A program made the position numbers and the translations under genes. This document shows, piece by piece, positions 1-64,000 of a stretch of 64,000 nucleotides of DNA (within the stretch, counting starts at the first letter, position 1; each line of letters opens with the position of its first letter). Where the stretch lies: IMG/VR virus record IMGVR_UViG_3300010399_000031, positions 179,404-243,403 of that record, one strand, 5' to 3'. Below the pieces are notes generated by a model that was not told the DNA's origin, did no database searches, and saw only the letters and a list, made by a program, of their open reading frames with translations.

Positions 1-1
1 G

Positions 2-352
2 AATCGCCCGTGGTTATTCAATGTATCAAACGGCCACAGTCACCCAGTATAGCGGAGTGCATCAATAGCAGACATTCACACAAGGTGGGTCAGTGTATCA
101 TGGAAAGTTAATTACCCATGGCATGAGAGTGTATTAGAGGATCAAAGACATCCAATCCCAAGCAATGTATCATAGTAGGGAATTCACCCAGTTGGAACAA
201 ATGTATCAAAATGTCGTATTCACCCATTCTTTGAAAATGCACCATCACCCCTTATTCATCCACCAAAAGGAAGTGTATCAAGAAGCACAACTCACCCATT
301 GGGTTGTAGTGTATCAACAGCAGCAATTCACCCAATGCGATACAGTGTCGCC
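2..352 (+). repeat. TIGR-like dual-repeat guide-RNA array (36-nt period; 9 complete units, likely truncated by the window edge)
   Basis: Repeat 1, consensus A(G/A)TG(T/C)ATCA, at 20, 56, 92, 128, 164, 200, 236, 272, 308 and (degenerate) 344. Repeat 2, consensus ATTCACCCA, at 2, 38, 74, 110, 146, 182, 218, 254, 290, 326. Every interval is a unique 9-nt spacer. Adjacent to a Nop-domain gene. Confidence 0.93.
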
Positions 353-409
353 CACCACGACACACTAAGAAACCATTTTTATTCGAACTAAAGAAAGGAA
401 TAGAGCACC

Positions 410-1663
410 ATGAGCCAAGAAACGATTATCCCCACATACAACCCGAACATCTCCGTGATTCGCACGATGGTGCGCTCAGCTTACGACATGCAACTGTTGC
501 GCATCCAGATGGGCAACCGCGTGACCGCCAGCTTCAAAGTCAAGCTCGGCCTTCGCCAAGACGGCATGAGTGAGAAGGACCTCGAAAAGCAAGAAAAGGG
601 TCTACTCGATCAGCTACGTGCTTCTTACGCCCGCATCACCGACGGCATCATCGAAGAGCATGGTGAAGACATCAAGGTCAAGAAGTTGCCGACTGAAAAG
701 AAGTTCGTCGGCGATGAGCTGATTACCCACTACAGCGAATTGTTGCTCGTAGATAACTACCTGGCTACGCTCAGGAATGAAGAGCGACATTTCAAGGACA
801 TGGAGAAGATCCTAAAGAAGATCCCGGTCTACACCGAGTTCCTCGAAAACGTTCGTGGTATTGGTCCAGCCATGGCGGGCGTGATCATCTCCGAGATTGA
901 CATCTACAAGGCGCAGTATCCGTCTAGCCTTTGGATGTTGGCAGGGCTCGATGTCGTTCACGTCGGTAAGTACACCGACGATAAAGGGGTCGAGCGCACA
1001 GTGCGGGGTTGGGAGATCGACCAATGGTACTCCAACGACCAGAACATCGATAAGGAGTTCCTCGCTGAAGGCAAGTACCCGGTTCACTTCGAAGCCCATG
1101 GTCGTTCGCGTAAAGAGTTTTGTCTCGTGCGACGCACCTACGTCAACAAAGCGGGTGAGCAAAGTGAGCGTGACTCAATCACGTTCAATCCGTTTCTGAA
1201 GACGAAGTTGGTCGGGGTGCTCGGCACGTCTTTCTTGCGTGCTGGTATCGCAACGGTTGATGGTAAGAAGACCGGTGGTGCGGCTCGCTTGGCACTTGCC
1301 AAGGCAGAAGGGTTCGATCCGAAGGATTACGTTGAGATGGACGAAGATCAAGCAGTGATCGTCTACCTACGTGCTAAGGGTCACGAGGTTGTGGTGGAGC
1401 CGAGCCCTTACTCGGTGATTTACAACAACTACAAGAACCGTCTGAACAACGATCCGCGTCACATCGAGAAGAGCGCGCTTCACAAGCACAACATGGCCAT
1501 TCGCTACATGGTCAAGCGTTTTCTGGTTGACCTCTATAACCACTGGCGTAAGCTGGAAGGTTTGGTTGTCGCCCCGGAGTATTCGGAAGGGGTACTCGGC
1601 AAAGTACACGGTGAAGCTAAGGAAGCTGGTTGGCAACATCCGCGCTATCGTAGGTCCGCTTAA
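410..1663 (+). CDS. tasA: Nop-domain / IS110-related RNA-binding protein lacking RuvC (TasA-like)
   Basis: Coiled coil with 'YDMQLLRIQMGNR', 'LENVRGIGPAMAGVIISEI', 'SSLWMLAGLDVV', 'FNPFLKTKL' and 'HNMAIRYMVKRFLVDLY'. No N-terminal DEDD RuvC domain and no IS110 catalytic SG loop. SD AAGGA upstream; directly downstream of the array. Confidence 0.85.
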   Translation: MSQETIIPTYNPNISVIRTMVRSAYDMQLLRIQMGNRVTASFKVKLGLRQDGMSEKDLEKQEKGLLDQLRASYARITDGIIEEHGEDIKVKKLPTEKKFVGDELITHYSELLLVDNYLATLRNEERHFKDMEKILKKIPVYTEFLENVRGIGPAMAGVIISEIDIYKAQYPSSLWMLAGLDVVHVGKYTDDKGVERTVRGWEIDQWYSNDQNIDKEFLAEGKYPVHFEAHGRSRKEFCLVRRTYVNKAGEQSERDSITFNPFLKTKLVGVLGTSFLRAGIATVDGKKTGGAARLALAKAEGFDPKDYVEMDEDQAVIVYLRAKGHEVVVEPSPYSVIYNNYKNRLNNDPRHIEKSALHKHNMAIRYMVKRFLVDLYNHWRKLEGLVVAPEYSEGVLGKVHGEAKEAGWQHPRYRRSA

Positions 1664-1690
1664 ATCCAGTCATTCAGAGAGGAATTTACC

Positions 1691-2065
1691 ATGAGCATCA
1701 AAGAACTTCTGGAACCGTTTCAAGTCGACGCTGAACAGCAACCGATTACACCCGAAGTGTTTTTTGCACGAAGCTTTCAAGTCGCATTGAGGGACCTGAA
1801 TATCACTTCGGTGAAATGGGACGAACTGATGTCGGCGTATCTGGAGAAACACTTCGCTGCACAAGGGGTGGTGGCAACTCGTGCAGATATTAAATCTGCA
1901 CGAGCAAACCTCTCGAAGCAACTGTGCGAACTGAACATGTCGTGGAAAGTCTATCTGAAGGGCATGGAAATGCTCGGCTTCGATATGGTCAATATCCGAC
2001 TTGCTGGCGTCAAGCAGGAAGAGGTCCAGACTACCTTGGGATTAGCGGTTAAGCTTCCTCAATAA
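1691..2065 (+). CDS. hypothetical protein, likely co-transcribed with the Tas-like gene
   Basis: ORF with SD GAGGA, 27 nt after the upstream stop; terminator follows. Confidence 0.75.
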   Translation: MSIKELLEPFQVDAEQQPITPEVFFARSFQVALRDLNITSVKWDELMSAYLEKHFAAQGVVATRADIKSARANLSKQLCELNMSWKVYLKGMEMLGFDMVNIRLAGVKQEEVQTTLGLAVKLPQ

Positions 2066-2087
2066 ACAAAAAGGATGGAATAGAAAC

Positions 2088-2117
2088 GAGAGCTTCGGCT
2101 CTCCCTTTTCTTTTTTT
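2088..2117 (+). terminator. intrinsic terminator
   Basis: GAGAGC-TTCG-GCTCTC followed by a T-rich tract. Confidence 0.8.
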
Positions 2118-2179
2118 CCCGAAATACCAGAAATCGAACCCCTCAACAAGCTACAGTAAGAAAATATAAGGGAAACAAA

Positions 2180-2521
2180 ATGAGTGAGAGAAAGTTGTTT
2201 GGAATCGGTCAACGTGTGACCCACTTCGACGGGGGTCCAGGTACGCATGGTAAAGGTACGATCGTCGCTTATAACGGTGTGAAGCCAGATAGCTATGCGG
2301 CTAAGAATCCCGCTAAGGCAGCTGAATTAGTGGCTGGGTGTTTTACTGACCCGAAACTGAAAGAAGCGATGGCGGGCGCTTTGGTCAACAGCTTCTACGA
2401 TGGTGATCGATATCCCTACGTCGTACAGTGGGATCCGCGTGTCGACGATAGCGACATCGCGCGGAAATACCCGAATGGGTACAAAGACGTCTACGGTGAC
2501 GAACTCAAACCCATCGAGTGA
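2180..2521 (+). CDS. hypothetical protein
   Basis: ORF with SD AAGGGA. Confidence 0.75.
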   Translation: MSERKLFGIGQRVTHFDGGPGTHGKGTIVAYNGVKPDSYAAKNPAKAAELVAGCFTDPKLKEAMAGALVNSFYDGDRYPYVVQWDPRVDDSDIARKYPNGYKDVYGDELKPIE

Positions 2522-2546
2522 AAAAATCTTCGATTGACGACATAAG

Positions 2547-2570
2547 TGGGGACTCCGTAAGGAGTCCCCA
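2547..2570 (-). terminator. hairpin between convergent genes
   Basis: TGGGGACTCC-GTAA-GGAGTCCCCA; CTTATGTC follows on the - strand. Confidence 0.7.
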
Positions 2571-2574
2571 AACG

Positions 2575-3324
2575 TTACTCTATCGACGTAACGCTCCAGA
2601 AGTCTTCAGCCAGATCTGGCGAAAGGACATAGTCGAAGGGCAGGTAGAAGTAACCATTTTCACCCCAGCCCGATCCCCAGCTATTCCTAATAATGAAGAG
2701 ACGCTTGATGCGATCGTAACCGACGATCAACACGGCGTGACCACCCAAGCATTGTTCCTTGTTCACATCGGGCATGGGTACCAAACCGCTGGCTGCCACT
2801 TCGTCCGATTCGAGCGAATCGTAGACGTAGATGCCAAAGGCGATCGGGTAACCCGATGCAAGCGCGTGCAAAAGGTCGTCTTCGGTTTGATTCACACGGC
2901 GGTACGCAATCGCTTTGTGTTTCAAAGCGTCGTTGTACGCTTCGAGCGAGGGCTTCAGTTTGAAGTTTTCCTCGACGTACGGACACAGCGTTTCGTTGCA
3001 GGTACCCAGCTGTGCGATCACTTTGATGCCGTCGCGGATCTCGGCACCCGAGTCTTCCGTGAGTGTGCCTTCGAGACCGCGCTCGCCGTAGTAGACGAAA
3101 AGGCGCGAGAGACGAATCGGTTGCTCACGCTGTTTGTTCTCGTCGTACTCCAGCGCCCCGACGATGGCGTGGGCCGTGCACGAACCCAACTCACCTTGGT
3201 CTTCGACCGGGGAGCAGCCAGGGCGCAAATCGATCTGGTCGGGAATATCGATCGGTGCAGCTGCCGAGTATTTGTGGTCACGCGGATCGTGTTTGTCTTT
3301 GACACGATTGTACAGTCGCTTCAT
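2575..3324 (-). CDS. papain-like cysteine peptidase (family C1A)
   Basis: Catalytic motifs DQGELGSCT, GGHAV and RNSWG..WG..GYF; 'IDLRP' start of the mature domain. Confidence 0.93.
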   Translation of the reverse strand: MKRLYNRVKDKHDPRDHKYSAAAPIDIPDQIDLRPGCSPVEDQGELGSCTAHAIVGALEYDENKQREQPIRLSRLFVYYGERGLEGTLTEDSGAEIRDGIKVIAQLGTCNETLCPYVEENFKLKPSLEAYNDALKHKAIAYRRVNQTEDDLLHALASGYPIAFGIYVYDSLESDEVAASGLVPMPDVNKEQCLGGHAVLIVGYDRIKRLFIIRNSWGSGWGENGYFYLPFDYVLSPDLAEDFWSVTSIE

Positions 3325-3402
3325 GTTTCACCTTAAGCGTAGCGTTGAAGTGGGATACTTCATACGATCGCATTAACTTTTTATATCGAGAAGGAACAAA
3401 TC

Positions 3403-3858
3403 ATGAGCGAGCATCAAACTCAGAATGTAGGTGAATCTTCCAGGACACGCGATGTTGTTCTGGCAATGAAGTCTGGAATGAAAGATGAATCGATTTGGGA
3501 GAAATTTAAAGATTGGGGAGAACAAGCTGAAAATCAGATGTATCGGCAGGCTGATGTCGATCTTCAAATCCCGAAAGAAAATTCACCCTACTCCTGCGAC
3601 ATCTGCATGGTTGCGATGCCGCATATTTTCCAAAGGAAGACAGACGAGTCTTGGGTGGTTGGATATCGGTTTATCATCGATCACATCTATTTTGATGGTG
3701 AAGAAAAAGAAGTCAAGCGCTATCAAGACTACTGCTTTTTAGTGTTAGCTGAAGGTAGCAGTTTTGCTGGAGTAGGACTCGGTAAAGACACCTTCATCGG
3801 TGAATTCATTCTTAAAGAAGACATCGAGAAATTCCAGTCGATGATCAAGACTCACTAA
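3403..3858 (+). CDS. hypothetical protein
   Basis: ORF with SD AAGGA, in a tightly packed + strand run. Confidence 0.7.
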   Translation: MSEHQTQNVGESSRTRDVVLAMKSGMKDESIWEKFKDWGEQAENQMYRQADVDLQIPKENSPYSCDICMVAMPHIFQRKTDESWVVGYRFIIDHIYFDGEEKEVKRYQDYCFLVLAEGSSFAGVGLGKDTFIGEFILKEDIEKFQSMIKTH

Positions 3859-3869
3859 AAATAAACGAG

Positions 3870-4235
3870 GTGTTTCAAATGCATGCAATCAAAGCAGATA
3901 CTCCGGAGATTCTGATCGACTGGATTCGAGACCACTGTGTCTCGGTCGAAGTGTTTCGGGAGATCAAAGACTGGACCATTCAAAAGCTCCAGCAAAGTTT
4001 GGATAATAACCCTCACGCCCATGATCAAATTTCTTACCTGATTTCACCGGTAAGAGCCACCCCAGCTGTGGGTGAGACGTTCGATGGATATTCGTTTGAA
4101 ATCATCATCGAGCATCCGAACGCCGATCCGGAGATGGCCATTACCTTCTTTCGCGCTGACACCATGGGGCGTATCGTCGGTACCCTGAGTCGCAAAGGAG
4201 TGCTCTCCTGGGTGACGGCTCAAGACGAGGAGTAA
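3870..4235 (+). CDS. hypothetical protein
   Basis: packed ORF; start may be the ATG at 3879. Confidence 0.7.
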   Translation: MFQMHAIKADTPEILIDWIRDHCVSVEVFREIKDWTIQKLQQSLDNNPHAHDQISYLISPVRATPAVGETFDGYSFEIIIEHPNADPEMAITFFRADTMGRIVGTLSRKGVLSWVTAQDEE

Positions 4236-4238
4236 GCT

Positions 4239-4811
4239 TTGAAGATCATTCGCAACCCCTATTGGCGCGATGAAGAGTTAATGATGCTCACCATCAAAGA
4301 CTTGGAACGCCGCCGACTACCCAGCATCGGAGTATTCGAGTGTAATCAATTGACTCGGGCAACACAAAAGGGTAGTAAGTTAAGATCGCCGATCACCTCG
4401 CTCTCTATCCTACCCGAGGATCTCCACGCATGTGTCACCATTGTGAGTGATCCAGAAGACGAGGGAAAGGAGATCGTCAGTATTCGGTTTTATCAAAAAG
4501 TGAAAGAATCACCTGATCTTGTTGTCTTAGAAGACTGGTGTATCTATATCCCTAAAGGGTTGACCCATCTTACGGAGATAGCGCACCGCGTTTCAAGTCG
4601 CTTTGCTCAATTCTTTTTCTATTACCGCGATGCATTTGATGACCCAGTATTCGTTAGAGATTGGGATCGTGTGATTTACGGTTCTTTTAGCGATACATCG
4701 GATAGTTTAGCTGTATTTTTGAAACACAAGCAAGAAGAGGAGCAGCAAAATGATCAAGAAGATAGCACCAGTGACGGGAGTGCTGGGAGGGATGGTTCTG
4801 GAGCAACTTAA
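4239..4811 (+). CDS. hypothetical protein
   Basis: packed ORF, TTG start after GAGGAG. Confidence 0.65.
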   Translation: MKIIRNPYWRDEELMMLTIKDLERRRLPSIGVFECNQLTRATQKGSKLRSPITSLSILPEDLHACVTIVSDPEDEGKEIVSIRFYQKVKESPDLVVLEDWCIYIPKGLTHLTEIAHRVSSRFAQFFFYYRDAFDDPVFVRDWDRVIYGSFSDTSDSLAVFLKHKQEEEQQNDQEDSTSDGSAGRDGSGAT

Positions 4812-4968
4812 GACGCGACTCGGTTTGATGACGAGCGATGAAGCGAAAGCCAAGGCTTCGCACTACGATGCGTGCATGCAGGCGCTTGCTCCGGATGATC
4901 CGATGCATGTGGATTACTCGATCAAATACTACGACTACGCGCTGTACGCGGATCTACTTGCCGCTTAA
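4750..4968 (+). CDS. hypothetical protein
   Basis: SD GAGGAG; overlaps the end of the previous ORF. Confidence 0.6.
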   Translation: MIKKIAPVTGVLGGMVLEQLKTRLGLMTSDEAKAKASHYDACMQALAPDDPMHVDYSIKYYDYALYADLLAA

Positions 4969-4974
4969 AAGGAG

Positions 4975-5355
4975 GTGGTCGTGAAAGCTGGCAAATTCAT
5001 CTTAGGGCTTCAGGCGTTGGAAGTGGTGGCTTCACATGCCAAAGACGTGCAGAACGCCAAGCTCTTTTTGGCATCCATTGCCATTGCCAAGACCAAGCAA
5101 CGCCAAGCTGAACTCGGGGTGCCGTGTGGTTCAACTTATCGGGCTCGGTTTGTAGAAGGGATCGAAAACATTGAGTTTGCCGGTTCAATCTCAATGGATG
5201 GTTTTCTCATCGAGTACAAGATCGGACCCAATCCACCGGTTGAGGACAGGTCGAAGTACGTTTATCTGCATTACTTCGGCCAAGTGGATGAGCAAAAAAT
5301 GCTTGTGCAGTTTTACAAGATCGACAATTTCCCAGAACTGGACGATTCAGAATGA
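4975..5355 (+). CDS. hypothetical protein
   Basis: SD AGGAGG; ATGA overlap with the next ORF. Confidence 0.7.
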   Translation: MVVKAGKFILGLQALEVVASHAKDVQNAKLFLASIAIAKTKQRQAELGVPCGSTYRARFVEGIENIEFAGSISMDGFLIEYKIGPNPPVEDRSKYVYLHYFGQVDEQKMLVQFYKIDNFPELDDSE

Positions 5356-5945
5356 AGATCAAGAACTTTGGTTTTGACGCGCCGCGTGAGACACAGACCA
5401 TGCAGCGCATTTTGAGTGACATCGAAAAGCGCGCGCCACTGCCGCAACTGAACCTCGTGTATCAGACTTCGTCATTACGTCTACCAACTGAGACGGGCGG
5501 ACAACGCATGATTCCTTGTATTTCGTGCACCGTCAACAACGAGAGCAAGGAAGCGTTTCATGCCGCAGTGGTCGATACCGATCCAACCAATGAAGAGTTG
5601 ACTGTACTGCTCACCCACACGAACGGTGGGTCGGTTGGTTTTCGCACAATCTACACGTTCAAACCCCAGGCGGCGGTTTTTATCTCGTTCGACATTTTGA
5701 AGTTCTTCTACGAACGCGTGCCGACGCTTGAAGCGCTCGATGAGGAAGGTAACACCTTGCCTAACCCACTTTTTCACAAACCGCTTGAAGTGGAAAACGC
5801 ACTGAAAGCGGCGTACAAGGATCTTCCGGAGAGCTACACCTGGAAGCTCAATGTCGAGGCACGCAAGCCCGATAACAAGCCAATTATCGTGTGGCACGCC
5901 GAGAAAGACGAAGATTCGCAATCGCCCACGGAGAGCGAGCAATGA
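5352..5945 (+). CDS. hypothetical protein
   Basis: translationally coupled ORF. Confidence 0.75.
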   Translation: MKIKNFGFDAPRETQTMQRILSDIEKRAPLPQLNLVYQTSSLRLPTETGGQRMIPCISCTVNNESKEAFHAAVVDTDPTNEELTVLLTHTNGGSVGFRTIYTFKPQAAVFISFDILKFFYERVPTLEALDEEGNTLPNPLFHKPLEVENALKAAYKDLPESYTWKLNVEARKPDNKPIIVWHAEKDEDSQSPTESEQ

Positions 5946-6358
5946 CGCATGAGTGTATCGAGTTAAATGGTCCGGAAGTAATTCACTTCATCCAAGAGAA
6001 TCAGATCAATCCTCAGCTATTGGAGGACTTGGCTCAAAGCGTGATGCGATTTGAAACTCGCTACAGCGGCGAGATGAACCAAGTGATCTCCTCCAGCACC
6101 GATCTGCGCGCCGTTACCGTTCGCACCGACGAAGGTGAGCATGACGGGTACATGGTCACGGTTCATTACTACAAACAAGCCGATCCGAAAGACCCATCGG
6201 GCTGGCACACCCGACTTTGGTTCTTGACCAAAACCGAAGAAGACAAGATCAACGGCATCTGGGAGTTGGGTGAAAACATCGAACAGGCGGATCTTAATGA
6301 ATCCGCACTCAAGATGACCAAGTACGACGTACCCTTATTCGTGCCGAAGGCTGATTAG
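5942..6358 (+). CDS. hypothetical protein
   Basis: ATGA overlap at 5942 favoured over the track start 5891. Confidence 0.7.
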   Translation: MTHECIELNGPEVIHFIQENQINPQLLEDLAQSVMRFETRYSGEMNQVISSSTDLRAVTVRTDEGEHDGYMVTVHYYKQADPKDPSGWHTRLWFLTKTEEDKINGIWELGENIEQADLNESALKMTKYDVPLFVPKAD

Positions 6359-6440
6359 AAACAATAAAAAACAATAAAAGGTATGAAGGGGTTGACCTTC
6401 CCTTCATTCTTAACCTTTACTGGAAGACCGAGAACCAAAC

Positions 6441-6878
6441 ATGAGCAGAGCGAAAAAGCTGTTCAGTGCCCTGATCGATGAATTCCAACGCATCGATATT
6501 CCGGGACTAAAGGACGCGATCAAAGAAGGGGCACTGCATCGCAACGGGGTAAGCGAGAAGACCATCGAAATCGCGTCGGCCCACATCGCGATCCACACAG
6601 AGCCATCGGGGGTGACCAATGTTACCGTATTTGATCGCCCGCAGGGCTATCCGTACAAACCCGGCGTTGGCATCACGTTCTTTCTTGAAGAAAGTGACGA
6701 GGTGCATGATCCAGCGCGCGTTGCACGCGATGTCCTGTACTGGATGAGCTTGCATGCAACTATATTCCGACAGCGATTTGATCTACATCGGATTGTGGAA
6801 GTTTTCAAAGAACTCGATTCGCCGACTTTACGTCACGAGTATTGGCGAACCCAGCGTAAAATTCCAGCCTACACGTAA
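6441..6878 (+). CDS. hypothetical protein
   Basis: ORF on the coding strand. Confidence 0.7.
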   Translation: MSRAKKLFSALIDEFQRIDIPGLKDAIKEGALHRNGVSEKTIEIASAHIAIHTEPSGVTNVTVFDRPQGYPYKPGVGITFFLEESDEVHDPARVARDVLYWMSLHATIFRQRFDLHRIVEVFKELDSPTLRHEYWRTQRKIPAYT

Positions 6879-6931
6879 AAGTGATGCTATGACACTGGGC
6901 AATATAGCCTAGGTCTAGCGGAGGAAGACCG

Positions 6932-7132
6932 ATGAATATGAGTCATTTAATCGCGGCTCTGGTGGTGTTGTGGGTGGTCGGGGTATTGGGGTGGATGTGG
7001 TTTTCAATGGTAAAAGGTGCTTCTAATCCGAATAGTTTGCAAGTTATTCGAGTTCGAATCGCAGTGGTCATCGGTGGCGTGGTTTCAATCTTGCTACTAT
7101 ATGGCAACGCCATGCTCACAAGTACGCCGTAA
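6932..7132 (+). CDS. small two-TM membrane protein
   Basis: two hydrophobic segments; SD GGAGGA. Confidence 0.7.
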   Translation: MNMSHLIAALVVLWVVGVLGWMWFSMVKGASNPNSLQVIRVRIAVVIGGVVSILLLYGNAMLTSTP

Positions 7133-7139
7133 GGATACG

Positions 7140-7169
7140 GGGGTTCCAAAAGGAACCCCTTTTATGCCC
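7140..7169 (+). terminator. hairpin + TTTTATGCCC
   Basis: GGGGTTCC-AAAA-GGAACCCC. Confidence 0.75.
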
Positions 7170-7340
7170 ACGGTTAATCAAGTCAGTTCATGGCACAAAA
7201 GTTGTTTTATACGTCGTCAGTAGATCATCTGGGTACGGGGGTTTAGTTGTTTAGTTGAGTAGTTGATAATCATTAGTCTAAAGACAGGATGAAACGCTGT
7301 TGTTTTTGTTTTCACTTTTTTAACATAAAGCGGAGATAAG

Positions 7341-7766
7341 ATGCGAATCAGAAAATCTAGACTACTGATGACCTTCGAGGCACTCTGTCATGAGTTAGAA
7401 AAAAGGTCACGCCGAGACATTGATGTGTGTGCTTTTCATACCCGATTAACGGGTAAAACAGCGTACGCACTTTCGATCTCAAAACACGGTCTCTTCGTGG
7501 TGTTATCCCACCCAGAGCAAGCCAAGTATATTCAACTTACCACCATGAAACTGACTGGTGGTGAGACGCGTTATTGTGCCCAAATCCATACCGTCGAAGA
7601 AAATAACGTTATGAAAATGGCGTACCTCACGATGGAATTCTTCTACGAGAGGTTATTTAATGGTAACCTGGGAGAGCTTCGTGACGCGTTTCCTGATTTA
7701 AACCGACACCAGGAAATTGTGACCATTCAATCCCAAGAATTGGACTTGACTGAGTTTCCGACCTGA
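7341..7766 (+). CDS. hypothetical protein
   Basis: SD GGAG. Confidence 0.7.
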   Translation: MRIRKSRLLMTFEALCHELEKRSRRDIDVCAFHTRLTGKTAYALSISKHGLFVVLSHPEQAKYIQLTTMKLTGGETRYCAQIHTVEENNVMKMAYLTMEFFYERLFNGNLGELRDAFPDLNRHQEIVTIQSQELDLTEFPT

Positions 7767-7795
7767 GTGTACGGTCAAACGGGGAGATAAGAAAA

Positions 7796-8218
7796 ATGAA
7801 GACGAACACAGCTTTAAACGTAGGAACGGATAACTTCTGGCAATATGTTTCTCGTAGCGATTACAAAATGGAAACATTTGATCGTGATCGCGCGATGGAG
7901 TATATCCGAAGAAATTGCTTTAATGCGCGCGTCTTTAAATTAGTACTGTTGGGGGCCAACATCGCGTTTAATCAGGTACGTAAAACGGATAAGGAAGTAT
8001 TGGGCTTTTTTGCTGACTTCCATCTAGAACTGGACCATCCTGAAATAGATCACCCAGTTAATCATCGAATCATGATGAAGATGGAAATTCGCCGAGAAGT
8101 CAAAGATTCTAAGGGAAAACTCCCTCCGGTATTTTACGAGATGGCACTCCTGATCAACCACGACGGAATAATCGTCGACGTCGATTATCAGCCATTGGAA
8201 CGTCAACTAGCGAAATAG
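7796..8218 (+). CDS. hypothetical protein
   Basis: SD GGAG. Confidence 0.7.
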   Translation: MKTNTALNVGTDNFWQYVSRSDYKMETFDRDRAMEYIRRNCFNARVFKLVLLGANIAFNQVRKTDKEVLGFFADFHLELDHPEIDHPVNHRIMMKMEIRREVKDSKGKLPPVFYEMALLINHDGIIVDVDYQPLERQLAK

Positions 8219-8249
8219 TCTTCTCGACTACTCCAATAGGGTACCCAAA

Positions 8250-8612
8250 ATGCTAGGTTTAATGCGACAAAGAAAACGTAAATTAAATGACACCGATCCG
8301 CCGCCTAAGCCTCGGTGTATTCCAGAAAACGTTTATATGTGGGGTGGATCATTTTGGGATCCATGGAGAAGTATCTCGACCCCATATGCGCAGCAGCAAA
8401 TGGACGAAGTGATTGCTCAATTTAAGCGTTCCACAAAAACCGCGTCACTGCGTTTCATTCGTTACGGTAGTACCTTAATTGCCGATGCAGGTCAGCGCAG
8501 CTTGCATCTGGAATTCGTTTGGGAAGGCGAACAAGTCGTTGAGATTATCAGTCGCTCACGTCGCTACCCAACGAATAACCAAGGCGATTATCGCACAGCT
8601 TGTTCCCCTTAA
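8250..8612 (+). CDS. hypothetical protein
   Basis: ORF on the coding strand. Confidence 0.6.
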   Translation: MLGLMRQRKRKLNDTDPPPKPRCIPENVYMWGGSFWDPWRSISTPYAQQQMDEVIAQFKRSTKTASLRFIRYGSTLIADAGQRSLHLEFVWEGEQVVEIISRSRRYPTNNQGDYRTACSP

Positions 8613-8638
8613 CTACCTTTAGGAAAAAAGGTTCTGAA

Positions 8639-8896
8639 ATGAAACCCTTGCAAGGACTTGTCCTCGCATTAACTGCTACCATCGTGAGCAGTTCGTATGC
8701 AGTCTCCAAAGATGAAGTAATCCAGGAGGCTGTTAAGAAAGGCGCAATTATCGTTGTGTGCGACAACGGTGTGTGCAAAGACTCTAAGACTCAGGAGATT
8801 TTGGGTCAAGGAGAAAACGGAACATTCCTCCTCTACCCGCCAGGTCATGAGCAGGAAGAAGCACAGACTGCGCGACTCTTAGCTCGCGCTGAGTAG
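8639..8896 (+). CDS. small secreted protein (signal peptide)
   Basis: MKPLQGLVLALTATIVSSSYA resembles a Sec signal peptide; start reassigned to 8639. Confidence 0.65.
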   Translation: MKPLQGLVLALTATIVSSSYAVSKDEVIQEAVKKGAIIVVCDNGVCKDSKTQEILGQGENGTFLLYPPGHEQEEAQTARLLARAE

Positions 8897-8951
8897 CGTT
8901 TATAGGGGTGGTGTTATCCACCCCTGTTATGCTCTTAAGTGAGGAATAACA

Positions 8952-9095
8952 ATGACACTTCCAGAAGAGACAAAAGCCGATAAGGCTTGGGGGCGCTTTG
9001 CGTCGTATTTCCTCTTAATCGTAGTGATGGCATCGGCTGGGGCCTTCTTCTCGTACCAACTCGTGCAATTGTTGTATCCCAGATTTCGTTTCTAA
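8952..9095 (+). CDS. 47-aa single-TM protein (not in the ORF track)
   Basis: SD GAGGA; MTLPEETKADKAWGRFASYFLLIVVMASAGAFFSYQLVQLLYPRFRF. Confidence 0.6.
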   Translation: MTLPEETKADKAWGRFASYFLLIVVMASAGAFFSYQLVQLLYPRFRF

Positions 9096-9210
9096 GCAAT
9101 ACCTTGACCGGTTAAAAGCACACTGGCCGAAAAGGTTGGTGTGCTTTTATGCCGTCAATTGTGTGTAGACTTATTTTTTTGTCTTTAACTATACACGATT
9201 CGGGGGTGGT

Positions 9211-9663
9211 ATGGGTCTGTGGAAATTCTTTAAGCGCTTCTGGCATGACCAGATCACTACTCCGAATGGCGACATCGATGGTTCACGAGTCGGTCTACTC
9301 ATTGTCCTTATTGGTGCTGCGTACTATATCTACTTTGCCTACTACGCTATCGTCATCAAAGGGCAAGCCTGGGATCCCAGTGCCTATGGTGATGGTTTGG
9401 TGAAGGTAGGGGCGGCCCTTTTGGCAGCAGCCACTGGAGTGGGTATTAAAAGTGGTGCGGAAGTGCCGTACAACCCTACTATCGCCGCAGCTAACTTCCC
9501 CAATGACCCAGGTGTACAAGCAGCGGTAAATGGCGCTGCACAAGGGGTACAAATGACCCTCGATGGTGTGAGTAACCTTGCTCAAGACGAGCTAAACCAA
9601 GCTCAAACCTTTGCTGGCAAGCTCAAGACCGTCTGGCAAGCTATCAAGGGTATTTTCAAATAG
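9211..9663 (+). CDS. membrane protein (2 TM, possibly holin-like)
   Basis: hydrophobic segments VGLLIVLIGAAYYIYFAYY and VGAALLAAATGVG. Confidence 0.6.
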   Translation: MGLWKFFKRFWHDQITTPNGDIDGSRVGLLIVLIGAAYYIYFAYYAIVIKGQAWDPSAYGDGLVKVGAALLAAATGVGIKSGAEVPYNPTIAAANFPNDPGVQAAVNGAAQGVQMTLDGVSNLAQDELNQAQTFAGKLKTVWQAIKGIFK

Positions 9664-9672
9664 GAGGATTTC

Positions 9673-9930
9673 ATGCCGTCCAAAACACCGGAGCAAGCCA
9701 AGTTCATGCGTGCGGCTTGTCACGATAAGAAAATCGCCGATGCACACCACATCAGACATGACGTGGCGTGTGAGTTTGTCAAAGCTGACCAAGCCAAAGC
9801 GCGAAGCGAGAAGGCCAAAGCAAGCACTGGCAAACCGGCGCGCGAGAGCATGACCGTTTCCCCGAGTGCCTCGGTCTCCAGCACCGGCTATGTTCAACCG
9901 AATGGCGCGCCGCCGTTCAAAACGTTTTGA
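9673..9930 (+). CDS. small basic protein, possible head cargo
   Basis: SD AGGAGG; MPSKTPEQAKFMRA start; ARE site and C-terminal PPFKTF. Confidence 0.7.
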   Translation: MPSKTPEQAKFMRAACHDKKIADAHHIRHDVACEFVKADQAKARSEKAKASTGKPARESMTVSPSASVSSTGYVQPNGAPPFKTF

Positions 9931-10017
9931 GGTTTACATGCATCCTTTGATCCAAGGTTGGTACATGTACGATTTCATGGTACGCAGCATGTTTGCTGCG
10001 TGCTGGGGAGTCTTCTA

Positions 10018-10434
10018 ATGGCTACTCCGCAAAAAGACGTGGCTGCTCTTTACATGCCGCCACGCGGTGCGCAGATCTACGGGATGACAGGCTACACAGC
10101 GTATAACTGCACCATCGTCAGTGTACTTGCCACTGGGGTGGAAAAACCCTTGGTGAATGCATTCGTGCGAGTACCAGCAGGTAGCGGTCCCTATTCGGTG
10201 TGGGTAACAGAACAAGTACCCTATGTGGATAGCGATACCGACACATCTCTTGTTCCCCCGAATGGCGGTTACGTGGCACCAGTTGGTTTTGTCATTCCAG
10301 CACCGCCTGTTGTGGAGCCAGTCACCGATTCGAACGGTAATGTGATTTTGCCCGATCAGAACATCTGGGCTCACCCGGACACAACACCGACCACGACAAC
10401 GCTCAATTCGCCAGTCGTGTTGCCGTACACCTGA
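10018..10434 (+). CDS. hypothetical Pro/Thr-rich protein, likely virion surface
   Basis: SD GGGGAG before the ATG at 10018. Confidence 0.6.
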   Translation: MATPQKDVAALYMPPRGAQIYGMTGYTAYNCTIVSVLATGVEKPLVNAFVRVPAGSGPYSVWVTEQVPYVDSDTDTSLVPPNGGYVAPVGFVIPAPPVVEPVTDSNGNVILPDQNIWAHPDTTPTTTTLNSPVVLPYT

Positions 10435-10497
10435 TTTTCCATTCCTACTTTCCGGTAGGCTCACGTAGTCCCCTCTTCTTATCTTTTTGAGGACATC

Positions 10498-11142
10498 ATG
10501 TCTGGAACCACCACCGCAGTGAACAACTCCGCCGCGCTGTTTTTCAAACAGTTCAAAGAAACTCCCATCACCGACCTCACCAAAGCACTGTCGTGTACGA
10601 TCGTCGACGTCAAGCCTGGCGGCAAGCGTGTCGATGTGATGGTGCGTGATACCACCAACGCAAAGAACGTGGCGGGTCAGTACGTCGTGCGTAACGTGCC
10701 GTTCATTGGCGACGGCTCGCCTTCGCCGAGCGAAGGTTATTTCGTGACCCCGACGGACTACACGTTCCCGGTGGCCGCCACGCCGCCGTCGAGTGTCGCT
10801 TTCGCAGCTGGTACGGCCGGTACGTTGGCAACCGCTACGTACGGATATCGCATCTCAGCGACGGACGCTTTCGGTGAAACGCTGGCTTCGACCGAAGTCA
10901 CCGTCGATGTAACTGGTCCGAACGGGAGCGCAACGGGTACGTGGACCAATTCGACGGGCACGACCGGTATCAAGGTGTATGGTCGCACGGCAGGTTCAGA
11001 GCAACTACTGGCCACGCTTGGCGCGGTCGAAACCTGGACCGATACGGGCGCTGGTACGCCCAGTGGTGCATTGCCCACGGCCGCGTCGCACACGCCGGCA
11101 CTCGGTAGCGTGAACCAAAACGGTACGAGCGTCGCCGAGTAA
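10498..11142 (+). CDS. putative virion decoration protein with beta-sandwich (Ig/FN3-like) C-terminus
   Basis: Thr/Gly/Ala-rich; 'YGYRISATDAFGETLAS', 'GIKVYGRT', 'WTDTG'; codon usage like the capsid gene. Confidence 0.6.
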   Translation: MSGTTTAVNNSAALFFKQFKETPITDLTKALSCTIVDVKPGGKRVDVMVRDTTNAKNVAGQYVVRNVPFIGDGSPSPSEGYFVTPTDYTFPVAATPPSSVAFAAGTAGTLATATYGYRISATDAFGETLASTEVTVDVTGPNGSATGTWTNSTGTTGIKVYGRTAGSEQLLATLGAVETWTDTGAGTPSGALPTAASHTPALGSVNQNGTSVAE

Positions 11143-11174
11143 GCTTTCACGTCTTTTGCGGTACGGGGGCAATC

Positions 11175-11456
11175 ATGTTGGGCAAACGTGTAGCTACAAA
11201 AGAGGATGGGTTCTTACCCAACCTCACCGAACCCGGTAGTTATGGCCGCGCCACCGCTAAGCGAGTCCAAGGTACTTTCGCCTCATGGTGGAACGTCGTG
11301 GCTCCTGATGGTAGCGTTGTAGAGTTAAACCCGGCCATCCACCAAGTCAACGAGCACGACGACGGCACCATTACGGTGTGGCCCTCGATTGTGACTCGCT
11401 CTTGGCATGGGTGGCTTATCGGCGGTGTTTGGAAAGAGCACAGACCCAGACAGTGA
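11175..11456 (+). CDS. DUF6527-like small protein
   Basis: 'DGTITVWPSI...WHGWLIGGVW' motif. Confidence 0.55.
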   Translation: MLGKRVATKEDGFLPNLTEPGSYGRATAKRVQGTFASWWNVVAPDGSVVELNPAIHQVNEHDDGTITVWPSIVTRSWHGWLIGGVWKEHRPRQ

Positions 11457-11465
11457 TCGTGCGAG

Positions 11466-11492
11466 AGGGGAGCTTCGGCTCCCCTTTTATTT
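11466..11492 (+). terminator. intrinsic terminator
   Basis: AGGGGAGC-TTCG-GCTCCCCT + TTTATTT. Confidence 0.8.
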
Positions 11493-11508
11493 CCCTAAGA
11501 GAGTTAGC

Positions 11509-11853
11509 ATGTATAAAACTGAAAAAGGACAAGTGGTAATAGCCGGGGATTGGCGACCCTTTCGTACCGCAATTGAAAAGGCGATGAAGGAAGAGGGAAT
11601 CGAGAAAGAAGTCTCGGAAGATGGCTCAAGCTCCAGTATCCCGCAACAGATTTGGAATATTGGCTGCTTAAGTATTCTGAACTACTTGGAGGCAAAGCAA
11701 CGCCACTGTGGGGATTGTAAGAAACCACTCACAGAAGGTGAAGACATCCGTTGTCTGGATTGTAAGTGGCTCATGTGTCCGGCATGTGCTGAAAGACACT
11801 TTTGGCCTAACGACCGACCCAAGGGAGAAACACATGGGATTGCGCCAAGGTAA
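11509..11853 (+). CDS. hypothetical protein with C-terminal zinc finger
   Basis: CxxC..CxxC..CxxC..H; start reassigned to after the terminator. Confidence 0.65.
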   Translation: MYKTEKGQVVIAGDWRPFRTAIEKAMKEEGIEKEVSEDGSSSSIPQQIWNIGCLSILNYLEAKQRHCGDCKKPLTEGEDIRCLDCKWLMCPACAERHFWPNDRPKGETHGIAPR

Positions 11854-12142
11854 GACCGTCTACGAGATGCGTGAGGGTATGTTCTATTTTGAATGCCCAG
11901 GATGTAAGTACGGTCACGCTTTTTATACCAAGAACGGACCCATTTCAAATGGGGTAGAACAGAACTGGACGTTTAATGGAGATCTGGATAAGCCGACCAT
12001 ACGACCCAGTCTTGATGTATGTCGAGATGACCCGACGCATCGATGTCACTCGTGGATTACTGATGGGAAAATTACCTTCCTCGGTGATTGTTTTCACAGT
12101 TTAAAAGGGCAGACTCTCGACATACCAGAGCTTGAAGATTGA
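11834..12142 (+). CDS. DUF6527-like zinc-binding protein
   Basis: FECPGC..H, WTFNGD..KPT..PS, CHSWITDG.I.FL.DC.H.L.GQT; SD GGGAG. Confidence 0.7.
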   Translation: MGLRQGKTVYEMREGMFYFECPGCKYGHAFYTKNGPISNGVEQNWTFNGDLDKPTIRPSLDVCRDDPTHRCHSWITDGKITFLGDCFHSLKGQTLDIPELED

Positions 12143-12226
12143 GAAATGAAAAACTATACACCAAGTTTATCCTCTGAAGGGACGAACTGTTCCCATTTCA
12201 GATTTTGAAGATTAGGAGAATCAAAA

Positions 12227-12337
12227 ATGCGATACGTCCAAGTGGCAATGGAAACGAACAAAGGTACTATCGTGCTCGAACTCGATCAAGAGAAAGCACC
12301 GAAGACGGTGGAGAACTTTCTAAAGTATGTCGAGTGA
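12227..12337 (+). pseudogene. 36-aa N-terminal fragment of a cyclophilin-type PPIase
   Basis: MRYVQVAMETNKGTIVLELDQEKAPKTVENFLKYVE matches the PpiA/PpiB N-terminus; SD AGGAG; stops before the active site. Confidence 0.75.
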
Positions 12338-12347
12338 CATCATCGAG

Positions 12348-12477
12348 AGATGGTTAAAAGCCGTCCGGGAGGTTTTCCCCAATGTAGGAACGGGAGAACC
12401 TCTTCGAACCATTCAAGAGGTCCGGGTCGCGCAAAAACCCCCGGTTGTCGATTCTAAACCGACTACGGCCGTCATCT
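12348..12477 (+). ncRNA. cloverleaf-like structured RNA
   Basis: closing GCCGT/ACGGC (12360/12465); internal hairpins CCTCTT/AAGAGG, CCGGG/CCCGG and GTCG-ATTCTAAAC-CGAC; no ORF. Confidence 0.5.
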
Positions 12478-12496
12478 TACCTTTCGTGAGAAAATC

Positions 12497-12808
12497 ATGA
12501 ATACAAAGCTCGATCGTGCAATTGATGCTTTCCTCAACGTGTACGGCGACTTGGAAGGGCTGGAGCGCGCGCAATTCCACGCGATTCTGGCCGACCATTT
12601 AGCCGACGCTATCTCGGATGCAGAGAATGCGGTACAAGCCGTTGCACTCACGGAGCATCGGCGTACGCTGCATACGGTACCGACAGCGCTTGATTGTCTT
12701 GCCAAAGAAGTCGTCGCACGACAAACCAACGCAGCAGTCGAATGGTTACTCAATGCGCATAACCCTGTCGGTTCTGAATTGGAATGCGCGCGGTTTATTT
12801 CTCATTGA
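12497..12808 (+). CDS. hypothetical protein
   Basis: ORF on the coding strand. Confidence 0.65.
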   Translation: MNTKLDRAIDAFLNVYGDLEGLERAQFHAILADHLADAISDAENAVQAVALTEHRRTLHTVPTALDCLAKEVVARQTNAAVEWLLNAHNPVGSELECARFISH

Positions 12809-12829
12809 ACCGGGTAGGAAGGAGACTTA

Positions 12830-13369
12830 ATGCTCACAATCGTCGAGCATCATTCTAGCAGTTATGGTCCAAGGACGTTTCATAACGCAAAAGCTGCTGA
12901 TTTGACAGTGGCCATTGCGGTGGATTACTCCACATTTGGTGAAAAGCTCACCATGAAAGCGGCAGGCTCGCACTTTATCGCTTGTCCGTTTAAGACGGAT
13001 GCTTTAACCAATGCCAGAGAGCTTTATAAGTCGCTGTACCGCTGGCGTGCCTCAGTACTCAATGTGGCCGGTAACGGGATGTCTACGTTTGTCAAACATG
13101 ACGTAACGCAAGAACAAGTGAATCAGTACATCTTTGATATCCTCTCGACTGTGCACAAACATTACCCTCTAGCTGGGATTGTATCTGGGGGTCAAACGGG
13201 TGCCGATATTGCAGGTGCAGCCGTGGGGTACAAGTTGGGCATTGCTACGACTGTGACATTGCCCCATGGGTTTAAACAGCGCGATACAACAGGTGTCGAT
13301 AGCAACCACACTCAAAAAGAGATTCGCCAGCAGATCCTTGATTTCGCAGAGAAAATTTACGCTGCGTGA
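12830..13369 (+). CDS. YpsA/SLOG-family (putative molybdenum-carrier-like) nucleotide-binding protein
   Basis: 'YGPRTFHNAKAADLT', 'VLNVAGN', 'IVSGGQTGADIAG'. Confidence 0.75.
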   Translation: MLTIVEHHSSSYGPRTFHNAKAADLTVAIAVDYSTFGEKLTMKAAGSHFIACPFKTDALTNARELYKSLYRWRASVLNVAGNGMSTFVKHDVTQEQVNQYIFDILSTVHKHYPLAGIVSGGQTGADIAGAAVGYKLGIATTVTLPHGFKQRDTTGVDSNHTQKEIRQQILDFAEKIYAA

Positions 13370-13395
13370 AATAATGTGCGAGAAACCATTGATGC

Positions 13396-13506
13396 GCAGT
13401 GTAGAGCCAGTGTACCCAGCTGAGGGAGAGGGGTTAAGCAGCTGGGGCGACTTGACACATGCTGATGCCCTCCATCATCATCGATGTTTCTGGGTAATAC
13501 CACTGC
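13396..13506 (+). ncRNA. structured RNA, unknown
   Basis: GCAGTG/CACTGC closing stem; CCCAGCTG/CAGCTGGG; TGATG/CATCA. Confidence 0.45.
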
Positions 13507-13527
13507 ACGGCTGCGGTGCAGGCGCAT

Positions 13528-13606
13528 GGGCGAGGGGTATCCACTCCCGGACGGAGAGTCTAGACAGTATAGGCTTTGTTGGGTTCGAATCCCAACCTTG
13601 GCCTCA
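13528..13606 (+). ncRNA. tRNA-like RNA with canonical T-arm
   Basis: GTTGGG-TTCGAAT-CCCAAC T-arm; acceptor-like GGGCGAGG/CCTTGGCC; non-canonical D and anticodon arms. Confidence 0.6.
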
Positions 13607-13625
13607 GCGACAGCAGAAGGATTGT

Positions 13626-13755
13626 GAGGAAGGCTAGGGAATCGATGATCCCAGCAGCGAATACCCCGTTTGCTGCCGAGTCGTAGTAACTGATCCTCGT
13701 GATGGGACGAGGTGTTGGTTGGCTCATTGCAGGTTCAATTCCTGCCCTTAACCTC
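13626..13755 (+). ncRNA. extended tRNA-like RNA with T-arm
   Basis: GCAGG-TTCAATT-CCTGC T-arm; GAGG-AAGG/CCTT-AA-CCTC closing stem; three internal hairpins. Confidence 0.55.
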
Positions 13756-13869
13756 GTTTTCTTTAGACCACTTAAGTGGCACATTGTTGGGTCTCGCCTT
13801 CACTGTTTCACTCCTGGGCGACTGCCATGACTTGACGATGCGCCAACCTAAGTAGTTTCTTGTAGTAGA

Positions 13870-13954
13870 CCCGAGGTAGCTCAGTCTGGTAGAGCGGCGT
13901 CTGTCCGGCCGGTAAAGACGCAGGTCGGTGGTTCAAATCCATCCCGAGGGGCCA
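13870..13954 (+). tRNA. aberrant tRNA (15-nt anticodon loop, encoded CCA; isotype undetermined)
   Basis: D-arm GCTC-AGTCTGGTA-GAGC; anticodon stem GCGTC/GACGC; T-arm GGTGG-TTCAAAT-CCATC; acceptor CCCGAGG/CCGAGGG; G73-CCA. Confidence 0.8.
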
Positions 13955-14013
13955 ATTTCGATAGTATCTGTAACACCCACGGCAGAGATGCCACTTACTA
14001 GGACTAGACCATC

Positions 14014-14304
14014 ATGTTGTATTTGAAAGTAATGTCGAATGAAGATTTACCGGATACCGATCCGCTTAAGGATTTCAGCATCATTCCGATCAATAACACT
14101 GATCGATTGGTGTTTGTGAAGGACCAGTCTTATCCTGAAACGGATGTGCACTGGTGTGCGCTGATTGGTCCTCACGCAGGGTCGAACCAGGATGGATTTG
14201 ACATTCCCAGTCACGACAAAGACCGAGTGGTCCCCTTAACTGGCAACGCCTATGTTTTGAACGAGCAAGGCAAAACCATCGCCAGTCACGGTGTCGTGAA
14301 ATAA
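14014..14304 (+). CDS. hypothetical protein
   Basis: 'MLYLKVMSNE...LTGNAYVLNEQGKTI'; SD AGGA. Confidence 0.75.
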   Translation: MLYLKVMSNEDLPDTDPLKDFSIIPINNTDRLVFVKDQSYPETDVHWCALIGPHAGSNQDGFDIPSHDKDRVVPLTGNAYVLNEQGKTIASHGVVK

Positions 14305-14950
14305 AGCTGTCTGATGAGCCGTGCAAGTCGGCAGATGAGAATCCAATACACGCGATACCTCGCCGCGTGTGGATTTCGTCGGGTGCAAAGCCCACGAAAT
14401 AACGAAGATCACATCGTGTGTCTTGGAAGGACCTCACGGTGGTAGGCCAGATTGCTTAGGACGTCGATGAGCCACTTTGACCGGTGGTGTCCCGAGAGCA
14501 TCTACCTTTTAGATCTTCGTGATTACAGCGGGCGCGCGATGCGTCAAGTTGTGACCTTCTAACCGAATGGAGGAAGGACGCAGCCTGTAAGAACCTATCT
14601 GGGTGAAAGCAGACACCCGTGGACTGACCTCCACGTGAGGTAACGACTGGTCAGAATCGTTATCGAAGATTTAGGTATCTTACGGGGTGCGGAAGTTATG
14701 AATCCGAACCGATGCCTCGCCGGCATTCGCCGAGGAGGGAGTCGCTTGATTCCCTCCTCACACTAGCCTTCATCTTCCCGCAGCTTCGAGTCACACCACC
14801 ATTCGTGTTCGGCAAATCCGAGCGAGTTGGGGCAATGTGCCTAGGCTGCGGGAAGATGTGGGTTGGTCGACCTTGCATCGATGCGCTTTGAGTTGATGGG
14901 TCATGGGAAGAGGGGCGGGGGAGGGCTAAAGCTCTCCCCCAATCCTTATT
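14305..14950 (+). ncRNA. large structured ncRNA (about 640 nt), class unknown
   Basis: many nested helices, a 14-bp perfect stem (14771-14784/14845-14858) and a candidate kissing loop CTGACC/GGTCAG; ends in hairpin 14917-14940. Confidence 0.7.
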
Positions 14951-14980
14951 TATGCCGGAAAAAAAGGATGAGATAAGAAA

Positions 14981-15436
14981 ATGAAATACTGGATTGATGC
15001 AGAATTCAACTCATACGGGGGTCAGTTGATTTCCCTTGGAATGGTGCGTGAAGACAATGAAAGTCTTTACCTGGTGTATAACCGACCGATGCACATTCAT
15101 CCCTGGGTGAAAGAGCATGTGATGCCGTATTTGGATTCAGTGCCAGATCATATTTCGATTCATCGGATCTTTCCCTCCAATTCAGCTAAGTACATCGAGA
15201 AGTTTATGGCGAGTGATGACAATCCTATCGTTATCACCGATTGGCCTGATGATATCTCGTTTTTCAGTGAGCTTCTTCTGACGGGGCCGGGCACGATGAT
15301 CAACATTCCACGGATATCATTTCGCATGCATCGTATAGATGCTTACCCCACGAAAGTCGAAGGTGCGGTGCAGCACAACGCCTGGTGGGATGCCGTGGCT
15401 CTGAAAGCTAAGTGCGAGGAGCTTGGCTTGGAATAA
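14981..15436 (+). CDS. DEDDh 3'-5' exoribonuclease (Rv2179c/RNase AS-like)
   Basis: IDAEFN..GG.LISLG (ExoI), WPDD (ExoII), HNAWWDA (ExoIII). Confidence 0.8.
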   Translation: MKYWIDAEFNSYGGQLISLGMVREDNESLYLVYNRPMHIHPWVKEHVMPYLDSVPDHISIHRIFPSNSAKYIEKFMASDDNPIVITDWPDDISFFSELLLTGPGTMINIPRISFRMHRIDAYPTKVEGAVQHNAWWDAVALKAKCEELGLE

Positions 15437-15463
15437 AGTAAAAAATACACCACTTTCTATTAT

Positions 15464-16020
15464 ATGCGAGAGTGCTCCGCCACAGTGGACGTCCGCCTTA
15501 ACGCTTTCTCCTTTCTGGCGTTTTAGGTCGATGACTGCAATGTTGTATCGATTGGTCGAGCACAATTTTCGCAAGCCGGAGTCGTTGTCCGGACGCGCTA
15601 ACTTTCCGTGTAGGCGCGAGAGCCTGGTTTCCGACACTTACTGGGATAGCGCCCGGCGTCGGATAAACGGAGCGGGTGGAGCTACGCTAGGCTCCATCAA
15701 GTTGTACGCATGAGTGACAGGTCGACGGCCACCCAGGAGTTCTGGTAGCCTGATAGATCGACCACCTACGGGACGCGGAGGTGCTTCCTCCAGAACACCG
15801 GTTCGCGCATCCCGACTCGTTCACTCACTGAGCGCGCAGCCTGCAATGCTGTTAGGACTGAATTCGAATAGGTCTTGATAGCATTGTGGGATGCTCGTTC
15901 GAAACGCAGATCCGCTAGTCGATTCACCAAACGACTCCACGCGCTAGGGAATTGACAATCGAACTAGGGTTTTGCTTTCGCGCATCGGTGTGGTAGGGGT
16001 GGCTTCGGCCACCCCGCTAT
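15464..16020 (+). ncRNA. large structured ncRNA (about 560 nt), class unknown
   Basis: 20-bp G-U-rich hairpin 15840-15890; long-range GGAGTCGTT/AACGACTCC; multiple stems; ends at GGGGTGGC-TTCG-GCCACCCC. Confidence 0.7.
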
Positions 16021-16049
16021 GCCGTCGTTTAAATGACTTAGGGACCATC

Positions 16050-16526
16050 ATGGACTTTCTCTACCACGGCTCAGCCTTTAAACAAGACGAATTGAAACCT
16101 GGCTTTCACCACACCGGTAAGAAAGTCAATTGGGATCAAACGGAAGCGAACATCTGGCTTTACGCCACTACGCTCCGAGAAGAAGCTATTAGCCTAGGTT
16201 TTGCTTCAGCAGTGGAAAAGCAGTACGATGTGAAGCGCTACCACACGGAAGGCAAAGACATTCACTTCGATGTAAGAAAGGGCGAGACACTCAAACCACA
16301 TGAGCTGAACGAAATCAAAGTTTATCTGTACACGATACAGTATGATAAACGTGATGGCTGGGTGAAAGTGAACAACCAGTTTAACGGGATTGACCAAGAG
16401 TACAAGACCACCCATGTCATCAAAGAGAACCTCTTTAAACGAGAGGAAATCAATGTTGAGCAATGGTTGAAAGACAAGAACTTAACCATCGCTACTGAGA
16501 GTATGCCGATCTGGGCAAAGTGGTAA
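16050..16526 (+). CDS. hypothetical protein, probable head cargo
   Basis: MDFLYHGS start; C-terminal ATE site and PIWAKW tail. Confidence 0.75.
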   Translation: MDFLYHGSAFKQDELKPGFHHTGKKVNWDQTEANIWLYATTLREEAISLGFASAVEKQYDVKRYHTEGKDIHFDVRKGETLKPHELNEIKVYLYTIQYDKRDGWVKVNNQFNGIDQEYKTTHVIKENLFKREEINVEQWLKDKNLTIATESMPIWAKW

Positions 16527-16636
16527 TGTAGATTATCTTGGTTATATATAACAGGAATGATGAAGCAAGGACTTCTTTTAGGGGCTGTCCATTTGGACAG
16601 CCTTTATGCCCTTAATTGGTAAAAGGAAGAATCACC

Positions 16637-16948
16637 ATGATCACTGAGTTTACTAGCGCTGATGAATTGGCTTGCGACCATGACAAAGCGGTCGCTTACT
16701 TGACTCCCCGCCAGACGGATCTGGAGAAATTCATGAAATCCATGAAATGGGAAGTTCGGAACACCTTCTCAATCCAGGCCGATGTCTATGGCAATCAGAT
16801 CGTGCATGAACTGAAGCCCCGCCAGTTGCACAGCTTCCCAGTGTGGGGGGAACTGTTCTGGAAGCCCGGTGCTTCTAAAATAGAAGAGCCCGTCATATTC
16901 CACTCGTTCGAAAACTTCGCGGCTTTTGTGATGGCGAAATGGTGGTAA
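16637..16948 (+). CDS. hypothetical protein
   Basis: SD AAGGA. Confidence 0.7.
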   Translation: MITEFTSADELACDHDKAVAYLTPRQTDLEKFMKSMKWEVRNTFSIQADVYGNQIVHELKPRQLHSFPVWGELFWKPGASKIEEPVIFHSFENFAAFVMAKWW

Positions 16949-16961
16949 TCAGGAGATCGAA

Positions 16962-17084
16962 ATGATCAAGTTCATGATAATCGGTGCTCTGATTCTTTAC
17001 ATCGGCATCAAAATTGGTCAGCACTCGAAAGCCAGCTGGATTGGTGGTATTTTTGAAAAGAAGGATGATCCACGACGTTGGTAA
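16962..17084 (+). CDS. 40-aa membrane peptide (not in the ORF track)
   Basis: SD AGGAG; MIKFMIIGALILYIGIKIGQ... Confidence 0.6.
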   Translation: MIKFMIIGALILYIGIKIGQHSKASWIGGIFEKKDDPRRW

Positions 17085-17219
17085 GAATTTAGCTGTTCGA
17101 TCAATCAAGTAGGTCGTAGTACAGAGCGCTGTAGCGCGTGGAGCCAGTTGACACGTATTGGGCGACGACTGGGCAGCACGGGGAGACCAGCTCCCCTCTT
17201 ACTGATCATTGAGGTATTC

Positions 17220-17534
17220 ATGGATGAGTACGTAGTGGTATCAAAAGAGATGTCTTTCGAGAAACTGCTGACATACTTCAGAAGCTCGATTCCCATGACA
17301 GAGCGGATGGGTGGTGTCGTCCGTATTTCAAAACCGATCGTCGAGAAAATCATCGAGACGCAAGACATGGTGGAAATCAACAATGTAGTTCGTGAGTTAC
17401 TCGCGATCTATCAGAGTGTGAATCCAAAGTCGTTCGATTATGTTTCAGCGAGTCTACTACGTTCTATTTTAGGTGAGACTGTGCGAGACGCAATTGTCGG
17501 TCGATGTCGTGATCTTCTTGTCTTGGCTTCCTAA
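17220..17534 (+). CDS. hypothetical protein
   Basis: SD GAGGT before the ATG at 17220. Confidence 0.65.
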   Translation: MDEYVVVSKEMSFEKLLTYFRSSIPMTERMGGVVRISKPIVEKIIETQDMVEINNVVRELLAIYQSVNPKSFDYVSASLLRSILGETVRDAIVGRCRDLLVLAS

Positions 17535-17593
17535 GTTGAAATGCGTAGCACTTAAAAACATATCCATAAACTACATTTGAAGCGAGGTTTGTA

Positions 17594-18883
17594 ATGGGTG
17601 TTAAAATCGAATACCTGTTTCACAAGGACATGTCCTTTAACGAAATGATTCCGAAGATCGCCGAGGCGTATCGGAAGATCGTGAAAGAAAATGAGGAGTT
17701 GGGGTTTCCCGCCTTTGAAGTGTGTGCACCGATTCCTTTCCTCGAACGCATGCTCCAAACTGGTTCGAGAACGGTGATTCATGAGGCAGTGATGGATTTG
17801 CTCAATGTTCTCACCGAATTCAAAACGGTGAATGCGGAGAGTTTGAAACAACTCACCGATATCGCGAACAGCAACAAGCTCGACGAGATCGACGCTATTG
17901 CCAAGAAGATGATCGTGGATTGCGAGAAATCGTTCGAACTGGCTTCCACGCCGTCTTCCAACACCACCCCGTGGAGGAAACACGTCTTTTCCGGGGACAA
18001 GCCGACATTTTCCTACCGCGCCGAGATTCTCGCATCGCAAGATGATGCATCGGGTTTGGAGCGCCGACCAATGATCCAGGCGGATTTGTCACGCATTCAT
18101 GCGTTGGATTACGTCGACGATGGTTGGAGACGTGAAATAGGACCGGATGGTTTCACCGGTTACATGGTCAAGGTACGACCGAATCATCCGATGGATCCTA
18201 TCCTCGCTGCCGAGTTGGCCAAACAAACCCCTGAATCGCCGAAAGCCGGAGAACCTCAGGGAGCGGGTGTGAGGGTGAAAAAACAGCCGGACCCTGAAGG
18301 CGAACATTTGCATATCTTTGGTCGCTTGCCGGTAGCATTAAGCGAGGAGACAAAGAAGAAGATGCAAGACTTGTTGGATAGTCGCGACGCAGCCAAGGAA
18401 CTGCTGTCTAAGAAACAAGAGCCGACCACGCCGATGGATATCGCGGCAGCGAAAGTGCTGAAAGCACACAGCGATGCCGGTACGCTTGAATCGGTCTCTG
18501 ACGAGCAGTTGGCGCAGCAGGTGAGTGATCAGTATTTCGAAGACTGGGAGAGGTCTTTACCTCCCCAAGACGGTCAGGAATGGGATCGCAATTCACCTGA
18601 ACAGCGCATTACGGTTGAGGAAATCGCGGCTGAGCACGACATTGATCCTTCGGAAGTGTTGGATCTAAGGGGTGTGAAACCGGTGCAAGATCTGGCGGAG
18701 ATCATTCAAGATCCTGGCGTTTCGATATTTTCACCTGTTGGTGTCAATCGACTCGCATTGTTAATGCGAAAACACGGCGTCACCGGTTACATCTATGCGG
18801 ATGGTCAAATCGCATTGACTGATGGAAGATCGATGACAACCGATGAGTTGATCAAGGAGTTGGAAGGAAAACAAAAGAAGTAA
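17594..18883 (+). CDS. hypothetical protein
   Basis: 429-aa ORF with SD GAGGT. Confidence 0.8.
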   Translation: MGVKIEYLFHKDMSFNEMIPKIAEAYRKIVKENEELGFPAFEVCAPIPFLERMLQTGSRTVIHEAVMDLLNVLTEFKTVNAESLKQLTDIANSNKLDEIDAIAKKMIVDCEKSFELASTPSSNTTPWRKHVFSGDKPTFSYRAEILASQDDASGLERRPMIQADLSRIHALDYVDDGWRREIGPDGFTGYMVKVRPNHPMDPILAAELAKQTPESPKAGEPQGAGVRVKKQPDPEGEHLHIFGRLPVALSEETKKKMQDLLDSRDAAKELLSKKQEPTTPMDIAAAKVLKAHSDAGTLESVSDEQLAQQVSDQYFEDWERSLPPQDGQEWDRNSPEQRITVEEIAAEHDIDPSEVLDLRGVKPVQDLAEIIQDPGVSIFSPVGVNRLALLMRKHGVTGYIYADGQIALTDGRSMTTDELIKELEGKQKK

Positions 18884-18960
18884 AGCTGTTGTAGGTAAGG
18901 CTAGGAGTTTTCCCGACTCCTAGTTCTCTTGTGTTGTTTTCATTAGAAGGAATATTCCAG

Positions 18961-19458
18961 ATGGCAGCCAAGCAAGAAAAGAAAGAAGTGCGCGATTTCA
19001 TCAAAGAGTATCTGGACCTCGCGTATGAAAAATGCATGAAGAGCAAACACCACGCACAGGTTCACCTGGATCACTACCAAAACATCACGCTCGTGACCGT
19101 CACCATCTACGACCGCAAGCAAACGGCCTGGTTCGTCGACGGCCTGCCCAACTTCGCCTACTGGCTTACGCAAGAGCAGCGTATCCCGTTCGTGGCGAAG
19201 ATGTGGAAGGAAGGTATCACGGGCACCACGATCGCCAAGATGCTTGGCTTTTCTCCCTCGACCATCTACAAGGATCTGAAGTACCTGCGCGAGGTCTCGC
19301 CCTTCCAGATCGAAGGTCGTTTCACGAAGGAACTCATCAAGCCGTCCAAGACGATTCTGCCCGAGGGCGAGATGCGCATGATCGCCCTGAACGCGATGTC
19401 GCAACGTCAGCAGTTGGATTCGGCCTTCAAGTCGGTTCGCAACATGACGTTGCAGTAA
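18961..19458 (+). CDS. helix-turn-helix DNA-binding protein
   Basis: 'GITGTTIAKMLGFSPSTIYKDL' HTH; strongly biased codons. Confidence 0.75.
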   Translation: MAAKQEKKEVRDFIKEYLDLAYEKCMKSKHHAQVHLDHYQNITLVTVTIYDRKQTAWFVDGLPNFAYWLTQEQRIPFVAKMWKEGITGTTIAKMLGFSPSTIYKDLKYLREVSPFQIEGRFTKELIKPSKTILPEGEMRMIALNAMSQRQQLDSAFKSVRNMTLQ

Positions 19459-19467
19459 GGAGGGTAT

Positions 19468-19665
19468 ATGGATGATGTAATCGAAGCGTCTTACGCCAAA
19501 GCAAAAGCATTACTGGATAAGGCGCAATCTGGTGTTTGGACCAAAGAAGACGGCGAGGAGTTTGATCGACTCGCCGAAATCTTGGCTGATGATCCTCATC
19601 CGACGCGTTTTGCAGAACTGATCGCCAGGATGGAAACCATGGACATCAAAAAGCAACAGCAGTAA
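19468..19665 (+). CDS. hypothetical protein
   Basis: SD AAGGAGG. Confidence 0.7.
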   Translation: MDDVIEASYAKAKALLDKAQSGVWTKEDGEEFDRLAEILADDPHPTRFAELIARMETMDIKKQQQ

Positions 19666-19805
19666 AGTCAACCCCAAAGAAAGGGACACGGAGGAGCATT
19701 ATGCTCCTCCGGTTATGTTGAGTTTTTCACACCACCGCTTCCTTCGTATGAAGTGTAATCAAGAATTAGAAGTAATGACTTAGGCCATTTTCAAAGGGGT
19801 TCATC

Positions 19806-20108
19806 ATGAGTGCTGTCGCAGTCAAATGGAAGAACGAGATCTTTCAAGGATTTTGGTTTTTGACCAACTTCCTGCGTGGAGAAGGGCTGCAAGAAGATGC
19901 AGTGAAAGAAGTCATCGCCGACCTGACGCAACAGTACGATAAGTACCGGGGTCCAATGGGTAAGGATTTTTGTCCGACCTTTCTGGCAACGACGGTGCGT
20001 GATAACCTCGGCGACATCGAGATGTTTCAACCGATCAGCGAAGAGAAGATCGGATCGACCACGTTCGTCCTTGAAAACGATGGTTGTATCCTGATCTGTC
20101 CGTTTTAA
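19806..20108 (+). CDS. hypothetical protein
   Basis: ORF; shares AVKWKNE with the next gene. Confidence 0.7.
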   Translation: MSAVAVKWKNEIFQGFWFLTNFLRGEGLQEDAVKEVIADLTQQYDKYRGPMGKDFCPTFLATTVRDNLGDIEMFQPISEEKIGSTTFVLENDGCILICPF

Positions 20109-20179
20109 AGAACAAACACGTTGGGGGCCGGAGGATCTACTCCGGCTTTATGCCCTTAAAGTAACTTTGGAGAAAAGAA

Positions 20180-21460
20180 ATGACTTCAGTTCCAGCGGAA
20201 TATGTAGAACTCGAAAAGTTCGTCGCGCAAGCACCGTACACGACCAGTGAGTTGGTGGATAAACTCGTTCCAGTCACCTGTGATCAAAGCGATCCGGTCA
20301 AGATCTTCAATAAGCTACGGGAGAACGCGTCGAACTTGACCGATCAAGAGTTTCAAGACCTCAAGTGGGGTGCGCGCTATTTAGGCGATGAAACCTTTGC
20401 TTTGATTTGTCAGGAAGCCACTGACGACAACAACGCTCACGCTTTTAACGTGACATATCCGATCATACTTTTCAATGGTCAGGCGCGCATAGATGCTTCG
20501 GTATGTATCGCAGTCAAGTGGAAGAACGAAAGTCAGGAATCGATATCTGTTTTTGCTCCGATCCCGACAAGAAAGGAAGCAGATTACTCAGCCATCGACG
20601 AATTAGTCGCGGGTTCTCCTTATCCGACGGTCAATACTTTTAGCTCGGTGTCAAGTACAAAACCCTCACTCAAAGCGATACTCGCTGAGTGCGCTTGGAA
20701 TGGAGATCAACTTCTGCGCGAACTCGATCTCCACATCGAACAAAAATACAAAACGAATCTGTGGAAGTATCAAAACACGGCGTGGGCTGTGGAATATGCT
20801 TCTGCGGATAAGCGCATACTCAAAGTGTCGACGCCGACGGTGGCCACAGGTTATTGGATCTTTTACTTGGTCTTGACCGAGCGAGCAGGAGCGGTTCGAA
20901 TCGAACGACCAATCGACCACTATGGAAAGCCGACGGGGTATCGTGGAGCAGATGAAGGAACTCGCACTTCCCCGCCTTTCAGCCATCCTAGTCTTGGGAT
21001 GTATGAAGCAAGGGAGAACTTTAACCCAGGCATGGCGTATGGTCCTGGCCCGCAGAGTATGGCGCCTGAGCAGCCCTGGCCGGGATATCCTTCTGGCGGC
21101 CCGCAATCCAGGCAATTTAACATACCACCGGTGCGTGGGAACAACGAGATCAGGATGATCTTCCATACGCTCGACGAGATCGAACCGCATTTGGTCACGC
21201 TTCGCGAGCGTTTTCCCGATCAGGTCAAATTGTTGACAACAGTAACCGACTTGGTGAATAACACCGCCGCAGAAGGACGAGTTTTCACGATCCATCTTTT
21301 CGGCGACTGGAGTAAGACAGAGGCCAAGTGGGCTAAAATCTACCTCGTCGCTGGGGATGAAAGAACGCGAGATGTTTCAGTCAATCTGGAACTGACCCTA
21401 ACTACCCGCATCAATCATCAGTATCAACCCAATCATCAACCAGGCAGCTATCGCTGGTAA
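20180..21460 (+). CDS. hypothetical protein
   Basis: 426-aa ORF, SD GGAG, Pro-rich linker. Confidence 0.8.
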   Translation: MTSVPAEYVELEKFVAQAPYTTSELVDKLVPVTCDQSDPVKIFNKLRENASNLTDQEFQDLKWGARYLGDETFALICQEATDDNNAHAFNVTYPIILFNGQARIDASVCIAVKWKNESQESISVFAPIPTRKEADYSAIDELVAGSPYPTVNTFSSVSSTKPSLKAILAECAWNGDQLLRELDLHIEQKYKTNLWKYQNTAWAVEYASADKRILKVSTPTVATGYWIFYLVLTERAGAVRIERPIDHYGKPTGYRGADEGTRTSPPFSHPSLGMYEARENFNPGMAYGPGPQSMAPEQPWPGYPSGGPQSRQFNIPPVRGNNEIRMIFHTLDEIEPHLVTLRERFPDQVKLLTTVTDLVNNTAAEGRVFTIHLFGDWSKTEAKWAKIYLVAGDERTRDVSVNLELTLTTRINHQYQPNHQPGSYRW

Positions 21461-21487
21461 GTCAATCAAATCTGGAGGTATCAAGTC

Positions 21488-21859
21488 ATGGAAGCTACCC
21501 AAGAAACACTGGCCAGCGTGGCCGAAGACGTTCGTTTTCAACAACGCACGAACGTTCTGAAGTGGTTCGCCAAAACCGGGAAGGTTCTGGGCATCCCGAA
21601 TTTACCCATCTTCGAAGCGGGTGGGATGATTCCCGATGGCGTGACGCTCGGTTTTTTCGTACAGGAAATGGGTCGTATAGTTCCGGAATCGTGCGTTGAG
21701 ATTCACCGGACAATCGGAGAGGGAGCCTATCATTTTGCTTCACAAGTGACCCCGCCGCGACAGTTCAAACAAATCAAAATCACTGGTTTGGTCTACCAGT
21801 ACATGGATCACCCTGACAAAGACATGCGGGTCGAGATCCAACTCTGGGATCTCGACTGA
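21488..21859 (+). CDS. hypothetical protein
   Basis: SD GGAGGT. Confidence 0.7.
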   Translation: MEATQETLASVAEDVRFQQRTNVLKWFAKTGKVLGIPNLPIFEAGGMIPDGVTLGFFVQEMGRIVPESCVEIHRTIGEGAYHFASQVTPPRQFKQIKITGLVYQYMDHPDKDMRVEIQLWDLD

Positions 21860-21883
21860 CATCTGGATGCGATTACGAAAGAG

Positions 21884-22582
21884 GTGTTGGTTAATGAATT
21901 CAAGGATCTGTATTCCCCAGGCATTGGTAAACCAGAACTTGTCTTAACGTTTACATTGAGTCAAACACCTCACCAAACAACAAGGAAGACGATCTGGACG
22001 TTCAAAGGAGTGAAAATTGGTCGTGAGGAGTGGCCTGAAATGCTGACGAAGATTCCCGAGGAGATAGTTCAACAACCCATTTCAAACGAAACACCCGCAC
22101 CGCAAGGTCTTTTCTTGCCGACCGGCCAAACCTACGTGAAGATCAAGGAACCAGAAAAAATGGAAGAAGACACGCTCTATTTATTCGGCGTAGATCCGAA
22201 AATCCTCGGGCGATCACTGTCCAAATCCAATCTTGAGGAGAAAGTCAAACTGCTTCTCGAACGTGGTACGAGAATGTCAGAAGAGGATCTCGCTTCGGTG
22301 AAGAAAATGAAGGTCAACTTCCAAAAGAAAGACGATATCAAATTCTTCCTCGATGAAGTTCTCCGCGTGGGTAACCTTTGGTTGTATAACGCCATCTGTC
22401 ATTTGTTGAAAGAACACGAACCAGCAGTGGAAGCTGATAGGGGCGATGTGTGTTTCAAGCTATCGGTCAAAGGGAACTGGCAAGAATATCGAGACAGTGT
22501 CGATGCTTTTGTCAAGGTTAAAGTGTACCTACCCAAGACGCTGACGGAAGTCGCAATGGTCTCCGGCAGCATGAGTATCTAA
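21884..22582 (+). CDS. hypothetical protein
   Basis: packed ORF. Confidence 0.7.
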   Translation: MLVNEFKDLYSPGIGKPELVLTFTLSQTPHQTTRKTIWTFKGVKIGREEWPEMLTKIPEEIVQQPISNETPAPQGLFLPTGQTYVKIKEPEKMEEDTLYLFGVDPKILGRSLSKSNLEEKVKLLLERGTRMSEEDLASVKKMKVNFQKKDDIKFFLDEVLRVGNLWLYNAICHLLKEHEPAVEADRGDVCFKLSVKGNWQEYRDSVDAFVKVKVYLPKTLTEVAMVSGSMSI

Positions 22583-22600
22583 GTAGTTAAGGGCATAAAG

Positions 22601-22644
22601 CCGGAGGGATTTCTCCCTCCGGTCTTACGCCTTCTTTTTTTTTT
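22601..22644. terminator. bidirectional terminator
   Basis: CCGGAGGG-ATTTCT-CCCTCCGG between convergent genes; T-tract on +, CTTTATGCCC on -. Confidence 0.75.
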
Positions 22645-22648
22645 GTCT

Positions 22649-24172
22649 TTAGGAAGACTTTTGTCGATATGATTCCAGCATACCGAGGATGTGATCGAGT
22701 TGACGAATGGCAAAATCGTCCTTGACTTCTTTTCGATCTACCCCATCTTCAATCAGTGCCAAGGCAAACTTAAGCCTTGCTTGACTGGCAACGAAATACA
22801 AGTAATGCGCAGCTGCATTAAGCGACTTCCAGTATTGCTGAAACTGCATGTCGATCTGCATAAGTGCACCGATCAAGTTGCGAATATCAGTCAATACCTT
22901 CTTACCGTGCTTAGCCAGGTTAGCGTCAAAACCCGTCGATTTACCTTCATCGTGTTCCTTCTGCGTTTGACTGTAGAAGGTTTGCGATTCAGCAATTTCT
23001 GCTCTGAGCTTTTCCAACTCCGGGATCAGCGCCTCTCGCGTGTGAGCGTAATACAAAATTTCACGAGCCTGCACCGCTTGAGCAAACACTCGGAGTGCTT
23101 GGTGAAACTCCTCCGGCACGGCAGGCGCACCCCGGTTCAATTCCACTGCCTTAGCACTTAGTCTTTGAAGACTCTCAACGCACAGTTGATAGACTTTCCT
23201 GGGTGAGTCCATCAAGCGTTCAAACTGCTGAGCCAGACCATCGAGATACTGCTGCTGCTTGGTGGGATCAGCTTCGCGCGCCGCTGCTTCATCGCGGTGT
23301 CCTGCCAAGAGCATCGTTTTGTACGCTTCACGGGTATCGGCGAGCACCTTTGCAGGGTGGGCATCGTCGACTTCCTTTAGTGTCTGAACCATGATCTTGC
23401 TATACTCACCACGGGTGAGATGGTCCCGTTGAAGCGAGGTGAGAGGCCGAATGTAGCCCGGTGCGTTTTGCGGTTTGACCGCCTCACCTTGATGCTCGGG
23501 GTGTGTTTTCGGCACCTCCCAACCTGTGGTGTCGGTGCTGTACTTATACGAGGTGGAGTCTTCAGTTGCCACCTGGTTGCGCTTACCGCGCGGGTTCACC
23601 TTCAACTCCTTGGTAGAAGCTTTACCGGTGGAACCCGCTTGCATTTCTTCATTCAATGCTTGCGCCACTTCACCAGAAATTTCTGCGCACTCTAGTACCC
23701 CGGCAGTGGCTGACCACTCTTTGAACGTATTGGTGGAAGTACCACTTTTTAAACCGTTTTCAACTGCTTGACCCTTGTAGTGTGCGATCAAATGCACAAT
23801 CAAACTACCTAAGGCGGCTGCAATTGCAGCGATCAGTAAGGCCAAACCACCACTGATCGCTTCCATGGCGATGTCATACTTTTTTTGTTCTTCTTCATCG
23901 CAAAAGCAAGTTTTGAGCACTACCCCGTCCTCCATCACCGCATCGCATTCCAACGCGATATGAGGGGTAAGCATCTTTGCTTCTTCCAAAGCCGTACGGT
24001 ACTGCAAGAGCTTGCCGTATTTTTCTTCCATCGAACCGATGTTATTGAAAAGCACGCGAACTTGTGCGTACTGATCCATTCGTTCGTCTTCGACAACGAG
24101 CTTACCGAACGTCGTATCCAGGTAACTTGTCACTTGTGGTACCGGATACTGGGGGAGATTCACTACTTCCAT
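22649..24172 (-). CDS. internal head (ejection) protein, paralogue A
   Basis: ALE/AME head-protease sites followed by the hydrophobic segment GLALLIAAIAAALGSLIV, as in phiKZ-like head paralogue families. Confidence 0.7.
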   Translation of the reverse strand: MEVVNLPQYPVPQVTSYLDTTFGKLVVEDERMDQYAQVRVLFNNIGSMEEKYGKLLQYRTALEEAKMLTPHIALECDAVMEDGVVLKTCFCDEEEQKKYDIAMEAISGGLALLIAAIAAALGSLIVHLIAHYKGQAVENGLKSGTSTNTFKEWSATAGVLECAEISGEVAQALNEEMQAGSTGKASTKELKVNPRGKRNQVATEDSTSYKYSTDTTGWEVPKTHPEHQGEAVKPQNAPGYIRPLTSLQRDHLTRGEYSKIMVQTLKEVDDAHPAKVLADTREAYKTMLLAGHRDEAAAREADPTKQQQYLDGLAQQFERLMDSPRKVYQLCVESLQRLSAKAVELNRGAPAVPEEFHQALRVFAQAVQAREILYYAHTREALIPELEKLRAEIAESQTFYSQTQKEHDEGKSTGFDANLAKHGKKVLTDIRNLIGALMQIDMQFQQYWKSLNAAAHYLYFVASQARLKFALALIEDGVDRKEVKDDFAIRQLDHILGMLESYRQKSS

Positions 24173-24184
24173 TGCTCACCTCTT

Positions 24185-25630
24185 TTATTTTGCTCTTTGA
24201 CGAAAATTGCTCAATGCGTGAATGACGCGATCCATCTGTTGCACCGATGTGTTAGACAGTACAGCATCGCGAGCTTGACCTTTTTGCTTCAAATCAATGA
24301 TCAACTGATGGCGCGCCGTGGTGGCTACCCAATACAAGTAATTGGCACACGTATCGAGCGACTTCCAATAGCGCTGAAAAAGCATGTCCGCTTTGATCAT
24401 CACTGCCAGCAAGGCATGCACCTGCGCCAATACTTCCCGACCGTGTTGGTCAACTCCACCTTGAACCTTGTTAGCTTCGGTGGTGCTTTGCAAAGCTTGC
24501 GCTTCTTTACGCATGCGCTCCAGTTCCAGCGCGATCTCTTTGCGCTCGTTGGCATACGAGACGATATTGCGCTCGGTGACAGCGCCGACGAAGTTGCGCA
24601 AAGCGTGATTGATGTCTTTAGGCAACTGAACTTGACCAGCATCAAGTCGGTCTTTCTTATCGTTCAGTTTGCTAATTTGCTCCATCAACAATCGATGTGT
24701 TTCACGCGGTTTAGCCAAGAGCTGATAGTAGCGCTCTTTGAGCGAATTGGTTTCACCGTTTTGCCCTTGCTTGGGGTCAGCTTTACTTGCAGCGACCATT
24801 TCCCGGTAAGCAAGGCGTGCGTCTTGCAGCACTCCGATCGGGTGGATCTCATCGATGGTTTTAAGCAACTGCCCCATGAGTGCGCTATATTCACCCGTTG
24901 CAAGGTGATCCATCTCAAGCGCATTGAGTTGCTTGGCAAAGGGGGTGTGGTCCGGTGTATCGGAGTGAAGCTCTTGAGCAACGTTGCGCCCTTCTCGTCT
25001 AGCTTTAATGTCAGCTTTAGCTTGCTCTGTTAGCTGCATCGCTTTGTTAAGCGTCTGAAGCGCTTCGGGAGATAACTGATTAGCCGATGACTGTGCCAGT
25101 AGCGCCATCTCCTGTTTATGTTTGATGATTGCCGAATTATCCACCGAAGGGATAGCTTGGTCATTCTTACCCGCAAAGTACGCAATAGCGGCCGTAATCG
25201 CCGCTAGAACGGCTCCGACGATCGCAGCAATACCAAGAGCCATCCGGCCATTGATAGACTCCATAGCGAGCGTGTATTTCTTTTGCTTACTCTCCCCGCT
25301 GAAGTAGAGATTGCCCAAATCGGACCCTCCAAGAAGAAGGTCTGCTTCCAGGGCAATTTCCATCGTCAGGACTTTGTGCTCTTCAAGTGCAGCGCTCAAT
25401 TCAAAGAGCGCATCGAGCTTTTCCATCGAGAAGTGTTCACTTGACTCTTGAGTCTCGATGTCAACCGAGTAAGGTAGCTCGGTCGTAAATTCATTCGGAT
25501 AAGTGGGGTTACTCTGTGTCATGCTCTTTTCCAGTGAGAAGAACTGCGTGTCCTCATCGCGGGGTGTGTTCGGAGAGGACGGCTTACTCTGGTAAAAATT
25601 AGCGGGTGGTAAGGGGTTCAGATAAGCCAT
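24185..25630 (-). CDS. internal head (ejection) protein, paralogue B
   Basis: SLE/SME/ALE/AME sites plus hydrophobic segment; collinear with the neighbour (DHL.TGEYS/DHLTRGEYS, DM.FQ.YWKSL). Confidence 0.7.
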   Translation of the reverse strand: MAYLNPLPPANFYQSKPSSPNTPRDEDTQFFSLEKSMTQSNPTYPNEFTTELPYSVDIETQESSEHFSMEKLDALFELSAALEEHKVLTMEIALEADLLLGGSDLGNLYFSGESKQKKYTLAMESINGRMALGIAAIVGAVLAAITAAIAYFAGKNDQAIPSVDNSAIIKHKQEMALLAQSSANQLSPEALQTLNKAMQLTEQAKADIKARREGRNVAQELHSDTPDHTPFAKQLNALEMDHLATGEYSALMGQLLKTIDEIHPIGVLQDARLAYREMVAASKADPKQGQNGETNSLKERYYQLLAKPRETHRLLMEQISKLNDKKDRLDAGQVQLPKDINHALRNFVGAVTERNIVSYANERKEIALELERMRKEAQALQSTTEANKVQGGVDQHGREVLAQVHALLAVMIKADMLFQRYWKSLDTCANYLYWVATTARHQLIIDLKQKGQARDAVLSNTSVQQMDRVIHALSNFRQRAK

Positions 25631-25654
25631 CAGTCCTCTCCTGGTTAAATTCCA

Positions 25655-26320
25655 TCACACGTGAAGCCAGCCGGCAGTGAGAAATCCGTGCCAGTCACGC
25701 AGCATCAAAGAACCCGCTCCTGCTGAACACGTATTGCCATTTTTATCGACCGTCACCTCCCCAGTGCTGGGGTCACCGTGCCGACACCAGCACTTATGGA
25801 CCGAATCATCGGGTTTGGTGCAATTACTCGCTCTACCATCAACGTGCCAATCTTGACTCCCGTGGACTTTGACGACCAAAGCGTGTCCATCTAACCCGCA
25901 CCACTCGGGGTACTTTTCGTACCAAGTGGCGAAATACATCGCACCCACTGGGGCATCGCGCAAGGTATAACGCACACTGGAATTGTCACGGCGCATGTAG
26001 ATCGATTTGCGACGATGACCGTACTCATCGGAGTCGGTGTATCGATAGCCACAGGCGCACTGGGTGGGGAATTTATCCAACCCGTAACGCTGCACCTGCT
26101 TGCTCGATAGCGTCCCTCCTGCGATCACCTCGCCGTTTTCATCGTGGTCCTTTTCGACCCCGAACATCACGGCGGTGAAATGTCCACCACCATAGCTGCT
26201 ATTGGGACAGACCATTTTGACACGATAGTCCGATGAGCGATATAGTTCCACTTCACAATCGCCCGTCGGCTCGATGAAAAAACACTTGATCCGGTTTGGA
26301 TCGGCTTGCCAATTGCGCAT
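25655..26320 (-). CDS. Cys/His-rich protein with DUF6527-like C-terminus
   Basis: 'WH.DGRASNC','HKCWCRHGDP..VTVDK..GAGS..WHGFLTAGWL'; start reassigned to follow the helicase stop. Confidence 0.65.
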   Translation of the reverse strand: MRNWQADPNRIKCFFIEPTGDCEVELYRSSDYRVKMVCPNSSYGGGHFTAVMFGVEKDHDENGEVIAGGTLSSKQVQRYGLDKFPTQCACGYRYTDSDEYGHRRKSIYMRRDNSSVRYTLRDAPVGAMYFATWYEKYPEWCGLDGHALVVKVHGSQDWHVDGRASNCTKPDDSVHKCWCRHGDPSTGEVTVDKNGNTCSAGAGSLMLRDWHGFLTAGWLHV

Positions 26321-26324
26321 GGTT

Positions 26325-28547
26325 TCACCAATTTGTCCACGACGGATGAACGGGTTCGTCGTACTCCAACTTTCCACTGAAGTCCGATTCATACCCCTCT
26401 ATTTCTGCGAAGTCTTCAATCCCTAAGAAAGCGCCTGCGAAGACTTCCCGACGATCACCATCCCCACTCGTTTCACTAAAGTCCTCCAACGCCAACATGT
26501 ATCCTTCTAGCGCGGCTTGCGGACCTAAGGAACCAGCACCCAAAATCTGTTCGACTTGATCCTTACTCCACTGCATGATGTCATGTGAGCGGGTCGAGAT
26601 ATTGGGTTGACCGTTCGTATCTAACTTAACGTTCCAGATATGAACGGCTGAGTCCTGACCATTGCGATCCGTGCGAGCTACGGCTTGCTCGTACTCATAC
26701 GAGCGAAACGGCACGTTCATCATGATCGTGCTATTGGCCATCACAAGTGGCACTGCCGTGGATAGTGACGCGAAGGTCGCGATGAGGGGGTTGATGTCGG
26801 GGTTCTTCTCAAACGAACCCACGTGAGCCGCCAACTCGTTGTTGGTTTTCCCGTAAACGAGAATCGGATGAAACCCTTGATCACGAAAGAACTTAGCTGC
26901 CGCATCTACTACAGGCACATAACTCGTAAAGAAAATCGTTTTCTTGAGTGAGTGCTCGATAATTTGTGCGGGCGACATTGGAACCATGACCTCATGACCG
27001 TCTTTCTTGACTTCCTCGAACCACTTGCCCTTGAGCATATCTTCATGGCATTTCACCCTGTCTTGGCCCAGTACTTTACCCAAAGCCTCACCTTGGACTT
27101 TGAGCATGTAGTACTTCACGATGGATCGCACTTCTTTGAAGTTATCTCGCAACTCCTTAGGTAGCACCGGCATAATCACGGTTTTTTCGTAATGATTGCA
27201 ATAAGCACTCATCTCACGCATGGTGCGAGGATCAAAACCCTTGCGAATCTGTGCGATGTAGTGTTTATACAACTCGAAGGCTTTACGCTTATCATCCGAG
27301 GTGTGACCTGTCACCACTGTGACTAATCCAGCCGCAACCGATTGCTTAGGCAGATAGACGCGTTCAAAATACGCTAAGATGTCTTGATACATCTGGACAT
27401 AATTGCGCATGTTCTTTTGGTAGTAAGCCACACGCGCTTTGACGTACTCCACCATCCTATCTCGCACTGCATCAAGTGTGTAGTACTCGCCGTTGGCCAT
27501 CTCCACTTCGATGACATGGGTGTGGACTTCGGTTTTCACCACACTGCGTTTACTCACATGGAAGTGCACTTTCCCCATGCGGTGATGCAAGATGTCATTG
27601 GCGGTCGAGGAGGACTTACCGTAGATTGTTTGGAAACGCTTTTGCGCATCTTCATCAAAGAACGGATCGATCGTGGAGAACAAGGGCGTGGCTTCCCGAC
27701 CCACGGCTTTAATCGGCGTACCCGAGGACCACACCACGTGTTGACTCTTGGTGTAGCGGCACAACTCACGAAAGAGTTCCGAGCGCAGCGATTCAAACTC
27801 GTTTAACCCGTGTGACTCATCAAGTGCCACCATCACACGAGAAGGTACACCAATCTGATGCAAGTGATGCAACAGGGTTTCAAGCGCATCGAAGTGACAG
27901 ATGAGGTACTTATCTTGTCGGGTAGGGGCGCGATCCATGAGCGAGTGCCAGTAATGCGGCACTTTGTGAAAGCGCTCCTCGTACGTTTGCATCCAGACGC
28001 GCTCGACCGCGTTTTTCGGGCACACGGTAATTAAGACTTCAACCCCCAGGCACAAGGACAAACCAATGCACATAAGGGTCTTACCCGTACCGGGGTCAGC
28101 CCCGAGTAGGTAACCTTTGAGTTGATACTTCGGGACGACCTCGTTGTAGATACCAAAAAACTGCATCTGGTGATCTTGCATCGTGACGTTAAGCTCGGAG
28201 AGGTGTCCGTAGTTCAGAATGTCAGGATGCTGCTCTTGGGTGCTTTTTAACCACGTATTTTGAAAGAGCAATTCCAGCGTTCTTTTCAACGCCCGGATGT
28301 TGTGTCCTTTGTGGTCTTCGTCGACGATACGTTGCAAGATGTACGCCACATCGACTGCAAAAAAGCGGTTAAAGACCACTTCGCTGTTGCTGATATGCGT
28401 GAATACATTATCAGCAATCTTGCGAGTATTCCAAATTTCGTAGATGGAGCGCTGGACGGTGTCGCCTGGCAGCCCCGAGATGGTGATCAGGTCTCCTGAT
28501 TCTCGCACTGAGATGAGTCCGATCAACCGTCGCAGGCTCGAAAACAT
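26325..28547 (-). CDS. superfamily 2 (SNF2/DEAD-like) helicase
   Basis: Walker A DPGTGKT, DESH, SGTP, QAVARTDRNGQ; start 28547 has SD GAGGT. Confidence 0.9.
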   Translation of the reverse strand: MFSSLRRLIGLISVRESGDLITISGLPGDTVQRSIYEIWNTRKIADNVFTHISNSEVVFNRFFAVDVAYILQRIVDEDHKGHNIRALKRTLELLFQNTWLKSTQEQHPDILNYGHLSELNVTMQDHQMQFFGIYNEVVPKYQLKGYLLGADPGTGKTLMCIGLSLCLGVEVLITVCPKNAVERVWMQTYEERFHKVPHYWHSLMDRAPTRQDKYLICHFDALETLLHHLHQIGVPSRVMVALDESHGLNEFESLRSELFRELCRYTKSQHVVWSSGTPIKAVGREATPLFSTIDPFFDEDAQKRFQTIYGKSSSTANDILHHRMGKVHFHVSKRSVVKTEVHTHVIEVEMANGEYYTLDAVRDRMVEYVKARVAYYQKNMRNYVQMYQDILAYFERVYLPKQSVAAGLVTVVTGHTSDDKRKAFELYKHYIAQIRKGFDPRTMREMSAYCNHYEKTVIMPVLPKELRDNFKEVRSIVKYYMLKVQGEALGKVLGQDRVKCHEDMLKGKWFEEVKKDGHEVMVPMSPAQIIEHSLKKTIFFTSYVPVVDAAAKFFRDQGFHPILVYGKTNNELAAHVGSFEKNPDINPLIATFASLSTAVPLVMANSTIMMNVPFRSYEYEQAVARTDRNGQDSAVHIWNVKLDTNGQPNISTRSHDIMQWSKDQVEQILGAGSLGPQAALEGYMLALEDFSETSGDGDRREVFAGAFLGIEDFAEIEGYESDFSGKLEYDEPVHPSWTNW

Positions 28548-28593
28548 AGAGACCTCGTTAGCTGGTAGAGTATTGATAGCACAAGATTTCGCA

Positions 28594-28632
28594 AATAAAA
28601 AGGCTAGAGGCGGGCTTACCCGTCCTCTAGCC
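28594..28632 (-). terminator. intrinsic terminator
   Basis: on the - strand: GGCTAGAGG...CCTCTAGCC followed by TTTTTATTT. Confidence 0.75.
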
Positions 28633-28878
28633 AAATATGTCATCATTTCTGAGAAGAATAAACATGGTGGACGATAGTTGGATTTTCACCACCGGCCCTT
28701 TAACCGAATGCGGCTATGCCCAAACCGGGTAGGCGTGCTATTCGGTCCCAATGCCGCGCACACTGGCTCGCTGATCGTCCGTTGATCACGATTTCATGAG
28801 GACTTGCCGAGCAACCTGCGATTCCAGATCTCCGGCGTCAGCAGTCCCCGACCGACCGGGAACGGTTTCGGTAACTTG

Positions 28879-29229
28879 TCAGTCATTGATGATCTCCGTC
28901 AGCGTCTGAATCCACTCGTCGTAGACTCCACTATCGAGTGGAGGTGTATCTTCCCGATTGCGCTTCTGTTCAAAACGGAACTTTAGAATCGCCGCAAGCG
29001 CTGCATCTGTGATGCCGAACGGACAAATAACATCTCCGTTGAACCAGCGCTTGAAATCCATCGACATGATGGACTGATGGTTCGGATGAACCGTTTCGAT
29101 GATGACGCGCTCACCGGGCTCCAACACCATCTCTCCGCCATTCACGTTCACCTTTAGAATGGTGGAAACACGAATGTCATCTTCTTCGTAGATAACCTTC
29201 TCGTTGGGTTTCTCGTCGATGGCACTCAT
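28879..29229 (-). CDS. hypothetical protein, possible divergent Tad1 paralogue
   Basis: 'DFKRW..GITDAALAAILKFRF' echoes 'FFQDG..GLTTEALLVIAIHR' of the neighbour; ATGA overlap. Confidence 0.6.
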   Translation of the reverse strand: MSAIDEKPNEKVIYEEDDIRVSTILKVNVNGGEMVLEPGERVIIETVHPNHQSIMSMDFKRWFNGDVICPFGITDAALAAILKFRFEQKRNREDTPPLDSGVYDEWIQTLTEIIND

Positions 29230-29672
29230 GGTTTCAGGTGTCCTTCCACCCCGCGTGCTTTGCGCTTTTCCGTACGGGTGTTGAACCAATCGAGAGCTTT
29301 TTTCATGTGGAGAATCGCCAGTTCATTCTCTTCACACGGGAACTTGCTGTTCAGCGTCGAGGTGCGGTGGATAGCAATCACCAGCAGTGCCTCGGTGGTC
29401 AAACCCGTAACGCCTTCTTCCGGAATCGGACCATCTTGGAAGAACACCCAGCGTTTTTCTTTCTCCCCGTTCTTGTTGACCCAGCGCACTTCGTAGTAAT
29501 GGCCCAGTGCAAACGTGTCATCGTTAAGCCCGGTCATCTCGTAGACTTCCAGACCCGAGTCGTTACTGTAGACGGGCGTCTCGTTGTAAGTGAAAATGGG
29601 TGGTGAACCATTTTTCCACGTCTCGGAAATTGGGGCGTACCACGGATTGATATTAAATTTGACTTCAGCCAT
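29226..29672 (-). CDS. tad1: Tad1-like (Acb2/Tad1 family) anti-defence signal sponge
   Basis: H.Y.V..FQDGP..GVTG.T.EALL.I..HR..FPC.EN.LA..H...AL.W...RT..R..RGVEG pattern of Tad1 proteins. Confidence 0.75.
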   Translation of the reverse strand: MAEVKFNINPWYAPISETWKNGSPPIFTYNETPVYSNDSGLEVYEMTGLNDDTFALGHYYEVRWVNKNGEKEKRWVFFQDGPIPEEGVTGLTTEALLVIAIHRTSTLNSKFPCEENELAILHMKKALDWFNTRTEKRKARGVEGHLKP

Positions 29673-29688
29673 TTATTCTTCTCCTTAC

Positions 29689-31257
29689 TTAGTGCGCCAT
29701 TTCCGCCATCTGGAAATCATTGGGTACGCCATCCCAGAAGGGGAATTCTTCCCCTGATCCTACCGGTCCACCACCGACTTTCTTCAGTGAACTATCCGGT
29801 CCATTGATGTCGGGTCGCAACCCGCCGATCTTGTGCAACTCCAGAACAAGGTATTTATCGACCTCATCCATCACGGGCATCCCACGGTGTTTGCCACGCA
29901 TGATAGTGAGGAACGAGCGGCCATTCATCTTCTCGATGTGGATGTACAACTCCCCATCGACTTCCTGAGATAGACGCTTACATCCATCCCAGTAATTCTT
30001 CTCGGCAATGTCGCGGACAAAGTCCACGGCCCCCTCCCGTATCTTACCCATGGCCTCTGAGGAAAGCTGATGCGGGGTGATAAGCAAAATCTTGCGAGGA
30101 GTGCAAAAGTTCTTCATCCGACGGAACAAGTCCCGGATATCATCTCCAATGGAGCCTTGCGCCAATCCCTTCTTATTGATCAGTGCCAGGTAGTCCAAGA
30201 ATAAGCAATGGATTTCAAAGCCTTCAGCTTCAAACTCCATGCACTTGTTGATGATGTTCTGGTAATTCCACTGCGTGGGGTCAACGTACATCACGCGTAG
30301 TTTGTAGCCGGACGCTTGCAGACGTGTGGTCACATACTGCGCGATGTCTTCGGCTGATCTGGACTTCATGTGCTCCTTGGTGCACTTCAGTCCCGTTTCG
30401 TTTTCATACAGGTGTTCGTAGATAAAGCGCATATTCTGCTCCGCTGTATCTTCGAACGTGATGCGCAAAATCATGGGTCGCTTAGTGGCGTCCAACATGT
30501 GCGGCACATTGTAAAGTGGGATTGTGTCAAAAATTGACAGGTTCATCCCAGTCTTGTACTTGTGCTGAAGGGCCCCGATGACCCATTCCTCTCCCCGGCG
30601 AAAGCCGCCTTGCAGCATTCGGTTTATACCCTGGTAGCCCGTTTTCATGACACCGAAACCCATGTCCATTTCTTTGACGTTTTCAAACGCCTTGGCCACG
30701 GAGTCGATATTGCCAAAGTCCACATCTGAGACGATGGCAGGATCACGGAGAATAGCGTCGACCTGAAACGGTTCCAGCTTGGTCATAGCCTCCGAGATAA
30801 ACTTACCCAGATCAGGGATCGAGTCGGGGCGGAACATGAAGGTGGAAGAAATATCCCGGATGATCTGTCCTAACTCCACCCGTCGGAAATGATCGTGAAT
30901 CTGCTTTTTTTTGGTGAGAATGAGTTTCTTTAGCTTCGATTGAGGGATCTCGCTACCGATACCTTTCTCGAATGCCTGAAATAGATCGGTGTCGTCCTTG
31001 GTATCGACCTTCAGGCGAACTAATAAGTCCTCTGCTTCGTACTCGGTAGTAAATGGTTGATCGCACATCCAAACAGCGGTGTTTTTCAGTGCTTGCAGGA
31101 TTTCTCGACTATGGTCAAGACCGATCGAGACTTCGGGCAACTTTGCTTCCAGAATAATCCGGCGCACCAAATTCGACGAATTCTCGCTTTTGGTGTCGAG
31201 CTGACTTTCCAGATACAAAAGTGTGATCCCGGTGGTCAACAGCAACTTGTGGTCCAT
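29689..31257 (-). CDS. dnaB: DnaB-like replicative helicase (phiKZ gp118-like)
   Basis: TGYQGINRMLQGGFRRGE, ALQHKYKT, LDYL, TPHQLS, RGKHR; divergent from the capsid gene as in phiKZ. Confidence 0.9.
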   Translation of the reverse strand: MDHKLLLTTGITLLYLESQLDTKSENSSNLVRRIILEAKLPEVSIGLDHSREILQALKNTAVWMCDQPFTTEYEAEDLLVRLKVDTKDDTDLFQAFEKGIGSEIPQSKLKKLILTKKKQIHDHFRRVELGQIIRDISSTFMFRPDSIPDLGKFISEAMTKLEPFQVDAILRDPAIVSDVDFGNIDSVAKAFENVKEMDMGFGVMKTGYQGINRMLQGGFRRGEEWVIGALQHKYKTGMNLSIFDTIPLYNVPHMLDATKRPMILRITFEDTAEQNMRFIYEHLYENETGLKCTKEHMKSRSAEDIAQYVTTRLQASGYKLRVMYVDPTQWNYQNIINKCMEFEAEGFEIHCLFLDYLALINKKGLAQGSIGDDIRDLFRRMKNFCTPRKILLITPHQLSSEAMGKIREGAVDFVRDIAEKNYWDGCKRLSQEVDGELYIHIEKMNGRSFLTIMRGKHRGMPVMDEVDKYLVLELHKIGGLRPDINGPDSSLKKVGGGPVGSGEEFPFWDGVPNDFQMAEMAH

Positions 31258-31371
31258 TATTAGTGCATTTCTATGAGTAACGAATTCGGTTGCGGGAATC
31301 TCTTTCATAGAGATCGACGCCGCGCGTATTTTTAGTCAACAAAACTTTTCTGACCCTTTCAGGAGTGTCTT

Positions 31372-31968
31372 GTGAACGAAGCCAAAAGAGTCATCCTGAT
31401 CCCGCATTGGGTTCATGAGACACTGACCCGCCATCAACTGCCAATCAGTGAAGCTTTGAATTTCAACACGTTGCATCGCCTCGTGTCGGCGAACGATTTG
31501 GCAGGTTTCATTTTGCTTAATCGCTACGCACACCATACTGGTATCGAAGAGCGCAAACCGGGTGCTCAGAGTGCTGACATCATGGGTGGCGTTTTTATAA
31601 ATTGCGCCAACCTCGAACGAGACCACGAGCAATACCTCTTTGATGTTGTATATCCTTTGACGAATATGCAACAATTCCAGGAAGAGTTGGTCGATCGGCT
31701 TTTCTCCCCCGATGCTCGCAGTAGTAATGGCGGTGGCGGTATCTACGAAAAACCCTTCAATATCTATGACCTATCCCCTGAATACCAGGGCGTTGTCATT
31801 TATCCCGGATTTTTTACCGGGGAAGCAGGATCCGAACACCATGAGTTTAATCTGGTGGAGGAAGTTGTAAAAGCATTGTATGTGTACGCTCCTTTACACG
31901 AGGTTGCAAGCACGGCTGTGTTTCTTCGATATCTCGGCCTGTTGTCCAAGAAACGGATTATGGTCTGA
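31372..31968 (+). CDS. conserved phiKZ-like protein preceding the capsid gene
   Basis: position between DnaB and the capsid gene; SD AGGAG. Confidence 0.65.
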   Translation: MNEAKRVILIPHWVHETLTRHQLPISEALNFNTLHRLVSANDLAGFILLNRYAHHTGIEERKPGAQSADIMGGVFINCANLERDHEQYLFDVVYPLTNMQQFQEELVDRLFSPDARSSNGGGGIYEKPFNIYDLSPEYQGVVIYPGFFTGEAGSEHHEFNLVEEVVKALYVYAPLHEVASTAVFLRYLGLLSKKRIMV

Positions 31969-32015
31969 GGTTCACACCCCAGAAGCATTTTCTAAAACGC
32001 ACCAATGAGGTAATA

Positions 32016-34274
32016 ATGTCTGCTCTGACCCTTTTCCGGCATAAGGCCCCGAAAGCAACGCCGTCCGCAACCGCATTGGACGATTTCGCCCAGCAACTGC
32101 GTCAACACATCGACGGCGCTGGTGCAACGTTCAAAGATCCCTCGCTTGGCGCGGCTGCTGTTGCGATGGAGAACTTCAACGAAGACGTCGCGGGTCGCAT
32201 GACCGACACGCTGCAAGAGTTGAATGTCGCGCTCGAATCGGTGCTGCAAAACATCGGCATGCCGCTCGCTTCGGCAAACGACAAAGAAGATCCGTATCAC
32301 AAGTTTGGCGTTACCAAGACGCAGATGGAGTCCGCTATCGCTGCCGGCATCATGGCCTCGAACGTGGAAGCCGCGCTCGGCGCAACATATGCGGCCGAAT
32401 CGATGCGTGTTCAGCCGGACACGGCGTTCCGCACGACGAAGGTGATGGATGTGTTCGCGCCGGACCAAGTCTCGCCGGACAAGCGTCTTGCGCTCGAAGC
32501 GTACGACGAGAAGGACAACAAGAACGCGATGGTGTATTCGGTCGCGTACAACATGCAAGCGGCCAAGCAAGACGCGTTTGCTGAAATGTTCTTCCCGACG
32601 GTCGTCGTCACGCCCGATCAGGTTGGCTTCACGATGTCGATCCGCCTGATCAACGTGTACAACGAAGTGCGCCGCGACATCTCGGGCAAGCCCAGTCAGA
32701 ATTTCAACAAGCGCAACATCGTCCAGGCCGTGATCGACCCGACGATTCTGCGCAACGACACGACCCGTATGTACCCGGTCGTGCGTCCGGAAAGCACCGC
32801 CATGTTCGTTTCGTCGGGCGACGTCGCTCCGCGCAACATCACGCTGGATGACGGACAGGTCATCACGACTGCGCCGTTGGCGATGCAAACGGAACTCTCG
32901 CTGATCGCGATTTCGCAGACCGATGCCCTGCTTCAGACCGGCATCATGGATTCGACCGATGCGATCGATACGGCAATCGGCCTGGACAACCTGTACTTGA
33001 AACTCTCGGGTACGGTCAGCGGTACACCCACGACCGAAGTCGTGAAGTTCTCCACGCGGCGTCTGCCCCTTGCGACGTTCAACTACGCTCCGCAAGGCAA
33101 CTACCGCACGATGCTGCTGAACTTCAGCACGACGAGCCTGCTCGTAAACGGCACGACGACGAAGGTCGACGGCTCGACTTCGCAGCTGCTCACGTTGCTC
33201 CAATCGGGCAACTACAACGTGCGACTGGGTGTGTACGTCTCGGGTCAGGTGAACTGCGAACTGGGTGACACCAACATCATGGCGTCGAAGGTTTCGGTGC
33301 AATCGGTGCGCAATGCCGCCGGAGAAGCGCTCGATCTGACGACGGGCGACGGTGCAACGATCGTTGCTCTGTTTGCCAACGCCACGATGATCGGTTACGA
33401 TCTCGAAGCGCGCCGTACGAACAGCAACCGCCGTGAACGCGGTCAGTTGCTCGACACGACGTTCTACAACCAAGTGTACGCAGTGCCGCTGCGGGCTCCG
33501 ATCACGATTCCGCGTCCGCTCACGATCGGCGATGCCAACGATTCGAGCGATCTTGCCGCTCTGATCACGGCAACGCACGTGCGTACGACGAACGCGGCGA
33601 TCGACGAGCTGCTTAATGCAGCGAACGTACTTGAAGCATACGTCTCGAATCTCGACCCGCTCGGTACGATTCCGGACGTGCTCGGTGTGACGCGTTTCCT
33701 CGTGACGCCGTTCTTCGAGCGCAAGACGATCGACGTGGCTGCGGTCATCAACAACCTGACGTCGCAAAATCGTCCGGCGGATCTGTCGGCTGTGATCGTG
33801 AACTACCTGCGCGACACGGTCTACCGCATGTACACGGCGTCGGGCTACAAGGCTGCGGCTGACGCGCTCGCTGGCGGTATCGGTCCGGTTCCGACGGTCA
33901 TCATCGGTACGGATCCGACGATCGCACGCTACATCAATGTGGAAGGCGATCTGCGCACGCTCGGCGGCTCGTTCAACGTGCGTGTTGAGTCGACGCTGAA
34001 CACGAACATGGCTGGTAAGATCGTCGTGTCGTTCGGCGAATTCGGTACGGGCAAGGAAGGTGTGCCCAACCCGATGCACTTCGGTAATATGGCGTGGAAG
34101 CCGGAACTCACGCTCGTGCTGCCGCTGCACCGCAACGGCGCAAACAGCAAGGAACTCACGGTTCAGCCGTCGTTCCTGCACGTCGTGAACCTGCCGGTGA
34201 TGGCCATGTTCGACGTCGTGAACTTGTCGGCCGCTGCGACCGACAAGATCGCTATCGACTTCCACAACGTCTGA
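32016..34274 (+). CDS. major capsid protein precursor (phiKZ gp120-like)
   Basis: 752 aa; 'ALEAYD' maturation site, 'QDAFAEMFFPTVV', 'TNSNRRERG'; extreme codon bias. Confidence 0.93.
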   Translation: MSALTLFRHKAPKATPSATALDDFAQQLRQHIDGAGATFKDPSLGAAAVAMENFNEDVAGRMTDTLQELNVALESVLQNIGMPLASANDKEDPYHKFGVTKTQMESAIAAGIMASNVEAALGATYAAESMRVQPDTAFRTTKVMDVFAPDQVSPDKRLALEAYDEKDNKNAMVYSVAYNMQAAKQDAFAEMFFPTVVVTPDQVGFTMSIRLINVYNEVRRDISGKPSQNFNKRNIVQAVIDPTILRNDTTRMYPVVRPESTAMFVSSGDVAPRNITLDDGQVITTAPLAMQTELSLIAISQTDALLQTGIMDSTDAIDTAIGLDNLYLKLSGTVSGTPTTEVVKFSTRRLPLATFNYAPQGNYRTMLLNFSTTSLLVNGTTTKVDGSTSQLLTLLQSGNYNVRLGVYVSGQVNCELGDTNIMASKVSVQSVRNAAGEALDLTTGDGATIVALFANATMIGYDLEARRTNSNRRERGQLLDTTFYNQVYAVPLRAPITIPRPLTIGDANDSSDLAALITATHVRTTNAAIDELLNAANVLEAYVSNLDPLGTIPDVLGVTRFLVTPFFERKTIDVAAVINNLTSQNRPADLSAVIVNYLRDTVYRMYTASGYKAAADALAGGIGPVPTVIIGTDPTIARYINVEGDLRTLGGSFNVRVESTLNTNMAGKIVVSFGEFGTGKEGVPNPMHFGNMAWKPELTLVLPLHRNGANSKELTVQPSFLHVVNLPVMAMFDVVNLSAAATDKIAIDFHNV

Positions 34275-34281
34275 ACGCAGG

Positions 34282-34398
34282 GCATGGTGAACGTGCATGA
34301 CCTCAATGGCTTCACGCCATACTCGGGGTGACGCTTGGAGTTGAGGTCGTCAGAAGTAAGTAGAGTTTAAGCTTCTGACGCGTTCACCCGAGCCATGC
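34282..34398 (+). ncRNA. structured three-way-junction RNA in the capsid 3' region
   Basis: GGTGAACG/CGTTCACC, TGACCTCAA/TTGAGGTCG, GTCAGAAG/CTTCTGAC, GCATGG/CCATGC. Confidence 0.55.
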
Positions 34399-34463
34399 AG
34401 TGCCGAGCCTAGCGTTTAAGACAGCGTGTTGCGCTGTACGTGAAGTGATCCTCAGCTGTACCT

Positions 34464-34504
34464 GCCCTGCCCCCGGTCACAAGCTGGGGCAGGGCTTTAT
34501 GCCC
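34464..34504 (+). terminator. hairpin + TTTATGCCC ending the capsid unit
   Basis: GCCCTGCCCC...GGGGCAGGGC. Confidence 0.8.
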
Positions 34505-34598
34505 TTAGTCGACTGAAAATATTTGAAAATATATATCATCTTTAAGACGAAAGTAACCGATCGTCTTCAGTTAAGGTCGCAATGTAAGAGAGTGGTCT

Positions 34599-35753
34599 AT
34601 GACTTCTTCCGCTCAAATTGAGGTACCATCGGTCTTTGGTGAACCCGTCATCACTGGCGATGGTGTATTTAAAACAAGTAAGCAAAAGAAGTATGTCGAG
34701 GTGAGGACAGCGGCGCTGAACTTCACCTCTCAGGATCTGTCCATAGCCTATCGGAACGGGCTAAAGTTTAACCTACCTAGGCAATGGGATCCAGATCACC
34801 AAGGGCAGCTCATCATCCGAACCGACATTTTGCTAAGTCAATTAGTAGAAATTAACGTCGACCATCTATTAAGTGTGGTGGAAGAGCATTGTACACCGGA
34901 AATGAGACTGGTGCGAACAGCCATCGGTCCTCAGGGTGAAACGAACGTTTATAGGAGACCATTCGAGGCACAGACCATCACGATTGACTACTCGATCTCG
35001 ATTCCGGAGTTACGGAATTATGGGGGGAGTGTGTATTTTCACGATGTGGATTTAATGGTAAGTCAATTACCAATTCATCGTGCGCCTGAACATCCGTTCT
35101 CGGAGCAAGGCATGTTGAAAGCGCAATGCGTGGACCTACACCGACAAACCGGAGGTCGCTTTGGTTTCTCCATTGAAATCGTCGATAACCAAGGTGCGAT
35201 TGGTGATCGATACATCAATCTTGGTGGTCATATTTCACGCATTAGTGCAATAACCAACTATCGAAAGATGGATGGGGTGTACGTTAGTTGGAATCACTCG
35301 GTCTGCGGGAAGCTTGACTTACCCGACACGCAGGTACGATGTTATCCATTCGAGGAAGCTGATTTGGAGTTTAAGTTGTTCCGGACGTACCACGAAGCCG
35401 AGCGCTTTGGTAACGGGGATGACGTCAGGAAGAAGGAAATCGCAGACATCGAGCATGATACCGCTGTGCTCAAGGCGAAGATGCAGGCTGAGAAAGTCGA
35501 GGTCGATCGAAAGAATCTAGAACTCGACTCCGCTTTGAAGTCGCTTACACATCAGTACGAGATGCTTAAGACTGAGCGCGATGAGTTGATGGGTCGCCAA
35601 TCCCACACTTTGGAGATCGAAAAGCAAAAACTAAGAGATTATTACGAGTCTAGATCATACGAGCGCAAAGATCGCAATGAGGTGGTCAAGTTTTTACCCA
35701 GTGTGATCATGGGTATAGGTGCTCTAGTACTCGCAGTTCGTGCGTTCTTTTGA
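34599..35753 (+). CDS. conserved phiKZ-like protein (gp122-like) with C-terminal coiled coil and hydrophobic tail
   Basis: synteny between capsid and RNAP genes; 'YYESRSYERKD..E..KFLP'. Confidence 0.7.
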   Translation: MTSSAQIEVPSVFGEPVITGDGVFKTSKQKKYVEVRTAALNFTSQDLSIAYRNGLKFNLPRQWDPDHQGQLIIRTDILLSQLVEINVDHLLSVVEEHCTPEMRLVRTAIGPQGETNVYRRPFEAQTITIDYSISIPELRNYGGSVYFHDVDLMVSQLPIHRAPEHPFSEQGMLKAQCVDLHRQTGGRFGFSIEIVDNQGAIGDRYINLGGHISRISAITNYRKMDGVYVSWNHSVCGKLDLPDTQVRCYPFEEADLEFKLFRTYHEAERFGNGDDVRKKEIADIEHDTAVLKAKMQAEKVEVDRKNLELDSALKSLTHQYEMLKTERDELMGRQSHTLEIEKQKLRDYYESRSYERKDRNEVVKFLPSVIMGIGALVLAVRAFF

Positions 35754-35831
35754 TAACTGGACGGAATCAACCTAAGAAGGGTTTCGTTCAAATCACCCGA
35801 TGGAGAGTTTAAAATCGACTCCTCTCTTAGC

Positions 35832-37433
35832 ATGTTAGTTGATGCTGACACGCCACCACTGAATGACTTGGTGGCCAATGGCATTGCTGTGCGCGATATG
35901 AAACACGCCGAGAAGTATATCGACGATGTTTGGCGATCAGTTGAAAAGGAATTTCCCCCGGAGTTTAAGTATCTGGGGTGTGAGCGTTGTCCTTTTCCGG
36001 AAGAGTATCGGGAAACCATCCGCAAACGTACAGTGCGTCCTTCGTACGACATTGCAGAGTCAAACTTTTACATGGTGAAGTATTATTTTAGCTTTAAGGG
36101 AGAGAAGCTAAAACCGAAGTACATTTATCTACCGTACGTCACTGAGAACTGCACCATCCACATCAGCAACGGTCGATATCTGGTCTCGCCTGTGTTAGCG
36201 GATCGCGTGATTTCTATCGGATTGAACTACGTGTTCATTCGACTGTTGCGTGATCGGATGACGTTTGAGAAGTTGAACCATCACTTTAAAGTGGATGATG
36301 TTCGGGAAACAGTGTCAGTGGTGTGGTCCAATGTGTATCACAAAACGGAACAGATGAAAAAACTCAAGAATCCCTTGAGTAAAATGAAGTGTACTCTCGC
36401 GCACTATCTCTTTTGCAAGTATGGCTATACGGAGGCAATGCAACGTTTTGCCCACACCACTCCGGTTGTGGGAGACCACACCACGATCGACGTGCATCAA
36501 TATCCACCTGATCAGTGGGTAATCTGCAAGAGCAATCAAACTAAACCCAAAGGTGTCGGGTTCGGTCCATGGTTACCCTCGAATTTGCGCATCGCCATTC
36601 GCCGGGAAGACTTTGAACGTACGCGAATGGCGAAGAATCTCACAGCGGGTCTGTTTTATGTGGTCGATCACTTTCCAGAGTTTTTTGAAAACCCGGCTAA
36701 TGCGAATGATTCGCGCTGGATGATGATTTTGATGGGGCAGATCATCTGGGCCCCGTCAGTGCCTTATGGTCGCTTGCAAAACGATACAGCTGCCCATATC
36801 GCTTCCTTGGACGATTATATCGACAGTATCATGATCGATAAGTTCAAGCAGATCGAGAAACCCATCACCGATCTGTATCAGCTCTTTGCGCTACTGGTCG
36901 ATAACTTTGATCAATGGTTACTCGATGGTGCTGATAAAGTGAATAGCATGTACGATAAGGAGCTAAACGTCATCGGTTTCTTGCTGGAGACGCTCACCTT
37001 TTTGATTGTACGGCTGAACTTTCGACTCAAAGCGGCGGCTAAAAAGGAGTTGAAGTTACGTGATGTAGAAAACGCCTTGCAACAAGTCAAGCAAGGTGCG
37101 CTCTTTAGTCTTGTGAAAACATCGGGGTGTCTGTCTACTACTAGTAGCCCAGGGGATAATAAAGCGTTCAAACTCACGACTATTTTGATTCCGCAAACCG
37201 CCAGTCAAAAGGGAGTGGGTAAGAGTGATCGAGGCTCCACCACCGATGCAACCAAACGACTACACGTGTCGGTGGCAGAAATTGGAGGTTACTCCAATGT
37301 ACCTAAGTCCGAACCAAGTGGGCGTGCACGCCTTAATCCGCACGTTCTACTGGATGAGTGCGGTATGGTGCAACGTCATGAAGATTTACGTGAGTTGTTA
37401 GACCAAGTCGAGTCGCAGATCAAACGCTTATAA
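35832..37433 (+). CDS. non-virion RNA polymerase beta-like subunit (phiKZ gp123-like)
   Basis: 'YLGCERC','IYLPYV','SPVLADRVIS','RLLRD','LHVSVAE.G..PKSEPSG..RLNP'; synteny; true start may be the ATC at 35814. Confidence 0.85.
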   Translation: MLVDADTPPLNDLVANGIAVRDMKHAEKYIDDVWRSVEKEFPPEFKYLGCERCPFPEEYRETIRKRTVRPSYDIAESNFYMVKYYFSFKGEKLKPKYIYLPYVTENCTIHISNGRYLVSPVLADRVISIGLNYVFIRLLRDRMTFEKLNHHFKVDDVRETVSVVWSNVYHKTEQMKKLKNPLSKMKCTLAHYLFCKYGYTEAMQRFAHTTPVVGDHTTIDVHQYPPDQWVICKSNQTKPKGVGFGPWLPSNLRIAIRREDFERTRMAKNLTAGLFYVVDHFPEFFENPANANDSRWMMILMGQIIWAPSVPYGRLQNDTAAHIASLDDYIDSIMIDKFKQIEKPITDLYQLFALLVDNFDQWLLDGADKVNSMYDKELNVIGFLLETLTFLIVRLNFRLKAAAKKELKLRDVENALQQVKQGALFSLVKTSGCLSTTSSPGDNKAFKLTTILIPQTASQKGVGKSDRGSTTDATKRLHVSVAEIGGYSNVPKSEPSGRARLNPHVLLDECGMVQRHEDLRELLDQVESQIKRL

Positions 37434-37477
37434 GTTTTGAGCAAGTAAGAAATAAGTTTAGATAAGGAAACCGAAAG

Positions 37478-39571
37478 ATGTACTCTCAACCTTCTCTTCC
37501 CTTCGATCCAACGCGGCCAACCCAACCGCCTATGCAGATCGATATCAACAATCCCCCCTTCGTTCCGGATTATCGATGCGAAGACGGTCTGATGCCGTTT
37601 CGACCGTATATCGCGGGATTATTGATTCTGGAGATTCAAAACGGATTGGCCCGCCAAAATCCGTTAAGAATCTTTGCCTACAACCTCTTCTCAGCTAATG
37701 GTTGGAGAAACGACGATTTTGCAGGAATCTTCGGTAAGGTATGCGACTACATTGTGTTGTCGCTTGTCAATCGAGAATTTCGTGCTCCGGATGAAGCTGC
37801 GATTCAACTTATCCCGCGCTTCGTGAAGATGGTCGTGGCTGAAAACACGAACCACTTTCAGGAGTTAATTCGATATATTGATCAGGAGCAATGGGCTGCC
37901 GTTCAGCAGCAATGTGCCCTTTGGGCGCGAGTCAAAGGTACCATCGACTTGTTTCGGTCTCGTAATCCGATTTGGGGGTATGGTCAACAACCGCAAATGC
38001 AACGACCGTACATGCACCCGCAGCAACCTCCGATGGGGGATCCGCGCGCAGCGTATCGTTCAATGGCCGCACATCAACTGGGAGTAGCTGCGGGGGGAAT
38101 GGGTACGCCATCCATACAACCTTCGTACGGTGGTTCCAACATTGATCCGCGTTTGTTGGGCGCCAGTGTCTCTGAGCCGATTGTCTCGGCTAAACGTGAT
38201 AACCCGTATGCCCGAATGCTGGCTGAGGAGCAACAAGCCGAAGCTAACCAAGTCAAGCAAGCGGCGGAAGCACTACGCCCGCCTTTTACCGCTCGCACTC
38301 AAAAGGAAGAATTTGCCATGCAACAAGAAAACGTCTCTGCTCAAGTGAATGAATTGGAGGACGGCAGCATTCTCATTCCCGAGGTCACCAGCACCTATTT
38401 CTGGAAACCGACGGAAGAACAACCGGCCAGACCCGCTTATCACCCCTCGACCCAAGAGCGCTTCCATCGCGTTATGCCAGATGGAACGGTCTTTATCGAG
38501 GTTCACGACAAACTGAGCCAATCGAACATGGACTTCGAAGAACACAACCTGCCGCACAGCATCTTCGGCAAAGCGCGCGAAGGTGTGTCTTACGACATCG
38601 CGCGTGCAAATCAGGCGTTTGGTCGTGGCGCGCAAGAGTTCGCTCACCGAATGGATTGGACGATCAAAGCCCGGCAGCTGGGTGACACCGATGAAGGTCG
38701 ACAAGCGCAGGAAAAAGCCAATGAAGAACCGGTATCAGTTGTCACAGACGAAGATGGCTGGCTCTGTGAAGTTTCGGAAGTGAGCTTGATGGTTACGGTC
38801 GGTGTCTCACGAGCCGAGTATGCAGCCAAAACACAGAAGTCGCCTGACGTTTTCCGTCGTTACGCGTTCATCTCCGAACCGGTGATCTGCGAGACCGACC
38901 AATCGGATTTCATCCGTCGACTGGCCGACTCCCGTACGTGGTTGGAATTGGCCGGCAAGATCGAAGCTGGTCTGAAGGAAAACGACATCGGGTTTGTCGA
39001 AGCGGTCACGCGCCGCGCGATCGTCACGCTGAACCGGGTGCTCGCTTTGCACATGTCGGTGCCACCGGATATGATTTGTCTGGGTACGGACTTCGATGTT
39101 GCCACGATTCAAGAACTGGAATCGGCGCTAGAGAGTATGTTCTCCAGCGTCTTTGTGAGTGCGTATAAGAAGCATCAGCGCAACCACATTCTTTCCATGT
39201 TCCAGTCGATTGGCGACGCGGAGGTCGAAAAGACGCTGCGCGATTCGTTCATCGATCCGAGTAAATTCCCGGAAGGTAAAACACCTTGGTTAGGTTTGCT
39301 CACGAGCTGTGTATCGTTTACCACGTTGGACATGTACGCACGCGACCTGGATCTCGAACTCGATCCGGATACCGGATCGATGCTGACGAAGGAAAATAGT
39401 GGTGATCTGCATACGGTGATGGCTGATCTTTATAGCCGTTTGCCTAAGGATCGCACTTTCGCCAAGCATCTGTTCCAGACCAACGATGGTGTATTGCTCG
39501 AAGTGGTCGAAGGCGATCTCGTGCCGGACGCTTACATGCTTGCCCGTGTACCGCAGGTGTGGTTCGGTTAA
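37478..39571 (+). CDS. conserved phiKZ-like hypothetical protein
   Basis: 697-aa ORF following the RNAP subunit; Q/P-rich linker. Confidence 0.8.
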   Translation: MYSQPSLPFDPTRPTQPPMQIDINNPPFVPDYRCEDGLMPFRPYIAGLLILEIQNGLARQNPLRIFAYNLFSANGWRNDDFAGIFGKVCDYIVLSLVNREFRAPDEAAIQLIPRFVKMVVAENTNHFQELIRYIDQEQWAAVQQQCALWARVKGTIDLFRSRNPIWGYGQQPQMQRPYMHPQQPPMGDPRAAYRSMAAHQLGVAAGGMGTPSIQPSYGGSNIDPRLLGASVSEPIVSAKRDNPYARMLAEEQQAEANQVKQAAEALRPPFTARTQKEEFAMQQENVSAQVNELEDGSILIPEVTSTYFWKPTEEQPARPAYHPSTQERFHRVMPDGTVFIEVHDKLSQSNMDFEEHNLPHSIFGKAREGVSYDIARANQAFGRGAQEFAHRMDWTIKARQLGDTDEGRQAQEKANEEPVSVVTDEDGWLCEVSEVSLMVTVGVSRAEYAAKTQKSPDVFRRYAFISEPVICETDQSDFIRRLADSRTWLELAGKIEAGLKENDIGFVEAVTRRAIVTLNRVLALHMSVPPDMICLGTDFDVATIQELESALESMFSSVFVSAYKKHQRNHILSMFQSIGDAEVEKTLRDSFIDPSKFPEGKTPWLGLLTSCVSFTTLDMYARDLDLELDPDTGSMLTKENSGDLHTVMADLYSRLPKDRTFAKHLFQTNDGVLLEVVEGDLVPDAYMLARVPQVWFG

Positions 39572-39618
39572 GTTCTTGCATGCCGAGCCCTAGGAATGAT
39601 CACAGGGCTTGACTTTTT

Positions 39619-39646
39619 AGAGAGGACTTCGGTCCTCTCTTTTTTT
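39619..39646 (+). terminator. intrinsic terminator
   Basis: AGAGAGGAC-TTCG-GTCCTCTCT + T tract. Confidence 0.85.
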
Positions 39647-39718
39647 GTCATTTATTTCACCTATATTTTTTTTGTCCTGATCACGTTGATATGACCCAAC
39701 TTAAGGCACTAAAAAGTC

Positions 39719-40054
39719 ATGAATACGAGCACGACATTAGACTCCTTGACCGCAGCGATTCGAATCACTGTTGAACCCATTGTCGGGACAACTACGCTGA
39801 AGGTAACTTCTGGTAATCTTTACCGTGCCTATGCCTTAATAGGGGTGGGTGCGCCAACAGCGCGCATGCCCTATGGTCGTTATCAAGTCCATGTCATGGC
39901 GCAACGTGATAGCAGCAAAGCGGTCGTAATCTTTAACGATTACGGGGTCAGTCAAAGCGGAGCAAACAGCACGCGCAGCAACGTCGACTTGGCTAGTCTG
40001 TCTGAAGTCGCTGATCAACTCGGACAGTTTCTCTTATCCGGAAAAAGAGGCTAG
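39719..40054 (+). CDS. hypothetical protein
   Basis: ORF; 'IFNDY..LGQFLL' resembles 'IAEND..AAFFLL' of the next gene. Confidence 0.65.
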   Translation: MNTSTTLDSLTAAIRITVEPIVGTTTLKVTSGNLYRAYALIGVGAPTARMPYGRYQVHVMAQRDSSKAVVIFNDYGVSQSGANSTRSNVDLASLSEVADQLGQFLLSGKRG

Positions 40055-40057
40055 GCA

Positions 40058-40540
40058 ATGTTCATGGTGGAACAGAAGGTGGACCAACACCCCGCAGTCA
40101 AAGCCGTTTGTCAATTCAACAATGAACAAGAACGCATGGGGTTAGGGGTATTTCACATGCTTCGCGCGCTTTACAAAAAGGAGTTAAAGAAAGAAGAGTG
40201 TTTTTGGGCCGCATCACTAGAACCAGTTGTCTCACCGAACACAGGGGTTTGGCGTTACACCCAGATTTATATCACGCATGAAGATCCTCATTTAACCAAT
40301 GTGTTTGATCTTCACCCCAAACGCGCGGTAATCATCGCAGAAAATGATGCCTACGAGGAGTTAACGCTCATCTATCTGCTTAACGATGTGGCGCATGTTG
40401 CACCGCCCAATGATCGAATTCATTATTTCGATTTCGATCAAGCGGTCACCCGCGCAGCTTTCTTTTTGCTACGCGGGCGTCCGATGAATCAAGCAGATGC
40501 ATTGTACCAAGCGATGAGTGTTGATGGTCACTTGCAATGA
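40058..40540 (+). CDS. hypothetical protein
   Basis: packed ORF. Confidence 0.7.
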   Translation: MFMVEQKVDQHPAVKAVCQFNNEQERMGLGVFHMLRALYKKELKKEECFWAASLEPVVSPNTGVWRYTQIYITHEDPHLTNVFDLHPKRAVIIAENDAYEELTLIYLLNDVAHVAPPNDRIHYFDFDQAVTRAAFFLLRGRPMNQADALYQAMSVDGHLQ

Positions 40541-40548
40541 AGTAAACA

Positions 40549-40597
40549 GCATAAAGGGAGAGCCAAACGGCTCTCCCTAATATGTTCTTCTTTTTTT
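40549..40597. terminator. bidirectional terminator
   Basis: AGGGAGAGCC-AAAC-GGCTCTCCCT; its reverse complement is identical to 49632-49660 over 29 nt. Confidence 0.75.
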
Positions 40598-40614
40598 GTG
40601 GTCAATTAGGTGTT

Positions 40615-43600
40615 TTATTCCGGGGGAGTTTGTTCATCCGTTCCTTCACCTTCTGCCCCACCTTCACCACCCGCTTCTTGTCCACTCTCCCCACCACCAG
40701 CCTCAGGTCCGCCGAGGTTCGGTTCACCACCTGCGCCGCCTTCCTCGCCAGTAGCAAACTCATCGGTACCACCTGTAGCTTCACCTCCACCCAGACCACC
40801 ACCACCTTCCGGGGTTGCCCCCGTCTTGTTCAGGATTTCTTCCGAGTTGTTCTTGATCACGGAGAGCTTTACGATGTTTTCCGTAAAGCTCTTGACCAAA
40901 CCCTCCAAGTGAACCTTTTGAGCTTCAAAGAGGTTTACAGCCGGATTACCTGATTCGTCTTGTGCGGTAAGCTCAGACAGTTCTGTGAAGATCCCGTTTT
41001 CCGCCATGAACTTACGCTGGTAGAGTGCACGCACTGAAGCGCGGATCGCATCGACATCCTGACTGATCGTGCCGACTGTATCGCTCGTGAAGAACGTCGA
41101 GCTAATCCATGCGTCCAGTGCTTTGTCCAGACCCTCCACGTACTTATCGTACGCAGTCATCTGATTTTCCAGCGTGACCGTATTGGGTTTGGGTAAACTC
41201 ACTTCCAGGGTGGAAATAAATTGCATCAAGATTTGTTCCACAACAAAACGCTTCTTGTGCTCTTGTACTGTATTTTCCTTCTTCACACTGGATGTAGGTT
41301 GAGTTGGTTTGGCTTCCTCCGGACTGGTGACGGCATACGGAACACCACCCATATTGCTTGGTTGTGTAGTCGTTTGGTTTTCCTCAGGCGGTGTTTCGGT
41401 TGTGGTGCCTGGTGCGGTAGTACCTTGGTTTTTCTGTTGGATGGCTTTACGGGCAGCCGTAACAAAATCATCATGGTCATCTGTGTTGACCTGTTGCTGC
41501 ACTGCCTCTTTAGCCTTCTCTTCGTTTTGGACGCTATCGCGTTTATCCTGCACGAGTTCGTCGTAATTATCGATGAGAATCTGGCGCAAAGCTTCCAACA
41601 AATACTGCGAAGCCAAGGTGTACTTACGACAGTGATCCGACAGTAGTTCAGAAAAACGGGTTTGATACTTAAGCACTCGCTTAGAGAGCAGAAGATTATT
41701 CTGCACAATCGAAGTCGCAAACTCCGCGTGGAAGGCAGCGTCGATATTCTCTGGCGAAAGACCCGTGGCCATGATCGCTTTCTTATCAAGCGACTCGACC
41801 AATTCCGTATCAGGTTTGGTGTACTCAGAATGCTTTTCGGAGAAGTTAATCTCCAGCGAAGGTACTTCCGGGTGACCCTTAAAGGTGAACTCCAGGCCCG
41901 AGCGTTGCAACCAATCGACCAGATCTGTTGGTGAATTCATCCCCAACGGAAAATACTGTTGACGACTGCGTACGATTTCATGCGAAGCAATTTCGATGGT
42001 CTTTTTCGGATCCGGATCTTCCGGATCGAGTACCAATTCAACGTTCGTGCGACCAATCGAATTTTTCACACCCGCCATGGTCTGTGCAAACATGAGCATG
42101 GCGCGCATCGAGTTGAGTACCTTCATGTCGTCAAGTAACGACTCACCCACGCCATCGGGGGTATAATTGAAGGCGAAATACGTCATCAACTCAACTGGAA
42201 TGAAAAGGAGTTGCGTATATTGCTTAGCCAACGTACGTGAAAGCATGATGCGGTAGACTTCTTCACGCCGCGCCAGGGCGACGCCATTACCGTAGTAACC
42301 ATTGCGCAAGCGTGCCAAGAGATCGGCTTCCACGATTTCTTGATAATAGCGCACCGAGTAATCGGTCAGGTTAGCATTGATCGATGGGAACCCCCCCATC
42401 ATCGAGCGCGTTTTAGTAAGCATCGCGGACGGAAACGAACCATTGGCATTAAGCCGTGAGCTGAGTTCTTGATAGTAATCGGTGTTACTCGTACGTGACA
42501 CCGGATTTCCATCTTGATCAACCAAGACGAAAAAGCCAATCTGCTCTTGCGGAGTTCCAGGAATAAACACCGGAATCACTGACTCACTCGGTAGATGCAA
42601 CACAAGTGGATTGCCCACAGTGCGGCGACTGAGTTGCTCTTGTGTCTTGAGCGATGTGATTGAATTGTACCCGTACTGCTTGTTTTTGTAGACCAACTGG
42701 GTAAGTTCCCGATCAGTCAGCTTACTCATTCCTTCTTTTTCCATGGCGCGAGACATTTCACTTTCCAGCGCCATGAGGTTATCATTGACTCCCAACATTG
42801 AGCGAATCCGAGATTCACGGATTTTTTGATTGATTTGAGGGATCTTAAGGACATGGGGGTTATCTGTCACGACCAAGTAGGTATCCGGATGGGGTTTCTC
42901 CATGATCCCTTCAAAAGTCACGCGACCTTCCACCGCTTCAGGAACATGACTATTGAATGCCTCCATGGCCAGTCCCGGACCTTGGCGCTCCATCGTCCCG
43001 ATGTTTTTGACTGAAGGCCCCAAAACTCCCCGATTACGCATCATCCCGGTACGAGTATCGAAGTGATCAGCAAACGCTTCCATTGACATATGACGAGGAG
43101 AATTGATCACATCGTCGATCGAGTTTTCCGGAATCACCGCTATGGCATAACTCCCAGTTTTACCCAGCATGTCCGTCAAAATCTCGGAACACTTCGACTG
43201 AATGTTATAGTCTTGTTCAAAATGCTGCCGAATGCGGGTGAGCATTGCCCCTTGGACTTGGGGCGGCAAGAGATCTTCTGCCGAAGTGAAAATCAACTCA
43301 CTGGTTGTCAGATCTTTCGGTGACAAAATGGAACTCACCAAAATCTCAATGGCGAGTTTCATGTCCGGCAGGATCTGCATCACAGTCTCGGCGTCGCCGA
43401 TGTTCTGAGCAGTGTGCTGGGAGATGTTTTTGAACGCGTTGATTTGTGGCGCAGTCGGTGCGCGTTGACCCTTGTTATCGTACGTCGGTGGTAAGGTCGG
43501 AGCAACCAATTTACTGATGGTTGCGGCCAACTCCGGGTCGGAGCGAACCAAGGACAGCGCCGAGACCTTGCGGCCTGAATTTACGAGTGCAATCGTTTTC

Positions 43601-43617
43601 CTGATCGCGTCTTTCAT
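40615..43617 (-). CDS. portal protein (phiKZ gp129-like)
   Basis: 'LPD..LA..ILVSSILSPKD','GSYAIAVIPE','LPSESVIPV','YFAF.Y...GVG.SL'; acidic Gly-rich tail; head-to-head with a gp128-like gene. Confidence 0.8.
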   Translation of the reverse strand: MKDAIRKTIALVNSGRKVSALSLVRSDPELAATISKLVAPTLPPTYDNKGQRAPTAPQINAFKNISQHTAQNIGDAETVMQILPDMKLAIEILVSSILSPKDLTTSELIFTSAEDLLPPQVQGAMLTRIRQHFEQDYNIQSKCSEILTDMLGKTGSYAIAVIPENSIDDVINSPRHMSMEAFADHFDTRTGMMRNRGVLGPSVKNIGTMERQGPGLAMEAFNSHVPEAVEGRVTFEGIMEKPHPDTYLVVTDNPHVLKIPQINQKIRESRIRSMLGVNDNLMALESEMSRAMEKEGMSKLTDRELTQLVYKNKQYGYNSITSLKTQEQLSRRTVGNPLVLHLPSESVIPVFIPGTPQEQIGFFVLVDQDGNPVSRTSNTDYYQELSSRLNANGSFPSAMLTKTRSMMGGFPSINANLTDYSVRYYQEIVEADLLARLRNGYYGNGVALARREEVYRIMLSRTLAKQYTQLLFIPVELMTYFAFNYTPDGVGESLLDDMKVLNSMRAMLMFAQTMAGVKNSIGRTNVELVLDPEDPDPKKTIEIASHEIVRSRQQYFPLGMNSPTDLVDWLQRSGLEFTFKGHPEVPSLEINFSEKHSEYTKPDTELVESLDKKAIMATGLSPENIDAAFHAEFATSIVQNNLLLSKRVLKYQTRFSELLSDHCRKYTLASQYLLEALRQILIDNYDELVQDKRDSVQNEEKAKEAVQQQVNTDDHDDFVTAARKAIQQKNQGTTAPGTTTETPPEENQTTTQPSNMGGVPYAVTSPEEAKPTQPTSSVKKENTVQEHKKRFVVEQILMQFISTLEVSLPKPNTVTLENQMTAYDKYVEGLDKALDAWISSTFFTSDTVGTISQDVDAIRASVRALYQRKFMAENGIFTELSELTAQDESGNPAVNLFEAQKVHLEGLVKSFTENIVKLSVIKNNSEEILNKTGATPEGGGGLGGGEATGGTDEFATGEEGGAGGEPNLGGPEAGGGESGQEAGGEGGAEGEGTDEQTPPE

Positions 43618-43648
43618 TTAAACCTCGTCAGCTTAAGAGGCAGTCGTT

Positions 43649-45934
43649 ATGGCCAGCCAAAATTATTACGATCTGTATGTCCAATCGGTCATTCAGCTCG
43701 CAGAAACTATCGTCATCAAGTCAGTAGACACCGCTGACGGGCTTAACAACTACGTCGCAAAAGAATTGGGTGGTGCGGTCGACTCATTGAACCCAACCAC
43801 CTGGAAGTACTACATGAATATTTCGGGCGAATATCATCCGACCGACACGATGATGTCCGTGACCTCAATGGATACCTTGGAGCAAATTAATTTCACCAAG
43901 GAAAATCTCCAAATTCACTTGGCCACGGCAAAGGGATATCAGTACGGGACAACCTCCTATCAAGATCTGGTCTCGCGCTACCCAAATCAAGAAATGCTCA
44001 TCTTGGGTATCCTCTACCCAGCCGATATCGATCAAGCAATCGCGGCGACAGATGGAACGATTCTCGCTTATCCTCCTAACCTGGTGGAAAATAACGAGTA
44101 TTCCTTGATTTACAAGCTACAAGAGTGGATCTACGGCTACAAAGAACGTTGGGTCAATCGTCAATTTAACTTAAGCGATCCGCTTTACCCGTACGTTAAT
44201 CACGGGATCATGTATCTGTTGATTTTGCTTCAGATTCTAAACATTCGTTTAGCTGCGTGTAAGACGAATGAAGCACATTCGTATCACGTGCGAATGTACC
44301 TCGCCTCACACTTGGGTCTGGATCAATTCTTGGATTTCATGACCACCAAACAGGCGCTTTGGTTCTATCGGAATATTTGCTACATCGAGCGCAACACAGG
44401 GCAGCGCCAGATTTTCAACTTGCTCCTTGAGCATATCATGACCGAGCGCAGCTTGCCAATGGCCGAGTACCGCATGGCGCATGATATCTCGCAAATGCCA
44501 GGTCAGCTTGACCCCACGGTTACGTTTGTGCGCACCCCTCTTAATCTCGGGGGAAATGATGACAGCAATAATGTCATCGACTTGGAGCAGATGCTCGATA
44601 AAGAACAGAACGCTGCACGCGATAACATCGCCTATCAGGGGGATATGGAGCCAGCAATTTTAGAAGCAATGCAAAATTCGCTCTCCAGTTCCTTGATGAC
44701 CAAAGTTGTGTCTAGTGAGATGATCGATTATTCGAACAGCTCCCTCTACACTCTTTCGGATACTTTACTCAACCACTGGCTTTGGTTAGCCAGTAACGGT
44801 TCTTACCAAGCATTTGTAACTACCACCAACCCACAAACGGGTGAGGCGATTCCGCTCTCAGTTAAAGATGCTTGGACGCTTATGTGGTATTGTTGGATGA
44901 CGTCCAACGGGATTGATTTGTCTGAGCAAGTGATCCCTGAGATGTTTGCCAATCGAGTGCAGCGTATCCCGACACCCCCTGTGTCAGATTTAATGAGTGT
45001 TGTTGACCCCACGTTAGTGGATGTATCGGTTGCACAAACAGCACTCTCGTTGCAACCAAGAATCACCCCGCTCCTCTCGACCGAGGCGTTTTACCAAACG
45101 TGCGTGCAGATTACGCAAGCGGCGAATATGCAACTTAACTTAATCGCCTTCATGGAGCACAAAGATCGACGGGCTTACGTGCAAGCGATGGTCGAGCGCA
45201 TTTACTCAGATAACGTAGTCTATACCGCTGATGTGGGTCAGACGTACCAGACGTGGTTTGCTCAGCGTAACTTGAATGTCTCCACCTTTAGCAACGACCA
45301 GCTTAATCTGATGTATCTGGATTTGGTTAAACAAGCTACGGGTTTGAGCCTTGTAAATTCACAAAGTTTGTCGAGTTTGCAAGCGGCCATGGTAGCCATG
45401 TTTGAGCGACTATCGAGTTACTCCATTCAGTTCACAAGTAAGATCAATTCCTCCCCAATACGCAATCTGAATGGTCCGGCAATTCGAGTAGGTGATATCT
45501 TAGGCCATGGTTCAACCGAAGTGTGGTTGCCTGATTCCACGGTCAATCCACGTCACCGGCAAGCACATGCGGACGTAGAAATTACACTCGATATCAATCA
45601 TCCGGTGCCACGTGAAGATTACTATTTTCACGTGAATGTGTTGGAAAGTATCGAGATGTTGGCTCGACCACAGATGGGTCTACATAGTTGGGAATTAAGC
45701 TATACTGCACCTACCGCTACACGGGTGAAGTTAGGTAACCCCCCCGATGTCGGTGACACGGGATTGGCCACTATTCCAGGAATGGATGCATGGCTGGCTT
45801 TACCCGATGATGAGAAATATCGATTCGTGGACTTATGGGGTAATTCCAATTATTACCATACTCCACCTGTCGAAGAGCCCCTGGACGAAGCCGTTACAAA
45901 TAAGACTTTGAACGGTTTAGTTTGGCTCGGTTAG
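43649..45934 (+). CDS. virion structural protein (phiKZ gp128-like)
   Basis: 'TWKYYMNISGEYH..D..M.V.S.DTLE.I.FT.ENL..H','RYP.QE.LI.GILYP'; synteny. Confidence 0.75.
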   Translation: MASQNYYDLYVQSVIQLAETIVIKSVDTADGLNNYVAKELGGAVDSLNPTTWKYYMNISGEYHPTDTMMSVTSMDTLEQINFTKENLQIHLATAKGYQYGTTSYQDLVSRYPNQEMLILGILYPADIDQAIAATDGTILAYPPNLVENNEYSLIYKLQEWIYGYKERWVNRQFNLSDPLYPYVNHGIMYLLILLQILNIRLAACKTNEAHSYHVRMYLASHLGLDQFLDFMTTKQALWFYRNICYIERNTGQRQIFNLLLEHIMTERSLPMAEYRMAHDISQMPGQLDPTVTFVRTPLNLGGNDDSNNVIDLEQMLDKEQNAARDNIAYQGDMEPAILEAMQNSLSSSLMTKVVSSEMIDYSNSSLYTLSDTLLNHWLWLASNGSYQAFVTTTNPQTGEAIPLSVKDAWTLMWYCWMTSNGIDLSEQVIPEMFANRVQRIPTPPVSDLMSVVDPTLVDVSVAQTALSLQPRITPLLSTEAFYQTCVQITQAANMQLNLIAFMEHKDRRAYVQAMVERIYSDNVVYTADVGQTYQTWFAQRNLNVSTFSNDQLNLMYLDLVKQATGLSLVNSQSLSSLQAAMVAMFERLSSYSIQFTSKINSSPIRNLNGPAIRVGDILGHGSTEVWLPDSTVNPRHRQAHADVEITLDINHPVPREDYYFHVNVLESIEMLARPQMGLHSWELSYTAPTATRVKLGNPPDVGDTGLATIPGMDAWLALPDDEKYRFVDLWGNSNYYHTPPVEEPLDEAVTNKTLNGLVWLG

Positions 45935-46054
45935 GTGTAATTTCAGTTTGAACAGGCGAATTCATTAGCCTGCGTGCTTGATATGAAACTGCCAATTTCT
46001 TAATTGGATTGTCTGGTAATAAATAAACAGGATTTTTTTTCTAAGGACTAGGTT

Positions 46055-46909
46055 ATGGAGCAGATGACTCGAACTCTCTACTCGGCTGTATTGCAAACGG
46101 CTCTGTACTTGAACGAACCGGTACCAATCAAACCGAACTCGACCCTGAACGAGCGTTTCTCCATTCAAGCGGGGGTGCTGCCGACCATCGATAACCCGCC
46201 ACGGGCGCGTTATTACTCGCTGGGTAACGGAGGTCATACTTTCACGGTCGGTGCAGATATGATCCCCAAGCCCGAGCCGATTCAACACCGAGCAACGGAC
46301 GCGGCCGCATTCAAACCGCTACCGTTCGTGTTGCGTCTACCAGCAAACGACCTGGATCCGGCCACACGCGCCAACTACGCCTTGCGACGTATGGAAGTGT
46401 GGCAGGGGGTAACGTATGTGGCGTACTACCTCAAGCGTATCGATTTCACCGGTGTGACGGTCGACATGCAGTACAAGACGACCGATCCGACCACGGGCGT
46501 GGTGACAACCACCGAGTTCGTACCCGACTCGTCGAATTTGAACCCCACCCCGCCGGTACTCTCCAGCGATAGCGTGAACCTGACCGACGGCACGTATGTG
46601 GCCGCTGACGCGCGCATCGATCTGTCACTCACCCCGTTTGACTGCACTGAGTTGCTCAATGTTGCACAAGTGATTTGGGGTGACCCGGCTTACGCGATTG
46701 TCTCGGAGATTTTGTTCTGCTCCGGCGTCGACCAGATGGTCAGCGTATCCTCGGGCGTGGGTAACGGCACGTTCAACTTCATGGAAGCGATTGCTTCTCA
46801 AGTGATGACGTTCGTCTCGGGTTTCATCCCGGTGAATTTCATGAACAACGGTGTGGATATCTTACTGGATGTGGGCGCGACCGAACCGCTACTGAACCTG
46901 AACGGTTAA
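46055..46909 (+). CDS. virion structural protein
   Basis: 'NSTLNE.F.I','GNGGH','LPFVLR','YYLKRI','GATEPL' pattern of phiKZ-like virion proteins. Confidence 0.7.
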   Translation: MEQMTRTLYSAVLQTALYLNEPVPIKPNSTLNERFSIQAGVLPTIDNPPRARYYSLGNGGHTFTVGADMIPKPEPIQHRATDAAAFKPLPFVLRLPANDLDPATRANYALRRMEVWQGVTYVAYYLKRIDFTGVTVDMQYKTTDPTTGVVTTTEFVPDSSNLNPTPPVLSSDSVNLTDGTYVAADARIDLSLTPFDCTELLNVAQVIWGDPAYAIVSEILFCSGVDQMVSVSSGVGNGTFNFMEAIASQVMTFVSGFIPVNFMNNGVDILLDVGATEPLLNLNG

Positions 46910-46941
46910 TCGGGTACGAGAACGCAAAAGGAGTGTGTAGT

Positions 46942-47550
46942 ATGCTGACGATGCCGGACGGGGGGGACCCGTTCGCGTCAATCCTCGCCATCGATCCTGG
47001 TACGGATACCCTTGGACTTGCGTGTATTCAGTTCGATTGTCGAACTGGACTCATTGTGGGGTCTGAGGCGCAAACGTATAAAGGTTCAAGAATGGCCAAA
47101 CACAGCTGGGTCGGGGACGTGCATGGTGATCGTTTTGCAAGAATCAATGCTCACCGTATCAACCTCGCACGTCTTTTGAACACCATCCAGCCGGCGTTTC
47201 TTGCATCAGAGTCACCGTTTTTCTCCCGAGCCCAACCACAGGCTTATGGAGCATTAACGGAAGTCGTCTATGCACTGAGGTTGACGATTTTCGAATATGA
47301 TCCACTCATGGAGGTTCAGCTCATCGACCCTCCGTCAGTTAAAAATGCAGTAGGAGCCAAAGGAAATGCTGATAAAGAAAGTGTACGTGCCTATGTACTT
47401 TCTTTAGATGATTTAAAATACAAGGGTCGAGTGCCGATTGATGTGTTAGATGAGCATTCAATCGATGCACTGGCGGTGGCTTATGCGATGTTACTCATGA
47501 TCCGGGTCAATTATTTGTTCTGGAAAGACGGGCGTCTTGAGCCACTTTAA
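46942..47550 (+). CDS. ruvC: RuvC-like Holliday junction resolvase
   Basis: ILAIDPG, ESPF, P.SVKNAVG..G.ADK, EHSIDALAVA. Confidence 0.85.
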   Translation: MLTMPDGGDPFASILAIDPGTDTLGLACIQFDCRTGLIVGSEAQTYKGSRMAKHSWVGDVHGDRFARINAHRINLARLLNTIQPAFLASESPFFSRAQPQAYGALTEVVYALRLTIFEYDPLMEVQLIDPPSVKNAVGAKGNADKESVRAYVLSLDDLKYKGRVPIDVLDEHSIDALAVAYAMLLMIRVNYLFWKDGRLEPL

Positions 47551-47567
47551 ACTACACGGTGAGAGAA

Positions 47568-48041
47568 ATGTTTGAAAACATTAAACTTGACGCCAGACTG
47601 ATCGGCGCGGGGATTTTCGTTACCATCTGTTTGGTTGTCATCGGGGTTATCTGGTTTCAACATCGGGAAGTAAAGAAGCTTAATGTACAAGCGGGTGCGG
47701 CGAGTGCAACTATTGCGGCCCAAGTGGCTGCCGCTAGTGAAGCCAGCAGTGTAATCGTCAATCAACAGAAAAGTGCTGCGATTACCGATGCAGGTAATCA
47801 GGCGATTATCGCTGCCCCGGTTCAAAATCAGGCCAAGCAAGACGCTATTCAAAGTAAAACAGATACAGCAGTAAACCAAATTCAACAACAATATAACACC
47901 CAGCCAAAAACAGATACCAATACAAAGGCTGAGGACGTTGCGATTGCCACGGTTCAGATCGATGGATTGTGGCAAACTTATTGCGCCATGTCGGGAGACA
48001 CCACTGATCCGAACTGCGCGCCACAAGCGTCGCAACAATAA
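47568..48041 (+). CDS. i-spanin-like (Rz) membrane protein
   Basis: N-terminal TM, Ala/Gln-rich coiled coil, terminal cysteines. Confidence 0.65.
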   Translation: MFENIKLDARLIGAGIFVTICLVVIGVIWFQHREVKKLNVQAGAASATIAAQVAAASEASSVIVNQQKSAAITDAGNQAIIAAPVQNQAKQDAIQSKTDTAVNQIQQQYNTQPKTDTNTKAEDVAIATVQIDGLWQTYCAMSGDTTDPNCAPQASQQ

Positions 48042-48055
48042 AGAGGGCCTGTACC

Positions 48056-48433
48056 ATGAAAAAGAATCTACTCATCGTAGCCGCTATCGTCGCACTTGCT
48101 GGTTGTGCCGCTCAACCACCTGTGACGGTGACCAAGTATCAAAATGTAGTGGCGGTGGTTCCCAAAAGCTACACCGGTCACTGCGCGATGCCCAAACCCC
48201 CGACCAAGGATACCTACGTTCGAGCCAGCAAGGATGAGCGCATTAACATGCTACTCAAAGCCAATGGTTCACTCATGAAGGTTATCAAGGACTGTAATGA
48301 TCGGTGGGATCAAGTCGATATTTGGAATGAGAAGGAGTTGCAACTCTTTTCCAATGACCCGATTGCTGTTTTTCCTGGACAAGCCCCGGCTGCGCCTGCC
48401 CAAGGAGCATCGAGCGCTGTACCCAATAAGTAA
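48056..48433 (+). CDS. o-spanin-like (Rz1) lipoprotein
   Basis: lipobox LAGC; C..P.PP, CN.R. Confidence 0.75.
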   Translation: MKKNLLIVAAIVALAGCAAQPPVTVTKYQNVVAVVPKSYTGHCAMPKPPTKDTYVRASKDERINMLLKANGSLMKVIKDCNDRWDQVDIWNEKELQLFSNDPIAVFPGQAPAAPAQGASSAVPNK

Positions 48434-48446
48434 AGGAGGGTAGCGC

Positions 48447-48911
48447 ATGGGTCTCGTAAAAGAAGTCTTAAGTGGTGTGTCGGATACCCGGCTGTTAGCC
48501 GATCATTCACCAGGACACTCTCCACTTAAGACCCTTATTCAAACTTATCGTGAAAAGGCTTTACACAACGATAATGCACCAAATCTAACGGCTGGTTCAA
48601 CAGGATTGGACTTGAAAGAAGGAATCGAGAAACTGTCGATCGAGGACCAAGTCTCGATATTGTACGTGTACTTGATTGACAGCAAACGCATTGTTCCGAT
48701 GGAAACACCCGATCAATTAGAAGACCGTAAGTTTCGCCGTTGGACGCTAAAGGCAATCGTTTGGGTCATTGCTTTTATGTCCGTGACTCTGTTCGGGGCC
48801 GTGGCGGCCATCGCTTATCGGTCAGGTGCAATTCCATCGAACGAAGTGATCAGCGCTTTTTTAGAGTTCGCTGGCGAGATCGTGCATCTCATCTTTGCGG
48901 GTCCCGGCTAA
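48447..48911 (+). CDS. membrane protein (holin candidate)
   Basis: C-terminal hydrophobic helices; next to the spanins. Confidence 0.5.
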   Translation: MGLVKEVLSGVSDTRLLADHSPGHSPLKTLIQTYREKALHNDNAPNLTAGSTGLDLKEGIEKLSIEDQVSILYVYLIDSKRIVPMETPDQLEDRKFRRWTLKAIVWVIAFMSVTLFGAVAAIAYRSGAIPSNEVISAFLEFAGEIVHLIFAGPG

Positions 48912-48928
48912 TCACTAACGGAGAAATC

Positions 48929-49621
48929 ATGTCGAGTGTATGGTACAAAGCTTTGACTCGCAGCCATATTGCCTTAGAAGGTGAAGCAGATGGTAAGCTC
49001 CGAAAGGAAAATGAACATCTGTGGTTTGCAGAAATGATTTCCGATGGAATTCATTTTCCAGAGTTGAAGAAAGCCACTTCTTGGGAATTCCACGACCAGT
49101 GGGGTATCAAGATCGGCAAGACCGAGAAGAATGCGGCGGCAGGTCAAGTGCGCGTGCGTGGCACCTATCCGGGGGGTGAAGGTTTCATGAATCTTGGAGA
49201 CCCGGCGTTCACGCACGCCGTGAAGATCAACGCAGCTGATGGTGGTGCCTACGAAAACGAGATTGAAGTGACGAAGGAGTACTTCGAGACGTTCCGGTAC
49301 CTGGCTGATAACGGTATGCAGAAGGATCGTTACTTCTTTCCTGTTGACGGTGGTGTGTTTGAAGTCGACATGTTTCTGTTACCTGGTTTGGCAGAAGCAC
49401 GACTTCAAGGCATGAAGAATCGCGGACGCGACTATCACTTCTGGTGCAAGATCGACTACGAGGTGATGAACTTCGACGCCACCATTCCGGAGATGCCGTT
49501 CAAGGTCAAACGACTCATCAAGGGTGGTCGTGGGATTCAGAACACCCAAGAAGAAACGTCGCTGCTCGACAAGCTATTCAAAGAGGTCTACACGACCCCG
49601 AATCCACTGCTTAAGAAGTAA
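48929..49621 (+). CDS. CYTH-like (triphosphate tunnel) protein
   Basis: ENE, RVR, ENEIEV, KDRY, FEVD motifs; N-terminal ALE site. Confidence 0.6.
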   Translation: MSSVWYKALTRSHIALEGEADGKLRKENEHLWFAEMISDGIHFPELKKATSWEFHDQWGIKIGKTEKNAAAGQVRVRGTYPGGEGFMNLGDPAFTHAVKINAADGGAYENEIEVTKEYFETFRYLADNGMQKDRYFFPVDGGVFEVDMFLLPGLAEARLQGMKNRGRDYHFWCKIDYEVMNFDATIPEMPFKVKRLIKGGRGIQNTQEETSLLDKLFKEVYTTPNPLLKK

Positions 49622-49631
49622 CGGTATATTT

Positions 49632-49661
49632 GGGAGAGCCGTTTGGCTCTCCCTTTATGCC
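49632..49661 (+). terminator. hairpin + TTTATGCC
   Basis: GGGAGAGCC-GTTT-GGCTCTCCC. Confidence 0.75.
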
Positions 49662-49667
49662 TACAAT

Positions 49668-50228
49668 TTAAACCGGTGCCACGTCCTTAAAACCACTAAG
49701 GTTACCCATGGAGAGCATAACGTTGACCGGGTCAAACCCACCTAGCGATATCACTGGAGTAGCGGCGGCCAGATCTAACACGACATTGACATTGATCTGT
49801 CCCTCCCAGGCGAGTGAATTACTCGACGCTTGCATCGTGTACGGTCCGTTTCCAGCCACGTAATTGGCGTCGATAATATCACTTGTCTCCAGATTTGTTC
49901 CATAAAGGTTGTTGATCTGGGAAAGGATGGATGACAGGCTAAACGCTGCATCCAGTGTCATCAAAATCCCACTGACATTCATCGGGGTGAGTCGACCCAA
50001 ATCCATACGTCGATAGTAAAGCCATTTAGAGCCCGTATCACCCCCGTAGAGGGTTTGTGGCATACTCACCAGTACGGCAGTATCATTTTGGGTTAGATCG
50101 TCTGTATTCGGCGTTAAAGCCTTAGGGATACCAAACGTTGCTTGTGCGGGAAGATGAAACCCGTTCACTGCAAAAATCAGATCCCGTAAAAGTTGCTCTG
50201 AGGCAGAGACCACTGGCGGTGTACTCAT
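49668..50228 (-). CDS. virion (tail-associated) protein
   Basis: 'YYRRMDL','IN..YGTNL..DI','A...SLAW.G' domain common in jumbo phage tail proteins. Confidence 0.65.
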   Translation of the reverse strand: MSTPPVVSASEQLLRDLIFAVNGFHLPAQATFGIPKALTPNTDDLTQNDTAVLVSMPQTLYGGDTGSKWLYYRRMDLGRLTPMNVSGILMTLDAAFSLSSILSQINNLYGTNLETSDIIDANYVAGNGPYTMQASSNSLAWEGQINVNVVLDLAAATPVISLGGFDPVNVMLSMGNLSGFKDVAPV

Positions 50229-50417
50229 TTTACTTCCCTTGCATGGATGTTCAGCGCGCCCCAAAAATCAGCTAAATGGTTTAAAAGCTATCCCAGTTAT
50301 CCCCGAACCACACTGAATACCCGTGGTGATTTCTCTTGTTATATCTTGCGTATTCATGATCTAATCCTTAAAGTAGACATAGACACGGACGGGGGTGAGC
50401 CGTCCGTGTCTCTCACC

Positions 50418-52037
50418 TCAAGTTTTTAACTGATCGAGGTAGTCTTGATACTCCCTCATCCACTTCAGATTCATGTTCAGCATTTGCCGATCCACCACAA
50501 AATCATGAACTTGCTGATCCCATTTAATCTGGTGGTAATCATACCCAAATTCATTAATGAACGCGCTAACAACATAGCCGTTCACAATCACAGGTGAGCC
50601 TTCCACCACTGGAATAAACACCTGTGTATCCGGATCATAGTTTGGTACCACCACTGGGGTGCGTTTAACAAAACCATGTAATGAGGCAAACTCAGCTGGT
50701 CCCTTTAAGAAACTGTGAGGGTCCTTCAAACCTCGAATCAAACCCATTTCAATTTCTTTGTGAATTTGCACATGATCGTGTACCCACCACCAATCTTTAC
50801 CATCTTGCCTCACCCAGTGCGGATGTTCAGCCGACCACTGGTGGTGTGGATCTTCCTCAAACATCAACAACTTTCGCTCCTCACCCACCCGTGAAACGTG
50901 TAAATGTTTAACCGTGGCTGGACCGGTTGGTCCCATGACTATATCGCCTGCCTGGATCGTCTGAATTTGTTTCCACGACCGATCCGCCATAAGGACGAGT
51001 GATCCCGCCACAAAACACGAAGCACCACCACCACCGCCCGCAGCACCCGTAACAGTCCCAACAAAGATACCGTTCCATTTCACCACAGTTTTATTACCAC
51101 CTGAATCACTGGGCGCACCACCATAGAACAGGGTAAGGTTTAAAGTGAGGTCTTTAAATCGCGGACCCATAATCGGTCGACCATTGATCATGGCAAAAGC
51201 ACACTGATTCCAATCTCCACCCGTATAGATATTACCATTGCGGTCCACCATACCGTTTGCAATGGTAAATCCATTAAAGGTGTATCCCGTTTGTGAATCA
51301 AGAAAGTTAGTGTACTGGTTCCCTGAGAAAGAAAGCTGATTCAAATCAACAAAGACACACGCAATAAATGTGTGAGCGGACGAGCCGGCGAAATCTAAGT
51401 ACCAAAGACTACACTGCCAGTTATTACTGGAGTTAGGTTGAATCGCCGACCAAGGGGCGCCGATGTCGTCGCCGGACCCACTAACTGAAAAAGCACAGTT
51501 ACCCTGGGTGGCCAAAAGATATCCGTTAAGATCGTTTCCGCCGTACGCACGCGTCCAAGACATTTGGGAAATGTCAAGACCATACCCCCAATTACCAGGC
51601 GTATACGCCATGGAGTACGGGGTATTGAAATACGAGTACGAATCGATATACGTTCTTGCGTCGGTCGTTCCCCCGTTTGCCAAATCATAAAACGGGTAAG
51701 CGTTATTGATGGTTCCCTGACCATCTGGGTTTCCGGTGTTGGCTGGGTAAGAACCCGCGGGGGTGTTATCGCTCGGTGTACCTTTAGCCATCGTAGTGAG
51801 GTTAAAGGCAATGTAGGCGCCATTATCGCAATTGAGATCGAAAGCGGCAATCGTCGCCCCGTGAACTGGAGCGACGCCAAAACTCTTCCCGTACCAATAA
51901 CTCCAAGCGTAACGTTGCCCAGGACTTACACCCGCCAATCTTGACAAGAGCGTATTTCCAGCATCAATTGTTCCGCTCTCACGACATTCGGCTTGAGCCT
52001 GACCGATACTGATCGCGCCAGACGTTTGCATCGTCAT
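50418..52037 (-). CDS. tail-fibre-associated protein with C-terminal Hint domain
   Basis: N-terminal 'MQTSGAISIG' fibre-attachment-like motif; GGGGGAS|CFVAGSLVLMAD, SAEHP, VIVNGYVVS. Confidence 0.8.
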   Translation of the reverse strand: MTMQTSGAISIGQAQAECRESGTIDAGNTLLSRLAGVSPGQRYAWSYWYGKSFGVAPVHGATIAAFDLNCDNGAYIAFNLTTMAKGTPSDNTPAGSYPANTGNPDGQGTINNAYPFYDLANGGTTDARTYIDSYSYFNTPYSMAYTPGNWGYGLDISQMSWTRAYGGNDLNGYLLATQGNCAFSVSGSGDDIGAPWSAIQPNSSNNWQCSLWYLDFAGSSAHTFIACVFVDLNQLSFSGNQYTNFLDSQTGYTFNGFTIANGMVDRNGNIYTGGDWNQCAFAMINGRPIMGPRFKDLTLNLTLFYGGAPSDSGGNKTVVKWNGIFVGTVTGAAGGGGGASCFVAGSLVLMADRSWKQIQTIQAGDIVMGPTGPATVKHLHVSRVGEERKLLMFEEDPHHQWSAEHPHWVRQDGKDWWWVHDHVQIHKEIEMGLIRGLKDPHSFLKGPAEFASLHGFVKRTPVVVPNYDPDTQVFIPVVEGSPVIVNGYVVSAFINEFGYDYHQIKWDQQVHDFVVDRQMLNMNLKWMREYQDYLDQLKT

Positions 52038-52049
52038 GATATCTCTCCT

Positions 52050-53447
52050 TTAAGCAGGTATTGATACCGCCATGACATCTGTGACATCCAATTCAGCTAA
52101 CACTTTCCCCCAACCATTGCGTTTAAGGGATGTGATGAGCGTGTCCACTTTTTTGTCAAGCGATTTGACCGCTTCAACGGTGAGGGCGACCATTCTATCG
52201 TACTGTAAAGTGCGATAGTTTTCACCTGAAATGGATAAACCTGTGTGAGGGTCTCGATCCAACACAGCCAGACCTGTGAGTTCTGGAGTCACCTTATAAG
52301 CGTCGCCAGCCAATAAACCCATGTGTCGCCGGGTCGTGTCAGTCCCGGTAAGTTTGGCGGCCAGCTCGTTGTGACGATAAGTCACCCCATTAAGGTGGTG
52401 AATCTTGCTTAACGGATTGGTGATCGGTTCAATATCTTCTTTAAGCCTCTCATCTGACCAATATGCCCAGATATCGTTTGCGCAGTAAATCGTTCCATTT
52501 ACATGAACGTCGCCCAAGGTAACTGTTTGCCCGGCGGCTGCATAAACGTAACCTCCGCTTCCCGGATTGGCTGGAGCCTTCCCGTTGATCTGGTTTTGCA
52601 AAGACGTGGTGGTGCTGTCAATTTGGCTGGAGGTGTATGTACCAACCTGCGTCGCTGTCACCAGGTGGGGATTAGACGTATTGTTTTCATGCGTGGTGAG
52701 TGCTGAGTTCACCGTGTTGATGTTATTCTGAAGCGTGGTTTGCGCCGCGCTTAAATTCGCATCAGACTGCGCCGTGGTGTATGCACCCACTTGCGCTGCT
52801 GTCACTTTGTGCGGGTTGTTAAAATCCGCCAGGTGGTTATTCAATGCGTTTTGCAACGCTTGAATTTGTGAAGCAATCGACGTAGTTCCTAGATCGATAT
52901 ACTTGTAGATCGCATCGTGGGACGCTTCATCGCCTAAGAGGATTGCTTTCGAAATCCGGTCGAGCGCTGCCACCGTGTATTCAAAACCGATCAGGTCTCC
53001 CGCGTCGTGTAGGTGAGCGCTCGGTGCAAACGCAGCGGGTTTGCCGATAATGACAGGCCAAGCCGCAGGGCGATCATCCAGATTCAGATTGTAAATCTGA
53101 TCAATAATTGCTTGCGCCGAAGCTGAATACTCACCCCCAACCACCTGATATTGAAGCGAGATGTTGGCCGACACCGTCTGGTCAGTGATCATGATGATAC
53201 GCATGATCTCCAACCCAGTTTCCACACTCGCCATCGTCTCCAATTCAGCGCAGTAGAACTGATCGGGGGCGAGTGACAAGTTGGTCGCCATATCGGTGAT
53301 GACCAACCCTTGCGTGTAAAACGGACCGTACTCCGGGGCCACCGCTCGAATCTTGCGAGCGGGCATCGACTGAAGTTCCCCGACTACGAGGTTATTCGGA
53401 TTGACGCCCGTCGGATCAAACGGATAGCGGATTACTGGCGTGCTCAT
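52050..53447 (-). CDS. tail fibre protein with intramolecular chaperone (peptidase S74) domain
   Basis: YPFDPTG N-terminus, NPH.VTA.QVG repeats, W|SDERLKEDI autocleavage motif. Confidence 0.85.
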   Translation of the reverse strand: MSTPVIRYPFDPTGVNPNNLVVGELQSMPARKIRAVAPEYGPFYTQGLVITDMATNLSLAPDQFYCAELETMASVETGLEIMRIIMITDQTVSANISLQYQVVGGEYSASAQAIIDQIYNLNLDDRPAAWPVIIGKPAAFAPSAHLHDAGDLIGFEYTVAALDRISKAILLGDEASHDAIYKYIDLGTTSIASQIQALQNALNNHLADFNNPHKVTAAQVGAYTTAQSDANLSAAQTTLQNNINTVNSALTTHENNTSNPHLVTATQVGTYTSSQIDSTTTSLQNQINGKAPANPGSGGYVYAAAGQTVTLGDVHVNGTIYCANDIWAYWSDERLKEDIEPITNPLSKIHHLNGVTYRHNELAAKLTGTDTTRRHMGLLAGDAYKVTPELTGLAVLDRDPHTGLSISGENYRTLQYDRMVALTVEAVKSLDKKVDTLITSLKRNGWGKVLAELDVTDVMAVSIPA

Positions 53448-53471
53448 GTTTTAAACTCCGTTATTCATTAC

Positions 53472-55208
53472 TCACGCGGTTAAGACAGAAGCCTTGAAGT
53501 TCTCGAATGCAGTTGCCATGGTTTGCAGACCGTTGGCCACATCCGAGGCGCGCGCAAAGCTGTCTTCGACCACATAAGTGATCCCTGTGGGTTCAGTTGC
53601 CACCGGTGCAACTGCATTGCTAAGAAACGTTCCGTTAGGGGACAATTCTGTCGAAGCAATGAAATTGGCATTGCCGGATGTTTTTACCCAGATATCGAGG
53701 GTTGGATTACTTTGCGAATCGACTCCAGCTGCCCATCCGAATTCGCAATTATTCACCCCGCCGGTCAGATTTAACACTGTCATGGCGGGTGTTTGCCCGT
53801 TACGTCCCGATGACAGGGTGATTAAATACAAACCAGAGACGTTGTCACTAACACCATCTCCGCCCGAAACGATGATTTGTGCGTCCGGATACATCGTGTT
53901 GTTCTGAGCAGAATTTGCCGGTCTAGCCGAACCGACGCGAGTCCACAGATTCGCGTTTTGCGAGATCGACTGAGTCAACGCCATTTGCGAAGCAAAACTG
54001 CCTGAGCTACTTTGTGCAGCGGCGATGATCTCTTGGGCCGTCAGTGAGCCAAGCGTGTCAGAATCGCTCGCGTGATCAGCATTGGTGGCATTGTTTACCT
54101 TCAATGTCACCATCAAATCTTCAATTTGTTGCAACGTCTGACCCGCCAACTTGGCCGAATCTACAGCTTGCGCCGTCGCATCGAGTTTAGCAGCAAGGAG
54201 TTGATCGGTTTCCGCAGTCGTATAAGAACCCACTTCTTGCGCTGTCACGCGGTGCGGGTTGGTGTAATCATCCTCGTGGTTAGCGAGATCTTGACCGAAC
54301 CCAGCGCTCAGAAGCGCAGCCGTTTTAAGCGGCGTCATGAAGACATCGTCGCGCGTAGCCGCTTGCGCGTCGGCAGTAGAGGCCGCACCATAGTTCGGAA
54401 CGTTCCCCAAACCCACTTGCGTGGCCGTGACTTGGTGAGGATTGGTGTGGTCTGCTTCGTGCGTAGCCAAACCACCACTGGGTAGCACCGAGATAGCGGC
54501 AGCTGTCGCTGCCGGCGTCATGTACAGATCGTTTCGCACTCCCGTTTGTGCATCGGTTGTCGAAGCGATAGCGAAGTTTTGCACCAATCCCAAACCCACT
54601 TGAGTAGCAGTGACCAAGTGGGGGTTATCGTGATCTGCTTCGTGTACAGCTAACCCCGTAGAACCCGTCTGCGCGAGCATGTTGGTGATGTCGTTGAGCG
54701 AGGTAACCACATCGCTCATTCCAACGAGGTCCACCAAGTTCCACTCGTGATCGATCACCGGGAACGTCACCGGTTGCTCAGTGACTTGCTCCCACGTCGT
54801 AATGCGAGGGTTATGCAGACGATCGGCTAGAATTTGGGTAATCGTCGCCGTATCGATGGTCCAGATACCGCCAAGCGTTTGATACTTCAGTTGCGCTACA
54901 CCCGTGAGCAAGGTGTTGTAAAAACTGATCGAACCGGCGATCGGCGTTGCGCACGCCAGCGATGCATCATGAAAGACGTGGGTGCAAATGTAATCCACGC
55001 CTTCGGTAAGGATTTTGACATTACCGTCCGTATCTTTGTACGTCACGACGAGCGAGTCGACGAAGTACGGAGCAAAGACCGGAACAAGGAGGTGATAATC
55101 TTGATAATTCTGAGCCGTCAAAATCTGCTGCTCAGACGGGATCAAATTCGAGGCCAACTGACCCGTCGGATCAAACGGATAAGTCGTCCCAACGATGGGT
55201 GTTGACAT
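53472..55208 (-). CDS. tail fibre protein
   Basis: YPFDPTG N-terminus and three NPH.VTA.(Q/E)VG repeats; paralogue of the neighbour. Confidence 0.8.
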   Translation of the reverse strand: MSTPIVGTTYPFDPTGQLASNLIPSEQQILTAQNYQDYHLLVPVFAPYFVDSLVVTYKDTDGNVKILTEGVDYICTHVFHDASLACATPIAGSISFYNTLLTGVAQLKYQTLGGIWTIDTATITQILADRLHNPRITTWEQVTEQPVTFPVIDHEWNLVDLVGMSDVVTSLNDITNMLAQTGSTGLAVHEADHDNPHLVTATQVGLGLVQNFAIASTTDAQTGVRNDLYMTPAATAAAISVLPSGGLATHEADHTNPHQVTATQVGLGNVPNYGAASTADAQAATRDDVFMTPLKTAALLSAGFGQDLANHEDDYTNPHRVTAQEVGSYTTAETDQLLAAKLDATAQAVDSAKLAGQTLQQIEDLMVTLKVNNATNADHASDSDTLGSLTAQEIIAAAQSSSGSFASQMALTQSISQNANLWTRVGSARPANSAQNNTMYPDAQIIVSGGDGVSDNVSGLYLITLSSGRNGQTPAMTVLNLTGGVNNCEFGWAAGVDSQSNPTLDIWVKTSGNANFIASTELSPNGTFLSNAVAPVATEPTGITYVVEDSFARASDVANGLQTMATAFENFKASVLTA

Positions 55209-55292
55209 AAAAACACTCCCGCATGAAGAAGCTAATGTTGTGATTCAAAGTCAAACGACTATACTATTTGATCTTCTTTAAGGCGAACTCCC

Positions 55293-56576
55293 ATGAGTTA
55301 TTCACTCCTCTCGGCAATTGGCAAACCCGTTGGCGGCGGGGGGCGCTGGGTGTCGGTTGACATCTCCAATATGTCGTTTACCGATATTTTCCAGAACTAT
55401 ATTCGGGTGATTGCAACGCTGTCTAACCCGTACGATTCCAGCAATACCGCACTCGATTTGGCAGACATCGAATTTACGGAGGGCGATCCTTCGATGACGT
55501 TTAGCCAGTATCTGTTAAGTATCGGTAATGCTGCATTGCCGACTACCGCGAACCTGCCTGTACTAGATACAGTCTATGCAAAATATAACGATGCGTGGAA
55601 TGCAGGTTACATGGTCACCCCGATCGCGCCCGATGCAGCCATTGATTCACCTTTACCGGACGCCGATAAGACATGGCTTAAACTTACCGATTATGATGAT
55701 CCCACTAATCCTGAAGTCATGCCAGTGGATTTTACGTTATTTGGAAAAAGCTGCATGGTTTCTGTCAATGGTTACTGGCATTATCTGGCTACCGACAACA
55801 CTGGAGCGTACATTCGTGATGGTAATACTTCATGCGTGAAAAGCAAGCGCAACACCATCGGAATCTATTCTCTAGCTTCTTTGGGTTCGATTCAGTATAT
55901 CGATCTCACAGCAGATATGATCTACAAACAAGATCCTAGTAATACGCTATCCAATGGGGTATATATCGACATTGGACAAAGCTTATCGGGTAAAACGGTA
56001 TTACTCGTGATTGCCGGATATTTGCACGTGATGGATGGTTTAACATTTAACCGAGTGGGTGATCAGTTAATTAAAATTGACTGGCCGAACTTCCCGTATT
56101 TCGACCGCTATTTCGAACAAGTCGACGCGATCGATTTGTCTTCGATGAATCTAAGTCACACGGTGAATAACCCTTCTCAAGTGGCGGTGAGTGAACTACT
56201 TAGCGACACTGCGATCACTGCGTACTGCTCGCTATCTCAGTCGTTCATCGTTTTACTCGACAACGAAGAAGTCTTTGTTGATTTTAAAGATGTGGCTGAC
56301 ACGGGAGTGCCGGGAATGTATGTTTCGGCGGAAGAGCCTAATTGGCCCTTGATTACCGGTCACGGTAAAGTCAGTGAATGGTGGAGTGTCGAGGAAGATG
56401 GTCAATGGGCGATATTGACCCAAACGCCTGATGCTCTTATGGATCGTCGTGTGTACTACACCACCGACCCTAAGCAGTTAAATAGCCTCGCTTCTAACCG
56501 CGTTCCAGCAAGACCGAGCATCCTTAGCGCTGCGCGGTTTATCAAACTGGGAACCGATGTGAACTTCACTTCGTAA
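55293..56576 (+). CDS. virion structural protein
   Basis: 'MVSVNGYWH','LLVIAGYLH','LSQSFIV' pattern; divergent from the fibre genes. Confidence 0.65.
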   Translation: MSYSLLSAIGKPVGGGGRWVSVDISNMSFTDIFQNYIRVIATLSNPYDSSNTALDLADIEFTEGDPSMTFSQYLLSIGNAALPTTANLPVLDTVYAKYNDAWNAGYMVTPIAPDAAIDSPLPDADKTWLKLTDYDDPTNPEVMPVDFTLFGKSCMVSVNGYWHYLATDNTGAYIRDGNTSCVKSKRNTIGIYSLASLGSIQYIDLTADMIYKQDPSNTLSNGVYIDIGQSLSGKTVLLVIAGYLHVMDGLTFNRVGDQLIKIDWPNFPYFDRYFEQVDAIDLSSMNLSHTVNNPSQVAVSELLSDTAITAYCSLSQSFIVLLDNEEVFVDFKDVADTGVPGMYVSAEEPNWPLITGHGKVSEWWSVEEDGQWAILTQTPDALMDRRVYYTTDPKQLNSLASNRVPARPSILSAARFIKLGTDVNFTS

Positions 56577-56599
56577 GCCGTTGACGGTATAAAGACATA

Positions 56600-56643
56600 A
56601 GACCCCCATACTACCCCGACTCCAACGGGTAGTATGGGGGTCT
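56600..56643. terminator. long bidirectional hairpin
   Basis: AGACCCCCATACTACCC/GGGTAGTATGGGGGTCT 17-bp stem between convergent genes. Confidence 0.75.
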
Positions 56644-56668
56644 ATGCTCTTACCACGTAATACAAAAC

Positions 56669-57130
56669 TCATGCAGTGAGAATTTGCCGATGAACCAACA
56701 ACTGACGAACGTCTTTCTCGATGTCTTCCGGTCGACCATAGCGTAGCCACTTGGGCATAGCCATGATGATCTGCTTGGTGGCATGCTCGATCATGTCGGG
56801 ACTGGTTTGGTCCGCAAGAATCGATTCGCCGCAGATATCGGTCAGTGTCTTGCCACGCCAGATTGCTTTGGATAGATGAATCGGCAACTTCAGCGCGGAA
56901 TCGGATTTGCTTAACTGCATCAAGCGGTTAAGTTTCTCCAATACGGGGTCGTCGATCTGGGGTTCGCCCTCGACTTGTCCGTCTTTGACACGTGCGAAAA
57001 ATGAGGCCAGAAACATCAAGCGCTTGGTGCGTCGAGGAAGATAGCGATCAAGAAACTGAACGCTATACTGCCTTAATGCCTCTGAGGCTCGACTCATAAC
57101 GAAACTCCTGCTGGTTTGCGTGGTCATCAT
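56669..57130 (-). CDS. hypothetical protein
   Basis: ORF downstream of RNase H. Confidence 0.7.
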   Translation of the reverse strand: MMTTQTSRSFVMSRASEALRQYSVQFLDRYLPRRTKRLMFLASFFARVKDGQVEGEPQIDDPVLEKLNRLMQLSKSDSALKLPIHLSKAIWRGKTLTDICGESILADQTSPDMIEHATKQIIMAMPKWLRYGRPEDIEKDVRQLLVHRQILTA

Positions 57131-57174
57131 TGTCGGTTGTTAAAGACCACGCGGCTAGGGGTGGTGGAAAAGAC

Positions 57175-58803
57175 TTAAGATGCGGGTACCGACGTCTTCA
57201 TCGAAACAACTCGGATGTTGCTATACATCCCCGCCCAAATGCCAATCGCATCATTGACCTGAATGACGGTTGCATGCCGAAAAGCCAATTCGCTTTCCAT
57301 CCACGTAACAAGACTAACCTTCGGATTGAGCTTCTCCAGACGCCGTAGTCCATTACGATCCAGCATGTCAATGCCAAGAGTGAGTTTAAGCGACTCTTGA
57401 TAAAGTTCACCCGTTGCAGCGTCTGGCTTATAGTTAGCCAGTACGTCTAATGCCGCGAACCCGACGCAGTAATCATCCTTGAGCACGGTAAGTGTCGTGG
57501 ATTCCTTCTTACTGGTCTTGACAACTGTCTCATAAAGAATAGGTGTCAAATCCGTAATTGCTAACTCGGATACCCCAGACAGATACTGTTCGAGTTTCTG
57601 TCCGAGAAATGCAATGTTCTCCACGGCCCGATAAGCGAGCTTTGCGGGACGAAATTGCGTGGTGAGTGGTTCGGCATCTGCTCCCACCAAATCCAGCAAA
57701 TATGGATTGGATCGATAGGTGGCAAGATGACCGTAGTTGCTCAACTCCTTGTGAACCACACTGCTAAAGACATTGCCGATCAACATCTTCATGAGGTTAT
57801 CGGTGTTATCCGCCAAATTCGATTGATGATCGAAAATCGTCTCGATCACCGGGTCAGGCGTATGTAACCGAACCACGGCAAAGGCGCCATCGGCTGAACG
57901 CATGCCATGTTCTCCGTCTTCCTTACCATGATTTCCCAAGTAGTATTCACCTGGCGTCAGATGTGTGCGACGGGTATTGAAGTACAGATTTTGATGAGAG
58001 ATAAACGGGTGCTTGTTCGACTCGTACCCCCAGTAGCCCTCGGGTGCACTCACGATCACTTCATTTTTTACGATTCCAGACAGCGAGTGGTTAGTACCGA
58101 TGGCGGCCCAACGATCGGCTTTGACATTACCCAGAATATCCGAGTGAGCCCGCACCCAACCAAACTTCACAGTGATACCTTTAGCACGCAATTCATCGGT
58201 GAGATCCGAGAGCTTGCGCCAGTATTTCAGATTGGTGATCTCACTACCATCGGATCTTTTCCACCCATGGCGTTTCCAACTCCCAACCCAGCTTTCCATA
58301 CCTTTACGGACGTACTCGCTGTCAGTGAAGATGCTCACTTGCTTGATAGCAAACTGCTCGGCGTGACGCAAACCATGGTAGGCGGCATCTAGCTCTGCAA
58401 TGTTGTTCGACACTTTGATACCGCGCGCCATGTCGATTTCGTACGAACCGAAACCGTCGATATAATGCAGCGGTGTGACGGCATTGACGCTATCGTCTTC
58501 TCCAAGGGTTTTGAGTTGCGCAACCTCAATCTTGGTCATGTAACCGTCAGAGGTAAGAATATGGTCGGGGTTACCTGAACCTTTTTTCGGTACTTCAAAC
58601 GAGTAGAGATACCCGTGTAGTCCCCAACCACCGTAACCGGGATTGGGGATGCAAGAGCCATCGGTCCACAGACACATACCTTGCAACACAACGGGTGCAG
58701 GCTGCTCTTGTTTGGATTCAGATGCGGCTTTGCGCTCTGCTTCAACAGCGGCGATATCATCGGGATGATTCGACTGATGGTATCCTTGTTCTTTATTACA
58801 CAT
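57175..58803 (-). CDS. rnhA: ribonuclease HI with C-terminal extension (phiKZ gp155-like)
   Basis: WTDGSC.PNPG.GGWG, NNIAEL, TDSEYV, WVRAH..GN..AD. Confidence 0.9.
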   Translation of the reverse strand: MCNKEQGYHQSNHPDDIAAVEAERKAASESKQEQPAPVVLQGMCLWTDGSCIPNPGYGGWGLHGYLYSFEVPKKGSGNPDHILTSDGYMTKIEVAQLKTLGEDDSVNAVTPLHYIDGFGSYEIDMARGIKVSNNIAELDAAYHGLRHAEQFAIKQVSIFTDSEYVRKGMESWVGSWKRHGWKRSDGSEITNLKYWRKLSDLTDELRAKGITVKFGWVRAHSDILGNVKADRWAAIGTNHSLSGIVKNEVIVSAPEGYWGYESNKHPFISHQNLYFNTRRTHLTPGEYYLGNHGKEDGEHGMRSADGAFAVVRLHTPDPVIETIFDHQSNLADNTDNLMKMLIGNVFSSVVHKELSNYGHLATYRSNPYLLDLVGADAEPLTTQFRPAKLAYRAVENIAFLGQKLEQYLSGVSELAITDLTPILYETVVKTSKKESTTLTVLKDDYCVGFAALDVLANYKPDAATGELYQESLKLTLGIDMLDRNGLRRLEKLNPKVSLVTWMESELAFRHATVIQVNDAIGIWAGMYSNIRVVSMKTSVPAS

Positions 58804-58842
58804 GGTTCGGTCCTGTTTGTTCGCTTAACCTCTCTAGATGAT

Positions 58843-59343
58843 CTACCGACCCAATGAATTCTGAGTGCCAGAATTTGTCGTAATGTAGCTTTGGCAATCC
58901 TTCAGATACTGCTGATGACTTTCTCGGATCGTGTGTTTTATTTGACCGATATATTGGTAGAGCATTGTGATTTGCTTTTCAGCTACTTGATCGAAATCGC
59001 GAGGGTCGTTGGATTTCCTTAACTTGTCGAGTTGATCGTAAGGGAGATCCGGGGCAGAACCCAAATCGGGTAAACGATAAACTGGACAAGACACGGGAAG
59101 GGTGGTTTTTTTGGCATCTGGTGTTTCTAAAGGAACGGACGGATGGGACCCCGTTGCACTGTCAGAATGAATTTTCTCATCACTGAGACTGGCGCTTTCT
59201 AGTGCAGCGGCTGCACTGGCTTTATGCGGTGCATTTGCTACGTCGCTATCTCCCCAATTGTAGAGTTCGTAATGATTAAACGAATGACAAGAAGAAAGCC
59301 CTATCCATGCGAACAGAACAATACAGACGCGTGTGATTTTCAT
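58843..59343 (-). CDS. putative lipoprotein
   Basis: signal peptide ending in LSSC. Confidence 0.6.
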   Translation of the reverse strand: MKITRVCIVLFAWIGLSSCHSFNHYELYNWGDSDVANAPHKASAAAALESASLSDEKIHSDSATGSHPSVPLETPDAKKTTLPVSCPVYRLPDLGSAPDLPYDQLDKLRKSNDPRDFDQVAEKQITMLYQYIGQIKHTIRESHQQYLKDCQSYITTNSGTQNSLGR

Positions 59344-59368
59344 GATGAACCACTTTCTTTATCAATAC

Positions 59369-59950
59369 CTACTGATTACTAGAATTATCCCCGGTGTTAC
59401 CGTGTTCTTCCCGATACTCCTGGCTGCGAATAGCATCAAGTGTACGTTTCCATTCGTTGTACCGTACCGACGAAGAAGACACAGGTGGTTCACGCCGTCC
59501 ACGCGGTGGATAGTAGCGACGCTTTTCACGTTTAGAAGGCTCGGGAGGGATATCCGCCGCCGGAGGCGGGGTATCCTGGGAAGGATTTGGCGGAGGTGTT
59601 ACCGGTTGATCGGGTGACGCTGGTGTATTGACAAAACTAGTGGATTCGTCAGGTTTTACGTTGATGGTTGGTTTTTCTGGTTTAGTGGTAGGTTTGCTAA
59701 CAGGTTGAGAAGATAATTTGCTGGGGTGCTGACCCATTTCCTTGTATTTACGATCGAGAATCACGTAATCGGCAGAGATCTTCACCAATTTCGGGATAAA
59801 CACGATATTCAAAAAGAAGGAAAGAAGAATCAAACCAATGAGGAACACCCGTACCTTGTTGGTTCTGATAGCTTCCTGAACAGTCTTCTCACCGAGTATC
59901 ATTTCCTTGATAAAAGGAAACAAAAAGGCGATGAGTTTAAAGGATGACAT
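59369..59950 (-). CDS. membrane-anchored Pro-rich protein
   Basis: TM VFLIGLILLSFFLNIVFI followed by a Pro-rich region. Confidence 0.7.
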   Translation of the reverse strand: MSSFKLIAFLFPFIKEMILGEKTVQEAIRTNKVRVFLIGLILLSFFLNIVFIPKLVKISADYVILDRKYKEMGQHPSKLSSQPVSKPTTKPEKPTINVKPDESTSFVNTPASPDQPVTPPPNPSQDTPPPAADIPPEPSKREKRRYYPPRGRREPPVSSSSVRYNEWKRTLDAIRSQEYREEHGNTGDNSSNQ

Positions 59951-60050
59951 AGAAGGTCCTTAGTTCATTTTATAGCTTCAAGGTTACCATACTCGGTAAC
60001 AAAATGCAAGAATTCTTCTCTTTTTTGTTATTTCTCGCTCGGAGAGATCC

Positions 60051-61388
60051 ATGTATGTGTTAAAAGGCTTTATCGTCAACCCGACGTTTGCAAACAACGC
60101 GCCGGGTCAGACATCGGTCATGGGCGAGTTGACGACGCAATCGGCAACTTTCTCGATTGAGAAGGGGTGGTATCAGAACGACACGATCTCACCGGATATT
60201 CAGATGGTCACATTCACCAGCGCAACGGACGGTGTTGCTGCTGCGGTGACTAATGATCTACGTGATCGGGTGTTGGCGATCGCCAAATGGGTGTATGATC
60301 AAGTCAACACGAATGTTCAGCTCTACGCTGATCAACTTTTGCAGGACATTCTCACACAATTTCAATCCACAGCGGGTACCTTTGCCTGTGGCAACATCGT
60401 CACCGATGGTAATAGTCATTGGTGTCCGGAATGGGTCAGTTGGGTCGACAATACACTCACCGCAGCAGCAACACCCAATCAGATCAAACTCTGGTTTGCC
60501 GATGCGTCGTTTCAAGATGAGTTCGATGATTACTCGTTCAAGGTAGTCGCTCCCCTCACACCGTTGGATAACTTTTTCCAGACGGGGCAACAAGTAGCTA
60601 CCGCTATCGCAGCTCGTACGCTTCCGCAGCTTTTTGACCAAATCACGGTGATACGCGCCAGTGACCCCGAGACGATTCAAGTTGCACTTACGTACAACTA
60701 CATCGATCCGAACAATGCAACCAACATCGTACCGACAGAGTGGATTGTGCTCGGTTACGGTGCGGCCGGTAATACGATCGATACGATCAACGATGCACTT
60801 GTCAATTACATCCTGGCCAATTCGACCCATACGCGCGACGACTGGGTCAAGATTTTGCCTGACTTATTCAAACGTACTGAGTTTATTCTGGTACCTTTGG
60901 AAGACCAGTACGCTATCGAGGCCAATCCGTTACAAGGTACGGGTATTTACGCCACCATCACTAATTTGGCTCGGGTGAACACTCTGTATAAGAGTGTCGT
61001 ACCGTCGTATCCCTCGGCTCATATCGATAGCCATCTCTCACTCATGGCTCACCCGTACAAGAATCTGCAAATCGCGGTGGTGGGTTCGATTGATAATCGA
61101 AATAATTGGTACGAGTTGCAACAGGTGTTTCCTGATTTGTTGGCCGTTTCCACTACGTCGTCAGATTTTGGTCGCATGTCGCAAGACACGCAGGGACTTT
61201 TACAGCAATTGGCAACGATGCTACCAATTGCAGAGACGATGGGTCCGTTCACGGATATTCCGCACGGATACACTCGGGTCACACGTGACGGGAAGTTATA
61301 CCTCGTGGTCAATTACGAGAACATCAACTACTTGGTGTGTGCAAAGCAAAATCTGACACAAGTTATCCCGCCGCTCAACGGAGGTTAA
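60051..61388 (+). CDS. virion structural protein
   Basis: 'MYVLKGF..NN.PG..S..GEL','W..ILPDLFK.TEF','DF.RMS..TQ' pattern of a phiKZ-like virion protein. Confidence 0.7.
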   Translation: MYVLKGFIVNPTFANNAPGQTSVMGELTTQSATFSIEKGWYQNDTISPDIQMVTFTSATDGVAAAVTNDLRDRVLAIAKWVYDQVNTNVQLYADQLLQDILTQFQSTAGTFACGNIVTDGNSHWCPEWVSWVDNTLTAAATPNQIKLWFADASFQDEFDDYSFKVVAPLTPLDNFFQTGQQVATAIAARTLPQLFDQITVIRASDPETIQVALTYNYIDPNNATNIVPTEWIVLGYGAAGNTIDTINDALVNYILANSTHTRDDWVKILPDLFKRTEFILVPLEDQYAIEANPLQGTGIYATITNLARVNTLYKSVVPSYPSAHIDSHLSLMAHPYKNLQIAVVGSIDNRNNWYELQQVFPDLLAVSTTSSDFGRMSQDTQGLLQQLATMLPIAETMGPFTDIPHGYTRVTRDGKLYLVVNYENINYLVCAKQNLTQVIPPLNGG

Positions 61389-61392
61389 GTAA

Positions 61393-62058
61393 ATGGCCGA
61401 TATGCTTCCGATGTTGGGTGCAGCGGGCATTTACACGCTGAAAGCACCGTTTAACACCGATCTACTGGCAAATACGCAGTATACCTGTGTGGCTATCCGT
61501 AAATTGGTTGAGATTGTCGCAGGGGGAGGCGATCCCTTTACGGATTACTACGTCCCGAAGAGTTTGGATAAATCGACCTATACTACCGATTTAACCAACG
61601 ATGTTTCCATTGTTACGCTACAAGCTGCTGATAACTCGTTGGTTCCAGTGCCGTCGAGTTATTTGGCCGCTTACCCGGACGGGGGTGGAATTCCTTATCG
61701 GGTAATCATCGTTTCTGGTAATTTGGGAGCAATTCCCGATTCACTGGATCTCTCTCCGATTCAGCAAAAAATCCAAGACGATATTGCAGCCATTTTGGGT
61801 ATCCAAGATGTCACGATCCGTGTATCGGCGGTGTCCAATGTCAAGTTGCTCGATACAGCTACCGCGCAAGGGTTGGAAAGCGCGCGGCAAGCCAATATCA
61901 CCAACAACACGACGGACTACTCTATGCTTGTACAAGTGACTGCTCAACGCGATCAAGCTTTGCAACGGATCACGGAGTTGGAAAACTACATCTTGAGTAA
62001 CAACGGGTTACCTCCTGTGGAAAATCCGGATGGCAGTTCACCGAATACCACCGCGTAA
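61393..62058 (+). CDS. conserved virion-associated protein
   Basis: 'G.YTLKAPF','VPSSYL..YP', C-terminal coiled coil. Confidence 0.65.
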   Translation: MADMLPMLGAAGIYTLKAPFNTDLLANTQYTCVAIRKLVEIVAGGGDPFTDYYVPKSLDKSTYTTDLTNDVSIVTLQAADNSLVPVPSSYLAAYPDGGGIPYRVIIVSGNLGAIPDSLDLSPIQQKIQDDIAAILGIQDVTIRVSAVSNVKLLDTATAQGLESARQANITNNTTDYSMLVQVTAQRDQALQRITELENYILSNNGLPPVENPDGSSPNTTA

Positions 62059-62066
62059 CGGCATAC

Positions 62067-62090
62067 ACCCCAGGGGACGTCCCCTGGGGT
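62067..62090. terminator. perfect 24-bp palindrome between convergent genes
   Basis: ACCCCAGGGGACGTCCCCTGGGGT. Confidence 0.7.
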
Positions 62091-62099
62091 AATATGTCC

Positions 62100-63113
62100 T
62101 CAATTATACTGGAGATTAGGTGCCGTAATACTGGTGGTAGCTTCAATGGTGACAGCTTTCATATCTCCTTCGATATTCATGTCACCCTTAAGTAATGCTT
62201 GTCCAGCGATCGTGATTTTACCCGAACCGCCACCTGTATCATTACTTCCCTCAGCCGTGGTCATATCACCATTTAGCTGATAAGGTCCGTTTTCTGTCCA
62301 GGGGCCATTGTGGGTGGCATTGCCACTTGTCATCTGAAGCGACTGCTGTTGGATGGTCGCTTGACCAAAGGTCCAATCTACATTCTGAGCATTGACTTTC
62401 CACGTACCAGGAACTTGGAAATTCAAATCCTTTTTGTCTAGCTGTACCACCGCGTGATCGGCCGTTTGCATGGTCAGGATTCGATTAATGGCATCTAAGA
62501 AAAAGAAATTGCCAATATCGTCTTGAATCTGAAGGGTGCCGGTACCAGGGTTGATCTGAATATCGAAACTACACACTTCGCCGTTGACTTTGGAGGTGTG
62601 TAAATGCATCAATTTGTTGTGGGTCGATACTTCGAAGAAATAGGACGAATCGGTATTGCCTGCGCTGGAATCATCCGTATTACTTTGTGCACCTGTCTGC
62701 GCCGTACTGGCACTCCACGCATAGATCACTGTCTCTAGCTTACGCAGATGTAGGTCATCGGTGAGTGTCATCCAATAGTACTTATCCGAATCCCCCATGC
62801 GCCAAAGCATCAAACGCTCACCCGCGCGGATATTGGGTGGCGTCATTCGGTTGCTACTGCCCATGGGTAGCCATTCAGCTGGTTTAGAGGGACTTTGCAA
62901 GATACTGTCTGAATAGTTCTGCCCTTGTGCGTTCACACCTGTTGCTTGGTATTGATTGGCGTTATTGCTGAGAGTACCCGAGAGCATTGGGAATTCTTCC
63001 ACCGGTATGACTTCTAGAATCTTGGAGTTTAACGGCAAATCGTTTGCTGCCACGCCAAAACTGTGAGCGTGTAATTTGGAAAGCGTGGGTTCGTTTTTCG
63101 GTAACGTTTGCAT
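62100..63113 (-). CDS. baseplate central spike (phiKZ gp164-like)
   Basis: 'AEWLP...NRMTPPNIR.GE','YYW','LRKLET', C-terminal beta-helix-like repeats; divergent from SbcC as in phiKZ. Confidence 0.75.
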   Translation of the reverse strand: MQTLPKNEPTLSKLHAHSFGVAANDLPLNSKILEVIPVEEFPMLSGTLSNNANQYQATGVNAQGQNYSDSILQSPSKPAEWLPMGSSNRMTPPNIRAGERLMLWRMGDSDKYYWMTLTDDLHLRKLETVIYAWSASTAQTGAQSNTDDSSAGNTDSSYFFEVSTHNKLMHLHTSKVNGEVCSFDIQINPGTGTLQIQDDIGNFFFLDAINRILTMQTADHAVVQLDKKDLNFQVPGTWKVNAQNVDWTFGQATIQQQSLQMTSGNATHNGPWTENGPYQLNGDMTTAEGSNDTGGGSGKITIAGQALLKGDMNIEGDMKAVTIEATTSITAPNLQYN

Positions 63114-63183
63114 AGAAAACCTTCTGAATCAAAAAACACTGCTCGAAGTAATCGTCTGATAACCCCGTACGTAAGAAACCAAC

Positions 63184-64000
63184 ATGCGAATACTCGGCAT
63201 CGAACTCGTAGGTTACATCCCTTTGATGGGAAACACCGTAGCAATGTTCCGTATGAACCTTGCCCAAAAGATCCAATTGATCCTTGGTACCAATGGTAGC
63301 GGTAAGTCCTCCCTTATGTCGGAGTTGACTCCGTTACCGGCTGACGGCAGTGCTTTTCACAAAGGCGGCGGTAAAACCATAACCATTAGCCATCGCGGTC
63401 AACACTATACATTGATTAACCGATTTGACACTCAAAAGGGTTGGCACAGCTTTGCGCGCAATGGAGAGGAGCTTAACGCCTCGCATTTGCAGACGACGCA
63501 ATACGAACTGTGTCGACAAGAGTTTGGCTATACCGAGAATGTTCGGAAACTTCTGCAAGGTAAGATTCGTTTCTCGCGGATGAAGCCAAAAGACAGACGC
63601 GAATGGCTCACGTATCTGTCGGATGTCGATTTTGATTACGCTATCGGTGTGTATGATCGTCTACGTAAAGAGGCGAGTGCTTCCTCTGGGTTTTTGCGTC
63701 GACAACGCGAACGCTTAGTGGTTGAGCAGCAAAAGATCATCACCGGTGAAGAGCAGCAGCGTCTAAAGACTGAAGTCGATGCAATTCACCAAGAGTTATC
63801 TAAACTCTTAGCGGTGAGAAAACCGATTGAGCATGATCTTGCTGATCTGGAGAATCACCATCAGAAGGGTTTAGTGCAGCTAGAAGAAATGGCCACGACT
63901 TTGATGAGGATGCGCATTCATGCACCTTTATCAGCCTATGGTGGTCCGGAAAAGTATCGAGACGAATGGGGTCAGCTGCAAGCGCCAATCTTTAACCACC
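63184..64000 (+). CDS. sbcC: SbcC/Rad50-like SMC ATPase, 5' part (runs off the window; not in the ORF track)
   Basis: MRILGIELVGY...QLILGTNGSGKSSLMSELTPLP Walker A followed by coiled coil. Confidence 0.85.
   Translation, partial: MRILGIELVGYIPLMGNTVAMFRMNLAQKIQLILGTNGSGKSSLMSELTPLPADGSAFHKGGGKTITISHRGQHYTLINRFDTQKGWHSFARNGEELNASHLQTTQYELCRQEFGYTENVRKLLQGKIRFSRMKPKDRREWLTYLSDVDFDYAIGVYDRLRKEASASSGFLRRQRERLVVEQQKIITGEEQQRLKTEVDAIHQELSKLLAVRKPIEHDLADLENHHQKGLVQLEEMATTLMRMRIHAPLSAYGGPEKYRDEWGQLQAPIFNH

What the first reader, a model, noticed from the sequence alone, without database searches (positions are those of the whole stretch)
50418..51050. Hedgehog-type Hint domain on a putative receptor-binding tail protein
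Seen: a Gly linker, then S|CFVAGSLV (Cys codon 51017-51015), SAEHP (block B) and VFIPVVEGSPVIVNGYVVSA. The last resembles Hedgehog Hint ends and lacks the intein His-Asn; about 37 extra residues follow. Established: such domains form a thioester and transfer the N-terminal protein to a nucleophile rather than splicing. Inference: the adhesin self-cleaves and may be covalently ligated to a small molecule or partner. The adjacent fibre uses a different autocleaving (S74) chaperone, giving two self-processing chemistries in one operon.
Basis: partly seen in the sequence, partly recalled or inferred. Interest (0 to 1): 0.6.

Follow-up and report, generated by a model that had tools for sequence, protein, structure and literature searches.

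The report
Self-cleaving Hint cap on phage adhesin
The last gene of a jumbo phage's tail-fibre operon ends in a real, probably active Hint (intein/Hedgehog-fold) domain. It belongs to a large, uncurated family of C-terminal self-cleaving modules on phage fibre and adhesin proteins, and most likely cuts itself off; nothing shows that it ligates the adhesin to anything.

Summary
ORF 50418-52037 (-) encodes 539 aa. A Gly linker leads to Cys341 (codon 51017-51015), followed by block B (WSAEH) and a last strand (NGYVVSA) that has no His-Asn.

An AlphaFold model (pLDDT 84) is an unambiguous Hint fold. Its best matches are BIL2 of Tetrahymena (Z 15.3), a Clostridium BIL domain (13.4), inteins (about 13) and Hedgehog (12.1). 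No Pfam, NCBIfam or PHROG model reaches threshold.

A profile search found 118 clusters at E<=1e-30. In 120 of the 151 proteins examined (the 150 best representatives plus P0001), one module sits at the extreme C-terminus, behind very different N-terminal parts. Those that can be named are tail fibre, collagen, gp38 or tail-tip domains. Cys1 is invariant (118/118), His is 118/120, and a D-Y-x4-W motif closes the module. His-Asn and a +1 nucleophile are absent.

So this is not an intein and not specifically "Hedgehog-type". It is a distinct Hint clade able to perform only the first half-reaction: N-S acyl shift, then N-terminal cleavage.

The most likely role is a self-removing C-terminal pro-domain, analogous to the S74 chaperone of the neighbouring fibre, whose presence is confirmed. 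Ligation to a nucleophile is possible but unsupported: most family members have no adduct-recognition region.

Novelty: new variant of a known kind.

The parts
50418..52037 (-). Whole gene (P0001, 539 aa, 59.1 kDa): anchor, variable centre, Gly linker, Hint module, helix
   Evidence: Open frame. It is the third and last of three co-oriented fibre-type genes, separated by gaps of 24 and 12 nt. Masses.
51870..52037 (-). Conserved N-terminal anchor, residues 1-56 (three short helices); presumed docking segment to the fibre
   Evidence: 50-66% identical among homologues, while the centre is only 20-28%. The same motif opens Ralstonia phage FLC4-3B gp76 (185 aa, no Hint) and the post-fibre ORF of Providencia phage PSTNGR1. 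It is the only part of the N-terminal model with pLDDT 52-81.
51051..51869 (-). Variable central domain, residues 57-329; presumed receptor-binding part, fold unknown
   Evidence: No relatives beyond the anchor. No Pfam or PHROG hit. AF2 pLDDT is about 30-45. Weak, unreliable ESM-Atlas leads to gp38 and Gly-rich adhesins.
51018..51050 (-). Flexible linker TGAAGGGGGAS, residues 330-340, ending in Ser340 (the -1 residue of the scissile bond)
   Evidence: Sequence. Family linkers are Gly-rich, Pro-rich or CxCxCxC, and the -1 residue is Thr 50, Ser 40, Cys 18 of 120. Model pLDDT is below 50 for model residues 1-6 (333-338), within this stretch.
51015..51017 (-). Cys341 codon (TGT): Hint block A nucleophile; the predicted scissile bond is Ser340-Cys341
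   Evidence: Codon read. Cys is present in 118 of the 118 representatives that have a residue here. It aligns with residue 1 of inteins and BIL domains.
50544..51017 (-). Hint fold, residues 341-498
   Evidence: AF2 pLDDT 84, pTM 0.84. VIA Z 15.3 over model residues 2-165 to BIL2, and Z 12.1 over 9-162 to Hedgehog C17. Foldseek probability 1.00.
50823..50837 (-). Block B, W-S-A-E-H (residues 401-405): the TxxH equivalent, with a family-specific Glu next to the His
   Evidence: Across 120 representatives: Ser/Thr 119, Glu 111, His 118, Trp 101. It aligns to block B of PDB 8w20.
50562..50582 (-). Last Hint strand, N-G-Y-V-V-S-A (residues 486-492), in the place of the intein ...His-Asn|Cys
   Evidence: Gly 112, Tyr 110; the next two positions are Gly/Ser/Thr/Ala and Ala/Gly/Ser, never His-Asn. 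By contrast, tandem Hint arrays in the same search end in V-H-N-K.
50520..50540 (-). Family-specific closing motif D-Y-x4-W (residues 500-506)
   Evidence: Asp 101, Tyr 110, Trp 109 of 120. All three are invariant in the 22 close homologues. Function unknown.
50421..50519 (-). Lineage-specific C-terminal amphipathic helix, residues 507-539
   Evidence: Predicted helix at model residues 174-206, pLDDT 78-91. It is present only in the jumbo-phage clade; the family median is 7 residues after the module.
52050..53447 (-). Upstream fibre (P0002, 465 aa) with Peptidase_S74 intramolecular chaperone at residues 331-390 (52278-52457)
   Evidence: PF13884, E 4.1e-13, above cut-off. Tail-fibre PHROGs. 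S-D-E-R-L-K motif.
53472..55208 (-). First fibre gene of the operon (P0003, 578 aa)
   Evidence: phrog_2163 and phrog_13857 tail protein, E 1e-80 to 1e-86. It shares its N-terminal domain with P0002.
49668..50264 (-). Downstream DUF7941 virion protein (P0004); conserved neighbour in related jumbo-phage loci
   Evidence: PF25613, E 3.8e-21; phrog_1037. Same position in L005 and L007.

Best explanation
P0001 is a modular tail-fibre accessory or adhesin protein. It has a conserved N-terminal anchor, a hypervariable centre and a flexible Gly linker. Its C-terminal end is a catalytically competent Hint domain of a distinct, uncurated clade.

**Proposed mechanism**
1. After folding, Cys341 attacks the Ser340 carbonyl (N-S acyl shift), assisted by block-B His405.
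2. There is no C-terminal Asn and no +1 nucleophile, so splicing is impossible. The thioester is instead resolved by water or a small thiol. Conserved Glu404 and/or Asp500 may act as general base.
3. This releases a 35.9-kDa mature protein ending at Ser340 and a 23.2-kDa Hint fragment.

**Proposed role**
The module acts as a self-removing pro-domain. It may hold, fold or cap the distal end of the protein until assembly. Functionally it parallels the S74 intramolecular chaperone of the neighbouring fibre, but uses thioester chemistry.

**Shown**
- The fold.
- The conserved catalytic residues.
- The absence of His-Asn.
- The terminal position of the module.
- The modular exchange of N-terminal parts.

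**Inferred**
- That cleavage actually occurs.
- That the thioester is resolved by hydrolysis.
- The pro-domain or chaperone role.
- The adhesin role of the N-terminal part.
For: **Fold**
- AF2 pLDDT 84.
- The Foldseek matches shown and the top 28 VIA rows are Hint domains, best Z 15.3.
- Profile against PDB: E 1.7e-9.

**Catalytic competence**
- Across 120 representatives no more than 50% identical to each other: Cys1 118/118, Phe+1 117, block-B Ser/Thr 119, His 118.

**Cleavage only**
- The last strand ends in V-V-[GSTA]-[AGS]. No His-Asn and no nucleophile follow.

**Terminal pro-domain architecture**
- 120 of 151 proteins examined carry one module ending a median of 7 residues from the C-terminus, behind N-terminal parts of 0-2395 aa.
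- Where nameable, these N-terminal parts are tail fibre, collagen, gp38, tail collar or lambda-J tip domains.

**Modularity**
- Anchor 50-66% identity, centre 20-28%, Hint 55-73%.
- This is the same conserved-variable-conserved pattern seen in S74-bearing fibres.

**Dispensable in the mature protein**
- Ralstonia phage FLC4-3B gp76 has the same anchor and no Hint.

**Context**
- The gene is last in a fibre operon, in the window and in L005, L007 and L008.
- It follows the tail tip or hub in Achromobacter phages, and the fibre gene in a T7-like phage.
Against: - No experiment or proteomic record of cleavage was found for any family member.
- The role of the invariant D-Y-x4-W motif and of the conserved Glu404 is unexplained. 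Either could serve transfer rather than hydrolysis.
- The N-terminal domain could not be modelled, so 'adhesin' rests on context.
- Hint precursors such as Hedgehog can remain uncleaved without an added nucleophile (established knowledge), so spontaneous hydrolysis is not guaranteed.
- A chaperone or capping role is argued by analogy only.
Confidence: 0.6

Rival explanations
1. Hedgehog/BUBL-like transfer. The Cys341 thioester is attacked not by water but by a specific nucleophile. That could be a small molecule, a Lys of a partner virion protein such as the fibre or the DUF7941 protein, or a group on the host surface. The adhesin's new C-terminus would then become covalently ligated.
For: - The chemistry permits it: there is a thioester with no competing Asn cyclisation.
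- The best structural match, BIL2 of the Tetrahymena BUBL locus (Z 15.3), belongs to a system reported to conjugate its N-terminal ubiquitin-like domain to lysines. That report is my own recollection of the 6TMM/6Y75 paper; it was not retrievable here.
- A flexible Gly-rich tail before the scissile bond resembles a conjugation tail.
- Family-specific invariant Asp, Tyr, Trp and Glu have no assigned role.
- This clade carries an extra 33-residue helix in the position of Hedgehog's sterol-recognition region.
Against: - Most family members end about 7 residues after the module, so there is no adduct-recognition region.
- No partner gene is conserved across the family. The downstream neighbours are DUF7941 in jumbo phages, a 240-aa protein plus radical SAM in JWF-like phages, and small ORFs in the T7-like phage.
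- The Pfam Hedgehog Hint model is not met.
- Structural similarity does not show function.
Confidence: 0.15
2. Non-cleaving or latent Hint. The domain stays attached in the virion as a structural tip domain. Alternatively, it is a latent thioester 'warhead' that fires only on contact with a nucleophile during adsorption.
For: - Hint precursors can be stable without an external nucleophile (established knowledge for Hedgehog-C).
- The module is the most conserved part of the protein, as would be expected for something functional in the particle.
- The closing motif and helix are conserved in the clade.
Against: - Invariance of exactly the residues needed for acyl shift (Cys1, block-B His) across very divergent hosts argues for catalysis rather than scaffolding.
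- Relatives of the N-terminal part exist without any Hint.
- Receptor-binding tips normally vary, whereas this end is conserved.
Confidence: 0.12
3. A bona fide or decaying intein/BIL insertion, or a pre-toxin HINT that releases a C-terminal cargo.
For: - The nearest Pfam matches are intein-type (Hom_end_hint, E 2e-5).
- The best PDB sequence match is an 'Intein C-terminal splicing domain-containing protein' of 1368 aa.
- Tandem HN-type Hint arrays were picked up by the same profile.
Against: - There is no His-Asn, no +1 Cys/Ser/Thr and no homing endonuclease.
- There is no C-extein in the family: the median tail is 7 residues.
- The 47-residue tail is a single helix with no family match.
- The module occurs in the same place on unrelated N-terminal parts, which is unlike mobile inteins that target conserved sites.
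Confidence: 0.03

Closest known systems
Bacterial intein-like (BIL) domains, including BIL2 of the Tetrahymena BUBL1 locus (PDB 6TMM/6Y75) and the Clostridium thermocellum BIL (2LWY)
   Same: - Closest solved folds: Z 15.3 and 13.4, rmsd 2.6 Å, 143 and 127 aligned residues.
- Non-mobile Hint domains embedded in variable, secreted or surface-type proteins.
- Cys1 and block-B His are present.
   Different: - The solved BIL constructs carry a C-terminal Asn (the entry titles name N143A). This family has none.
- The Pfam Hint_2 model (which, from memory, represents B-type BIL domains) is at best E 0.013.
- This module is strictly C-terminal and closes with D-Y-x4-W.
Hedgehog C-terminal autoprocessing (Hog/Hint) domain (PDB 1AT0; Pfam PF01079)
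   Same: - A C-terminal Hint that can perform only N-S acyl shift and release of the N-terminal protein.
- Cys-Phe at the start. From memory, vertebrate Hedgehog begins C-F-P-G-S, close to the family consensus C-F-P-A-G-S.
- No His-Asn.
- Fold match Z 12.1.
- In this clade an extra segment follows the Hint.
   Different: - PF01079 is not met: E 0.17 here, best 0.0019 in the clade.
- The -1 residue is Ser, Thr or Cys rather than Gly.
- Block B is S-x-E-H rather than T-x-x-H with Pro-Ala.
- There is no sterol-recognition region of about 60-70 residues. The family tail median is 7 residues, and here it is one helix of 33.
- The setting is prokaryotic virus rather than metazoan.
Peptidase S74 intramolecular chaperone of phage fibres and tailspikes (Pfam PF13884)
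   Same: - Same position (the extreme C-terminus of fibre proteins).
- Same conserved-variable-conserved mosaic.
- Predicted self-removal.
- It occurs in the adjacent gene.
   Different: - Unrelated fold and chemistry: a Ser-Lys dyad hydrolysis within a trimer, against a Cys thioester in a Hint fold.
- A chaperone function is demonstrated for S74 (PMC7824862, PMC3742443). Here it is only inferred.
Pre-toxin HINT (PT-HINT) of polymorphic toxins, e.g. the solved chain 8W20_A
   Same: - Best sequence-level match to a solved chain: E 1.7e-9 over blocks A-B, including H-P-Y-W.
- Autoproteolytic release modules on filamentous proteins, some with tail-fibre repeats (PMC3482391).
   Different: - PT-HINT sits immediately before a C-terminal toxin domain, which it releases (PMC3482391). 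Here nothing but a short tail follows.
- No PT-HINT Pfam hit was returned.
Vint domain (Pfam PF14623; PDB 8R2C)
   Same: - A C-terminal Hint domain without a splicing function.
- Second-best Pfam match: 23.4 bits against a cut-off of 27.
- Fold Z 9.1.
   Different: - Below the Pfam threshold.
- From memory, Vint domains follow a von Willebrand A domain in eukaryotic proteins; no such domain was matched here.

Membership tests
Hint (Hedgehog/intein) fold superfamily | Horseshoe-like all-beta Hint fold | tested here: met
   AF2 pLDDT 84. The Foldseek matches shown (29 at E<=1e-3) and the top 28 VIA rows are Hint domains, with Z up to 15.3.
Hint (Hedgehog/intein) fold superfamily | Block A nucleophile (Cys/Ser) at position 1 | tested here: met
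   Cys341. 118 of 118 family representatives have Cys. It aligns with residue 1 of PI-SceI and other inteins.
Hint (Hedgehog/intein) fold superfamily | Block B Thr-x-x-His | tested here: met
   S402-A-E-H405. Ser/Thr 119/120, His 118/120.
Intein (class 1-3) | C-terminal His-Asn (or Asn/Gln) followed by a +1 Cys/Ser/Thr | tested here: not met
   The last strand ends V-V-S-A-F. Family positions are G/S/T/A, then A/G/S, then G/F/S.
Intein (class 1-3) | Insertion within a host protein, with a functional C-extein; often a homing endonuclease | tested here: not met
   The module is terminal, with a median of 7 residues after it. There is no endonuclease domain.
Hedgehog Hog domain (PF01079) | Match to the curated Pfam model | tested here: not met
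   E 0.17, 11.9 bits against a cut-off of 29.7. Best in the clade is E 0.0019.
Hedgehog Hog domain (PF01079) | Gly-Cys-Phe cleavage motif | tested here: inconclusive
   Cys-Phe is present (117/118 Phe). The -1 residue is Ser here and Thr/Ser/Cys in the family. Gly is common at -2 and -3.
Hedgehog Hog domain (PF01079) | Sterol/adduct-recognition region after the Hint, and transfer to a nucleophile | tested here: inconclusive
   This clade has a 33-residue helix after the module, but the family as a whole has no such region. The transfer chemistry itself cannot be tested with these tools.
BIL domains (A-type; B-type = Pfam Hint_2, PF13403) | Curated model match, or a C-terminal His-Asn without a +1 nucleophile (A-type) | tested here: not met
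   Hint_2 best E 0.013 in 12 of 22 members. No His-Asn. The fold is nevertheless the closest to BIL structures.
PT-HINT (polymorphic toxins) | HINT immediately upstream of a C-terminal toxin domain | tested here: not met
   Only 47 residues follow here (a helix with no family match), and a median of 7 in the family.
Vint (PF14623) | Curated model match | tested here: not met
   23.4 bits against a cut-off of 27 for the isolated module. No other Pfam domain reaches its cut-off.
Peptidase S74 chaperone (neighbouring gene only) | PF13884 match with a Ser...Lys dyad | tested here: met
   P0002 residues 331-390, 49.8 bits against a cut-off of 22. S-D-E-R-L-K motif. P0001 itself has no S74 match.
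Phage receptor-binding or adhesin protein | Virion location at the fibre tip, and receptor binding | not testable with these tools
   Context only: last gene of the fibre operon, mosaic architecture, and fibre-type N-terminal parts across the family. The central domain could not be modelled.

The most novel reading that the evidence does not exclude
Phages use a dedicated, splicing-incompetent Hint clade to generate a C-terminal thioester at the distal end of fibre or adhesin proteins. They exploit it for covalent chemistry: isopeptide or ester ligation of the adhesin to a partner virion protein, cross-linking of the fibre tip, or reaction with a host-surface nucleophile during adsorption. This would be a viral counterpart of Hedgehog cholesteroylation or BUBL conjugation.
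Probability: 0.12. Interest if true: 0.85.

Novelty: new variant of a known kind. Interest (0 to 1): 0.58.

Why it matters
Self-removing C-terminal domains of phage fibres are so far known essentially as S74 chaperones.

- **A second chemistry.** A widespread module based on Hint-thioester chemistry would add an independent route to fibre maturation. The family has at least 118 clusters at 50% identity, yet occurs in only three cultured phages (four of 50,697 records).
- **Engineering.** It would explain how very different receptor-binding parts can be swapped between a conserved anchor and a conserved terminal module. It would also need to be respected when engineering host range.
- **Tool potential.** A natural Hint that cleaves only at its N-terminus and has no extein constraints is a candidate tool for thioester generation and protein ligation.
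- **If the thioester is used for ligation.** That would be a new kind of covalent assembly or adsorption chemistry in viruses.

The family also deserves a curated model. Today these proteins are annotated as hypothetical or mislabelled 'Hom_end-associated Hint'.

Tried and rejected
- **Family scans.** Pfam, PHROGs and NCBIfam scans of P0001 gave only sub-threshold Hint matches or nothing.
- **Nucleotide search.** A megablast of the operon against 50,697 phage records found nothing.
- **N-terminal structure.** AF2 of residues 1-340 with 18 sequences failed (pLDDT 40), so the central domain has no fold assignment.
- **ESM Atlas.** It gave only weak leads (scores of 0.80 or less) to gp38 and Gly-rich adhesins. 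These are not used as evidence.
- **N-terminal homologues.** A word search of the N-terminal part found relatives only for the first ~60 residues.
- **Trimer test.** A homotrimer test of the Hint-plus-helix module with complex prediction gave no verdict (score 0.00). This is no evidence either way.
- **Locus search.** With the 22-sequence alignment, most bacterial-genome hits (Streptomyces and others) matched only blocks A-B. These are generic Hint domains, not this family.
- **Promoter and terminator scan.** Results were at chance level.
- **Literature.** Searches for a Hint or intein-like domain on phage tail fibres or receptor-binding proteins, and for proteomics of Achromobacter phage JWF or Providencia phage PSTNGR1, found nothing relevant. 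The BUBL paper was not in the library.
- **Rejected readings.** True intein, PT-HINT toxin cassette, and S74-like domain in P0001.
Full report
**Where the window lies and what the gene is**

The window is bases 179404-243403 of a 243,403-bp IMG/VR virus record, a jumbo phage with an estimated completeness of 81%. The finding lies in ORF 50418-52037 on the minus strand, which encodes 539 aa (P0001).

It is the third of three co-oriented genes separated by 24 and 12 nt:
- P0003 (53472-55208) matches tail-protein PHROGs at E about 1e-80.
- P0002 (52050-53447) matches tail-fibre PHROGs and carries Peptidase_S74 at residues 331-390. The score is 49.8 bits against a cut-off of 22, and the S-D-E-R-L-K dyad motif is present.
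- A DUF7941 virion protein (P0004, 49668-50264) follows.

The order fibre, fibre(S74), Hint protein, DUF7941 recurs in related metagenomic jumbo-phage contigs. The phage's relatives point to Burkholderiaceae hosts:
- The N-terminus resembles proteins of Ralstonia and Burkholderia jumbo phages.
- A 143,740-bp contig in a Caballeronia arationis assembly, also listed as an IMG/VR virus, carries a homologue.

**Check of the observation**

There is no His-Asn.

The only correction concerns the tail. Forty-seven residues follow Ala492, not about 37. The fold and a conserved motif extend to residue 506, so the truly extra part is a 33-residue helix.

**Is it a Hint domain?**

Curated libraries do not say so:
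- Pfam gives only sub-threshold matches restricted to block A: Hom_end_hint at E 2e-5, Vint at 6e-5, Hedgehog Hint at 0.17.
- PHROGs gives nothing.
- NCBIfam gives only a negligible sub-threshold match, E 0.065, to an intein-containing radical SAM model.

Homologues do. A word search found 21 relatives of 411-839 aa. A profile of their C-terminal 200 residues (alignment A2) matches a solved 'intein C-terminal splicing domain' protein at E 1.7e-9 through blocks A and B, and PI-SceI at 1e-6.

An AlphaFold2 model of residues 333-539 built on that alignment is confident (pLDDT 84, pTM 0.84):
- Foldseek against the PDB returns Hint folds throughout the list shown. In order these are BIL2 of the Tetrahymena BUBL1 locus, the Clostridium thermocellum BIL domain, Prp8, gp41-1 and DnaB inteins, Vint and Hedgehog.
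- An exhaustive structural search of 48,161 chains gives 28 rows with Z of 8 or more, all Hint domains. BIL2 scores 15.3, the Clostridium BIL 13.4, inteins 12-13, Hedgehog C17 12.1 and Vint 9.1.

The fold is therefore certain. A specific affinity to Hedgehog is not.

**The family**

A full HMMER search of 1.84 billion representatives with the A2 profile returned 2965 proteins at E<=1e-3 and 118 at E<=1e-30. I examined 151 proteins: the 150 best representatives plus P0001 itself.
- 120 have one complete module.
- That module ends a median of 7 residues from the C-terminus.
- It lies behind N-terminal parts of 0 to 2395 residues.

Across these 120 representatives:

| Position | Count |
|---|---|
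| Cys1 | 118 of 118 |
| Next residue Phe | 117 |
| Residue -1 | Thr 50, Ser 40, Cys 18 |
| Block B Ser/Thr (of W-S-x-E-H) | 119 |
| Block B Glu | 111 |
| Block B His | 118 |
| Last strand N-G-Y-V-V, Gly | 112 |
| Last strand N-G-Y-V-V, Tyr | 110 |
| Closing motif Asp | 101 |
| Closing motif Tyr | 110 |
| Closing motif Trp | 109 |

After the last strand come small residues, never His-Asn. About eight residues later comes the motif Asp-Tyr-x4-Trp.

By contrast, tandem Hint arrays that the same profile picked up do end in V-H-N-K before the next Cys. The loss of His-Asn is therefore a property of this clade, not of the search.

The N-terminal parts rarely match anything. Where they do, the matches are tail-fibre PHROGs, collagen repeats, Gly_rich_2, gp38 adhesin, tail collar, the lambda J tip, and in three cases the shufflon (PilV adhesin) N-terminal region.

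Among 50,697 cultured-phage records only four carry the module, representing three phages: Achromobacter phages JWF (two records) and 2-1, and the T7-like Providencia phage PSTNGR1. In each case the gene sits just after the tail hub or the tail-fibre gene.

**Architecture of P0001**

| Segment | Residues | Identity to homologues |
|---|---|---|
| Anchor | 1-56 | 50-66% |
| Centre | 57-333 | 20-28%, only half alignable |
| Hint module | 341-506 | 55-73% |

The anchor motif also opens two other proteins. One is the Providencia phage protein. The other is Ralstonia phage FLC4-3B gp76, a 185-residue protein in the same genomic position that has no Hint at all.

This conserved-variable-conserved mosaic is what S74-bearing fibres show. 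The existence of Hint-less relatives suggests the module is not part of the mature functional protein.

The central domain has no detectable relatives and could not be modelled (pLDDT 40). Its assignment as a receptor-binding part is inference from context.

**Mechanism**

What the sequence permits is clear. Cys341 and His405 can drive the N-S acyl shift at the Ser340-Cys341 bond. Without a C-terminal Asn and a +1 nucleophile there can be no branched intermediate and no splicing. The thioester must therefore be resolved by an external nucleophile.

The parsimonious reading is hydrolysis or thiolysis. That would release a 35.9-kDa mature protein and a 23.2-kDa Hint fragment. The module would serve as a self-removing pro-domain that folds, holds or caps the distal end until assembly. 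This is functionally parallel to the neighbour's S74 chaperone.

The conserved Glu next to the catalytic His, and the Asp-Tyr...Trp closing motif, are family-specific and unexplained. They are candidates for activating the resolving nucleophile.

It gains some colour from the best structural match, which is a BIL domain of a system reported to conjugate its N-terminal domain to lysines (my recollection; the paper was not retrievable). Against it:
- Most family members lack anything resembling Hedgehog's adduct-recognition region.
- No partner gene is conserved across lineages.

The 33-residue helix of this clade is lineage-specific. A trimerisation test of the module gave no verdict.

**Comparison with known systems, and novelty**

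The domain works like the Hedgehog, Vint and BIL class of non-splicing Hint domains. It fails the curated membership tests of each (Pfam PF01079, PF14623, PF13403), and it fails the intein and PT-HINT definitions.

It is best described as a distinct clade of the Hint superfamily, specialised as a C-terminal module of phage fibre and adhesin proteins. I found no paper describing it. One GenBank record merely labels a member 'Hom_end-associated Hint family protein'.

I rate it a new variant of a known kind. It is of moderate-to-good interest because it is widespread, uncurated, directly testable and potentially useful.

**Limits**
- No experimental evidence of cleavage exists.
- Model coordinates could not be inspected, so the geometry of the closing motif and helix relative to the active site is unknown.
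- The literature library is not exhaustive.

Noticed in passing
Family representatives P0036, P0038, P0118, P0123, P0130 and others; Achromobacter phage 2-1 protein, L001:4083-5525: About 35 of 118 family representatives have a striking Cys-x-Cys-x-Cys-x-Cys linker (for example N-C-N-C-D-C-N-C-S) immediately before the Hint Cys1, where the window's protein has Gly5. It could be a metal-binding or cross-linked fibre tip that is exposed by cleavage.
   Followed up: partly
L001:5512-7589 (Achromobacter phage 2-1) and L119:7439-9528: In JWF-like siphophages the Hint protein with the Cys-rich linker is followed by a conserved 240-aa protein and a radical SAM enzyme. This suggests possible enzymatic modification of the Cys-rich tip. 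In L118 an Asp_decarbox-like gene and a 239-aa gene follow. The window has none of these.
   Followed up: partly
L005:8324-10391: In a close relative's fibre operon a TPR-sulfotransferase and an APS kinase are inserted between the Hint protein and the DUF7941 gene.
   Followed up: no
Proteins P0037, P0044, P0063, P0101, P0170: Very long proteins with 4-7 directly tandem Hint domains, each ending in V-H-N-K-G-G before the next Cys-Phe. P0170 joins one such HN-type Hint to a terminal module of the present family.
   Followed up: partly
window 31992-34298, both strands: A GC-rich stretch (0.594 against about 0.49 elsewhere) holds two almost fully overlapping long ORFs on opposite strands, of 768 and 752 aa. 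The minus-strand product has no PHROG match.
   Followed up: no
L010 = L095 (Caballeronia arationis contig NZ_FCOG02000011.1, 143,740 bp): A whole contig of a Caballeronia genome assembly is also catalogued as an IMG/VR virus, and it encodes a 46%-identical Hint module. This is a host clue (Burkholderiaceae) for this phage group.
   Followed up: partly
window 51870-52037; L002:4557-5510; L003:6001-6558: The N-terminal ~55-residue motif (S-G-x-I-S-I-G-Q-A ... L-A-G ... W-Y-G-K-S) is shared between jumbo phages and a T7-like Providencia phage. It behaves like a portable docking peptide for secondary receptor-binding proteins.
   Followed up: partly
window 46933-47550 (+) and 57175-58803 (-): A RuvC-like resolvase and an RNase H-type ribonuclease flank the structural block. 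The same neighbours occur in Ralstonia phage FLC4-3B (RuvC) and in L005 (RNase H).
   Followed up: no
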